Shown here piece after piece: positions 1 to 64,000 of a stretch of DNA of 64,000 nucleotides. Position 1 is the stretch's first letter. Every line of letters begins with the position of its first letter. The stretch comes from the human T2T-CHM13v2.0 reference genome, Homo sapiens. The position numbers were made by a program, and so were the translations under genes. The notes beneath the pieces are model-generated. The model was not told the DNA's origin, ran no database searches, and worked only from the letters and a program-made list of their open reading frames with translations. Location of the stretch: NCBI RefSeq assembly GCF_009914755.1, contig NC_060926.1, one strand, 5' to 3'.

Positions 1-121
1 TCATAGAGATGGGGTTTCGCCATGTTGCCCTGGCTGGTCTCGAGCTTCTGGGCTCAAGTGATCTGCCCACCTCAGCCTCCCAAAGTGCTAGGATTACGGG
101 TGTGAGCCACCGCACCCAGCC
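1..121 (-). mobile_element. Alu (J-type) left arm, truncated by window edge
   Basis: ggggtttcgccatgttgccc...ggctcaagtgatctgcccacctcagcctcccaaagtgctaggattac...gagccaccgcacccagcc is the reverse complement of the Alu 5' arm; 'gggctcaag' is J-like. Confidence 0.93.
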
Positions 122-649
122 AAGTCTTCCACTCTTTGCCAAGGGTTTCCCTGGGGATATCTTACTTCCTGGACCATCATCCTTATAAGTTTTTCACCAG
201 TCTCTTGTTTGCCCCATCTGTTGTCACTATCTCAGGCATCTGTGATGCTAAATAGTTGCTGCTTATTGTTTTCTACAAATACCCTGAGGATAGGATTTTT
301 TTCCTCGGTACCTGGACTATAAGACCAGTAAGCTTACAGGTTGTCCGTGTACCAGAGGTAGGTCCCCCCAGGCCCCGACTCTGCCGTCCACCTGGAGTAT
401 AGTCCTGCCTTTATGTGAATATCTTAACTTTAGCCATTTGCTCTCTGGTTATCAGGGCCAGTAACTCCCTGCCCCCACCAGTCTCTACAACATCACTCAC
501 CACAGTTAAAATTTTGATTTTTAGTTACTTCTTTGTTTTTTCCTCCAGATTAATTCTGTTTACTTTCTTGAAAGCTCAGCTTCGCATTTAAAAAGATGTA
601 ATATTTTACTCAGTATTTCTAGAAGAATGAAAGACCTCATTTTCTTAAT

Positions 650-1245
650 GAATGAATTTATTTCAAACATACAGAGAAATAAAGAATCATGTAACAAAAG
701 CCCATCTGCCTACTTCTTAGCTTTAAGAATGTTTACATTTAATCACATTTAATTTAAAAAATTGAAAGGAAGTAATGGTATATCTGAGGTCCCCTTTATG
801 CCCCTTCCTTATCTCATACCCCTCCTTCTGTCTCCAAAGGTGATCAATATTCTGAAATGAGTGGGTATCTTTTTCCCCTATGTACGGATGCATTTTCCAC
901 ATAAGGAGTATGTCAATTCATGAGTTTAAAATTTACATAATGCCATCTTTGTAAATATTCTTCTGCATTTTTTTAATTGTTGACCAAAATGGTTATCTAG
1001 GTTTTTCCATGTAGATACATCGAGCTCTAGTACGTTCACTTCAACCTAGGTATAATGTTTCATTGTATGAAAATATCTCAATTTATTCATCCTTTCATCT
1101 ATTAGTGGATATTTGGATTATTTCTAATTTTTTGACACTACCTAGAAAGCTGCACTGTCTTTGTGCATATTTCCTTGAGTTCACCTGCAAAAGTTTCTAC
1201 CATATAGAAGTGTAACTGCTGGATGGTAGAATGCACATCTACAAC
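650..1245 (-). mobile_element. Old L1 (L1M-type) 3' fragment
   Basis: AT-rich; motifs such as 'cattgtatgaaaatatctcaatttattcatcc...gtggatatttggattatttctaattt' resemble antisense L1M 3' sequence. Boundaries approximate. Confidence 0.65.
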
Positions 1246-1577
1246 CACAGGTGATCTCCCTCATAGAGTCTCTTGTGGTTCTCTGGCTGGAAGTAATATT
1301 CTCTTGCCCCACTGTGGAGTGCTGTTTATTTCTATTCCGTTGCATTACCTTCACTTTGCCTTGTGCCATGGTTTGTATGCATGTCCCCTCTCACCAACTG
1401 AAATCCACAAGATTCAATTTTCCTGGAGGACATGTTCATTAGAGCATCCCCCATGGGGGCACGTACACAGTAGTCACTGGATAAGTATCACTGTTTAAAA
1501 ACCTGTACCAGGTCGAAGTTCACCAGGGAGGCTTCAACTTTCCATCTTTCTCCCTTGAGTATTTAAACTCAGCTAAG

Positions 1578-1631
1578 TTCCTCAAATATTTTTGAGCAAG
1601 TCTGGAGATGAGTATCATGAGATGGGTTTGG
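1578..1631 (+). repeat. 54-bp dispersed duplicate, copy 1 (copy 2 at 3510-3563)
   Basis: ttcctcaaatatttttgagcaagtctggagatgagtatcatgagatgggtttgg; 51/54 identical to 3510-3563. Confidence 0.9.
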
Positions 1632-2794
1632 GTTGGGATCAAGGTTGTCTCCATGTGGAAATTTTGGCTAAACCCTTCTTCCTGCTGTGAAATGCAAGCT
1701 TCCTCATGAGCTGCCAACTCAGGCAAACATCTTTGATTGTGGGGAAGTGGGCATTTGAGGTTTGTAATAATTTGGATATGGCTGGGGGGATGTTAGCCTT
1801 TGTTGAACCAACCCTTTCTTCGTGGAAGTACAAAAAAGGTAGTAAGAAAATGGTGTCAGGAGAGACATTCAAACAAGACATTTTAAAACACATGTGAAGC
1901 TCGCTCATTCACATATAAACAAGTGCTTTGCTGGTTATAGCTGATTCTTAGCTGGTCCTTGAAGCAGTTCCCCAAGGGCCTCTGCTGGTCACACATGGTT
2001 CCCATTTACCATATCTATTTGAAAGTCGTAAAACTGCCTTTCTTCAAAAGTACTGTAAAGCACAATAATTCACTCTCATCTGCCCCTAGGTTGTCCAGAT
2101 CAGCTCGTCCAACAGTTTCATGTGATCACAGTTACCCACAGCCCCTCATGAAGGCACATTCTGTCCAGACGGGAAGAAACCATTGGCCTACCAGCTTAAA
2201 ATGACAGCAGAGTTCAGTGCATACCTCCTTGGACAGATACATCTGCCCTGCACACTCAGTTGGCAGCCCTGACTCAGGCACCATCCCCTGCATGCAACAT
2301 GTTCACCTTGGGTACACGTGGCACTGCTCACTGTTGCTGGGGCCTGTGGATGGAAGTCCCACCTTCCTGGTCAATATAAGAAGACTGGAGAGAGCTAAGA
2401 GTTGGTGGTGTTTGGGGGAGTGTGCAGCTCTCATACAGAGGAAAGCCTTGTCTTCCCATCCAATGGGCAGGGGGGAAAGAGCCCTTTCTCTTCCTTAAAA
2501 TCAAAGGAGGGGACACCAAGTGACCCTTTCTTAAAAGTCCCATTATGCATCTTTCCTGGATCAAAAAAACATTCGCCCACATTTACATTTCTTTTTGGAA
2601 AGTTTTAAAAACCTTTTGAAGGTGCTTGCAAAATGCTTTTTATAGTTTGAAGGTACTTACAAAATAGGAGGATGGAATTTCCAGTCCACCCTTGCATGAC
2701 CTGAGCAGGAATTTCAGTTCACCCCTGTGTGATCTGAGAGTTGGCAGAAGGAAGGGGAGAGTACCTCTCTCACTCTGGGCAAGGCTGGGGCTCC

Positions 2795-2990
2795 TGTCTT
2801 AGTTTGGACTGCTGGAACAGAATACCATAGACGCAGTGGCTTAGAAACAACAGACATGTACTTCTCACAGTTCTGGAGGCTGGAAATCCAAGATCAAGCA
2901 CACAAAGCAAGGCAAAGATGCTGTGAGGAAGAGGCTGGTCTCTGCTTTGCCTCAGTTCCAGTTTCCATTCCTCGCCACACACATCCTTAC
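2795..2990 (-). mobile_element. MLT1 (MaLR) LTR fragment
   Basis: tgtcttagtttggactgctggaacagaataccatagac...cttctcacagttctggaggctggaaatccaagatcaag is the classic MLT1 LTR end in antisense. Confidence 0.85.
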
Positions 2991-3509
2991 AAACGGAATG
3001 CCTAGAAAGCTGTGACTCACAGGGTCCCTTCTCTCAGTGGTGTTGCTTCAAAAGAACAGAGCTGAGAAACCAAATCTTAGGTCATTATAACTTCAGTTCT
3101 TTCCTTGTATTTTGCAGTCCCAAAGGGGGATAGCGGACCACATGGAGACCTCTTAGCCCACCCCCCATTTCTCTATCAGCCTCTGTGCCTCCCTGGGCAC
3201 AATTCTTTCTCCTCCAACCTCAGAGCTACCCCCAGCACTAGCCCAGCACCTCTCTGATCTTCCTCCCCTTTCCCTTTTGCTTCCAAGTTTGTGTTTCTGT
3301 TCCAAAGAACCACTTTGCAAGACAGGCCCTCTTCAAGGGTGAGGAGTGAAGGGAAGATGTGGGCCAGTCAGAGCTCCCTTAGCAGGAAAGGAGAGAAAGG
3401 CTTGGGGCAATCTCTGGTTAACAATTTTTGTCCTGTTAAACAATAAGCACTTAAGTTCTTTGTAGCCTTATGGCCCTGTCAAGGACACTATGTGACCCAG
3501 AGCTGCTTA

Positions 3510-3563
3510 TTCCTCAAGTATTTTTGAGCAAGTCTGGAGTTGAGTACCATGAGATGGGTTTGG
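3510..3563 (+). repeat. 54-bp dispersed duplicate, copy 2
   Basis: ttcctcaagtatttttgagcaagtctggagttgagtaccatgagatgggtttgg; 3 mismatches to 1578-1631. Confidence 0.9.
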
Positions 3564-3590
3564 TACTCATCTCTAAACTTCAGGTTCCTA

Positions 3591-4148
<558 letters not shown>

Positions 4149-5399
4149 CCCTTAAGGTTCTTTAGATTTACCTGGGGGTGCTGATTCCTGCCTCATGGTG
4201 GCCAGGAGGGTTGAATGGCTGACCTGTGAGAAGCAGAGTATCCGCCTGAGCCTAGTGGCTCTGTGGACACACAGGAACGTGGGAGTGCAGCTACTTGCAG
4301 CTCAGGAGATATTACTCCAGTAGAGCCCCACCTCCCAGCACTGGCGGCTTCTTTTCAGCACCTGAACCTAGCTCCTTCAGGGCTAGGTCCTGAAGTCCTT
4401 CTTTCAGATGTTCTGGGCTCCCTGGTTCTCCCAGTCTTTCCATAAGACCTGGCCCGGCTTTGCCTCCTGTTTTCTCAGGTGTTGGAGGAAGCGATGTTCC
4501 TCGAGTTCCTGGTCAGTTTGATTTGATGCTCCTTGATGGTGCGCCTATCGTGCCCCAGGCTTTGCTGAGGGGGCCTCTGGCATTAATTTTTGGAGGTGTC
4601 AAACTGGGGACTGGCTGAGAAATATTCCTTCTTGGAATCCCAGCCAGAAGGGCTTCCCTGCTCAGGCCAGTGCCCCACATGAGTCAATGCCCTTCCCTGG
4701 GTCCAGTATCTCTGCACTTGCCTTGTTCCCTTTGCTGCTCTGCCTGAGTCAGGTCCCCTGGGTCCTCCTAGACAGCCGGGCCATGATCCTAACTTCCCAG
4801 GGCCCTTCCCTCCTGCCCTAGACAGGTACCCTGAGGGCCAGCAATCCTGCTGCCCCCTGCCACTGCCCTGGGACTGACTTTTGGAATCAAAGGTGGAAAG
4901 CTGGGAGAAGGAAGGAAGGAAGCAGAAAGGGAAGGAAGGAAGGGAGTGGAGGGGTGGGAGTTAGAAAGCCACCCCTGTCGCAGGGCTGCAGGGAGAAGCT
5001 CCCAGGGTTCTATCTGTAGAGGAGCAAACTGTCTGGCACATAGTAAGCACTCCCTGCAAATACGCCAGGGTGGCTGTGGGTCTCATGTGTTGGTTTATCC
5101 ATTTCTGAGAACCCAGGGGAGGAAGAATGCCTGCTACGCTTGCCTCCCGTCGCTTGGTTGGCCTGAGGGCCAAGAAAACCAGCACAAAAGCTGAACAGTC
5201 TGCGCCCCATGGGGGCTCCCCTGGGGTATGGGCTGTTCCAACTGTGCAGGGCATGGATTCACCTTTGCTGTCTGTGAACAAAGCAGGACCAGTGTCAACA
5301 GGACACTTGAGCAGCTGGGACTGAGAAGCGGTTTAACCCACTTAGCGAATCTGCTGCTTAGAAACACAAACAAATAACGAGTGTGCTAATTACCAGTGA

Positions 5400-5580
5400 C
5401 AACAAGCCTTGATCATTTCAACACCCATCAGTCATCTCATTTAAATCTCCCGACAGCCTGCGAGATAGGACAGTGTTCTTCCTGTCCAGGATCTACAGAT
5501 GAGGTCACGGAGAGCCAGGGGGGTGAGGAAACTTGGGCAAGTCAACACGGCTGAGCCCAGACTCACACTTAGGCCTGAGC
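5400..5580 (-). mobile_element. MIR
   Basis: catctcatttaaatctcccgacagcctgcgagatagg...tacagatgagg...acttgggcaagtcaacacggct resembles the MIR core in antisense. Confidence 0.7.
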
Positions 5581-5824
5581 ATCACCTCTTCCTGCCTGTT
5601 TCCCATCCCATCCACTCATTCCTGGTGGTCCTTGGCCAGCGAGGGAGTTGGTGGTAGTTTGGAGTGTCCGTCTCTCCCGATGGTGGAGTGGTGACCACTG
5701 TCTCAGCACCCACAGGAGGGGAGGCCACCCCAGGATAGTCCCAGCATTTGGGCAGTTCAGGTCTCAGGTTCCCCGGGCTATTATGCTGCTGGTGAACTGG
5801 GGGCTTGGAGTGGGGCAGGGGCAG

Positions 5825-5990
5825 GAACATGGGCCTTGGAGTCAGTCAGGCCTAGGATTCCAAACCCAAGCAAGGGCTTAGAAACCATGTGACTCCAGGT
5901 GAGTCACCTTCTGTGCCTGAACCGCATTTCCTTCAACTATAAGCTGGTTGGGCAGGGGGTATAATAATTCCAGTTTCTGATAATTGCCTT
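5825..5990 (+). mobile_element. MIR
   Basis: catgggccttggagtcagtcaggcctaggattccaaaccc...tgtgactccaggtgagtcac. Confidence 0.65.
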
Positions 5991-6299
5991 GAGTAGGTGC
6001 ACAAGAAATGTTCTTTCATCTCTGTGGCCACGGAGCCCTCACAATCACCCAGGAGGAGGCTGTGCAGCGTGAGGGAGGCCTCTGTCTGATGGTAGGTGAG
6101 AAGAAGGCCAAGGGCAAAGGAGGCTGGAAAGGGAATAACATCTCAGCGTCTTCCCCAGCCAGAGACCCCTTGAATGTATCTGCAGCCCTCTGTAGTGTCT
6201 CAAGTGCTGGACACACTTAACCCAGGATGGTTATCAGCCCATTTTACAGTTGAAGCTGCGGCCTGGAGGCAAGGGAGTTCCCTTTACATGCCCAGCTTG

Positions 6300-6490
6300 C
6301 TTTGGGCACTGTGGCACCTTATTTCATCCTGATAAGACCCTATGAGGTAGTCTATATTATATCCATTTATTGCTGAGGCAACTGAGGCTCAGGGAGGAGT
6401 AATTGACCCAGGGTCACACAGCTCCCAGATGGGGAAATAAGGTTGATACTCAATGGAATCTAACTACAAAGCCTGTGCTCATTCTGCCCC
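6300..6490 (-). mobile_element. MIR
   Basis: ccctatgaggtagtctatattatatccattt...gaggcaactgaggctcagggagg...gacccagggtcacacagct. Confidence 0.8.
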
Positions 6491-9289
6491 ACCACGAGGA
6501 CAGGACAAATGCCCTGCTCCATTCTGGATGGACTCCCAGTCCAGTGCTCTTTTCTTGACCCATATTACCCTTTTCTGTGCGGAGCCTTCAGGGGACACTA
6601 AGTTAAGAGATGATGGCTGTGCTTTTGCCTTCTTGGGGCCACCCCATTTCCAGTGCGCTCCCACTTGGCTATGGCTTGACTTCCTGGAATGAGAGTGAAA
6701 GATCAGTGCCCTGAGAACCCCCCACTGTGCAGCTCAGCCCCACGGCTTTCACATGACCTCTTCCCTGTTTGGAAGAGCTGGCTCCGGTTTGCACAGTCCT
6801 TTTTCCCAGCTACGAGTCCTTGCATTCAGCAGGGCTGCTGGGTGGGTGCTCCTCCGTCACCAGCACCATGGCTTGCACCTGCGCAGGATGGACGCCTGAC
6901 CCATCAGCCCTGCCTGGGTAGGCCAGGTGCCGCTCTGGATCTAGGAGGCCATCCCCTGGGGCCAAGGTGGTCGCTTCTCCCAAGCGGTCATGTGGTTCAA
7001 CGCTCTGATTTCTGTGGCCCCGGACGGCGGGTGGAGGACGGGGTGTGAAAGGGTTAATGTAATTTTGGCTGTGATTCCATTTTGGCATCTGCAAGTCAAC
7101 TTAATAGGCTCTCAGTTTTCCTGTTGCCTCACCGATGAAACAGAAACCAGACCACAAGGGGGTCTGGAGATGTTTAACCGGCGATGCCTCCTGGTGGGCA
7201 GCAGGGCCTCCTCCGAGATAGCACCAGAAATGACTGCTAGAAACTCGGCCGTGCTGGGCTTCTGGGTCACCAGGACAAGGGAAGGGGCAGGGAACTGGGG
7301 TGCCCTGGAAAGTCCAGCTCTAGGCAGAGGGGAAAGAAGGTGGGTGCAGGGTCCACAGATTCATGCTGGGATCCTGGCTCCCCGACCTTGAGATCTTTGA
7401 TCCTTAGCCTGCCAGGGGTTTCTGCCTCTCAGGATTCAGTACCTACGAGAGCACTGAGCTTGGCACAGAGTATGTCCAGCTCAATAACTGCCAGCCCTGC
7501 TGAACTTCTGGCTTCTCTCTCTCCTGCTCTCCTTCTCCCTGGGCCTTTGCAATGCCTGTGCTCTCGTCCTGAAGCCCCGTTGCTTCTGTTCATTTCCTGA
7601 CCAGCTCCTACTCATTCTTCAGATCTCAGTTTGAATGTCACTTCCTCCAGGAAGACCTCTGCAACTGGACTAGGGATCCTACCTTGGGCCCCATGTAAAC
7701 CTCTGGGTGTCCTGAACATTCCCTTTCAGCCTTGTCCCCACCGCATCCCTTAGTCCCTTGCCCTCACCCCCATTACATTTCCCTGGTCTTCCTGTGCCTG
7801 TGGGGCGGGGCTGGAATGTGGCTCAAAGCCCGAGCAGAGGTTCTGCAGAAGGGCTACCCGTTCACTACCTTGAATGTGGCCAGGAAATGATTGGGGGGTG
7901 GAGGGCAGGTCACCAGTGCCCTGACCCACCCAGGTGCCCTCTGGTTGCTGTGAGCAAGGGGATTTAGGCAATCCCAATGTCGGGACTCTCCTGCCAGGAT
8001 CGCTTTTCTCTCCGAGGTGGTTTTCATTATTTTTCATTCCCAGACTATTTTGGAAGCTGGCTGCCATGGGAACTGAGTCTTTGGAAAGCCCTGGCCTCTT
8101 TTCTCCTCCTGCCCCCACCACTCCCTCCTTCCATCTCCATTCCCTCTTAATTGGTTTTTAGTTCCCTGGCTTTCAGGCCTGTCTGTTTATTTTGATTGCA
8201 ACTCCACAGAACAAATCTTTAATGAACCAGCTTGCGGGGAGAGCCATTAGCAGCCGCCTGCCTCGAGGGAGTGGGGGAGGTGCCTGGCCAGGCTACAGTC
8301 TCGGCTGCCCCAGGGAGGAGGCGGTGGCCAGGCATGGGGTAGCAGCCCGTGTTTTGGTTTCAGTCTTCCTTCGGGTACAGTCTGGAGGTAAAGGAACAGA
8401 GTTTGCCTTCCCTAAGCTGTCTGGAACCTCAGCCAAGATGACCTCAAAGTCTTTTAAACAACCCAGGGGCCTTCAAAGTGTTCCCCGGTCCTCCCATTGG
8501 CCCCAAGAGGGATGTCCTCTGAGTAACCTCACTACAGAGGAGGGGAGTGAGGCTCAGAGAAATTGAGAAGCTCAAGTCACCCAGCCAGCAACCCGTGGCT
8601 CAATAAACCCTGACCAGGGGCTTCCCCATCATGCCTAGGATAAAGGTACCCCCAGTTTCCCAGGAGTGTCACTTGTCCTTAGGCCAAATTGGCAGCTGAT
8701 AGTCCAGGCTAGGCTCTACCAGGCCCTAGTTTTCTGGAGCAAATACCTCCTTGTCTTGTGCCTTGGTTTCCCCATCTCTAAAATAAAGACATATGGGCCT
8801 CACACTATTTATAGGACTTCTTCTTAGACTGGATGAGATTGTATGTGTCCAAGATCCTGGAAAGCAGAAAACATATGTGCGTGTGCGTGTTGTTATTATT
8901 AAGAGCAGAGTACAGACAATCCATGCAGTTCCCTTACCTATAGCAGGCCTATTGATTGGCCCCATCTTCAGGGCAACCTCAGTAGATGTGGTTAGTTTTC
9001 CTTTTCATATTGACCCTATTCTGCCAGAGCCACTAATCTTAGAAGCATAGGGTAGTAGAGCAGGGAGGTGTCTCAGAGATCAAGCCCAGCAGTTTTGGAA
9101 CTTCTGTGACTGGGACCTTGAGGAATCCAGGGGTGGGCTCCAGTCTCCTCCCCATCTTCAGTCCAAAGGGCTCTGCTTTTCTCTGCTCTCTGTCATGGGG
9201 GCGTGTGGTATTTCTTTAGAAAGGAAGCCTCCTTTGCTGTCCTGGTCCTGGTTGGCTCTCCAACATATGTTCACACCAGGCAGTGATCT

Positions 9290-10015
9290 CACTTTCCTGT
9301 TCAGTGATTGGTTTAGGAATAGGCACTTCTGGCCAGTATAGGTAAGGAGAAGTCTGCTGGGGGCTCATGGGAAAGGTTTCTTGCTCTTAAAAATGGCACA
9401 CAGGCCAGGCTTGGTGGCTTACACTTGTAATCCCAGCACTTTGGGAGGCCAAGGTGGGAGGATGGCTTGAGCCCAGGAGTTCAAGACCAGCCTAGGCAAC
9501 ATGGTGAGACCTTGTCTCTACAGAAATCTTAAAAATTAGCCAGGTGTGGTGGTTCAGCCCTGAGGAGCTGTGGTCCCACCTACTCAGGCAGCTGAGGTGA
9601 GAGAATCACTTGAGCCCAGGAGGTTGAGGCTGCAGTGAGCTGTGTTCATACCACTCTGGCTTGGGCAATGGTGTGAGACCCTGTTTCTGAAAAAAGGAAC
9701 ACAAGAAAGATGGATTCTCTTCTTCCTTGACTGCTATTGTGCCTGGCACTGTGGAAGCCAGCCTGTGCCCATGAAGGAAGCTAGAATCCATGGAGAACTG
9801 CAGAGTGCCTGATGACCTTGGGAAGCAGCTACCAAACCATTTCCGAAGTGTCTCTGGACTTCTTGTTACCCCCAATGATACATTTCTTTGTTGTTTAAAC
9901 TGTTATGCTATTTTTGGTTTTTGTTTCTCTCTGTGTGTCCTTTTATGGTTTTGGCTGTTTATTTTTGTCTGCCCGCTTGATTTTGCTATTTTTAGCCGAA
10001 TGCAAACTAATTTAT
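9290..10015 (+). mobile_element. MLT1J/K-like MaLR LTR, interrupted by AluJ
   Basis: gtgattggtttaggaataggca...gaagtctgctggggg...gggaaaggtttc; 3' part ctctggacttcttgttac...ttgtttaaac. Confidence 0.7.
9403..9695 (+). mobile_element. AluJ
   Basis: Full dimer; 'gggaggatggcttgagcccaggag' and 'gaggctgcagtgagctgtg' are J diagnostics. Confidence 0.95.
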
Positions 10016-10434
10016 ATAGTTTGAAAATTGCAGACCTAGCTAAATCTCCTCTTTTCAAAGACGGGGTGACTGAAACCTAGGGGGATGGAGAATGACTGGA
10101 TTGAGGTCATGCCCTGATTCACGGCAGAGATGGGTTGGGATCCCAGGATTCCTGACTGCTGGCCCAGCACCCTTCTCTTAGATTCACAGCCTGGGATCTT
10201 ATATGCTAGGTTATCTCAGCTAGCATTGTCCCCTGGTCCCAGGAGGATCCAGACAAGCCAGGGAGGCCCTGCAAGGCTGAGGGAGTTGGGACCAAGGTGG
10301 GAACAACAAACCGAGGGCCTCTTCCACTGTTCTTGTGGGCAACTTCTGAAAAGCACATAGCAGGTGCATAACCTGTTCCTGCACCAGCTGTGGGCTCATG
10401 GAAAGAAGAAGAAAACTGAGGGGTTCAAGGTTTC

Positions 10435-11280
<846 letters not shown>

Positions 11281-11369
11281 GCACTTCTACAGACACTCAG
11301 CAGGGCAACCGAGCCAGGAGGAAAAGTAGAGGGTAATATCCCCTCTCTGAAAGCTCCGAAGCTGCTCAG

Positions 11370-12135
11370 GCTTCTAGCTGCTGCCTCCAGCGTCTTCTTC
11401 TCTAAATCATCTCTTTCACAGATGTCAGACTAATCTTCCCACAGCACCCACTCTGTCATATTGCTTCTTTACCTGAAATCTCCCTTTGCTCGTAGGATGT
11501 GGTCCTGCTTCCTTGGCCTGGTATTTAAGGTTCTTCCGGATCGGGCTGCAAACCACCTCTCTGGCCTGATTCACCTCGTAGCCCCATCCTCAGCTTGTGT
11601 TCTGCCCCACTTAGGCAGTGCCTTCACTTGGTTTCAGGGGCCATCTCCTGTCCTTCCTGTCTGACAGAATCCTACCACGTTTAGGGTCACCTCCTCCCCA
11701 AAGATGACTCTACTGCCCTAGACCTCCCTGTGGTTTCTGGAACATACCTTATGCTACTCCGATCAACTATTTGTCATATAGCAACCACTTCAGGATTTAA
11801 GTTTTTTGAAGGGTGAAAACCCACCCCCTCTGTTTCTATACTCACATCTTACATGTAGAGGCTCAATAAATACCTTTTCACTCAAAATAATTCTTCTCTG
11901 GCAACCTCAAGCCAAGAGCTCTGGAAGTGTCCTTGGAATTTGATGGGTTTCAAAATACATACTTGACAATATGCTTGCAGTGATTTGAAAAGCTGGCAAT
12001 GTTCAAGTTTGCTTTAACTGCTGTGACTGTTATTAACAGATAGGCAAGGATCCTATTTGCCTTGTCTAACACTGTGTTCCCAACACATAGCATGGTAGCT
12101 GGCACTCATAGGCACTGAACAAATACTTGTTGAAA
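11370..12135 (+). mobile_element. L2 3' fragments
   Basis: L2-like body (ccttggcctggtatttaagg...) and two L2-type tails: 'gtagaggctcaataaata' (~11855) and 'ggcactcataggcactgaacaaatacttgttgaa' (~12100). Confidence 0.6.
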
Positions 12136-12677
12136 CTGACATAAGAAGGTACTTCTGAACCACTAATAGTTGGATCCAGTATGCCTGATTCCTTATCTTG
12201 CCCCAAGACTTGGCTTGCAGCTTGGAAAGAGCTCTTCTCTATCCTGGTGGGAGGAATTGAGAAGCCAAACCCCTAAGACCCCTAAGAGAAGCCACCCAAG
12301 GCCTCTCCCCAACTGTACTTGTCCAGAGGTCGGGGTCCAGGCCTAGCAAAAAAATGTCACCAAGACCTCAAGTGCCCTCCCATGCTTTTGCGCTCCCATC
12401 TCCATTGTTTTGAAGGGTCACATGCACATGCTGTAGCGACAGGGGAGGCTGGGAAGTCACACAGCTGGTGTGCTCAGCCCTGGTGGGAAGTGAAGAGCAG
12501 GGAAGGAAGGGTATTTGGGCAGGCAACAAACAGCATATGCCATCATTTTGTTTGAGGACAGGGAATAGGAGCTTGGAGAGACTGAGTGGTCTGCTCAATG
12601 TCCTACAGTAGGTCAGTGGCAGAGCTGAGCTCTGTCTGACTCTAAAACCCTGCTACTTCCTTTCTATTACCTTCATG

Positions 12678-12714
12678 GTGCAGGACAAAGGGGTGACTGC
12701 AGAGCATATACGGG
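12678..12714 (+). repeat. Left copy of 37-bp direct repeat flanking the NUMT
   Basis: gtgcaggacaaaggggtgactgcagagcatatacggg; identical to 12961-12998 apart from one extra C in the right copy. Confidence 0.95.
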
Positions 12715-12960
12715 TCTACATTTAACATTCCAGCCTAACATAACTACCCTAAGGTGTTAATTAATCCATGCTTGAAGGACATAGTAACTAATCAATAGAC
12801 AAACACAATCATTTCCCTTCAGAAGCTTCCTATGGTAAAAATCCACAACCCCTCTCTTCCCCCACCTCTGACCTTATTATTAACCTAGAATAATAATAAC
12901 CCTTGACAAACCCCAAAAACAAGAGGCTAAAATTCAACCCAGCCAGAGCCCAAATAATCA
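12715..12960 (+). other. NUMT: diverged nuclear copy of mitochondrial control region (CSB1-CSB2-CSB3; roughly human m.165-400)
   Basis: gtgttaattaatccatgcttgaaggacata (12754-12783) matches mt gtgttaattaattaatgcttgtaggacata (CSB1). acaacccctctcttccccc (12845-12863) is CSB2-like. tgacaaaccccaaaaaca (12904-12921) matches mt tgccaaaccccaaaaaca (CSB3). Order and spacing are collinear, and the strand is G-poor like the mt L-strand. Confidence 0.9.
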
Positions 12961-12998
12961 GTGCAGGACAAAGGGGTGCACTGCAGAGCATATACGGG
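12961..12998 (+). repeat. Right copy of direct repeat flanking the NUMT
   Basis: gtgcaggacaaaggggtgcactgcagagcatatacggg. Confidence 0.95.
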
Positions 12999-13169
12999 GC
13001 TGGATAGGGCAGTTCAGACGCTAGGAACCTCCATCGTAGGGACCGCTGAGCTTGGCGTTTCAGACACAGGCCCTCTGGATTTGTAACTCCTTTGTCTTGA
13101 AAATGGACTCTATTGGGTAGGGATGAAATAGGATGGAAAGGAGAGACTATCTGCCTTTATCTTTGTAAA

Positions 13170-14270
<1,101 letters not shown>

Positions 14271-15602
14271 TTAATATTGACCCATGCAGAAGGAGAGAAA
14301 TGAGAAGAGGCCTTCTGAAAATGAAAATGTGTGACCACTAGGTACGTTTGGAGGGCACACCTCTGCTACTTGAAAACCACACAGAAGCAGACAATGCCTG
14401 GGAATGAGGGTGGCAGTGTTATGGGTCCCACTGCAGGAGAGCCAATGAGATACTGATGAGAGGGAAGACCTGTCTTTGGCTCTGGCACTTATTAGCTGCC
14501 ACATTTTGGGAAAATGCCTCAATTTCCACCTCTGTCAAATGGAAAAAAAAAATAATGCCAACTTACAGGGTCATTGTGGGATTTAAATATGGGGTGGGAA
14601 CACTGTCTGGGACAGAGGTACACAGAGATAAATCATCTACAGTGCATGGCCCAATAAATGACAGGTATTATTACTGTAGAAGGATTGGGGAGTGAGAACC
14701 AGAACAAGTGCCTTATCAGTTTTGCATTACAGCAGCATGCAGTGACTCACATAAAACTTCCTTTTTTTGCTTAGAAACTTGCCCCTCATACATTGACCCT
14801 TGCCTTGAGAAATTAAGCAGTCTAAGTTCTTTTCCTGCTTCTGATATCCTGTCCTAAAAACTTCTGAACCCAACACATAGAAATAAAATGAAATGCACTC
14901 ATTTCTCCTAAGAAGATACTATTGAAGAATCGTCGGTTTAGTGTTCTCCCTTGCTATAGTAGATAAGTAAAAGTCAGTTTCACTTTTATCCTAACAACTT
15001 TCTTTGAGCAAGGGCTTTCCTCAATTTACATGTTATTCATCTAACCTTACTTATATCTTCTGTTTTATCATGAACTTCATTTGTCTACAGGGGGAAATTA
15101 TCACAGAATTGTCAACAGATGAGTATCAATAAGTCCATGGCCCAAACCAGCCCCAAGGATGACAAGTTTCAGGTCTTGCTAGGCTGGTGGCCTTCAGAAG
15201 ATGAGCTTTACCTTGGGTCACCATCTGAAAATGTTACAAACTCTATTTTCCCTTCATCCTGACTTTGTTTTCCTGAGAGTTAATTTGGGAGACAGAATCT
15301 CCAAAAACTCATTTTGCTGAGAACAGCACGTGGAGGTAGCCAACCTCTCTTGTTGGGAGCCCAAGACAGGAGGTACAGAAGAAACACACTTGGCTGTTAC
15401 CAACTTGCATGGGGTCATCTCAGTCCAAGTCCACCCCTCCACAGTCTGGATGCCCACATTGAACGAGTCTCATTGTAACACAAATTCTCGAGCATATCCT
15501 ACAAAACAGCACAACTCCCCTGAGAACAGTCGGGAATCACAGTGGCCACATTAAGGAACTTGTAATATGACCAAAATTGTCCATCTTAGAGATATCTTAT
15601 AC

Positions 15603-15828
15603 CCGAGGTTGATAAACCTTTTCTGTAAAGGGCGAGTTTAGTCAACACTTTAGGCGTTTGGCGGCATATGATCTCTGTAGCAAACTATTGAACTCTGCCG
15701 TTATGGTGTAAAAGCAGCAATAGACGGTACATAAACAGATGGGCATGGCTGCGTTCCAACAAAACTTTATTTACAGAAAAACACTACGGCTCAGAATTGG
15801 CCTGTGGCCTATAGTTTTCTGAGCCCTG
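15603..15828 (+). mobile_element. MER58A (hAT-Charlie DNA transposon), near full length
   Basis: aaaccttttctgtaaagggc...aactctgccgttatggtgtaaaagcagcaatagac...gggcatggctgcgttccaacaaaactttatttaca...tagttttctgagccctg. Confidence 0.9.
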
Positions 15829-15841
15829 TCTAGGGCACCTC

Positions 15842-16370
15842 ACCTACAAGCAACATAATTTTGGCAAAACAGTAAAGGTGGGGCATGGATGAGAATCAAG
15901 ACCTCAAGGCCCATTTGGGAACCTCCAAATGAATTTTATACAATTATCCTCTGTGATGAAATATGAACATGTTCTCTAGTTTCTGTTTTTGTTTGCCTGT
16001 TTATTTTCAAATGTGTTGAAGCCTTTCTTTGTTGAAGAGCATAAAAAACAAAGCCATTAAACTTTGTATTTCCTACTAGGGAAGTCCCAATCTACTGATC
16101 CAGGGATAAGTATCTTTATTTTACTGAGATGGTCATTAAAGAGCTCTGCAAGATATTCATGTTTACTCAAAATTTCCTCTGTCTATACCGCCTCCCCATC
16201 TTCAGACAAAACAGAAAGGATAAATAGAATTCTCAAGTTAAAGTTAGCCAACTTTCTAAAGCACTTGAATTTCCTGGGTCCAAAGTCCTGCCCTCAATCT
16301 TGGTGACAGTAAAATCAACACCTTTGGGAATTCATCAGCTCTCTCCTTATGAGTTGTAACAGACTTATGC
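15842..16370 (+). pseudogene. Retroviral integrase catalytic core, disrupted by stops and frameshifts
   Basis: Manual translation gives QGPFGNLQMNFIQL...YEHVL / VCLFIFKCVEAFLC*RA / FVFPTREVPIY*SRDKYLYFTEMVIKELCK / PSSDKTERINRILKLKLA / KVLPSILVTVKSTP...LSPYEL. These are collinear with class I IN motifs PFE.LQ.DFI, W.EAFP, SD.G..F, PQSSG.VER.N..LK and R.TP...LSP.E. Confidence 0.88.
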
Positions 16371-16520
16371 AAATATCTAGGAATATCATCTCTGATCCTA
16401 CACTCTGCCCTGTTAGAAGCAGATACAGCCAAATACTGTAAGAGATTCATACAATAGGCCAATCTTGTTATCAACATTCCCCTAATCAATCAACAACCTA
16501 AAATCTCTAACTGGTTATGA

Positions 16521-16837
<317 letters not shown>

Positions 16838-18182
16838 TCCAAAGAGTTATTTTTAACTTATCAGTGTTTCTCCCATTTCAGAACATTAGGATTTTAACCT
16901 GCATTTTAAAAACCACACAGATTACTCAAAAGCATCATCTACTGTCTACAAAAACCTCATATTCCCAGTAGAAATGAAAACTCATAGCCCAAAGCAGATT
17001 GCTTGAGGTGCGGAGTAAGAACCTTCTGAGGCGTAGACCTCTTTCCCTGGGTAGACAAACAGTTCCAAGAAAGAAAGGGTCACTTGGAGACAGAGACCCT
17101 TCTGCCCACCTCTTGTCTTTGGAATTAGGCTTGGTCCTCCCAGACTTACTGACCCTTAAGTGACCCTTCCAAATCCAGATAATCCTCTAAAAGGTCAATC
17201 CACAAACCCATCACCATCAGCTCCATCAGAGCCTGAAATTGTCCTGGGCTGTGATGAAGGGAAGCTGGGGCCCTTCAAGACTGTCCCCCCTTCCTCTCCA
17301 GTAGCGATGGTCTTTTAGGTCTGGTGGGAGGGTCTGGCAGAAATGCCCAGGCCTGGGAGTCAGGAGGGTCTCTATTCTTTCCTAAGATGGGATTGTTGAA
17401 GGAAGAAGGAATTCATTTAGAACGAGCCTGGACCAAAATTTGCTTTGTTCTTTTGAGATCTAGTCTACTTTGCAAAGGTACTCCAAAGGGAATGCTAAAA
17501 ATGGTGCAAGGGTAATGCAAAGGTAATGGAAACATATGAGGGAGGATAAACCCTAGAAAATCCGAAGCTGGTTCCCAGACAGCAGCGTTGACTGGAGGGG
17601 AGATCAACAGAGACAAACTTAATCCCTGTCCTCAGAGAGACCTGCCCACTGGGCTTTAACGAAAGCCTCGGCTCTTTTTCTCTTTTCCTGGAGAATTTTG
17701 ACAAAATAGCCCTGAGCCCCATGAGGCAGGGGAACAAAAGGTCCTCCCCCAGCTAGATTGGGGGCCTTTGTGAGTCTCATGAGCACTGCATCTGGAGGGG
17801 CTGAGTAGGGAGGGCAATTGGGAACAGACCAAGTTTCGGGAGGGAGACAGAGTGTTTCCAGAGCCTGAGCGAACCCTAGAGATCATCTAATTCGACTCCT
17901 TTGCTGCACAGTGATTGACACTGAGGACCAGAGAGAGAGAGAGCAAGACCTTCTCATGTCCCCTAGGACCCACCACATTTCAAATGCACCACCCCTGACG
18001 CCCAGGCTCACCCTCTTCCCAGATCTCAGCCTGAACGGGGGAGTTTAGGGTTCAGTGTTCATTCGTTCATTAATTGATGTGTTTATTGAAGAGCAGCTTT
18101 ATGCCTAGCCTTGTGTAAGATCTGTGGAAGAGTCAGGGAAACTCACCATATGATCTTTGCCCTCCAGGAACTTAAATCCTAA

Positions 18183-18250
18183 ACACACACACACATACAC
18201 ACACACACACGTATGCATACATGAAAACACACACAGAAACACACATGCAC
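18183..18250 (+). repeat. Imperfect (CA)n microsatellite
   Basis: acacacacacacatacacacacacacacgtatgcatacatg... Confidence 0.9.
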
Positions 18251-19289
18251 ACTCACCCCCATGAACAATGAACTTGTGATAGTGAACAGTACATAGTCTC
18301 TTCCATAATGAACCCTATGGACAGAAAGTGGCATAGGAGATGAAAGCACGAGAAATTGGTGTTTGCTGGGGTAGGGGTCACTGTAATTCCCTAAGAACAC
18401 TTCTTACCCTGTACCTTGATAACAGCCTATTTCATGTGTCTGTGTGCCCAGCTCCCCAGCTCTGGCTTGCACAATGCTAGTATCGTTGAGATTGAGTTGA
18501 ATTCATTCGAATTGAAATGGGACTTTTTGGGCAGAACTGGGCTCCCCTGTGAGTATGGGACGGAGTCACTGGGGGCTAAAGGAGAGAAATGAGGGGCTCT
18601 CTCTGCCTCGTCTCCTGGAATTCAGACCCTGTCTGGAGCTTGAGGCCTTCCTCTGGGATGTCCAGGCTCTAGTGAGCTTCTGGGGAACCCAAGGGCCATG
18701 AATCGCAACAGCAGCAATCTCCAGACTGCCCTGTGAGGCGGGGTGTGCAGTGATGAGCTTCTCCAGTGTGGAGCAGTGAGTGTGACAGGAAGGCACTTCC
18801 TAATCATCCGCAGAATTGTGGCTGTTCTCCAAGACTTACACGTCACGAGAAGGAGGAGCACCGTTCATGCCTCATTTGGCAAATACCCAGCACGGTGTCT
18901 AGCACAGGGCCACAAAAGGAAGAGGCACAGTCCTTTCTCTGTTGGAAAGACAAGGAAAAAGTATCTGAAAGTGAAAGAACAAATCGAAGATGAATAATGA
19001 GGTAGGCTTTCACTCACGGGACTGGCCTTGCTCATGGTTGGTGTCAGCAGGACTTTCCCTGCAGAACAGGGTCATCCACCCACACTGGCCACAGAGGTGC
19101 CACCAGTGATGCTGCCATCTCCTTAAACATTTGTGGACTCATCTTGGGGACTCACCTTTTGAACCTCAACACATTCTTTTGATTATCCTCAAGATGCAAA
19201 TCTCTGTCCTTTGTAGGTGAATAGAATTTTTGGAAATTATGGGTCAAAAGTGACCCCTAGCTGACACAGTTCATTCGATTCAGTTCTGC

Positions 19290-19570
19290 TCAATTCAACA
19301 CATAATTATGGGGTGTCTGCAGCATGTGAGGCACGGTAGTAGGCTCTGGGAATTCGATAAACCCCAAATCTGCCCTCTTGGAGCTGACAGCGTGGCAGGA
19401 AAGATAGACACTAAGTGTAAAGATGAGTAATGGCACGCGTTGCCAGTGTATCAAAGGGGTGGGTGTTGTGGGAACGCTAACAAGGGCGGGGCATCCGAAC
19501 AGACACCTGACGTGTGAGCGGCAGTTGGTCAGACAGAAGGGAAGGAAAGAGAGAGAGTATCCTAGGTTGG
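19290..19570 (-). mobile_element. L2 fragment
   Basis: attcaacacataattatgggg...tctgccctcttggagctgacagcgtggcagga. Confidence 0.65.
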
Positions 19571-19589
19571 AAAAAAAAGCATAAAGGAT

Positions 19590-19840
19590 AACAATACTAG
19601 CTATCATTTACTGAACACAAACCGTGCATCAGGCGCTTTTCCAAGTAGTTTAAGTTTGTATCGATGATCACATTAAATCCTCACAATAAACTTACGTGGT
19701 AGGTGCCATTATTATCCCCCAAATTATAGATGAGAAAACAGAGGCAAGGACAGAAAAAGCAACTTTCCCAATTAGGAAACAGCAGAACTGGAATTCAAAC
19801 CCAAGCTCTCTGTTCCAGAGCCTCCTCTTAACTGCTGTGC
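19590..19840 (-). mobile_element. MIR
   Basis: ttaaatcctcacaataa...gtaggtgccattattatcccc...atagatgagaaaacagaggc...ggaattcaaacccaag. Confidence 0.85.
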
Positions 19841-20946
19841 TAGAGAGCTTCCACATGTGCAGATGGAATGGCACCATTTGGATAGGAATAACGAGAATTC
19901 CACTCAAGAGTGTGGGGTGGGAGTGGGGAGGTGGGGAGGAGACTGTGAAAGTATGAATTGGTGGACTCTTTTAGAAAATAACGTGGCAACTTATGAGTGC
20001 AGAGACATAAATTGTGCCTACTTTTTGACGCAGTATTTTTACTTTTGGAAATGGATCCAAACGAAACAATCAGAAATGTGCATAAAGGTGTACCACGGGA
20101 AATGACCTAAACATCCGTCAACAGGCGTTGGTTAAATACATTATGTCACATTTATGCAACTAAATTTTATGCAGCCTTTAAGAAGTAAAGATCATGACTG
20201 CTCCTCTTGGTTTGTGTCTTAGGCATGCTTTGAAGAAGCATGAGAGAAGTCTGTGAACAGAAGGGGTTGGGCCCCTCTGTCAGCACCCCTGGGTAGTTCT
20301 TGGGGAGGCAGGGAGGCCAGGAAGAGGGGAAGTGAGACTCAGCTCCAAGTAATCCTGACCCAGGGGAGGGGAGGGTGCGACTGGCCAGCGGACAGCCTGA
20401 GCTCTGGCCCTGGCTCCAGGCTCTGGGTTTAAAGAGCTTTAAAAGCTTATTAAAAAGGTTCCTTCGACATCAAATGGCTCTTAAAAATCAATATTTTGAT
20501 GATTTAAGTGCAAGAGAATCAGAAACATATGGATCAAATTGCCCTAAAATTATACACACTTAAAAAAATGTGTTGGTCTTTAGCAAGATCCAAATATTTG
20601 AAAAACAGAGACATTTTCCTCATCTCCTGACAGAGCTCTGCTAGGTCAACTTGAGGAGTCCAGAGAGGTGGTAAGTGGGAGTGGGTTGGGGCTCAGAGGG
20701 AGAAGCATGGAAATGCCTCTTGGTGCCTTCCATGTAGACAGGGCTGTGAGGGGCAGCTGTGTGTGTGTGCATGTGCATGTGTGCGCAGGTGTACATGTGT
20801 GCACATAGGCATGTAGCAGTGAACATGGGTGCACATTTTCCTCTGGGTCTCCTCATTCTGAGCCCGTGTCCCATAGCCAGTCTCATCCTTTCATGTCTCG
20901 GACATATGTATTTGGACTCAATCTAAGTTTTAAAAAGTACGTTCCT

Positions 20947-21280
<334 letters not shown>

Positions 21281-23689
21281 GTAAGTTCCTTTGGCTCCTC
21301 CTTCTGGGTCTGTCCCCTCTCCCCCAGCAGCAGACATGGCGCTGTCCATTTCTGGAAGGTTCAGGCCAGGAAGGACACAGGTGTCACCTTGCCCAGAGGT
21401 GACCAAAGGTTCTTCGGCTGTGGGCTGGTTCTGCAAATGAAACCTTAGGGGTGATGGTCGGTGTATAACGCTAAGACCAGAGCTGCAATGGCTCTGATTC
21501 TCCGCCATAGAGTGCCAGGGCTCTGGGAGGAGCATTTGAAAACCACATATCTCATGCCCAATCCTCATTTTACAGTGGCCCAGAGCAGGAAAACCAAAGG
21601 TATAAGGTTGGGACCAGAGGAAAAGCTGTCACACACGTAAGTCCAGCTCATCTCAATCCAAACCACCACAGACTCACCCCGCCCACTCCTTCTTCTGTCC
21701 TCCCACCCCCTCCTTCCCTCTGCTTGGCATGGGGATGGCAGAGCCCACCGGACCTGGGTTTCAGTCTGGTGGTGCCACATGGTCTTGAAGGTACTCTGGC
21801 TGTGAGGGGCCGCTCCCATGTTGTCTTCCATCTCTGGGACAAGATGGTAGGGTGGGAGTGGGGAGCTCTGGCCGTTGGAGCCTCTAAGAAGGAGACAAGA
21901 CACACCTGGGGGCTGGGCTAAGGACTGAGGGGCTCCAGAGAGAACAGGATTGGGGCCAGCTGGCTCCTGCCTTCAGCCCCTCCAGCCTTTCTGGTTTAGG
22001 CCTTTCAAAGGCCCCTCACCCTGCCGGCAGAAGGAGAGTCCCAGGTGAGCTGCGTGCAGGGAGCAGGCGAGAGATTCGTGCTGTGAGGGATGATTGTGAC
22101 TCAGCAGGCTCCTGAGGGTGTTTCTTGGGGACTCCACCTCCCTGGCTGGACCTACTTCTGGGCTGGTACCCGGCCCTCCCCACTGGACCCCTGAGCCTTC
22201 ACTTCTCTCGTGCCAAAGAACATTCTAGGCCCTGAGAATGGCTGGGGGAGCATAGGCCTTTTTCCCAGGGACCTCCCCAACTCGGCTGCTGGCGCATTAG
22301 GCAGGCTGTGTGTTGCGTGTCTCCTCCGGTGGCCAGGGAGCCTTGGTAATTAAGACGATGATTTCCACCTCGATGGGCAGTCTCACTGGCCAGGATTGAG
22401 GCTTGGGTCACTCTCCGCATCCCAGGTACACAGGGGCTGTCCAGTCTGAGAAGGGAGATAAGGGGGACAGAATATCAGAAACAGAAATGGGGGCCAGATG
22501 AATGGGGCAGGGCATCCCAGAGGGGATGGGGCCATCTGCTGGTATCTGAGGCTGGCTGGGCCAAGCCCATGGGATAGAGTGGAACACCAGCAGCTGGTCA
22601 CCAGCAATGTCCCCGCCACCAGCAGAGTCAAGGGCAATCAACCAGCTGCATCTGCTGGTCTTATAGAGAACTCACAGCCCTCTCCCTGGACCTTCTTCAG
22701 GGAATTCTGGGGACAGGACAGAGGCTTGGACTGGAGTGTGGAGACCAAGAAAAAGCTGGGAATGCACTGGGGTTTGGAGGCAAAGGGGGGTCCCAAGGGC
22801 TTCTGCCCACTCTTGCGTGCCTCAGAAAGAAGGGCTGAGAGCTGATGACAGATACCTGAGGACTGTGGCCACTGTGGCTGGATGAGGTGGTGTGTGTCCT
22901 ACAAAATGCAAAGAGAGAAATGAGAAGGGAGGTGAAATTCGACCTTCAACACCAAGGAAAGGAAAGGGAGTGGGAAAAGACGCCCAGCTTGGGGTTCCTT
23001 GTTCTGGACTTGTCCTACTCCTGCTGCCTCAGCACTCAGCCCCTGGAGGCCCCGCTGTGGAAAGAAACAAGAGACTGGAGATGCTGGCTCCCTGGGTTGG
23101 ACTGGGCAGTGCCTGGGATAACAGCTTCTGTGGGGGTTGGGAATGCCCCTGTAGCATCTGGTCACTGTGCTGGAGTAGGCTGGAGTTCATCCCCAGAAGG
23201 AAGAGTCATTCCAAGCATCCAGTCATTGCTCCCAGGACTCCCAGTGGGCCATGGAGCTGACACTGGGCCCAAACTAGGGAGGACCCTTAAGTTCTTAAAT
23301 GTGTCTCCCGCCTGCAATCCTGCCTCTGCACCCTTGCTCCCCACATCCAAGGCCATCCACCATCCTAATCTACTGCCCTCCTTGACGCAAGTTCCCCTCT
23401 TCCCGACAGTCTTTGTTGAATGCTCTCCCACATAGGTGTGGGTTGGGAAGGGGTGAGTGGATCTTGAAGCATGCTAAGGTTTGGCTTAGTAGAAAGGGAA
23501 GGGCACTGTCCACTCTGCTCACTCCACTCCATCTCCCAGCCTCTTCCTCTCCCCAGGCAGCATTGACATCTGGGTTCAAACTACTCCAGAGCACCAGGCC
23601 AGCACCTCCCTCTCCAGACCCACATCCCTAACAGCCAGCCAGGTACATGGCCAAGGCCAATACACCAGCCTCTCCCTGGATTCCTGCTG

Positions 23690-24445
23690 CCACCCTCCAC
23701 TCAGCCAAGCTGTCCACAATCCTGGTATTCATCCTTAACAACAGCCCGGCCCTTGTCCCCCCCATGCCGGTTCAGCACAAGCCTCTCTCACTCCCTCCTA
23801 AATATTTCTTACAACTGTCCCCTCATCTCCATCCCCCCGGCCCCAAGTCCAAGCTATCACTGCTCACCTGGGTGACAGCCACATCCTCTGAACTTGTTTT
23901 GTCTCTGTGCTTTAGTTTGTGCTTTCTGCACATTTTCAGTCGAATGAACTTTCTAAAATGCTAAGCTGCTCATGTCTTTCCTCTCTTTAAAGCCCTGGCA
24001 GGCTCCCTACTGCTGACCCTATGAAGCCCTGGCTTCTTGGGCCAGTGGACTTTGTTCCCTGTGACCTGGGCCCATCCCTTCTCCAGCCCCTTCTCTGGCC
24101 TCTCCCCATGCTCAAACTTTCTATCCAGGCCTAGTGAACTGCTGGCATGTCCCAGACCTACTAGGCTCTCCCTTACTCCTTTGCACATGCTGTGCCCTGT
24201 GCCTGGCAGGCTTGTTCTGGTCACCCGCTCTCAGACCACCTCTGATCTCTTAGTGAAGTCATTCCTGACATTCCAGTTCCCAGATCATCTCATCCTCTGC
24301 TGGGTCTGAGCACGCATCGCCAGCATTGCTTCTTTGACTCTCTCCTAAAAAGTCTAGACAGACTCTGAGGCAGGCACTGCATCTAAGAACCAAGCTCAGC
24401 ACCTGGAAAATGTCCACAGAATGGAGTGAGTGAATACGTCTAAAT
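23690..24445 (+). mobile_element. L2 3' region
   Basis: ccaagctatcactgctcacctgg...ctttctaaaatgctaagct...cctttgcacatgctgtgccctgtgcctgg...; tail gaatggagtgagtgaat. Confidence 0.8.
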
Positions 24446-24791
24446 GGCATGCATCAGCTGACCCTCTTTTAAGGTCCCATTGGGTATAAGCCTCTGGCAC
24501 ACCCTGTCTACTGGGCATCTGGTCCTTGCATAATCCACATGCAGCCCAACTGTGGAATCTGATTATTTTTTAAGTTTAGGCTGTTTGGGGTACAGCCCAG
24601 GGCTGGAATGAAGAAAGGCTCTGAGCATCCCCTTTCCTCTGTCTTGGAGGGATTTTGATGGACAAGGGCAGCCACACATCTGAGTGGGGGCCAAGGCTTC
24701 AAGGATTCCAGGCCTGGCTCCGCCTACCCCAGCTACAGAGCCATTCAGTTCTTAATCAAGTCCACAAATATTTATTGAGTGCCTACTGTGT

Positions 24792-25063
24792 GCTCCCGCC
24801 TGTAATCCCAGCAGTTTAGGAGGCCGAGGTGGGAGGATTGCTTGAGCCCAGGAGTTCAAGACCAGCCTGGGCAACAAAGAAAGACCCCATCTCTACAAAT
24901 AACAACAACAACAAATTAGCTGGGTATGGTGGCACATACATGTACTTCCAGCTACGCATGAGGCTGAGGTGGGAGGATCACCTGAGCCCATGAGGCGAAG
25001 GATGTGGTGAGCCATGATCATGTCACTGCACTCCAGCCTGGGTGACAGAGCAAGACCTCATCC
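24792..25063 (+). mobile_element. AluJ, slightly 5'-truncated, no A tail
   Basis: gggaggattgcttgagcccaggagttcaagacc...; (aac)n linker; ends in a C-rich run. Confidence 0.92.
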
Positions 25064-25502
25064 CCCTCCCCCCAGAATCCTCATGCGCTGGAGGAGAAAC
25101 AACAGGGAGGCTAGAATGGGCTGACTACATTTGTTGCCACAGAGCTTCTTGGAGGATCAGTATTTAAGCTGAGACCTGAAAGACGGGAATGAGTCAGCCA
25201 TTCAGGGATCTGAGGAGAGGGAGAGAGCTCTAAGCAGGAGGCAGCCTGTACAATGGGTTGAGTGATTTTTATCTCTTTCTGAACCTCAGTTTCCCCATTT
25301 GTGGTGGGGACCATAATGCTTCCCTTGCCTCCCCACAGGGCCTTGGCAGGGTTCAGAGGAGCCCATGCTAACAAATAGGACATAGCTGTTCAGACTCAGA
25401 GGCCATGAGATTCTGTTCCTGTGTTTATGGCAAGATGGCTGCCCCTTCCTGTTCTCCACAGGGAGGCACCACCATCTATGTCCTGGTTAAAAAGTAAATC
25501 AG

Positions 25503-25572
25503 GAGCACATGTTGTCAAAACTTCCTGAGGCTGTGTCATGAGTAAAAAAGGAAAAAAAAAAAAAAAAAAAAA
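25503..25572 (+). mobile_element. Short polyadenylated retrocopy of a MER4-family LTR-like sequence
   Basis: gagcacatgttgtcaaaacttcctgaggctgtgtcatg followed by a ~29-nt A tail; TSD aaaaagtaaatcag / aaaaggtaaagcag; TT|AAAA at the left junction. Confidence 0.72.
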
Positions 25573-26600
25573 GGTAAAGCAGCCTGGGAGGGTCTCCCTT
25601 TGAGGCTTATCAGCCTCCCACTCCTCTGTATGAATATGATAATCAGACTCTATCAGACCAGATTTTTGAGGAAAGACAGAGTGTTGGGATCTGAGACAGA
25701 TGGATAGAAAACACCACCCAGGGGAAATGGGGGCACCGGGTTTTCCCAGCAGTGAGCCCTTCAAGGGGAACCCCAGGCCTGGTACAATGCCTGGCACAAT
25801 GCCTGGCACAGAGTGGGGGGTTCCATGCAGCATTGATGACAGGATGAGCCAACGTTCCCACAGCCTCACCAGCAGAAGGGAGACTTCCAGGCAACAAGGG
25901 TTCCGAGATCCCAACTCCCTTCCCCTCTCCCCGTCTTTCTTCAATTCTTCTGTCGTCTGCCCCCGCTTTTCTTGCAGGCTTTGGGGGGTATTCATGCTCT
26001 CCGTTTCCCAGTGGACAAGTGGCGGGGCCAGGGGGGCTGTGTGTGCGTGTGTGTAGGCACGCGGGCTGTGAGGGGGCTGGGGACAAAGGCCCCGGAGTGA
26101 GATTCAGGGCACAGCTGAACTGCCCTGAACTCTCCTTTTTGTTTTCAAGGAAATGCATAATCCAAGAACCACCCACGGCCCTGGCGGCTCTGCTAAGCAG
26201 GGCTGGAATGTGCTGCCTTTCCCGTTAGTAATTGTTTTTTCTAGTTAGCCTGTAACCCTTCGCCTGCCATTCCCCTGCTGCAGGGGTGAGGCCCGCAGGG
26301 ATGGACACCTCGGCTGCCCTCCTGAGATATCCCCGCACTCTCCACCCCACTCCCACAGGGTTCAGGACCTGGTCCTGGCAGCACCCTCCGGACCATCTGC
26401 CTTCATGGCGACTCTTTCCTCACTGAGAGGGGCCAGGGCTGCTGGACACTGCAGAGTCCTGCATGGGGCCTGCAAATCCTTGTTATGGAGTCTCCGTGTC
26501 TGGTTGTAGCCAGGGCTGTGACTGTGAATGGGTGTCAGTGCAAGCTGGTGGAGGAATGTGAGTTTGTGTGGGTGGCTGTGACCTGGGATACTGAGGACTC

Positions 26601-26636
26601 AGAGAGAGAGAGAGAGAGAGAGACAGAGTGTGTGTG
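26601..26636 (+). repeat. (AG)n/(GT)n microsatellite
   Basis: agagagagagagagagagagagacagagtgtgtgtg. Confidence 0.9.
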
Positions 26637-29158
26637 GACCCTGTGAACATGGGTACACATCTGTGAAAGCCAGCAAGCATGGTTGTGAATCCAGTTTGTG
26701 TGCAAGCAGGTGGTGTGAGTGTGCGTGTGCCTGTCCCGGGAAGGAAAAGCCATGTGCACCTGAGCTGACTCAGCACTTCTCTTTCCTGCCCACCCAGTTG
26801 AGCGCCTGAGCCTTTGCTCCAGGGAGGAGGCAATGCCCTCTGCCCCCGTGTTTGTGTTGTTGGCTGCCTCACCCTCACCAGCAGGAGGGGAGCAAATGTG
26901 GCGCCCTGGGCCCGGTCCCAGTTAGCTGAGCTGCGTATCTTTAATCCCTAGGTATTAAAAGGTCAGAGGCTCATGCTATTTCCCGACCCCTCCCTGCCAG
27001 GTCCTGTCTGGAGCTCTCTGAAGTGGCTATAGCTAAGGCCAGGCCTCTGCTCAGATGGAGGTGGCCTCTGTGGAGTAAGAAGGGGTACTGGGGTGTCGCT
27101 TGCTGTACCCTGAATCCCACCTTCTTGCAGCACTGACTGTTGCTGCTTCATCCTTGGTGAGGCCTGACCTGTGGCCTTTAATTCTTAGCGTGAGCTCTAC
27201 CACCCTGAGCGGTGAGGGGTGCTGGGCTGGCCTCAGCACCTGCATCTCTCAGGGAGGTCTGCCCCTCCAGAAGTCGGGGCTCAGGATCACAGAGGGGCTG
27301 GGAAGTCAGGAGGTGGGGACAAAGCCCAAAGTCTCCCGTTGCAGGCTTTGGGGCAGAGGCCAGCCTGTGCCCTGAGCAGCTAGCAGTGCAGCAGTGCCAA
27401 GGCCCGGTCCAGTGTGGCTGCTGAACATTTGGTTCAAATCAAAGGCCTTTTCCAGCCAAGAGAGGAATGCTGCCGAGTAGGATTTGGGAACGGGCCCGGC
27501 AGGGCAAACACTGCCTTAATTGAGGCCCTTCTAGACTTTTAATTACAAGCAATGTTTTCCCAAGCTTCCTAAATTGACCATGGAGACCTGCTGGTGTTAG
27601 TGCCCATGGCAGGGACGAAAAAAAAATCGTCGTTAAAGCTTTTTCAGCAGGTTTATTTTAGCAAATGTTTTGAGGTGGAAAGGCTCACACAAAGTGGAGG
27701 CCGGAGTCATTTTTCTCAGAGGGCCAGGCACAGACACGGAGAGATCCACACCCACAGGTGTGATCAGACACACAGGTGGAACACACGCACACAGACGGGC
27801 ACCTGTTGAGAGAGGCACGTGTACAGGCGGAGGACGTGACCGTGGCGTGGCTGCAGAGGCTGTAAACACCAGGCTGGAAATCCAGCTCAAGCACCTGGAG
27901 CGCTTTAGAAAGGCAAACACTGTTGGCTGCCCCTCCCGCCCGCTCCCACCTTCACCTCCTCCCACCCCTCCAGGCTGGCTGGGCCTGGGCCTGCTTCGGA
28001 GCCCCTGTGCCCTTCACCAGGCCTGTTTACAAGGCCCAGGACAGCCGCCAAAACCCCAGCTGTGTCCCTGTCCTTGTCTGTCTCCAGCGGACATGACTGA
28101 CTTGGAAGGAAGGCGTGCCCTTGTCTGTGGAAGAGGACCCGTATTCAGCACCCAGTGGAATCCTCGGGGCACCTTCTGAGGAAAACGTCTATGGCTGTTC
28201 AGGGAGCAGCTGGTCCAGGTTACAGATGCAGAAAACAGAGGTGTCCCTGAAAAACAGACGCCCTGGGAGGAAGCTCCCAAAGCCCCAGCCCTGCTTGTGC
28301 CCAAGAATTGCCCGGACTCCAGGACTCCCTCAGAGCCAATCTGGATCCCCAGGCGGGGACCTGTGCCCCGGTTTTCTAGCACTGCTCACCATTGCAGCGT
28401 CAGCACTGAAAGCCTGAGCTCAGAACCTGTTTGTTTAATAGTGACTGTTCACTGCTGGGCTCTGGGAGCCCTGACAGCTGGAAAGACAGAGCAGGTGCCC
28501 CAACACGGGTGATTTTGGAAGCCCCAGAGGGTCCCTGTCTACTCGCTTTTCCTCTTTCCCTGATGTTTGTGGCCCATGTCTGTGGGCCTGGACACTCAAG
28601 CAGCCTCCAGAATCCCTCCCAGTGTTCAACAATGAGCCCAGAAATGGTGCATAGTAGAAATGGGAACAAGTAGGGTGCCTGGAGAGGTAGGGAGGCCAGA
28701 GACAATGATGCCTGCGTCACCGTTTTGCCAAGGGTCCCCTTGACTGTGGGCACTGCCCAGACACAGGGAGGCCAGAGGCCAGGAGCAGAGGGAGGCCATT
28801 CCCTAGGCCCAGCCCTGCCAGCCAGGGTGAGCCTTGATGGCCGTTACAGGCCGTTGCTATCGTCCCTTATCTGGGGCTCCTGGCTCTTACACCATGTCCC
28901 CAACCGCCCCTGGAGTGTGTGTGTGTTGAGGGGGGGCCTGCTGTTCCCTCCCTAAACAGACCGTTACTTGGTTTCCGTTGTTTGGGGAGGGGGTGGGGAG
29001 CTGTCTGCTTAATTAATCATTTTAGGCCATCCTGGGAAACTCATTAAGCCACCTCTCAGGGCTGGGAGCAGGAACACAGCCCTCAAAGTTGGAACTTTTT
29101 GGTTTGCCATATCCGGGTCTAGTTTTCCTTCCACTCATGTGCACACATGTGCATGAGA

Positions 29159-29181
29159 GTGTGTGTGTGTGTGTGTGTGTG
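29159..29181 (+). repeat. (GT)n microsatellite
   Basis: About 11 GT units. Confidence 0.9.
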
Positions 29182-31873
29182 CATGTGTGAGAGAGTGGGA
29201 GTACAAGGGAGAGTGCCCTTGTAGCTATGATTCTGTGTGTGTTTGCGTTTCCTAGATTCTGCAAGGAACTTCCCCTGATTCTTCTTAATTACCAGCCTAG
29301 AAGAAATTCAAGATGCTTAGAGCAAAGGTCAAACTCCACCTGTTTTCCCTGCACTTCATTTTCTGGCAGTTCCCACAATAGTACAGATAAGTAAAAGATT
29401 AAGGCAATCTTTTCTAATTAAAGTAATTAAAAAACGGCGATGATTGCACCTTTCATCTGAAAGGGAAAATATTTACTCATCCAACTGCAGGCCCTTAAAA
29501 GCATTCAGGAGGTCTATTTTGACAAACGGATCCTCCTCCCCTCCCCCAGCCCATTCTGCTTGTCCTGGACACACACACACAAAGGCTGGTTTATTTAGTA
29601 AGCGGAGGCTTGACAGGGGCACCCTGAAAGCTGGGAACCTCGGGCAGTTTTAAGCAAATGGACACTTTGGTTCAATCCCTGCTAGGCCCTGTTGAGAGGT
29701 TTCTGGGACCGTTGGGATTTTGATTTGACCAATCAATGTTTTACTGTTGTACCTTCTTCCTCTCCTCCTTTGGGTGGGAAACCACCCAAAGGTCCCTGTC
29801 TGCCTCTGATAGCTCCACTCTTCCCTCAGACCTGGCTGGGATGGAGACCTCAAAAAGGAAGAACCGGTCAGAGTCTTGGATGCAGTCCGTAACAACCATA
29901 TATTACATTGCTGTTTCGCACAAGCCTGTGTGCTTGACATATAAGTACTTGCTCAGTGCCAAAGGGGGCGCTCTTGGGGTGTGTGGCCCAGTCCCTAAGA
30001 AGTGCAAAGTCTAACAACTGTCCTTGGCTCCCCCAGGAGAAAGCAAACTTGCATACAGGCTGCTGTAATTCACTTTGAGTTTTTGAGGCAAGTATAATCA
30101 GCCAGTTTCCTGGTGCATGGGGCTTGATCTCACAGATTGCAATTTTTCCCTAAGTAGGTAGGGACAGAGGTACCTTACTCCAGAGGAGTGGGAGGTGTGA
30201 AGGCCGACAGAGATGTTAATACCCAGTCCAGCAATCTGGGAGTCCCTGATCGCTGTCCCAGGCTGCTCTCCTCCTACATCCCACCTATAGGGGATGCTCT
30301 GGAGCCTGTGCTGCTGGAGCTTGGAGCAGCATGGATAGGCTAATCCCCTTTACAGGCTGTTCCTCAAATCCTCAGAATATGACATAAAAGAATATCCCGG
30401 GAACCAGCTCCAAAAACACTGGGGCCCAGCTGTCGCCTGAGAAGGGCCTGGTTTGCCTCTGCCTGCCCCAGGTCAAGCTAGACAGTGTCCTCAGCATGAC
30501 CTGCTGCCCTCCACTGTCCTCCCGGCAGAGATACAGCCTCAAAAAGCCAGTATGGACAGGTCCAGCTCTGCAGTGGACCCTGCTCTCCAGAGTGGGCTGG
30601 GGAGGGAAAAGGAATGCGGTGTGTGTACACACGTGTATACGGATGCGTGTGAGCACATGTGTGCGCTGTGTCTGGCCTGTTTGGACGGGCTTGCTTGGTA
30701 CCAAGAACAGCCTCAACAGAGATTAGAGAAAAGCCTTTGGGGCTCTCTGTACTGCAAGCTCACCCAGTGTCAACAGCACCCTCTTTGGGCTCTGGACTGT
30801 CTGTAGCAAAGCCACCCCGAAACCTCTCTCTTTCCTGGCCTTGCCTCTCGAGTCATGGCCTCTGGAGTGACAGCTCTCCTTGTGTCACTTCTCTGCCTGG
30901 TCACCCACAATGGCTCCCAGCTTTCGGAGAAACATTCACCAGCACACCTAAAACACAGGGTCCCAGTGGCCCACCTCACACTCAGGGGGCTTGATTCAGG
31001 CCCAGCCTCAACCGGACTCTTCCTGCTAGTCCCAGACACCCTTTGTGAAGCTGTGAGAGCAGTGGATTCCCTCCCAGGAATCCTACTGATCTGTGTGCAC
31101 AAGGGCCCACCCCATGAAAGGGCAAACAATTGCAGGATTCCTGGGTGCCCTGAAGCCCCTACCCTGAGCCCAGGCTGAGAGCTTTTGTCCCACACTTCCT
31201 ATAAGCCAGATTTGTCACTGGGCTCCCATAGGCTGCCCCTCACCTTGTCTTCCTTCCAACATCAGTCCAACCCCCTCCTTGTGGGGAAGACAGGAGGAAG
31301 CCTCTAGTGCCAGCTGCCTCCACCCAATGGTGGCTCTGCCTGAATTCGGCAGGGAACCTTCAGCACAGCCCAGGGCAGCTGCTGTTGGACCCACTCAGGG
31401 AATTGTGTCTGACCCGACCTACGCATTTGGTGGTTAGCTTGCTCTGTGCAAACAGTCCCCAGGGGACTGGAATCCTCGCTGCAAAAATAAATTCTCCCTC
31501 TGGACTTGCTTTTCTCATCTTGCTTTCTCTGCATTCTGGCTTTTTCTTTTTTCTTTCTAGTGTCCCAACTGCTTTTATCTTCTTCCTTTCCTCCCACTGA
31601 GACCCAAACAAACCTCCTGGTAAACAAACTCTCAGGCCAGTCTCTTAAAGAGACAGTATGTGTTTGTTGCCATCTGGATGTCCAGTCCTGCTCAGGGGCT
31701 GCATGAGGTCTGGGGGCAGATGGGCTGTGAGGTGTTAAAGATCATTCAAGAGACTCACAGGAAAAAGCTGGCCTAGAACAGTGCACCGAGAAAATTGCCC
31801 TAAGAGCCCCCTCTCCTTTCCCACTCTCACCTGAAAATACAGAACAGGAGGGACCAGCGGGGTTTCCCCTTAG

Positions 31874-32263
<390 letters not shown>

Positions 32264-34399
32264 AGGATTAAGAGTGTGATTTAAAAAAAAATATTTTCAT
32301 GTCAACCTCCTCCTGCTCTGCCCCACCAGGTGAACACATCTCTGAAGTGATCATATCAAACAGAGGCAATGTGAGGAGAGGGACAAATCTAGCTTGCACA
32401 CCACTTTCCTGAAACTTGGTGACTTTGTGACTTGGAGGGACTCTGCTCTTAATTTGTCATTGTGTGTGTGTTGCTGGCTTGGTGGGTGGAAGTCACTGCG
32501 GGGCAGGGGAAGTGTGTGCATACTCTTGAGTATGCATGTGTGAGTATGTGTCTGCACCAGTGCCAGACAGCTGCCTTGAGGGTCTCTGCCTGGAACAGGG
32601 TTCTCCACCGTGCTGAGCATGTGGACAAGCTGAGGATGCCCCTCACTTCCCATCTGAGTGGTCTGAATGAAAAGACTGGCATCTATCTCCCGGAGAGTGG
32701 GGCTGTGCTCATTCCTGTTGCCCAACTGGCAGAGCAGCCACAGGGCCCAGCCCAGGGACAGACAGCATCCAGGCCAGGGCTTCCTGGGGATCCTGTGAAG
32801 ATCCAGGTTCCTTTGCAGTAGGTCAGCAGAGGCTGAGATTCTGCATTTGTAACCTGCTTCCTGGTGGGGGCGCTGAGCAGCTGCTCTCCAGCCTATGATC
32901 TGGGCAGTGAGGCGGGAGAGAGGTGGCATGGTGGTCCTGCTGCCCACTGAGAAGGCAAGGCTGTCTCTGCCACTGCCTCTTCCCTGTCCCCTGCGTCGGG
33001 GGCTGGCCGCTGCCAGGCACAGGTACCGCCCTCAAGGGACAACAGCTGACAACTTCTAAACCAGGGCTCTGTGGAACAAACCACACCTAACGAAGGTGGT
33101 TTTTCCCCTTTAAGAGAATACATTCCTCAGCAGGATAGTGGCCCCAGGTTCTCTCCCACTACCACTTGGAAGCCAGGCAGAAAAATTGCCTGGTGGGCAG
33201 GATTACAGGATTAGTCAGCTTTCCCAAAACAGACCCACAGGCTCTTAGGTGGAAATGAGTTTTGGTCTGAGCCCTTCTTTCCTGGTGACAGATGTGTTTG
33301 CTGGGCCCTCCCCCTGTCTCACTCCTCAAGTCTCGCCTCTTCCTGAGTGCTCAGAACTCCCATGCTCCCTCACTCAGGCCCCGGGAATTGGGGGGAAACA
33401 GGTTTGGTGGAAATGAGCCTTAGGGTTCAAGCATCCAGGCCCTGGGAGGAGGGTGGCACTGCTTGGACCAAGGGGCTGGCTTTACCGACCCCTCCCCATC
33501 CCCACCAAAGAGCAGCCCTGCCGAATCTACCCTGTGCTGGAGGTGCTGAGTGGAGCCCAATAAGCCGTGATGGTCGCGGGATTGTCTGCTCCTGCCCCAG
33601 ATTCCCATCGTCCCTCTGTCCCCACTGGGTCTTGGGGTGTCTCGGCCTCCCTGAGCTGGGCCTGCCCTGCAATCTCAGAGTCTGCAGTGTGTGAGCTGGC
33701 CTGTGCCAATTCCAGAGCTGGTGTTTCCCAGAAACCAAGGGACTGAAGACCAGTTGCTGAGGGCAAGCCACCGTGCTGGGACACTCAGATGTCTGAGGAT
33801 GTCACTGTGGCTAGATCCAAGATTTGGACCTAAGCGAGGGAGGATGTCTCATAATTCTCTGCATGGAACCAGCAGCCTTGCTTGCATTTAGAAGTTCCTT
33901 GCAAAGAATCATATACTCACAGCTGGTGTCCTATACAGGGGATGTTCTCCTTGGAGCATTTTTCTTTTTCTTTAGATAAAGCTGGCAAAAGAAAATAAAC
34001 TTTGGTTCTTTTAATAGCCCCTATAATCCTTGGAGTCAGTGGGGTCCTCCTTTCAGCTCTTTGGCTCCTCAGGAATCTGATGGGGCTCTCCTGGCAATCT
34101 GTCTGGAGGCCACGTTCTGCCACCATGTGATAGCCACTGGGGGCTGCCTGGACTGGCTCCTCTAGGCTGTTATATCCCAGGCCATGCCCAGAAACTGGAG
34201 TCCTGAGCTGAGGGCAGATTTCAGAGCACGGTAGGCCCAAGGCCAGAGCTCTCTTGAGGCTAACGTCAGAGCTGACTGTGATCAAAGACAGGGCTGAGCT
34301 GTCAAACTTTCTCAAAGAAGGGCTGATACTTCTTTTAAGGGTACGATATTACCTGTGAACTAAATAGTTCTCATGAGTAATTGCTGGACGGAAATGTAT

Positions 34400-34889
<490 letters not shown>

Positions 34890-36465
34890 CCTAGTGCATT
34901 TCTCCGATTTTACAGATGAAGAAACCACGGCCCAGGGAAGACGCAGCTTGAGCAAGGTCACCGGCAGGTAAGTGGTGCAGCTACAGTAAAGGTCTCCCAC
35001 TCCCAGGTTAGCGAAGAGTCACTGCCCAGCCCTGCCTCATGGCCTTAAGCCCAGGGTCACACAGCTGGTAGTCAGCCCTTCTTATAGGCTGCCATGGCCC
35101 ACTGGGCACTACTTAGTGCTTAGAAGACGAGTTAGTGCTGGTAGCACCCAGTTGGTGCTGGAAAAGGAAGTGGCGTGTTTTGGCGTGTCCTGGCCTCCAG
35201 GCTGAAAACTGTTTATTTGGACAATTAAGAACATGGCTTCAGCTGAACCACAAAGTCAGACGGAAACCTTTATCTTGGGTGGCACGTTCTTGGTTTCCTC
35301 CCATGCCCTGGCAGGCTTGTGGTGTGGGGCCACGCTGGCCAGGGTGGGTCTGGGAATGGTTCCAGTGGCTCTGGCCTCCACCCTGGAGAGGTCGGTTAAG
35401 TGTGTCAGGAGCAAGCCTTTGGTTGCCGTTTGTGTTGATGATGCAGATGGAAAGGTGGGTGTTGGGGGCCCCCAAGCTCTTTAAACCCCTAGGGCCTCTG
35501 GGGTCCCTTGAGGTGAGGCTTCTTCTGCAATTGACCATAAAATTCAGTGTCTGCCACACCACCTTCCCCTACTGCAGATCTTGTCTCCAATGATCTACCC
35601 TCCTCCCTCCAGCCAAGAAATGGGTGAATTCACATCACCTACTCCCCATTCCAGCACCCCAGGGGAGCCCTTGGTTCCGGCACCACCTCCCCTTCTGTCC
35701 CCATCCCTTTTCAGCCCCCATCCCTCTAGGGTTCTGGGCCTCTACCTCCATGTGAGGTATGAGGGTAAGATAAGTGAGGTGTTTGCTTACAACCCTCGTT
35801 GAAGTTTAAGCTTCTCCCATACTAGGAATGGGGCTTGAGGCCCCAGGGCCTAGGATCCCCACTGAGGATTATGGTCGAGGCTGGAGAACAAAAGCCAACA
35901 GCTTTGTGCCACTCCACTCTCCAGAACTCCCAATCAAAACAAACAGAACAAACACCGGGAGTTGCAAAGATCCATTCTGAGAATTTGCTATACATTGGCT
36001 CCGTCACTCGGGCAACATGAGGGCCATAGTGGACTCAGAGAGGGGCCCCTGCCCGGTGAGAGAAAAGGACAAGCTTAGCAATAATTAGAGAAGAAGCTGG
36101 AGCTGGAGAGGCAGATAAAGAGCTATGGGGTCAGACGAGGGTGGGGTTGCTTCAGCTTCATGCTTGGTGGCCAGAGGTGCTCATAGGAAAAACAAAACCG
36201 GAGTTGCAGCCTCCCCCAGCACCATCCCCCAAGTAGCGCCGAGAGGAGCTGCCCACCTGGGCTGCAGCAGGTCACACTTAGCCACTGTGTTGAGACACAG
36301 TCTCATGACTGCCACTTGGGGAACGGCCACTCTGCCTCCCTGTCTGGGCTGTGCTCCCTGCCCGCAACGGACACCAAGCAGGCCTGCCCGGCTCTCAGAC
36401 CTTCCGGAGCTCCCGCCTGTGTCCCTGTGAACATCAATAGGACTTGTTTCCAGAACCTCAGGTTT

Positions 36466-36656
36466 GTTTTTTTAAAAGTTTTATTTTAGGTTTAGGGGTA
36501 CATGTGAAGGTTTTTACGTAGGTGAACTCGTGTCACAGAGGTTTGTTGTACAGATTATTTCATCACCCAGGTATTAAGCCCAGTACCCAATAGTTATCTT
36601 TTCTGCTCCTCTCCCGCCTCCCACCCTCCACCCTCAAGTAGCCCCCAGTGTCTGTT
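36466..36656 (-). mobile_element. 5'-truncated primate L1 (L1PA15/16-like) 3' end
   Basis: ggggtacatgtgaaggttt...cagattatttcatcacccaggtattaagcccagtacccaatagttat...cccaccctccaccctcaagtag; TSD cagaacctcaggttt (36451-36465) / cagagcctcaggttt (36657-36671), followed by taaaa. Confidence 0.92.
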
Positions 36657-36742
36657 CAGAGCCTCAGGTTTTAAAATCCTACATCTTACTCTGTTTCTAA
36701 ATGACTCTCATCTGCCAATCTTGTCTCCCTAGTTTCACACTA

Positions 36743-37057
<315 letters not shown>

Positions 37058-38224
37058 ACCTTCTTAGGCAGGAACTGAGTCTGCTGCCAGTCACAAGCTC
37101 CACCCATCACACCCCTCCTCTCATGCCCCACCTGGATCTCAGTTGTGGCTGATGAGTGATTTTGGCAGTCACTACCTAGGCTAACGACGCTTGTCACAGA
37201 GCGTGTGTGTGTGGGTGTGTGTGACTGCAGGAGACTGCAGGAGATGGGGGCACTGGAACACATCTGGCCTCTATCTGCCTCAGCTGCTACCTTGGGGCAC
37301 ATCTTCCACCCCCAGTGCCCCCCTCACACTGGGGACAGGGCTGAGGGCCTAGGAGGCGAGAGGGTGATGTCTTCCACTGGGATGTGCCTTCCCCAGCTGC
37401 TCGGTGCGCACTCTCCTGCAGATTCCAGCAAAGAAGGCGGAGGGAGGGAGCCCCAAGGGGCACAGTCAGATCCCCAGTCCGTTTCTCCTTCCTGGCTCCA
37501 GACCCAATTTTAAAAGAAAGAAGCGGCAGCAAAGAAAATAACTGCAGTGCTGTTAGTGCTGTTAGATGAGGAGGGCAGCCCAGGGTTGAGCTGAGGGCGT
37601 TGGGGGTCAGCAGCCCAGGGAGGTGAAAATTAAGCAAGAGTGTGAAGAATTCTGCATTGCTTCAAAATTAGTCAATTGCTTCCACATTTATATAGACGCC
37701 TAAAGATGACATGGTGAGGGAGAGGGGATGAGAAACGGGATTACACAACAAACACCTGGGAGGATCCTGTGGGTTGCCCATCAGCCCCTAGGCCAGTGGC
37801 TCAGGGAGGTGACAACGCATCCCTGTCCTCCTCTGCCTCTCCCTCCCTGGTCTACTGGTCCCACCCTGCCCCTGCCTGGGGCAGCCTGGAGGTTCTGAGT
37901 GCAGCAGGAGCCTTCCCTCAGGCTGGGTCCTCACCCTGCCCCATTTCCTGGAGACCTTGGGAAAGTTTTCCAAGTTCCGGGCTGGGGTCCTTGAGGAATG
38001 AGGGGAAGTCACCTGCTGCAGCTCGGCTGGGAGGAGGGGAAGGAGGGACAGAGAGCCGAGGACTCTCTGGGCCCATCCCTCTCCAGGAAAGAGGAGGGAA
38101 GGGTAAAGAGAGGCCAGAAGAGGAGAGAGGCAACTGGCTCTTTCAGAGGTCTTGTCCTGTGACCTGCCCCTCAGCAGAGTCCCCTGGGCCCCTCATGCTT
38201 TGGAGAAGAGGCCAGACTTTAGGG

Positions 38225-38480
38225 ACAGTCAGTAACAACCATCACTCTGGTTTATTGAGTGAGTGCCACACCCCAGGCACAGAGCTTAACGCTTCACATA
38301 CGTGTTTCGTGTAATTGTCACAACACCCTCCCCAGGTGAGAATTATTGCCCCCCTCTACAGAAGAGGAAACAATTTCAGGCCAAGGGGCTTGCTTAAGGT
38401 CACCCGGTTCTTAAGTGGCAGGGCTGGGGCCGGACAGCAAAGCCTTCTTGCCCTCTATTACCCAGCTCCGCATGAGTCGC
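38225..38480 (-). mobile_element. MIR
   Basis: tttattgagtgagtgccacaccccaggcac...tacagaagaggaaacaa...cttgcttaaggtcac. Confidence 0.8.
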
Positions 38481-39419
38481 TCCAGGGGGGTTGGCGCCTG
38501 CCCCGTGGAGTCCAGGGCAGGCTGGGGCAGACAGACTGTCGCCAGGGCTTGCCTCTCTCTGGAGGCATTGCGGATAGCATGACCCTGCCTCTGAAGGCTG
38601 CAGTGGCTTCCTTGAGGAAGGAAGGCCACTCCCCACAGAGCGGGGCCCATGTGCTAATCATCAGGGCAGGCCTGACTCCTCACCTGAGGTGTGAACGAGC
38701 CTGGTGTTGGGACTGGAATGAAGCACTTTAATGGACAAGTTGGAATCTGTTTGTGAGCAGCAAATTGCCCCCGTCCCTGGGGCCATTTTCCACCATAAAT
38801 CTCAACTATTCGACTCTGCAGATCCCCAGCCCTGTAGCCACGACCAGGGCAACAGGAAGGTTGTGGGAGCTCTAACAGGGCCTGGCCCCCAACAGAGGTT
38901 ACAGCCCTTGCTCACCTCCCGCCCTCCTCCCCCACCATGCTTGGCACTGAGGGTCCTGCCTTCCTTCTTGAAAGCCTGCTCTGGTCTTCCAAGCCGTGCA
39001 TGCTCCTGGTGATCCTTGGACCACCAAGCAGGCTGTTTCCTGTCTTCTGGCTGCTCGTTCTGTTTCTCCCACCACGTCTGGTCAAGGGTCCCTCTCCTGG
39101 GGGTGTCATTTGTGGCCACAGCCTCAGGGGTCACACTATGTGTATGACTTCAGAGCTGCGTCTGTCTCTAAGGCCTGACTTCTTTCCCATGTTTCTAAGA
39201 TTCTTCACCAAGGTGTCTCAGAGGTACCTCAAAGTCTTGCCGTCCAACCAGAACTCATCTTCTCCTGCTGCCCCCACTCCCACGCCACCAACAGGTCCAG
39301 AACCTCTCTGTAATTGCCTTCAGCTCCTCCTTCTCCCTAGTCTAGGAAGCCCCAAGTCCTGCGTCTCTACCCCTAGAGGCCCCATCTCCATCCTCCTTGA
39401 AATCCTAAGTCTGGAATCA

Positions 39420-39860
<441 letters not shown>

Positions 39861-40164
39861 AAAACCCTTGAGGGCTCCCCGTTGCCTCCAAAGTAAGGCC
39901 CAAACTTGTTATACAGATTCACAGTCCCCTCCTTGAATCAGCTCCCAAACTTGCTCTCCAGCATGGTGGCCCCCTCTTGCTCCTGTGAACCTGTGTTGCA
40001 GCTGTTCCAGATTCCATGTCATCCCCAGCCCCACAAAGTCAGCCTTGTGCTTACTGACTCCATGGTGTGGCTTTCTCATGCCTCCTGCTTGGTATGGACA
40101 GTCCTGTCTCTGCCCATCACATTCCTACCCTTCGTTCAAGACCCAGACACCAAATGCTCAAACC

Positions 40165-40420
40165 CACATGGTGATTAAGAGCATGGAATCTACAACCAGA
40201 TTGACCAGGTACAAGACCCAGTTCTATTTCCTCTAGAGTTTGACCTTTTGAGAAAGTTTTGTAACCCTTCTTTGCCTAGCTTTACTCATCTGTAAAAGGA
40301 AGACAATAGTAGTAGCAACTGCTTCATTGGATATTGTGAAGATTAAGTGAGGCTACGTGTAAAGCACTTGAGACAGCGTCCAGCTTGTGGTCTGCACTGT
40401 ATGTCAGCTGTAATACCCCA
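40165..40420 (+). mobile_element. MIR
   Basis: gtgattaagagcatggaatct...tttactcatctgtaaaagg...ttgtgaagattaagtgag...tgtaaagcactt. Confidence 0.8.
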
Positions 40421-40609
40421 GATTATGAAGCCTCTGCTGATCCTTCTGAAGGCTACTCTGGGCCACATCAATCTCTCTCTTTCCTCCATACCTCAAGAAT
40501 TTTCCTTGACACCAGTAGCAATCTGTACCATATCTGCCTGGTTGTGAAGTTAGGATTCTTTGATGGCAATTGGACAATTGTTCAAAACCCACTGGATCAA
40601 ACGAAGGGA

Positions 40610-40726
40610 TTTTTTTTTTTTCTTTTAGAGACAGGGTCTATCTTGCCTAGGCTGGTCTCAAGCGATCCTCCCACCTTGGCCTCTCAAAATGCTGGGATTA
40701 GTGGCATGAGCCACCACGCCCAGCCC
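40610..40726 (-). mobile_element. FLAM/AluJ monomer
   Basis: agagacagggtct...ctcaagcgatcctcccaccttggcctc...gagccaccacgcccagcc. Confidence 0.88.
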
Positions 40727-41094
40727 AAACAAGGGGATTCTTATCACAAGCGTGTGAATGGGCCTTGCAGCGTCCCAGGGCAGGAATGCACAGCACCTCA
40801 GGAAACCCTGGCACTGGCGTCTGGAAATACTGCTTGGGTAGGGTTCTCTCTCTGAACATTCATTTAATTATTCTCTCTGTAGACTGTGGCCTTGCAGACT
40901 TGGCTGGAATCCACTGTTTATGGTACTCAAGGGTACACGCCACAGTCTGACATGGAAAGATGGAATCTCCTCCTTCATCCCAGTTCAGCCCTGACCAGCC
41001 TCTCTAGGGGCAGGGGCAAAGGGAAGGGTCATGTTATACAGAATTATTGCTGAGGGTGTCTCACTTTGGGTGAAAGGGTGCATTTAGAGGGGTC

Positions 41095-41769
41095 CATGCC
41101 AGAGACTACAAATTGGTCCCCAGGATTTATTTCCCCATCTTTCTCAGTTATAGAACTCCCGGGTTTTTGCTGTCCTAAATAAAGACTGCATTTCCCAGCC
41201 TTCCTGGCAGTTGGAAGGGGCACGTGATTAGGTTCTGGCCAAAGCGACATTAAAGGGAGGAGAATGCCTTTCTTTGCTTCCTCTGGCTAGATGGACTCTG
41301 GAGCCAGGCTGGCGGAGTTCAAATCCTAGTCCTGCCACCTATGAGTTGTGTGACTTTGGACAAGTACCTAACCCTTTTGTGCCAGTTTCCTTTGCAGTAA
41401 AATGGGAATAAAAAGAAAATCTACATAACAGTAGATATTCTGTGAGGATTACGTGAATTCATATTTGAAGAGTGAGTAGAAGGGTTCCTGGCACAAGCTC
41501 TACAAGTGTGGCTGGAATGAATATGATGATGAGGATGAAGATGAGGATGGCGGGGCTGGAGCTCAAGTGCCATACTGTGTCCTGGAGCAGAAGCCACGTG
41601 TTGAGGACAGTCTGGACCCTTAACGAGGGTTGAGCCACGACACCAGCCTGTGACTGTTTACCTCTTGAGTTTGTTTACAGGAGAAGAAAATAAACTCTCA
41701 CCTTGTTTAAAACACCATCCTGTTGGCTTTTCAGTTTGCTTGTAGCCCGATCTAATCCTAACTGATACA
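41095..41769 (+). mobile_element. MLT1J-like LTR with inserted MIR (~41290-41540)
   Basis: gactgcatttcccagccttcc...ggttctggccaa; end ttgtttaaaaca...ctaatcctaactgataca; MIR core ttcaaatcctagtcctgccac...tgtgactttggacaagt. Confidence 0.75.
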
Positions 41770-42037
41770 GGAACATTGTAGGTTCAACTCACATCCCTGT
41801 CCCCTGCACCATGTTGTCGCTCTTTAAGATAATGTCTCACTGTTCCTACTTGGGTTGTACATTCCTTGAGGACGGAAAAGCTTCCCACTCACAGTAGGTG
41901 CCCAGAAAGTAAGTATCGAATTAATGGAAGAACAATGTGAAAATCATTCTGGTTAGGTAGACAAGGAATTCTTTGGCTAGTTGCAGAAAATCAGTGATAG
42001 TAATAACAAAATTTATCAAGCATAATGGCTGGCGTGC

Positions 42038-42367
<330 letters not shown>

Positions 42368-42389
42368 TGACAATCCTATGAAATAAATA

Positions 42390-42741
42390 CAGTTGGCCCT
42401 CTACACCTGTGGGCTCTGCATCGATGGATTCAACCAACCATGGATTGATAATACCCTATTTGAGAAAAAAAAAAGATAGTCCCATCTGTGATGAACATGA
42501 ACAGACTTTTTTTTCCTTGTCATCCCCTAAACAATACAGTATAACAGCTATGTATATAGCATTTACATTGCAGGAAGTATAAGTGATCTAGAGATGATTT
42601 AAAATATAGGGAGGATGTGTGTAGGTTATATGCAAATACTACACCATTTTATATCAGGGACTTGAGTACCGTCACATTTTGGTATCCTTGGGGGAGTGAG
42701 GGTCCTAGAACCAATCCCCCACGGACACCAAAGAATGACTG
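42390..42741 (-). mobile_element. MER2 (TcMar-Tigger), full length, inside a MIR
   Basis: TA|cagttggccct...gaatgactg|TA (TA TSD, cagt terminal inverted repeats); body ggattcaaccaacc...taggttatatgcaaatactacaccatttt...gaaccaatccccc. Confidence 0.92.
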
Positions 42742-44594
42742 TACTCTCATCAGTTCCATTTTACAAATAAGGGAACTGGGCTTCAGAGAGATGGAGGTCA
42801 AGGTCATAGATGCAGCCAGTGGAGCCTGGCTTCAGAGCCCAGCACCTTCACAATTTTGCTGTGAAACCTTCTCAAGGGCTTTTCTCTGATGGGAGCTTTG
42901 GAAAGGAGAGGCTGTACAAGTCAACAAGAACACAGCGCGTCAGAGTGACCTTGCTTCTCTCTTGATTTTGGAGATTTGTTTGGAGGGCTGAACTTCAGGG
43001 AAACAAAGTGAAATGTCAGGGTTTTCCTGAGGTCAATGGGGGTAAAGACCCAAATGGATTATGAAGCCTTCCCTGACCCCCTAGTCCACACTGACCTCCC
43101 CTGTCTTCTCTGTAATTGCATAGCCTGTCTGTTGACATGGCTAGCAGCTGGCCATACTGGCTAATCTCCGGCAAAAATTGTGACATTGGCAGAGTTTGTC
43201 TTCATTCCTCTCCTATCTGCCTGTTATTTGATTTTCAGCCTCTTATGTCCTGTTTGGGCCCTCACATGTTCTCTCAGCAAGGAAAGCTTCATTCTGAAAG
43301 ATGAAAATAGAGAACACAAAACTTAATTCCCCAAAATGAATATTTAATGGTGGGATTTTAGGCAGCAGAGATTTGGGGGTTGAGGAACTTGCTGTCTCTC
43401 TAATCATCTCGTTCTTCCCCTTCCCCTCTCCCTCCCCTTCCTCTTCCTCCTCCTGGTGTCTTTTTATGATTATTATTTAACCACTTCACACTCCCCACTT
43501 CACACTCCCATCTAGTAGTCTGGATGGCCCACTTCCAGTCCTACATGGTCCCACTCGCATGGGTCACCCTGGTCACCCTGGGCTCAGGACCCCCCTGGCA
43601 CTTACACTCCAGGCTGCCCAGCCCCCTGCCTCCACAACCCCCTGCCTCCATGTGCACACTGCCAGTCCCCGGAACACTGCTTATGTCTTTGGTTTTGTTA
43701 AACTGTTTGTTCTGAGAGGACAAAGACCACATCTAATGACCAGGGATGTGGTTGCAGGAATTTTTACTTCAAAAGGCATGTTGGTCTCCATGGCCTCTCA
43801 AAGCTCCTACACCCTGAGCCTTAAAGCTTCTCAGCTCTTCCCCTCGTTCTCCCCATTGTGCCTGCTTCTGGATTGGGTAGAAGAGAGGTGCTTAGGAAGG
43901 ATGTATTGAGCTGCTGTCTAACTCTTTCTGTAAGCAAGGGCACAGGCCCCTGAGACAATGGTGGAAAAGCTCTCCTGTTTTCAAAAGTCCCTCAACGTGC
44001 AGGCCCCTTGGAGGCAAAGCACCTTCAGGATTTTAGAATCAGAGTTTTTTCTGGGCCGCAGGACAACCTGCTCTGGCACTCGCTCTGGCCTGGCCATCTC
44101 TGGGCTCCTCTTGGTCAGTATCTGGGCAGCCTTTTAGAGGGCCTGGAAACCACAGCTAGCCCTTCCCAGAATGACTCGACATCCAACGTGGACTCAATTC
44201 CAGTCCCCCTTGGCTCCAGGAGGCCCGTCCCACAGGACAAGGCCAGGGCCACAGAGGTCCCAGATTTTCTCAGATTCACTGCTGACCAGGGGCAGCCATG
44301 CCAGAAATTCTGCAAAATGCCAAGCACAAGCACTCTCAAGCGGTGGCTTCATAGTTCCCACAACCTCATCTACCATACTCCATAATGTCTAGGTGGAGTG
44401 AGTTCATCTCAGACGGGAACACATTTTTCCTCCTGTGACTTCTCCCCTGACTCAAGTCTACAACCACCAGGAAACTGCTTGGGACAAGGCTGGGGCAAGG
44501 AGGCAGGGCCCGTGGAGTTGGGACCAGGGCAGAGCACCCTGCCCCGTGGAGCCTAGATCCTTGGCCCCAGCACCCCTAGAAAACATGGCTCCTC

Positions 44595-44912
<318 letters not shown>

Positions 44913-45355
44913 GAAAACCTGGCTCCTCAAGGAGCCACATTCTAGACAGAGCTGGAGAAGTTGATGGGGCTTGGGTTTAAGTTTGCATTGTGACCTAGGC
45001 ACCCTAGGAGATGGCACCCATGTGCCCAGAGCTCAGACAGGACTTTTCTGTCTGCCTCCCTCACCCAACACTTTGCAGCATTGGGTAGACTGAATAGAGT
45101 TGTGACTGTAGACACAGGAGACTCAATAACCATTTCTTCACATCTGCTTGAGACCATCTGGCCTTTGCATCTTGCCAGGCATGAGTTATTCCTCTCTTAA
45201 CCCATGGAATCCATTGCCTGGCACGGCTTCCACGCCCTTGCACCATCCACATCCTCCCGTCCACATCCCCCTGTTCTCCAAGGTGGGCTCCATCCTACCT
45301 TCACCTCCTTCATTCCCTACCCTGGAGCCCTCAGGGACCTCCTTTTATCCCTTAA

Positions 45356-45796
<441 letters not shown>

Positions 45797-45831
45797 CCTT
45801 TAAACCATACTTTAAACCAGCATACTTTAAA

Positions 45832-46095
45832 CCAGCTCTGTTCAGTAGACTTCTAATGTGAACTACTTATGTACTTTAGAATTTTTCAGCAGTCACATTT
45901 AAAAGTACCAAAAAGAGACAAAATGAGTTTTAATACATTTTATTTAACCCAATATATCATAAAAGGTTATCATTCCAATATGGGAGTAATATAAAAATTA
46001 TTAGTTAGACATTTTACATTTTCTTGTACAAAGTCTTCGAAGTCTGGTGTGCAGTTTATAGAAAGCTCTTCATCTGATTTAGATTTAATAATGAC
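45832..46095. mobile_element. MER33-like hAT-Charlie relic
   Basis: ttttaatacattttatttaacccaatatatc...aatataaaaattatt...aagtcttcgaagtctggtgtg. Confidence 0.8.
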
Positions 46096-46150
46096 CTCTC
46101 CTTCTCTTCCACCTGCCCAATACCAAGCCAGAAAAGATGTAGCCCCACAA

Positions 46151-46176
46151 GCAGGGCATTCTGGGAATTGTAGTTC
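46151..46176 (-). promoter_or_regulatory. Candidate ZNF143 (SBS)/THAP11 composite motif
   Basis: Reverse complement is GAACTACAATTCCCAGAATGCCCTGC, matching the ACTACAnnTCCCAnAATGC consensus. Confidence 0.6.
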
Positions 46177-47424
46177 CTAGCTTCTCTCAGAGCCACAGAG
46201 AAGACCTTGGAAAGGGATAGTGGTGATGAATTGACCACAGACAATCCGGCCCATTATTCCACTGGGCAAGTGCTCCTAGAAGTACATAGGAGCCAGTTGC
46301 CAGGTTGGAGGAACAGCAAGGCTGCACAGGGAGGGAGGGCAGTGGGCACGGCAGGGGACCCTGAGCGAGCTGACTCCCAGGGGCAGAGGGAAGAGGAGCC
46401 TCTGGTGGGGGTAGGAGAATAAGAGATGGAAGGGCACGGAAGGAGGAAAAAGGTGGGTCTCTGTGAGTCCCTACCGCATTCTGGACATACAGGTGCTCTA
46501 GTGTCATGAGGCGGCCAGGCCCGCATTTCAGTGACCCCCACATTGGGGCGGGGCGAGGCTCACAGGTGTCACTCCCCCTGACTCTGGGTGCTAAGAGGAG
46601 CTGGGGCAAGGTGGTTGCCCCCAAGGCCTCAGATACTCTACTTCAGTGCTTCAGTGTGGGTGGACTCAGAAGCCGTAGGGACCCCACCCCTCCAGAAGGC
46701 TTCCCAAGCAACTCTCCTGTCAGCCTGGACTCCTGACTTCGATGCTTGTTCGCACATGCATGGCCACAGCTCGTTTGCTGTGCTGCACGGGGCATGCCCC
46801 CACTCACAAGGAGCCCTTCGGGGTCAGAGCCCAAACTATCTTCTAAATCCCACAGCATCTTGGAAGGTGCCCTACACATCTGTGCTGAAGGGAGCTGGGG
46901 TGGAGGCCAGGAAGAAAGGTTTGCAGGCATCGGCAGAGCCACTGAAGCTGCTCCTGTCACCAACAACCAAAGCTCTGAAAGAAAGGGGAGAAGTCCCTCC
47001 GGGGCCCCTTCCTTCATGCCCTGAGCAGCCAACCTGGCTCATACAGACCTCAGAGACCCAAGAGACATCAGAGATTAGCCAGAGCCAGTCCTTAGGCTTT
47101 CGAAAGGAGCAGCACAAACACACATAGGTGTGGGGGCATGAGGGGGGAGGAGGTGGTGGTGCTCCTGGCTGCAAGACACTAAGAGCACGGGGCCACACTG
47201 CTGGTGCTCAGCCCCAGCAGGGGCAAGGCTCAAGAGGGAAGCTGGAGTGTCCTCTTGGAGAGACCCCCACTGAATTAGATCACCTGCCTATTAATGAGGA
47301 GACCCCCTGACTGAGGACGCCAGCCTCTGACCAGTGGCTGAAACCCGTCTTCTAGGCATTAATCCAGAAGTTAGATTTTCTTCTGGTCTTTCTTCTGGTC
47401 TTTCTTAAGAATCGTGGGATTTTT

Positions 47425-47764
<340 letters not shown>

Positions 47765-48253
47765 TTAGGGCTAGGCTGAGTTATGGTCTGAAGCTCACCT
47801 AGTCCAAGGCTGTCACCTCGCAGATAAGGAGACCAAAGCAAACGTGGAGTGAAGCTGGAGGTGGGCCTGGTCTCCTCCACAGAGGCCTTTCCTTCTTCCC
47901 CACCCTCCCCTTGGTCCTCCCTACTAGCCCCCACCATACGTTCTCTCTTTCATCCTCTCTCAGGGCTGGAATCTTTTCCCTGATAGCCCATCTTCTAAGA
48001 CACAGCGGTCCCCAGATGTTACTTGAGCAGAAACAGAGCAAGCGCGGAGTGCCTGATGCCTCTGAGAACCTAATGAATGGCTCAGATGTCACGTGGCGAT
48101 CTGGAGGGGAACACACATAGGACAGAAAACCAGACCCCACGGGACTGTTGAGCCCTCCAGAGTCAGACCGTGGTGTCTGAAGCAATGAAATAGGGTTAAT
48201 TTGGCAAGGCTTGTCCCTGGGCACAGTTTCCCTCCCCGGCTCCAGTTTGTGCT

Positions 48254-48286
48254 TGCAATTCAAGTTTCTGGCACCAGATGGCAGCG
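48254..48286 (+). promoter_or_regulatory. Candidate CTCF site with upstream module
   Basis: TGCAATTC (48254-48261), a short spacer, then core CTGGCACCAGATGGCAGCG (48268-48286). Confidence 0.6.
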
Positions 48287-48324
48287 TTGCTCTGTTATGA
48301 ATGACTTGATGGAACAGTTTTAAA

Positions 48325-48600
48325 AGTCATTCATTCATTCATTCCACAAGTATTTACTGAGTGCTTTCAATGTGCCAAGCCCTTTTCTAAGTTCTTGGGA
48401 TAGAGCAGTGAACTAAACACAAAAATCTGTGCCTCCTGGGAGCTTCATTCTCATGCAGGAAGACAATGAATAGATGAGAAAAACATTTGGCGCGTCAGAT
48501 GATAGGTGCTATGGAGAAAAAAAATAAAGCAGATAGGGATGAAAGGAGGGCTGGAATAGGGGCATTGTGAAGTTAAAGGGGAGGTCAGAGATAATAAGAT
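48325..48600 (-). mobile_element. L2 3' end
   Basis: tcattcattcattcattccacaagtatttactgagtgc...agcagtgaactaaacacaaaaatctgtgcctc. Confidence 0.88.
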
Positions 48601-48929
48601 CAGGGAAACAGAGCTGCGCAGAGCAATGGAGGCTCTAGGCAGTGGGCGAAGCAGAGAATGTTTACATGGGAAGGGGCTTTAGAGGTGGCTTTGTTACATT
48701 TGACAGTTGGGGACACTGAGGCCCAGAGAGCTCAGTCTCAGCTGAAAAATCTGCCTCAATTGAAATGACCTGCCCAAGTGAAAAATCTGGAGGCAGGCAG
48801 CCTAGAGTTTCAGGTCCACCACATCCTACCCCGCTGCCCCTGCCACCTCCTAAACCCACCTCAGTCCTCCCGCAATGCAGCAGGACTAGGAACTCACCAA
48901 ACTCTGTTTGCTTTTCTTTCTGGACACAT

Positions 48930-50240
<1,311 letters not shown>

Positions 50241-51934
50241 TATTGGACTAATATTTACTGAGCCCTACTGTGAGCCAAAAAACTGGGATAAAATAGTGAG
50301 CAAATTAGACACCAGCCCCTAGGATCCCCTGTCCACCATATACAGATATATGTGACAGGTAGGTTTGATGCCAATGAGAAGTTGTTGAGAAGTCGGGTCT
50401 CATTTTTCCACTTTCTAGGTTGCTGGCTTATCAAGATAAAGGAAGAAATATTTGCTTTTTCCTTTACCCTTCTGGAGCACCTGGCCTTTGAGTTCTTGAG
50501 GTTTGAGATTTCCTTATCACGAGGAGGAAAGTAACAGTCTCTGGTCTGTGTTTCCGGCTGAATGGAGAAGTTGCCAGGCCAGGTGGGCTGCCCCTGTGAT
50601 TTGAAAGGCCTACGCCCCTTAGGAGGTGGTAAACAAAGTGTCAGTCAGATTTGGCCAGGGGAGGGCCATGGCCTTCAGGGCTTGTGAGGCTCTTTGGACT
50701 GAAGGCGAGAGGTGTTAGGGGTTTTGCAGGGGCCCCAGAGATCCGCCCCCATCAAGTGCTGCAGTGGCAGGGCCCTGGATGTTGGTGGGGGCTGCCCTGT
50801 GCCTTGGAGAACTGCGCCCAGATGCCCAGTCTCAGGAACCTTGAGCAATGCCCCCCAGGTCAAGCCTGCCTCAAAGTTGCCCTAATCCCTCTACTGTCTC
50901 GTGGGCAGCACTGGGGACAACCATGGTTGACAGTTAAGTCCCTACTATGTTAAAAACACATGTTTTCATGGGTGGGGCAAACTCTGGGGTCTTTCTGCAT
51001 CACCTTCTGCATCAACTTTCTATAACTTTGACAAAGGAGGGTTTTAGCCAGATGCAACTTAATGTGGAACATTTAAGAAATGTAACATTTCTTGAATCCT
51101 AAATTTTGTGGCATGATATCATTTGTAATATATTTAATTACAAATTGTTGCAAACTATGAGGGGAAGTGACTGGGCTCCATGAATCCATATAACAGGAGG
51201 ATCTGATCAATTCAGGGGCATAAATATATTTTGCTCAGAGGGACTAGCTCTAGAAAACCTCCTAGGATGCATTTAGGCTTCAGTGAAATGGAGTTTAGTT
51301 CCTGAAATTTGTTTTTTACCAAGACAAATGGTAACAATCGCTTAGTTACGTGCAATTGCTTTAGGCTCTCTTGAGCCTCGTTGTTCAACATCCCAGAGGA
51401 AGACAGACCCCCTCCAGCATCCACAGACAAAATTTAAAGCAAGACTCTGGTTGGTATCATCAGGTCACATGTCCCTCTCTGAACCAACCAAGCCAAGAGG
51501 ATTGTGTACTTGGAATGGCCAGCCTAGATCACTTTATTCAATCCCCACAACCACCTCCTGGGGTAAATATCATTAGCCCTCATTTTACAGATGAACAACT
51601 GATGTGGAAATAGGTTCATTTACTCCTCCAAAGTTGTGATGGACAACCTCACCAAAGTTATCTCTTCACAACCTGAGACTGGGTTGTGGGAGTGGGGATG
51701 GAAAAGATTCTGAGAAAGACTTTTCATCTCTGATCAAATAAGAAAAGCACATAAAGAGAGCTCTTGCCACATTGACCATCACCCTACATCCTGACTTTGG
51801 AAGGAGATTTAAGAAGATGTGATATCTGGAACTGTGGCAGCCATCTTGAGACCATATGGGGATGAGGGAGAGAATTTAGAGGCATTGGCATCTTGGAGTT
51901 GCAAAGCCAACTTGAGAATTGCCTGCCTCTAGAC

Positions 51935-52072
51935 TTTTTTTTTTTTTTTTGAGACTGAGTCTTGCTCTGTAGCCCAGGTTGGAATGCAGTGGCGCGATCT
52001 CTGCTCACTGCAAGCTCCGCCTCCCGAGTTCATGCCATTCTCCTGCCTCAGCCTCCTGAGTAGCTGGGACTA
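51935..52072 (-). mobile_element. 5'-truncated AluY (right arm only) inside an MLT1-like LTR
   Basis: 'gcaagctccgcctccc'; perfect 16-bp TSD gcctgcctctagactt (51921-51936 / 52073-52088). Confidence 0.95.
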
Positions 52073-52844
52073 GCCTGCCTCTAGACTTCTTAGTAGGCAA
52101 CCACTTTTATATTGTTTAAGTCCCTGTTAGCTGAAGTTTCTGTTACTTCCAGAAAGACTCATAGGCTCTGTTAGAGGCCCTTTGAGGGTTGGTGGGCTGG
52201 CATCATCCTTAGAGTATACGTGGGACCTAGAGAGGGTAAGGACTTGCCTGAGGTGTCCTGATGTGGAAGAATGTGCTCTCTCAGGGGGTGACTGAGCGAG
52301 GGGGGTAGGTGGTTAGGACAGGGGAACCCCTGGGGCAGGGTGGGACAGTCTGGGATACCAGGAGAGGAGCAGCGAGCCCAGCAAGTGTCTCAGCAGGAGG
52401 AAGCCTGCAGGCCTGGAGTTGGAGAAGGCACAGGGAAGGTTTGGAGGGACTTTGCCCAGAAGCATGCATGCAAACTTGCAGGTGAAACAACAAAGGCAGA
52501 CCCCTTCCAGCAGTGACTTCCCGTGGCTGTGCTACAGAGAGCCTGCAGGAAGGAAGGAAAGGCAGTGGCTGGGATTCAACTGTGACTACAAGGACCTAAA
52601 TTTAGATCAGACATCCAGGAAGACACCAGGAAACCCGCTAATGATGATCTCTCACTCCATGCAATGCTTTGTCCTGTGCAGGCACATCCAGCCACAGTTT
52701 CTCATTTGACCCCTGAATAGTCCTTTGTGGAAAGCCAGGGTGAGAACATCAACAATGGCACAAAATCATGTGATGGAGTAAGGGTGAGAACCTGGTCCCA
52801 TGAGCCCCAGTCCCATGAGGTCTCTCTCAGCCATCTCTCTGGAC

Positions 52845-53030
52845 CAGCTGCAGTGCCGGCTTTCTGGCGGGGAAAACGTGGCCTGGATTTGTAGCACTTG
52901 CTGATTTCCATGGTGTAAATACTCCCACTGTGGCTGATTTTGTCAATGTTTAAACAACTTTCTTGAAAAATTACTGGCATTTAACAATGGCTCTTGGAGC
53001 TGGTATGAATTTGCTCCAGCACACATTAGG
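52845..53030 (-). mobile_element. MER63-like hAT relic
   Basis: gatttgtagcacttgctgatttccatggtgtaaatactcccac...atttaacaatggctct...gctccagcacac. Confidence 0.75.
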
Positions 53031-53420
53031 CCCTGCCAGCCACGTACTCGCATCCAGTGTCCTGGCCCCCTGCCCTGTTCTCACATCCAATGTCTTGGTT
53101 AAGGCCCATGGGCCTGTCTCTCTCCTGACCTGACCCTGGCTTAGTGTTTTGGCTTTTGGCCCCATAACCTGAAGCCATCACGTGTCCCTAGTTTGCTACC
53201 TCTGCTCCCCGGAGTCCTGACTCCTACATTCCTGCCTCTGGTCCCTCTTAGTGTCCTGCTGGGTGAGACCCACTCCCTCCTACCTCAGCCATGGCTGCCT
53301 CTGGCCATTGCCTGCCTCCCTGGAAGGGCTCCAATGCTTCACCATAGGGGCTAAGATGCTACTCCATGACTTGGGAATGGGATGTCTGCATGGTTGCAGA
53401 TGAAAAGGTCCTGGGAGCTC

Positions 53421-53762
53421 TGATATGGTTTGGCTCTGTCCCCACCCAAATCTCAAATTGAATTTCCACATGTTGCTGGAGGGACCCGGTGGGAGGTAAT
53501 TGAATCATGGGGGTGGGTCTTTCCCATGCTATTCTCATGACAGTGAATAAGCCTCACGAGATCTGATGCTTTTAGAAATGGGAGTTTCCCTGCACAGGCT
53601 CTCTGCTCGTGTCTGCTGCCATGTGAGACGTGCCTTTCACCTTCTGCCATGATTGTGAGGCCTCCCCAGACACGTGGAACTGTTAAGTCCAATAAACTTT
53701 CTTTTGTAAATTGCCCAGTCTTGGGTACGTCTTTATAAGCAGCATGAAAACGGACTACTACA
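53421..53762 (+). mobile_element. THE1 (A/B-like) solo LTR, complete
   Basis: TG...CA termini (tgatatggtttggct...gaaaacggactactaca); perfect 5-bp TSD agctc (53416-53420 / 53763-53767). Confidence 0.96.
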
Positions 53763-54800
53763 AGCTCCTTCCGAATTTCTTTCATTTTTTTGAATGCCCC
53801 ACTCTTCCTGTACAAGCTCTGAGACCCCCTTAAAGACTGGCTTCCCTCCCACCTGCCTTCTTAATTGCTACCCTCTCCTCTACCTTGATTCATTTATTCT
53901 CTTTCCTTCACTGAGAGAGACATCCTAATGTCCCAAGCTGACCTCCAGCTCCTCCAGCTCTCGGAGACCCTCTGTCTGTCCTAACCCTCCCCTCCAGATC
54001 CATCCATCTGGGGTCTGTTGTCCTGTGCCCCAAACCTACTCAGTCTCCTCTGTCTGCCTTAAGGTCTTATCGCTGTCCCACGACCCAAATTCTAACCACT
54101 ACTACCAGGGCTTAGGTCAGCCCCACCACCTCCCAGTCCCACCCCCTAAAGTCCCACTGGCACTTCCAGCCCAACTCCTCAGCATGCTCAAGTATCATTT
54201 CCTCCAGGAAGCCTTCCCTGACCTCCTCCCTTCTCCTCTCAGAGCTGAGTGTCCTACAGGTGAATCCTGTGCAAACCTTGATTGTGACTCCCCTCCTACT
54301 GAGAAACAGCCATTGACTCGCCGGTCTCTCCCATCAGGCCATGGTTTTGCGGGAGGAGGAGCTACGTCAGTCTGCCTTGGAGCTCAGCACCGTGTTTGGC
54401 CCATGGTAGATGCCCCACAGAAAACACAAGCGGCGTTGAGGGCTCCTGTGGTGAGTGGTCGTTTCTCTTTTAGCATGCTAAAAGCACTTCCTGTGGGAGT
54501 GCCTCCGAGCCCCTCTACTTGAGTGGAAGTTTCTCAAGGCCAGGACCCTGTCCCGTTCCTCAGGGCCCCTCCCCACACGGAGTTTCAGGCAGGCCCTGCT
54601 GCTAGGCGCCACAGAGGCTGGGCAGGGTGAGGGGTGTGTCCTGTTTCTCCAGGCACACTCGGTGGTTGACTGATTAGTCTCAAGAGGCAATTAAATTTAA
54701 GAGAGGCTTTTCACCTGCTCACAACTCCTCACCCTATCTGATTATGATGTTATGCCCCTTGGAGGGGCAGAGAAGGGCAGTCATTAAAAGACAAACATTT

Positions 54801-55103
54801 GGGCCAGGCGTGGTGGCTCACCACAGTAATCCCAGCACTTTGGGAGGCCGAGGCAGGCAAACCACTTGAGGTGAGGAGTTCGAGACCAGCCTGGCCAACA
54901 TGGTGAAACCCCGTCTCTAGCAAATATAAAAAATTAGCCAGGTGTGGTGGCATGCTTCTGTAATCCCAGCTACTCGGGAGGCTGAGGCAGGAGAATTGCT
55001 TGAACCTAGGAGGAGGAGGTTGCAGTGAGCTGTCCAAGATCATGCCACTGCACTCCAGCCTGGGCAACAGAGCAAGACTCCATTTCAAAAAAAAAAAAAA
55101 AAA
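54801..55103 (+). mobile_element. AluSx/Sz-like
   Basis: Full dimer; TSD aaaagacaaacatttg. Confidence 0.96.
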
Positions 55104-55166
55104 AGACAAACATTTGAAGGGGCTGTGTGCTGTCTGGGAAGCCAGATGGCAGGACAGCCACTTTGG

Positions 55167-55590
<424 letters not shown>

Positions 55591-55810
55591 TAAGCAAAAG
55601 CAGCAAGACTGGGAGCTGGGCAGGCCAGCTCCCAAATGACCTGCCCCACCCTGGGAGCTGGCGCTCCACTGAGGGGTCAGAGGTCAAAGGGATCTTTGAA
55701 TTCATCTAGGGGGCTGGGGACAGCTCATGAGAGTGAGGCAAGCTCTCTTCTGTGACCCCTCTACCTACTGAGCAGCCTCCTTAGCAGGGAATAGGGACTC
55801 CAGCTCCCAG

Positions 55811-55943
55811 CTGGAACCCATGAGCAGAAATGTTCTTTTGGTTTTCCTGTTGGAATCCCACGAGCAGGAATGTTCTCGTGGTTTTCCTGTTGGAATCCTT
55901 CAAGCAGGAATGTTCTCGTGGGTTTCCTGTTGGAATTCCATGA
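55811..55943 (+). repeat. 40-bp minisatellite, ~3.3 copies
   Basis: Unit ttggaatcccacgagcaggaatgttctcgtggttttcctg starting at 55811, 55850, 55890 and (partial) 55930. Confidence 0.93.
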
Positions 55944-56371
55944 AAAGTGCTTTCATTCTTCCAGCCTTGTGCCCCTGAAGTTTCAGGGGCACGGAGTCCT
56001 GGGGGATCCCCAAGCCCGGCCCCTCCCAGCGTTTGCCCTTGGCCTCTGGGCGTCTCATTAGCGTGGACACCCTCTGGAGGAGGAACTCTTCATCACATAT
56101 GCTGTTGCCACCGCCAGGATTTCTGAGCTAAGCTATGGTTGTTTCTATCCTGCTGCTATAAACTGAGTCCACCAGAAAGTGGCCAGTCCGGATCTGGGGT
56201 GAGGAGGTGGGATGGGGTAGTGGTTTGAGGGAAACACAGTGCCTGAATCTGAATCTTGGCTACCTGCTAGCTGGCCATACCATGACCCAAGACGCTCTAA
56301 GCCTCCGCTTCCTCGTCTGAATGATAATAGAATCTATGCTGCAGAGTTGCTGATGGGAATAAATGAGATAA

Positions 56372-56762
<391 letters not shown>

Positions 56763-57119
56763 AAATCTCTCCTTTTCCTTCTCAATCCGTCATCCATCCC
56801 ACAACTTCATATTCCTGGCACCCCTTCCTGCCCCCAAGAGCTCCAGCCAGGTGTCAAGGGTCACAGGCAGGTCCCCAGGAGCCCTACCCCTGACCCCACT
56901 CACGTGCAGATAACTCTCCTAGCATGCTTGGCTGGCTGAGGGGCCTTCTTTGGGCCTTGGGTGTTTGAGGAAAGTGGCCAGAGGCCCAGGCCAGAGCAAA
57001 CTGCTTAGATGGCTTATCTAACTCTACTGAGGCTCAGCTCCTGGGACAGTGGCTCAGTGAGTCCCACCATGGCCCTTTGAATGAGAGCGGCCGGGAGAGC
57101 TGCCCTACCCACTTCCCCT

Positions 57120-57232
57120 GCCCTCCTTCATCTTTGTCTACATCTGCATCCTCATCTTCATCCTCCTTATCTTCAGCCTCGTCCTCCTCATCCGAGCCTC
57201 ATCCTGCTCATCTTCAGCCTCATCCTCCTCTT
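57120..57232 (+). repeat. (TCC/TCA/TCT)n low-complexity tract
   Basis: catcctcatcttcatcctccttatcttcagcctcgtcctcctcatcc... Confidence 0.85.
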
Positions 57233-57366
57233 CTGGGCACTTGCATATTCACTTTCTTTCTGAATTCCACAAAAGTCTAGTTAGGCAGTGGCGCATAGAC
57301 CACCTTCCTCATTAGGAAAGAAACCGACACCCAGAAGGAATAATAATGCTGAAAGCACACCTTTTA

Positions 57367-57716
<350 letters not shown>

Positions 57717-58124
57717 TTATGTAAAATCCGAGCAAAAATGACCATGTGGTCTGATCTCTCTGCTTCCCACCCAGATGGCAGCATGCTATACACGCTGCTG
57801 TGCTGTGCTTTTCCCCACAGAATCTCTCCCCATCAGCTCCTAGAGGGTGCCTTCATTTGTTTTATGAGCACTGACCACCTGCATTGAGCGTGGCGGTCAG
57901 GCATTGTGTGTGACGGTCGGGCATTGTGCTAAGAGATATACGTGGATTACCTTATTTAATCATCACACAAACCTAAATGCAGAGTGTGCTAGAACCATCC
58001 CCCTTTACAGATGAGAAAACTGAGGGCTGGAGAATTTGCATAGTCCGGGTCACATGCCATCAGATTCCAGAAACAGCGCTGTCATTCTTGCTGCCACGAG
58101 GTTCTGGAAAGGCCAGCCTCTTGA

Positions 58125-58424
58125 TTTTTTTTTCTTTTTTTTGAGATGGAGTCTTGCTCTGTCGCCCAGGCTGGAGTGCAGTGGTGCGATCTTGGCTCAT
58201 TGCAACCTCCGCCTCCTGGATTCAGGCAATTCTCCCTGCCTCCGGCTCCTGAGTAGCTGGGACTACAGGTGCACACCACCATGCCTGGTTAATTTTTGTA
58301 TTTTTAGTAGGGACGGGGTTTCACTATGTTGGCCAGGCTGGTCTCAAACTCCTGACCTCAGGTGATTCGTCCGCCTCAGCCTCCCAGAGTGCTGGGATTA
58401 TAGGTGTGAGCCGCTGCGCCCAGC
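58125..58424 (-). mobile_element. AluSx-like
   Basis: Full antisense dimer; TSD ccagcctcttgattttttt (58113 / 58426). Confidence 0.96.
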
Positions 58425-59469
58425 ACCAGCCTCTTGATTTTTTTTCCAACCCTCACTGGGTGGTTTGAATGCAAATGCTAATTGGGTTCAGCTGAAAGCC
58501 ACAGTTGAACCAGTGACCTTAGATTGTTGATTAACACACCAATTGCACCATTTTACCACTCACAAAAGGAACAGGTCAGAATGCTATCTAAGTGGTTACA
58601 GATATGTGTCATAGTTTCACCAGATTCCCAACGTGTAAAAATGGTTATCCTTATTTCCTGGATGAGTAAAAGGAGGCTCAGCAAATTTAAGCCAGGATTG
58701 CAGCTTGGGTCTTGGGACTGCCTCTTAGTGGCCCCCATGGTTGGCTTCCCTTCTCCTACCTTGGCCCCTGAGATGCGGGAGGGGTTGGCTGCCAGGGCCC
58801 CTCTCGCGGGGGAAGGTAGTGGGGTGGGCCTGGCTCCCCAGATGGCCACAGTGGAGACAGGGCAGGCACTGGGTCAGCCCAGGTGGGTGGGAGAAGGTGC
58901 CATTGAAGGCTGGTAAAAAAGGGGTGAAGTGCTGTCACTTCCTTCCCAACTTGGGCCTCCTGCAACAGAAGGGCGCCGAGCCCTTGTGGCGATCCTGAGG
59001 GCACTACAGCAGCTGCTGAAAGTGATTCTTAACCAGGAGCTGGCCCTCAGGGGCAGCCAGCATCATGGCCTCTCCCTGGTTCCCTGCTTGCCCTAGACAT
59101 GTGTTAAGGGCTCTGGGTGGGCCCTAAGCCCCAGCTGCTGGCTCATCTGGCAGCCACTGTTCTTCTCTTGGCTCAGCTTGACCATCCCATCAAAGGAAAA
59201 GCATGGCATGAATGGGAAGGCTTAGGGCTTGGCAGGAGACTGACCTTGGCTCTCAGAGTGGGGAGCCCTGGAGCCAGGGAAATCTAGCAGGAGGGATGGC
59301 CTCAGGTCCTTCAGGGGTCCTGGATACGGTCAGCACTGGGGGTGCCACTGGTGCCATCCAGCTTAGGGACATATGGATTCCTTCTCTCAGACTCCTCTGC
59401 CTGCCCCCTCTGCTCTCCTTTCCAGCGTTCACAACCCTGCCTCTCCCCGCGGAATGCCTGACTCCACAC

Positions 59470-59650
59470 CACATGCATTAAAGCTGCCATCTGTACCGCC
59501 CTCATGGTGTGCCAGGCATCCAAGTATTTTACATACACACACACACACAATGTCAGTCAATCCTTGCAATACCCAAGTGAGGAAGGTATTACTACCATTA
59601 TCTCCGTTTTACAGATCAGAAAACTGAGAAGTGAAGAGTATAGGGAAGTC
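59470..59650 (-). mobile_element. MIR
   Basis: gtgccaggca...aggtattactaccattatctccgttttacagatcagaaaactgag. Confidence 0.8.
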
Positions 59651-60000
59651 TGCGTGGCTCCGGCCAGGCTGCTGCTGGAGGACCTCTACCTTCTCACCCC
59701 CAAGGACATGGGCATGGTGTTGATGGAGAAAGGAAATGGCTCACTCCGGGGGGTGTCCCTCATTCTGGTCCTCTTGAGCAGTCACTCTTCCATCTGTCCT
59801 GATGGTCATGGCTGGGAATCATGGCTGGGAATGGGGTCAACAGAGAAGAGCTTCCTCCCTCTTCTTCTTCCTTTATGTCTTTTCATCTCTGCCCACTCTC
59901 TACATCTTTTCCTTTCTCCCTTCTCACTTTATGTTTCTTTTATCTGCATTTCTCTCTCTCTCTCCCCGTCTCCTCTCTCTTTCCCCCACACCCCCGCCCC

Positions 60001-60267
60001 CAGGGTCTTGCTCTGTCACCCAGGCTGGAATGCAGTGGCACAAACAGGCTCACTGAAGCCTCGACCTCCTGGGCTCAAGCGATCCTCTCACCTCAGCCTC
60101 CCAAGTAGCTGGGACCACAGGTGCATAGCACTACACCCAGCTAATTTTTAAAATTTTTTGTAGAGGCAGGGGTCTCACTATGTTGCCCAGGCTGGTCTCA
60201 AACTCCTGGACTCGTGCCTCGGCGTCCCATAGTGCTGGGATTACAGGTGTGAGCCACCTCTGCCAGC
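60001..60267 (-). mobile_element. AluJ, preceded by a CT-rich tract (59850-60000)
   Basis: 'gcctcgacctcctgggctcaagcgatcctc' J diagnostics. Confidence 0.93.
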
Positions 60268-63200
60268 TGGATTCTTTCAGCCCCAGCCTAGGCAGTCGCA
60301 CCTGGCCTGCACCCTCTCAGCCCTGTATCTGCCTCTGGGTGTACCCGCTGCACAGAGCATCCCAACCCGTGGACTTGGGAGATGGATGGCTATCAAGCAG
60401 CCATTTTCTCTGTGTGCGACTTCTCACACTCTTCTGTTAGCCCCACTGCTCCATCACACTGGCACCCCCAGGGCAGGGTTTGTGCCTCCCTCACCAGTTG
60501 GAGACACTACCCCTTCTCCTCAGATCCTCTCTCTGCCCCCCTCACCCTTCCTTGTTTCACTGGCTATCCTTTGGGCCCTCTGGATCTGGGGCTGTGTGCT
60601 TGGTGTGGGCCAGCACAGAGCAACAGGGGCCCAGACACACCCAGAAAGAGCTCCCTGGAGGGCAGAAAGGCAAGCCAGGGAAGAGGTCAGCCTTGCAGAG
60701 TGTTGCTTTTTTGGCTTTTCTGAAAGTTGCGAAAATGTGGCTTTGTCTGAGCGAGTTAAAACAAAAAAATCAATGGTACCTCCCACAGATGATACTGTTG
60801 CTCAGGCTCCTGGAGCCACAGTTGGTAGACAAATAACACATAAAAATAGCCTGTGTTTCCCAATCTTATGGCCTCTGGGGGCTGCAGGGGGAGAGGCCTT
60901 GGCTGAGCAGGGTTTTCTGGCCCATTGTTTGCCTGCCCTGGGTTAGGGGTGGGCGTGGGGGCTGTTCGTGGGCACAGCAATTCCCGGTCAAAGAAGGGAG
61001 GAGGGTGAGTTCTTGGCGAGGATGAGCAAGATAACGCACACTTGAATGGGGTAGCTGTTTGATGTTTATTTTTCCTTTCCCAGGCCAAGAAATTTAGCAC
61101 ACTCCATTTTGAACTTCAGTTTCCACCAACTTTTTCCCCCAGCCTTTTCTTTTTTCTGAAAGTGTGCAAGGAGGACTGAGATACAAGGTCTTATTTCCAT
61201 CTGGCCTCTGGCCCAGGAGCCTCGACCAAAAAGTTACTTAAGTCATATTTCCATCATTTGCAGATGGCTGTGTATTTATTTCTCACCAAAGTAAAATCCC
61301 AAATGGGCTTCAGATATTTGCACGAGTCAAAACTGCTTCCTCCTGGCAGGGCTAGGAAAGGGGCTTTGATCCTTCTGAGAAAACAGAAATGTTGGCCCTG
61401 GCCCAGAGAGGATGGTGCATTTAGGGGTTCCCATAACTACCCAAGATCCAGGCCCTGATGGGGTGAAGTGAGCTCTGGGGGCTGGAGAAGCCATATCCCT
61501 GAGATGGGCACAGGGCTTTGAGAAGCAAGCTGGAGACAGCTGAGTGATGAGGGCAGAAATCAATGCAGGTGGGGTCACCGAGCAGGTGAGTGGCCCAGAG
61601 TAACCCTCTGGAGGACCAGCCACCATCTGAACTCTGTGAGCAAGCCTGTGTGTGGAGGAAAAGCCAAACTGTGGAAAATTACTTGGGGAGAAACTGCCGC
61701 TCCCAGACACAGGGCCTGCTGTTGGGCCTGTGTTGTCGGCCCCGTCTCTTTCTTTGCGCCCTCATCCCCAGGGCGCTGAGCCTGGCACAGGGAGACAGCC
61801 GTGGCCTGAGTGCCCAGGCTGGTTCATCCCTGGGTCAGGAAGGGCAGCCCAGTTTGTGCTGTGGTAGGGCCTCTCCCTGGCACCAGGGGTGCCCTCACCT
61901 CCAGGGCAGAAATCCATTCAGGACTCACTGTCCCCCTCCCCATGTCCCACCTCCTGGCTCCTAGGAGGAGAGGGTCTGAGTGAGCATGGTGAGGGCCTCT
62001 CCGAGTAGGGGAGGACCCCTTAGGGCTGAGGAGGGCAAACTGGAGGGACCACAAAGGTGAAGAGAATGGCAGCCAGCCGAATGCCAAAAACTGGCTTTCC
62101 AATCACTTCTCTCCTCTCCCCATTCCTGTTGCGGTTTGTGGATGTCCAGTGCACATCTGCATCGCTCCCTCTGCTTCTTGGCTCTCGTTTTCCTCTGTTT
62201 TGGCTTCAGGCATCCCTTGCAACAGTGCTGATCTCTGTAAAGTGAATCCTGTGTTCCTGTTGCCATGCATTTTGAGACCTCAGATGTGTTCCCATAGCTT
62301 TGGGAAGGGGCATATGAGCCCCCAGGGGAGCTGAAGGCTGCGTAGAGGAACAGACCCTATGCATGGATGAGGCGGAATACTGCGAATATCACTGTGCCAC
62401 TTCCAGAACTTTCCAGGGTTCCTCAGGGCTATCCTTCCTGAAACCCTTTTCTCAGCCCCACACAACTCCTCTTAGGCTGGGGATGTCTTGCCATCACTCT
62501 CACTACAGGGCCAGAGTGGGACCCTATGCCCCAGGGTCTGAATTTCTGGGTGGAGCCCCTGGTAAATTCAGCACTACTTTGCAGGGAGCTGGGACTCAAT
62601 GTCTCTGGCCTCCTGCTTGGTTCTTCCCGGTTCGCATCTCTGGCTCTCTTTGGCTCTTTTCTCTCCAGGTCAGCCAGCAGGCCCTCCTCCCTACCCCGTC
62701 CCCTCCCTCTCTCCCCACATCTTGGCTCCACGCTCTGTTTTCCTTTAGGACTTGCTTTCAAAGAGCACCAAGTTGGCCACTAGCGTCTCTGGCCTGGCCC
62801 ACCTTAAAGCCTGACCCTGACTCATGGTCCTGGTCCCGACAGGACGTGGTTCACACCGGTTTAGAAAACTCTGGACGGCAAAGTCACAAACCATCTGCAC
62901 CCTCTTCTTCCGCCCCAGACGTTATTTATGTGTGTGGCTTTGTGTTCGTTGCTAAATGCGGCCTGTGTGAAGGCTGTTAATTAACCCTTTGAGAAATGCG
63001 CTTCCCATCGGGGCAGGGACAGGAACAAGGAGCATGCTTCTAATCACCGAAGATTTATCCTGCTTCAGACGAGGCGTTTAATGAAGGCAGGGGAAGGGGC
63101 TGGAGGAGATGCCCTTCGAAGCGGTTTAAAGAAAGCCCGTTTTGTGCACGCAGATTGTCAGAAGGGCAGGAAATTCTAAATCAACTGTGCTCCTGGGCCT

Positions 63201-64000
63201 CAGTGAGGGGACAGGGGGTGCATACAGGGAGGGGGAGGGGGCCTGTGGGGTCGGGGGAGGTCTAGGGGCACAGGCCGGCTATCAGGAAGCAGGGCCAGGC
63301 AGCTCTCCTGGGATGAGCTGTGTAGTCACTCAACTCTTTGGCCGTCTGTAAAATGGGACCGCGTCTCGCCTGCCTCCTCCCTCCAGGGCATCCATGGAGG
63401 GGACTGTAGAACAGAGTTGGAGGAGCCGCTTATAATACAAACAGTCATCAAAGAGTGACCATGCTGTGGGTGCCTTGGGAGGTGGGTGGGGGTGACAAAG
63501 TGAAAAGAGGGACTTTCTTTCCCAGTGAGGGAGGGTGAGCTCTGGGGTCAGGGTGTTCATAAGCTTTCCAGGGGGCCCTCTAGTTCCTCACCTGTAAAGT
63601 GAGAGGCATTCTGGAATCTTCACAGCTGGCTGTAGGATTATGGGTTTCCTGACACTGAAAACAACCTTTCTTCCGAAAAAGGAGAAATTCAGTTTTGGGT
63701 TTCACTCCCCCTTGGTTTCCCAGCCCAAGGCGCATCACGGTTCCCACCCTTCCCAGATGCACTGAGGGTGGTACTGGCTGGAGGGGTTGGGGGAGGAGGG
63801 CAAGCGGGAAGTCCCAGGACATCCCAGCTGGGCGTGGGGGCTGAGGGACGGAGTGGGCCACAGAAGCCCGCTGATATTTATAACTGCGACTCTTTACATT
63901 CTGTATAAAGGCATGCCTAAAAAGCACCATTGAGGGAGGGCTCAGACGCCTGCCCGCACGCAGCCAAGCTTCCTGTCAAAGCCGAATGAGCTCAGAAAAC

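What the first reader, a model, noticed from the sequence alone, without database searches (positions are those of the whole stretch)
12678..12998. NUMT is bracketed by an unusually long 37-38-bp target-site duplication
Seen: gtgcaggacaaaggggtg(c)actgcagagcatatacggg occurs immediately on both sides of the insert, differing by one 1-bp indel. There is no poly-A tail and no TT|AAAA site. Established: L1-mediated TSDs are usually about 7-20 bp, and NUMTs usually integrate by end joining with little or no duplication. Inference: mtDNA was captured at a widely staggered break or during a template switch. The direct repeats could also allow precise excision, recreating an empty allele. Near-identity of the two copies gives a rough nuclear clock independent of the mt divergence.
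Basis: partly seen in the sequence, partly recalled or inferred. Interest (0 to 1): 0.75.

Follow-up and report, generated by a model that had tools for sequence, protein, structure and literature searches.

The report
Mitochondrial fragment inside long target duplication
An old 246-base piece of mitochondrial control-region DNA sits on human chromosome 2 exactly between two near-identical copies of a unique 37-base sequence, likely the scar of a widely staggered chromosome break patched with mitochondrial DNA: a known repair outcome, but with an unusually long duplication.

Summary
Confirmed. Two copies of a genome-unique 37/38-bp sequence (12678-12714, 12961-12998; no substitution, one 1-bp indel) abut a 246-bp insert (12715-12960). 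The insert is mitochondrial control region (about chrM 166-402), and its mitochondrial homology stops at both repeat edges. It has no poly-A tail and no L1-type A-rich target. It was absent from the four NUMT lists I searched, two of them held cut. Target duplication at NUMTs is known (1-11 nt in 17 of 71 recent events). In my survey of 120 catalogued NUMT loci, 2 had 21-24-bp junction repeats outside satellites and none reached 30 bp, so this is a tail value. Best reading (0.72): two nicks about 37 nt apart, fill-in of both overhangs, end-joining onto a mitochondrial fragment; paired-nick experiments produce such duplications. The donor mtDNA lineage branches before NUMTs dated older than the human-rhesus split. 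The repeat clock is weak: 0 of 37 only bounds divergence at 7.8% or less. Outgroup empty sites and deletion alleles could not be tested. Speculative lead: the insert's ends lie near the light-strand start site (recalled) and a 7S-DNA end. Ordinary mechanism, outlying size.

The parts
12678..12714 (+). Left copy of the duplicated target, 37 bp, unique nuclear sequence
12715..12960 (+). 246-bp NUMT of the mitochondrial control region, same orientation as the mtDNA reference strand, about chrM 166-402
   Evidence: coordinate mapping using catalogue anchors
12757..12783 (+). Conserved block matching CSB1 (label recalled)
   Evidence: conserved across 15 NUMT homologues in the alignment
12847..12864 (+). 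C-rich block at the position of CSB2 (label recalled; human CSB2 is nt 299-315 in PMC4222359)
12904..12924 (+). Conserved block matching CSB3 (label recalled); aligns to the catalogued NUMT starting at chrM 345
12961..12998 (+). Right copy of the duplicated target, 38 bp (one extra C)

Best explanation
A 246-bp piece of mitochondrial control-region DNA lies exactly between two copies of a unique 37-bp nuclear sequence, and it was likely captured in one germ-line repair event in which two nicks about 37 nt apart made a staggered break whose overhangs were both filled in and end-joined to the fragment. Shown: the anatomy, the mitochondrial origin, the exact abutment, the absence of L1 hallmarks and the rarity of this repeat length. 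Inferred: a single event, the staggered break, the fill-in (by analogy with CST/Pol-alpha NHEJ or Pol-theta joining at paired nicks), and an age near or before the human-rhesus split. The locus is most likely a neutral scar with no present function.
For: Repeat edges coincide with NUMT edges at offset 0 on both sides. The repeat is unique in the genome. NUMT target duplications are already explained by fill-in of cohesive breaks (PMC2567098 passages). Paired nicks giving 46-nt overhangs yield tandem duplications (PMC5730883 passages); the Pol-theta route duplicates almost the whole overhang (PMC8355091 passages). Intermediate cases exist: a perfect 21-bp repeat at L102 and a 22/24 repeat at L056. 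All 12 recognisable Alu target duplications in the window (12 of 17 Alus tested) start A-rich, unlike this repeat.
Against: No empty orthologue was seen, so single-event origin is not shown. Zero substitutions, with a CpG kept in both copies, is in mild tension with an old donor: P about 0.09 at the local Alu-TSD mismatch rate of 6.4% (biased low), 0.065 at an assumed 6% and 0.007 at 11%. In the passages I read, the paired-nick papers show duplications, not capture of foreign DNA between the copies. None of 120 surveyed NUMT loci had a non-satellite junction repeat of 30 bp or more.
Confidence: 0.72

Rival explanations
1. Replication template switching: a stalled or broken fork copied a mitochondrial fragment, then re-primed 37 bases behind the exit point, duplicating the target without a staggered break.
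For: It gives the same A-insert-A anatomy. Possible 2-4-nt junction matches exist: the insert ends in TCA, and TCA lies two bases before the left copy; BLAST extends the repeat 3 bases with one mismatch.
Against: Those short matches are within chance and cannot be read without the ancestral sequences. No close nuclear donor copy was found (best full-length identity 72%).
Confidence: 0.12
2. A 37-bp tandem duplication existed first and the NUMT later landed exactly at its junction; or the repeat was copied across, or homogenised around, an older NUMT afterwards.
For: Tandem duplications are the commonest short insertions (PMC8355091 introduction). A later copy or conversion would explain 0 substitutions beside an old mtDNA lineage.
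Against: It needs a second event at exactly the same base (offsets 0 and 0). 37 bp is far below the 200-bp length 'previously thought' necessary for homologous recombination, although the same paper finds no sharp threshold (PMC12350158 passages).
Confidence: 0.1
3. L1 machinery made the break or reverse-transcribed a mitochondrial RNA, with a widely offset second-strand nick.
For: Target duplication is the retrotransposition hallmark. The insert covers a transcribed primer region, and Tsuji et al. report L1-endonuclease-type oligomers enriched near NUMTs.
Against: No poly-A on either strand and no TT|AAAA at either edge. The target is GC-rich, unlike the 12 Alu duplications in the window. 37 bp exceeds the usual 10-20 bp.
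Confidence: 0.06

Closest known systems
NUMTs with target sequence duplication (Hazkani-Covo and Covo 2008, PMC2567098; passages read)
   Same: Mitochondrial filler between two copies of the chromosomal target; attributed to gap-filling of cohesive breaks in end-joining.
   Different: Reported duplications were 1-11 nt in recent human and chimpanzee events; this one is 37 nt and far older.
Small tandem duplications from paired nicks (Schimmel 2017 PMC5730883, 2021 PMC8355091; passages read)
   Same: Duplication of tens of bases from staggered ends, without retrotransposition.
   Different: Here 246 bp of foreign DNA separates the copies; those studies used engineered Cas9 nicks in cultured cells.
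Repair-mediated duplications and 'doublets' (Pace 2009 PMC2671141, passages read; Thomas 2004 known only through Pace's citation)
   Same: Short paired local repeats ascribed to imperfect break repair, sometimes with filler and target duplication (4-21 nt in Pace's table).
   Different: The filler is mitochondrial and the paired copy is the target itself, directly at both junctions.
Interstitial telomeric repeats inserted at staggered breaks (PMC7215372; passages read)
   Same: Passive insert captured at a break, with direct duplication of the target (3 of 66 horse loci as the only change).
   Different: The insert there is telomeric repeat, not mtDNA.
L1/Alu target-primed reverse transcription
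   Same: Insert flanked by a direct target duplication.
   Different: No poly-A, no endonuclease motif, longer and GC-rich duplication.

Membership tests
NUMT | Nuclear sequence homologous and collinear to mtDNA | tested here: met
   67-88% identity to 34 other places; 14 of 16 scanned loci lie beside tRNA, SSU rRNA or control-region structure matches; maps to about chrM 166-402. Compared through other NUMTs, since no mtDNA was held.
NUMT | Independent insertion, not part of a duplicated nuclear segment | tested here: met
   Both flanks unique; best full-length paralogue 72%.
Target-site duplication | Direct repeat of nuclear sequence abutting both ends of the insert | tested here: met
   Offsets 0 and 0; no mitochondrial homology inside the repeat.
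Target-site duplication | Single copy at the empty ancestral site | not testable with these tools
   The genome tool holds no relatives of this genome, and no paralogous empty site was found.
L1-mediated insertion (TPRT) | 3' poly-A tail | tested here: not met
   Neither end has one; the A-rich 3' end aligns to mitochondrial homologues.
L1-mediated insertion (TPRT) | Endonuclease site TT|AAAA at the duplication edge | tested here: not met
   Edges read CATG|GTGC and CGGG|GCTG.
L1-mediated insertion (TPRT) | Duplication of about 10-20 bp | tested here: not met
   37 bp, against 11-19 bp for 12 Alus in the window and 10-20 bp in PMC12350158.
Polymerase-theta / microhomology-mediated joining | Microhomology or templated bases at junctions | tested here: inconclusive
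   Only 2-4-nt candidate matches; ancestral mtDNA and empty site unknown.
Polymorphic NUMT / precise-excision allele | Allele lacking the insert in people | not testable with these tools
   No variant data; the pangenome NUMT table searched has no entry at these coordinates at all.

The most novel reading that the evidence does not exclude
The captured piece is the mitochondrial replication primer segment itself: it runs from about chrM 402, near the light-strand transcription start (nt 407, recalled), to about chrM 166, next to the mapped 7S-DNA 5' end at nt 168. An RNA-primer plus DNA-flap intermediate from a side-branch primate mtDNA lineage would have been copied into a 37-nt staggered break, making this a fossil of a replication by-product used as a repair patch.
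Probability: 0.06. Interest if true: 0.7.

Novelty: new member of a known kind. Interest (0 to 1): 0.3.

Why it matters
If the outgroup test holds, it extends the size of natural staggered breaks recorded by NUMT junctions from 11 nt (the largest in the 2008 set) to 37 nt. That is the range in which engineered paired nicks make tandem duplications, so it links the two. [quoted passage not shown] It is one locus, likely neutral, and the mechanism is known, so the impact is modest.

Tried and rejected
ARAGORN found no tRNA in 12000-13600 and Rfam found only Alu-derived matches in 11500-14200: the insert is non-coding control region. Search for a duplicated empty site: none. Search for a close nuclear donor NUMT: none above 72% full length (only the best 25 candidates were scored). 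Strong hairpin at the target: not seen (-4.6 and -7.4 kcal/mol, no shuffle control). Younger insertion from a side-branch mtDNA: the insert has the most private changes (27 of 176 columns, against 8-22 in 18 other rows), transition-rich 23:4 against 180:82, but Fisher p = 0.08 and its 4 transversions equal the median 4.5, so not established. L1 retrotransposition rejected on three features. In the 120-locus survey, L138 (minisatellite), L108, L151, L156 (microsatellites) and L049, L080, L052 (Alu-like pairs) were set aside as not being target duplications. Thomas 2004 on doublets was not held and was not read. A source for the light-strand start coordinate was not found in two searches or in the passages read. 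Earlier scan findings were not available.

Full report
Observation. The window shows a 37-bp sequence at 12678-12714 and a 38-bp copy at 12961-12998 that differ by one extra C and no substitution. Its first 18 bases occur exactly twice in the whole genome, at these places. Each flank matches only itself and the other copy. With the same geometry at random window positions, 1 of 5000 trials reached the focal alignment score.

The insert. Bases 12715-12960 are AT-rich with strong negative GC skew and match 34 other places in the genome at 67-88%. Of 16 such loci scanned (16 of the 20 fetched), 14 carry a tRNA, small-subunit rRNA or mtDNA control-region structure match nearby. Local alignments cover 12716-12960 and stop at both repeat copies, so the repeat is nuclear and abuts the mitochondrial piece on both sides. 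No mtDNA reference was held, so I mapped the ends through catalogued NUMTs with published chrM coordinates. Three anchors put the left end near chrM 166; one direct anchor puts the right end near chrM 402, and a second without indel correction gives about 399 (anchors). The piece spans the three conserved sequence blocks (labels recalled).

Is it catalogued? Coordinate searches found no entry in the supplements of three T2T NUMT studies: PMC13629686 (both held tables), PMC13179385 (main workbook held cut, but including its NUMT table) and PMC10671835 (archive held cut, format not inspected). The first two use plain T2T coordinates and list neighbouring homologues. The hg18 list of PMC3467031 has nothing on chr2 between 40.9 and 49.3 Mb, where I estimate this locus falls. 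These lists also skip this part of the control region inside several long old NUMTs (compare), so absence likely reflects divergence from modern mtDNA. Unread supplements (two large PDFs, the cut parts) could still mention it.

How unusual is the length? Hazkani-Covo and Covo found target duplication in 17 of 71 recent events, 1-11 nt long (passages). Pace et al. list 4-21 nt at repair-mediated duplications (passages). I fetched 120 catalogued NUMT loci with 400-bp flanks, chosen as isolated or small-cluster entries from three supplement pages (chr1, 2, 10, 11, 20, 21, 22); large multi-piece clusters and evident duplicates were left out. Four had a junction-anchored repeat scoring 14 or more: a minisatellite (L138), a TA run (L108), a perfect 21-mer (L102) and a 22/24 match among local repeats (L056). 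So 2 of 120 had 20-29 bp outside satellites and 0 of 120 had 30 bp or more (95% upper bound 2.5%). Catalogue edges are imprecise and old duplications decay, so these are lower bounds. The focal repeat is the tail of a known distribution. Two paper searches for long NUMT target duplications listed no report of this locus or of such a length; the library lacks most subscription journals.

Mechanism. L1 retrotransposition fails on three features: no poly-A, no TT|AAAA at either edge, and length. All 12 recognisable Alu duplications in the window are 11-19 bp and start A-rich. End-joining at a staggered break fits. Paired nicks giving 46-nt overhangs yield tandem duplications by fill-in (PMC5730883), through CST/Pol-alpha NHEJ or, with larger duplications of nearly the whole overhang, polymerase theta (PMC8355091). 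Ligating a mitochondrial fragment between the filled ends gives this anatomy. That step is inferred; template switching gives the same product and cannot be excluded. Junction microhomology is inconclusive.

Age and the proposed clock. In a tree of 19 control-region segments, the insert lies between a group of 13 NUMTs and a group of 5, both splits strongly supported. In Tsuji's dating, L002 and L011 are age a (before the rhesus split), L004 a/o, L014 and L083 age b, and L007 of the larger group age a (matched by my approximate coordinate conversion). The donor lineage therefore branched before the human-rhesus split, roughly 30 million years or more (date recalled). Zero substitutions in 37 bp bounds the divergence of the copies at 7.8% (12% if the indel counts). 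Local Alu duplications mismatch at 6.4% (11 of 173 bases, 12 of 17 Alus; biased low), giving P = 0.09 for none in 37; at 11% P is 0.007. This is mild tension, eased by selection for a conspicuous pair, by an age near the young end, or by a donor from a side lineage. The last has weak support: longest terminal branch, 27 private changes, transition-rich, p = 0.08. The clock gives only an upper bound.

Speculative lead. The left end falls 2 nt from the 7S-DNA 5' end at nt 168 (ends at 191, 168, 151, 110 in PMC4222359). The right end falls about 5 nt short of the light-strand start at nt 407 (recalled, not found in print here). That interval corresponds to the RNA primer plus DNA flap described in PMC10447254. 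Against it: the match is post hoc; the landmarks are human and the donor is old; the flap is degraded by an exonuclease rather than known to be released whole; and other control-region NUMT ends are scattered (for example 115, 128, 345, 418, 459). I give it 0.06.

Verdict. A real, apparently uncatalogued old NUMT with an exceptionally long target duplication, best explained by fill-in and end-joining at a widely staggered break. New member of a known kind; the decisive outgroup and excision tests remain open. Interest 0.3.

Noticed in passing
L102 (G000:C2:134965521-134966484), around locus 379-601: Catalogued 164-bp NUMT flanked by a perfect 21-bp direct repeat, with about 18 unassigned bases before the right copy; a second long target duplication.
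   Followed up: partly
L056 (G000:C10:37644379-37647356), locus about 390-413 and 2578-2601: 2.2-kb NUMT with a 22/24 direct repeat at its junctions, amid further local copies of the same short motif; possible long target duplication.
   Followed up: partly
L138 (G000:C21:43741658-43742654): 197-bp NUMT sits inside a GC-rich minisatellite; L108, L151 and L156 sit inside TA or TG runs.
   Followed up: no
L003, L005-L008, L013, L015-L020 versus L002, L004, L011, L014, L083: Old control-region NUMTs form two groups; several of the larger group carry variable short tandem arrays between the first two conserved blocks, absent from the smaller group and from the focal insert.
   Followed up: partly
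L002 and L004 (chr7, chr9): Their control-region parts are 94% identical, far above other pairs; marked as duplications in Tsuji's table.
   Followed up: partly
window 58113-58445: Reverse-strand Alu with a perfect 19-20-bp target duplication; ordinary, useful as a local control.
   Followed up: yes
window about 12600-12670: Sequence just left of the repeat resembles the 3' part of a MIR element (recalled, no library to test it).
   Followed up: no
chr1:237357621-237358250 and similar gaps: The NUMT catalogues read here leave the conserved-block part of the control region unannotated inside several long old NUMTs, although it aligns to the focal insert.
   Followed up: partly

What the first reader, a model, noticed from the sequence alone, without database searches (positions are those of the whole stretch)
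12715..12960. Fossil mitochondrial D-loop (CSB1-CSB2-CSB3) inserted in nuclear DNA
Seen: a 246-bp G-poor, A/C-rich island containing gtgttaattaatccatgcttgaaggacata, acaacccctctcttccccc and tgacaaaccccaaaaacaaga in that order. Established: these correspond to conserved sequence blocks 1-3 of the mammalian mt control region, downstream of the light-strand promoter, where the H-strand replication primer is processed. Inference: the CSBs are close to human mtDNA while the spacers are clearly diverged. Because the D-loop evolves much faster than nuclear DNA, the insert probably preserves an ancestral primate control region. It is short and divergent enough that stringent BLASTN NUMT catalogues could miss it. 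I cannot tell whether it is already catalogued.
Basis: partly seen in the sequence, partly recalled or inferred. Interest (0 to 1): 0.85.

Follow-up and report, generated by a model that had tools for sequence, protein, structure and literature searches.

The report
Old mitochondrial control-region fragment in chromosome 2
A 243-base piece of an ancient primate mitochondrial control region sits in unique DNA on human chromosome 2; it is an ordinary kind of genomic fossil, unusual only for the 40-base duplication of host DNA on either side and for ending right at the mitochondrial light-strand promoter.

Summary
Window 12718-12960 (243 bp; A 93, C 69, T 58, G 23) is a nuclear copy of mitochondrial DNA (NUMT) from the CSB1-CSB2-CSB3 part of the control region, in L-strand orientation on the + strand.

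- It aligns collinearly with all 24 other control-region NUMT loci of the same genome. In 21 of these 24, tRNA-Phe/12S rRNA homology follows it.
- Its flanks are single-copy, and nothing else in the 64-kb window is mitochondrion-like.
- CSB1 and CSB3 are about 89% conserved. CSB2 is about 61% and the spacers are 50-67%.
- The insert groups (100/98 support) with four NUMTs that lack the tandem repeats of 19 older copies. One of those four predates a ≥20-kb chr7/chr9 duplication with K2P about 0.05. I therefore infer, roughly, an age of 30-50 My.

New here:
- A unique 40/41-bp direct repeat flanks the insert (12678-12717 and 12961-13001). Recent human/chimpanzee NUMTs show target duplications of only 1-11 nt.
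- The insert stops at the light-strand promoter core. It runs about 22 nt past the position equivalent to the H-strand origin.

There is no poly(A), no L1 cleavage site and no sign of function. I could not settle whether the locus is catalogued. The kind is known and interest is modest.

The parts
12678..12717 (.). Left copy (40 bp) of the duplicated target site
   Evidence: Direct repeat with 12961-13001. It differs by one 1-nt indel and one substitution. It occurs only at these two places in the genome.
12716..12717 (+). CT shared by the nuclear target and the mitochondrial sequence (2-nt junction microhomology)
   Evidence: blastn against the chr7, chr17 and chr5 NUMT proxies starts at 12716. 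Both repeat copies end in CT.
12718..12960 (+). NUMT insert: the control region from about 22 nt beyond the H-strand origin position (equivalent to about mt 169), through CSB1, CSB2 and CSB3, to the edge of the light-strand promoter core. The + strand is the L-strand (reference) orientation.
   Evidence: Collinear with 24 of 24 control-region NUMT loci. In 21 of 24, tRNA-Phe/12S homology follows. Rfam finds SSU rRNA, tRNA and mtDNA_ssA around the relatives. The anchor is window 12759 = mt 210, from the J01415.2 171-241 row in the supplement of PMC3228558.
12754..12783 (+). CSB1; the ATG-N9-CAT motif lies at 12768-12782
   Evidence: Mean identity to 22 other copies is 89%. The motif definition comes from 10.1101/706093 and PMC6056714. 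The sequence was read.
12845..12863 (+). CSB2-like C-rich block (degenerate: C4 TCTCTT C5)
   Evidence: Mean identity is only 61%. It departs from the A3C6 motif.
12904..12924 (+). CSB3; the A3C4A5 core lies at 12908-12919
   Evidence: Mean identity is 89%. The 16-mer 12907-12922 is identical in most of the other copies.
12952..12960 (+). Last 9 nt of the insert, abutting the position of the light-strand promoter core
   Evidence: In L013 the 9 nt at the same offset from CSB3 are followed at once by TCTTT. This is the reverse complement of the AAAGA core given for primate LSPs.
12961..13001 (.). Right copy (41 bp) of the duplicated target site

Best explanation
This is a solitary, old NUMT. 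A roughly 243-bp double-stranded fragment of the mitochondrial control region was captured by end joining at a chromosomal break in unique intergenic DNA. The fragment covered the interval from the light-strand promoter edge through CSB3, CSB2 and CSB1 to just past the H-strand origin. The break had long staggered ends, with nicks about 40 nt apart on the two strands. Filling in both overhangs on either side of the captured fragment produced the 40-bp target-site duplication. One junction used 2 nt of microhomology (CT) and the other was blunt. The insertion most likely happened in an early anthropoid or early catarrhine ancestor, very roughly 30-50 My ago. Since then the copy has decayed neutrally and has no function now. 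Shown: mitochondrial origin, limits, duplication, single-copy flanks, and grouping with the later type of control region. Inferred: the staggered break, the age, and neutrality.
For: Mitochondrial origin:
- The genome search gave 33 matches at 25 places, the locus itself plus 24 others.
- All 24 align collinearly with the insert.
- 21 of the 24 continue into tRNA-Phe/12S homology.
- Rfam finds SSU rRNA in 4 and tRNA in 6 of the 7 relatives examined, and mtDNA_ssA upstream in 2.
- The motifs ATG-N9-CAT and A3C4A5 are present, with the spacing given.
- 26 of 32 positions match human mt 210-241 as printed.

Independent insertion:
- Both flanks are single-copy apart from the 40-bp repeat.
- The best identity to any other NUMT is 77%.
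- No other mitochondrion-like piece lies in the window.

Duplication and junctions:
- The repeats are 12678-12717 and 12961-13001, differing by 1 indel and 1 substitution.
- Target duplications from cohesive breaks are documented for 17 of 71 recent numts. The microhomology x blunt class is the commonest, at 33 of 90 (PMC2567098, passages).

Age:
- The insert forms a clade with L002, L004, L011 and L013 at 100/98 support. This clade is apart from 19 loci that carry tandem repeats between CSB1 and CSB2.
- L002 and L004 lie in a ≥20-kb duplication with K2P 0.048-0.056 in the non-mitochondrial flanks, so that NUMT is older than the duplication.
- No CpG is left in the insert.

No function seen:
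- No Rfam family falls in the insert (locus L001).
- It does not overlap the annotated enhancers or lncRNA exons listed with the finding.
Against: - Apart from 32 nt, no true mitochondrial genome was compared, so coordinates and age are indirect.
- The order of the insert relative to L002/L004 and L011/L013 is not secure. AU tests do not reject the insert grouping with L002+L004 (p 0.30) or with L011+L013 (p 0.34). The 12S tree orders those four differently from the control-region tree, at 84/78 support.
- The two repeat copies differ by only 1 substitution in 40 bp. With a recalled neutral rate of about 1.1e-9 per site per year, I would expect about 3-4 differences for 30-50 My. One difference is possible (roughly 10-20% chance) but points younger, or to gene conversion.
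- A 40-bp duplication is about four times the largest reported for recent numts (1-11 nt). It is about twice the largest in another set of break-repair insertions (4-21 nt). A plain staggered break may therefore not be the right mechanism.
- Presence or absence in other primates was not testable.
Confidence: 0.65

Rival explanations
1. The NUMT is the same, but the flanking duplication was made by copying rather than by a staggered break. In one version, a stalled or broken 3' end switched template onto the mitochondrial fragment, copied it, and returned to the chromosome 40 nt behind its point of departure (replicative template switching). In the other version, proximal chromosomal DNA was captured as filler during synthesis-dependent repair.
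For: The 40/41-bp duplication exceeds the 1-11 nt seen in 17 of 71 recent numts and the 4-21 nt in break-repair insertions. Capture of nearby chromosomal DNA during repair is documented in primates (PMC2671141, passages). Template switching is discussed as a homology-independent copying route in PMC2567098. There is 2 nt of microhomology at the left junction.
Against: Only one junction shows microhomology and the other looks blunt. There are no further templated fragments or inversions at the junctions (one search found 0 inverted repeats). Nothing distinguishes this route from a long staggered break in the present sequence.
Confidence: 0.2
2. The insert is a DNA copy of a light-strand-promoter transcript or of the replication primer interval. 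The source could be 7S RNA or primer RNA, or the RNA-DNA flap that is removed from the nascent H strand. Reverse transcription or RNA-templated repair would then have made the DNA, rather than a random mtDNA fragment being captured.
For: The right end of the insert (12960) falls at the edge of the LSP core. In L013 the positionally equivalent 9 nt are followed at once by TCTTT, the reverse complement of the AAAGA core. 7S RNA starts at the LSP and runs towards CSB1 (PMC10855489). The segment from the LSP to position 191 is the part said to be removed from the nascent strand, namely the primer plus about 100 nt of DNA (PMC6056714). By my mapping, position 191 lies about 22 nt inside the left end (anchor). 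A flanking duplication is present.
Against: There is no A-rich tract at the end that would be the RNA 3' end, which would appear as T on the + strand at 12718. There is no TT/AAAA-type L1 cleavage site at either repeat edge (the motif is recalled). The insert is about 55 nt longer than the 188-nt 7S RNA. None of the 3 other loci whose copy ends within this region (L010, L020, L023) ends at the promoter. One end coinciding with one of many mitochondrial landmarks was noticed after the fact. I put the chance of such a coincidence at a few percent, which is not negligible.
Confidence: 0.1
3. It is not an independent mitochondrial insertion. Instead it is a piece of another NUMT moved by nuclear duplication, or a dispersed transposon that merely resembles the control region.
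For: Post-insertion duplication of NUMTs does occur in this genome. The chr7/chr9 copies are 93-94% identical over 20 kb, and the two chr10 copies were identical over the 258 columns compared.
Against: The flanks are unique. The best identity to any other copy is 77%. The genome search found only 25 places, and 21 of the 24 others carry mitochondrial tRNA/rRNA homology next to the match. No transposon library was available to test directly.
Confidence: 0.02

Closest known systems
NUMTs (nuclear mitochondrial DNA segments) of the human genome, captured at double-strand breaks by non-homologous end joining
   Same: It is a non-coding mitochondrial fragment in nuclear DNA. It has no poly(A). The junctions are of the microhomology x blunt type, and it is flanked by a duplication of the target, as in 17 of 71 recent numts.
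   Different: The duplication is 40/41 bp against 1-11 nt. The source lies entirely in the promoter-proximal part of the control region. Tsuji et al. found that this part seldom gives NUMTs in human and rhesus (PMC3467031, passages).
The chr7:144.02 Mb / chr9:33.67 Mb, chr5:124.28 Mb and chr17:23.21 Mb NUMTs of T2T-CHM13 (loci L002, L004, L011, L013)
   Same: They share the short-spacer type of control region without tandem repeats between CSB1 and CSB2, and form a clade with the insert at 100/98 support.
   Different: Those are kilobase-long copies running on into tRNA-Phe and 12S rRNA. This one is 243 bp, stops at the promoter, and is 69-77% identical to them.
7S RNA / light-strand-promoter primer transcript of the mitochondrial control region
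   Same: It covers the same interval and has the same promoter-side end, running LSP to CSB3 to CSB2 to CSB1.
   Different: It is about 55 nt longer on the CSB1 side than the 188-nt RNA. It has no poly(A) trace, and there is no evidence of reverse transcription.

Membership tests
NUMT | Significant collinear similarity to mitochondrial DNA | tested here: met
   The test was indirect. The insert is collinear with 24 of 24 control-region NUMT loci, and 21 of these continue into tRNA-Phe/12S homology. The direct comparison covers only 32 nt of human mtDNA, with 26 matches. The genome held contains no mitochondrial contig.
NUMT | Embedded in nuclear, non-mitochondrial sequence | tested here: met
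   Both 340-bp flanks are single-copy chromosomal DNA. No other mitochondrion-like piece lies in the window.
NUMT | Not explained by a dispersed repeat family | tested here: inconclusive
   Only 25 places were found in the genome, nearly all in mitochondrial context. No transposon consensus library was on hand.
NUMT | Filled site in some species and empty site in outgroups | not testable with these tools
   No other primate genome is held (one search says the genome has no relatives here).
Mammalian control-region CSB domain | CSB1 with ATG-N9-CAT | tested here: met
   ATG lies at 12768-12770 and CAT at 12780-12782, with nine bases between.
Mammalian control-region CSB domain | CSB3 with A3C4A5 | tested here: met
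   The motif lies at 12908-12919 (motif).
Mammalian control-region CSB domain | CSB2 with A3C6-type C run | tested here: inconclusive
   12845-12863 has AAC4 followed by TCTCTT and C5, which is a degenerate form. Mean identity to the other copies is 61%.
Mammalian control-region CSB domain | Order CSB1, CSB2, CSB3, LSP with spacings of about 100, 50 and 50 bp | tested here: met
   The measured spacings are about 80, 59 and 50 bp to the end of the insert. The promoter itself is not included.
L1-mediated retrocopy of a mitochondrial RNA | Poly(A) tract at the RNA 3' end | tested here: not met
   There is no A or T run at either junction.
L1-mediated retrocopy of a mitochondrial RNA | Target-site duplication | tested here: met
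   The duplication is 40/41 bp, longer than the 4-21 nt seen with retrocopies.
L1-mediated retrocopy of a mitochondrial RNA | L1 endonuclease target (TT/AAAA type) at the duplication edge | tested here: not met
   The repeat starts with GTGCAGG and ends with GGGTCT, and neither strand shows the motif. The motif is recalled; TTTTAA is named.

The most novel reading that the evidence does not exclude
The fragment is not a random piece of mtDNA. It is a footprint of the mitochondrial replication-primer interval, running from the light-strand promoter start, through CSB3, CSB2 and CSB1, to just past the H-strand origin. It would have been copied into the nucleus from a promoter-initiated transcript or from the excised RNA-DNA primer flap. 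It would have been integrated by a copying type of repair that left a 40-bp duplication. That would make it a fossil of an RNA-derived, or R-loop-derived, transfer from mitochondrion to nucleus in a primate ancestor.
Probability: 0.1. Interest if true: 0.6.

Novelty: new member of a known kind. Interest (0 to 1): 0.3.

Why it matters
NUMTs are a well-known class, and this one has no sign of function. It is still useful in three small ways.

1. It preserves a state of the fast-evolving control region that lies between the repeat-bearing early-primate form and the later anthropoid forms. It can therefore serve as a dated outgroup for control-region evolution once its orthologues are scored.

2. 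Its 40-bp target duplication extends by about fourfold the overhang length inferred for natural chromosomal breaks from NUMT junctions. Alternatively, it points to a copying mode of repair.

3. It comes wholly from the promoter-proximal part of the control region, which rarely yields NUMTs, and it ends at the promoter. This is the kind of case a genome-wide test of non-random NUMT ends would need.

In practice, a diverged copy like this can be absent from strict BLAST-based NUMT lists.

Tried and rejected
- **ARAGORN.** With bacterial settings it found 0 tRNAs in 8 loci. Rfam's tRNA model did find them, so the ARAGORN blank is uninformative.
- **Finding a real mitochondrial genome.** The genome held has 24 contigs and none is mitochondrial. 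A CSB1 pattern scan of viral contigs and of genome contigs gave 0 loci each. Both outputs warn that records near the window's genome may be left out.
- **Catalogue checks.**
  - T2T catalogue (PMC10671835): the held supplement text is cut inside File S1, so the NUMT table (File S2) was not searched.
  - Li 2012 (PMC3467033): the supplement was not searchable.
  - Calabrese 2012 (PMC3314570): a 28-kb supplement had no match to my hg19-style prefixes.
  - Simone 2011 (PMC3228558): the supplement holds alignments of PCR-validated NumtS only, and none has my estimated hg18 prefixes.
  - Uvizl 2023 (PMC10764098): the tables hold no entry with coordinates 42,910,000-42,912,999 except cattle rows. 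Human hg38 is stated only as the genome used to optimise the pipeline, and human is named among the species analysed.
  - These negatives are weak. My hg38, hg19 and hg18 positions are estimates from a recalled tRNA gene coordinate, and I ran no positive control.
- **L1 retrocopy.** Rejected for lack of poly(A) and of a cleavage motif.
- **Hairpin at the target.** The best fold is -7.6 kcal/mol with z -1.66, and 13 of 200 shuffles fold as well. This is not notable.
- **Clock dating from control-region branch lengths.** Rejected. The lengths are far too large for nuclear decay and must be dominated by fast mitochondrial change and alignment noise. I use only the grouping.
- **Transposon.** See the rivals.

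Full report
**What is there.** Window 12718-12960 is a 243-bp stretch with A 93, C 69, T 58 and G 23, in a window that is about 25% each base. A CSB1 pattern with three free positions occurs once in the window, against 0.00 expected from shuffles.

**Is it mitochondrial?** The genome held has 24 contigs and no mitochondrial one, so the test is indirect.
- A search of the whole genome with the stretch gave 33 matches at E ≤ 0.001. I grouped these into 25 places, the locus itself and 24 others.
- I fetched all 24. blastn of the insert hits every one of them, collinearly. The best is 114 bits at 72% over 249 columns, and a MAFFT alignment shows the same.
- These places are true mitochondrial copies. 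Rfam finds a ~960-nt small-subunit rRNA preceded by a tRNA just downstream in L002, L004, L005 and L006. It finds tRNA hits in 6 of the 7 relatives scanned, and the control-region family mtDNA_ssA upstream in L006 and L007.
- Homology to the tRNA-Phe/12S segment of L002 follows the match in 21 of 24 loci. L010, L020 and L023 are truncated copies.
- ARAGORN with bacterial settings found nothing in any locus, which I set aside.
- The only true mitochondrial letters I saw are a 32-nt row of J01415.2 (positions 210-241) printed in the supplement of PMC3228558. The insert matches 26 of those 32.
- Motif definitions from the preprint 10.1101/706093 (passages) and from PMC6056714 (passages) are met for CSB1 (ATG-N9-CAT at 12768-12782) and CSB3 (A3C4A5 at 12908-12919). 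CSB2 is degenerate.
- Block by block, mean identity to 22 other copies is 89% for CSB1, 89% for CSB3 and 61% for CSB2. It is 50-67% for the spacers and ends (L009 and L023 were left out as partial).
- This agrees with PMC2673036 (passages), which found that of the control-region sites it tested only CSB1 and CSB3 gave trustworthy alignments across primates and other mammals.

**Is it an independent insertion?**
- The left flank (338 bp) matches only itself and the right repeat copy.
- The right flank (340 bp) matches itself, the left repeat copy, and four short unrelated places that align to a different part of the flank.
- Against four NUMT proxies covering the control region and the adjoining rRNA genes, the whole 64-kb window matches only at 12716-12960.
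- The highest identity to any other copy is 77%.

**The flanking duplication.**
- 12678-12717 and 12961-13001 are direct repeats of 40 and 41 bp. They differ by one 1-nt indel and one substitution, and there are no inverted repeats. They are the only two copies in the genome.
- The structure repeat-insert-repeat cannot come from a later tandem duplication, so the repeat arose with the insertion.
- Both copies end in CT. The proxy alignments start at 12716, so 2 nt are shared between target and fragment at the left junction. The right junction shows no shared bases.
- Hazkani-Covo and Covo (PMC2567098, passages) found target duplications of 1-11 nt in 17 of 71 recent human and chimpanzee numts. 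They ascribed these to cohesive breaks. Microhomology x blunt was their commonest junction class, at 33 of 90.
- Pace et al. (PMC2671141, passages) list 4-21 nt for break-repair insertions.
- The present 40/41 bp is therefore of the known kind but well outside the reported range.
- A fold of the target shows nothing notable.

**The limits in mitochondrial terms.**
- From the J01415.2 row, window 12759 corresponds to mt 210. By ungapped counting, 12718 corresponds to about mt 169. The absence of indels in that interval rests on my recollection of the reference.
- Position 191 is the major 5' end of nascent H-strand DNA (PMC6056714). It then falls near 12740, about 22 nt inside the insert.
- On the other side, the 16-mer CSB3 core is followed by 29 + 9 nt in both the insert and L013. 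In L013 the next letters are TCTTT. This is the reverse complement of the AAAGA core that the preprint gives for primate light-strand promoters, which it places about 50 bp from CSB3.
- The insert thus stops at the edge of the promoter core. In the human numbering as I recall it, this is about mt 402-405, with transcription starting at 407. Both numbers are recalled, not from a call.
- 7S RNA starts at this promoter, ends at CSB1 and is listed as 188 nt (PMC10855489, passages). The insert is about 55 nt longer on that side.

**Age.**
- In the alignment, 19 loci carry tandem repeats of a CACGTA-like unit between CSB1 and CSB2. The insert, L002, L004, L011 and L013 do not.
- An ML tree was built from 24 rows and 258 columns, with L023 left out as a 55-bp fragment. 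It puts the insert with those four at 100/98 support, and the four together without it at 98/96.
- AU tests do not reject the insert grouping with L002+L004 (p 0.30) or with L011+L013 (p 0.34). A 12S tree orders the four differently, at 84/78. I therefore claim only membership of the later group, not the exact rung.
- Polarity comes from the 32-nt human row. L011 and L013 match 30 of 32, L002 28, and the insert 26 (my count).
- L002 (chr7) and L004 (chr9) lie in a duplication that spans all 20 kb I fetched. K2P is 0.048-0.056 in its non-mitochondrial parts, so their NUMT predates that duplication.
- With a recalled neutral rate near 1.1e-9 per site per year, the duplication is about 20-25 My old. 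With the same rate, the end branches of the old cluster in the 12S tree (median 0.067) suggest about 55-60 My.
- These bounds give a rough 30-50 My for the later group and for the insert.
- The single substitution between the repeat copies is fewer than the 3-4 I would expect for that age, which is a mild point against it.
- Control-region branch lengths themselves are unusable as a clock.
- PMC2671141 cites a burst of primate NUMT integration at 30-42 Mya.

**Mechanism.**
- The best reading is passive capture of a double-stranded mtDNA fragment at a break with about 40-nt staggered ends, followed by fill-in.
- One rival is a copying repair, either template switching or capture of proximal DNA.
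- A bolder rival is that the fragment derives from the promoter-initiated primer or 7S transcript, or from the excised primer flap. This reading rests on the promoter-side end and on the interval covered.
- Against the bolder rival: there is no A/T tract at either junction, no L1-type cleavage motif, and a length mismatch with 7S RNA. None of the three other copies that end in this region (L010, L020, L023) ends at the promoter.

**Function.** None is indicated. No Rfam family falls in the insert (locus L001 shows only Alu-type hits downstream). It overlaps none of the enhancers or lncRNA exons listed with the finding.

**Known or not.**
- Tsuji et al. (PMC3467031, passages) report that the promoter part of the control region, 600-1120 bp from its start, seldom gives NUMTs in human and rhesus. 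This insert comes entirely from that part.
- Whether this locus is in published lists remains open. The one usable negative is the tables of PMC10764098, and it depends on a position I estimated from a recalled coordinate.
- The supplements I could not read may hold it: File S2 of PMC10671835, the Li 2012 table, and the Tsuji tables.

Noticed in passing
L034+L039 (G000 C7:144,010,001-144,030,000) and L035+L040 (C9:33,664,001-33,684,000): The chr7 and chr9 control-region/12S NUMTs sit in a segmental duplication that covers the whole 20 kb fetched. Identity is 93-94% and K2P is 0.048-0.056 in the non-mitochondrial parts. One NUMT insertion was therefore copied later, together with its surroundings.
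   Followed up: partly
Loci L003, L005-L007, L012, L015-L022, L024, L025, between the CSB1 and CSB2 homologues: Most of the older NUMT copies keep tandem repeats of a CACGTA-like unit between CSB1 and CSB2. The later copies (L002, L004, L011, L013 and the insert) lack them. This is a fossil record of a repeat array that the primate control region later lost.
   Followed up: partly
L019 (G000 C2:126,246,893-126,250,389), about 1560-1890: An Alu-like element (recognised from the recalled consensus, antisense, with a T-run) is inserted into the CSB1-CSB2 spacer of this NUMT.
   Followed up: no
L024 and L025 (G000 C10:48.52 Mb and 47.59 Mb): Two NUMT copies on chromosome 10, in opposite orientation, are identical over the compared region. 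This indicates a very recent duplication.
   Followed up: no
L016 (G000 C2:212,255,768-212,258,874): This NUMT begins inside CSB1, at the ATG-N9-CAT motif, and runs on into 12S rRNA. It is another copy with an end at a control-region landmark.
   Followed up: no
window 13461-13743: Alu-type hits (Metazoa_SRP and mir-1268 models below their gathering scores) lie about 500 bp downstream of the insert. They match the masked stretch 13454-13805.
   Followed up: no
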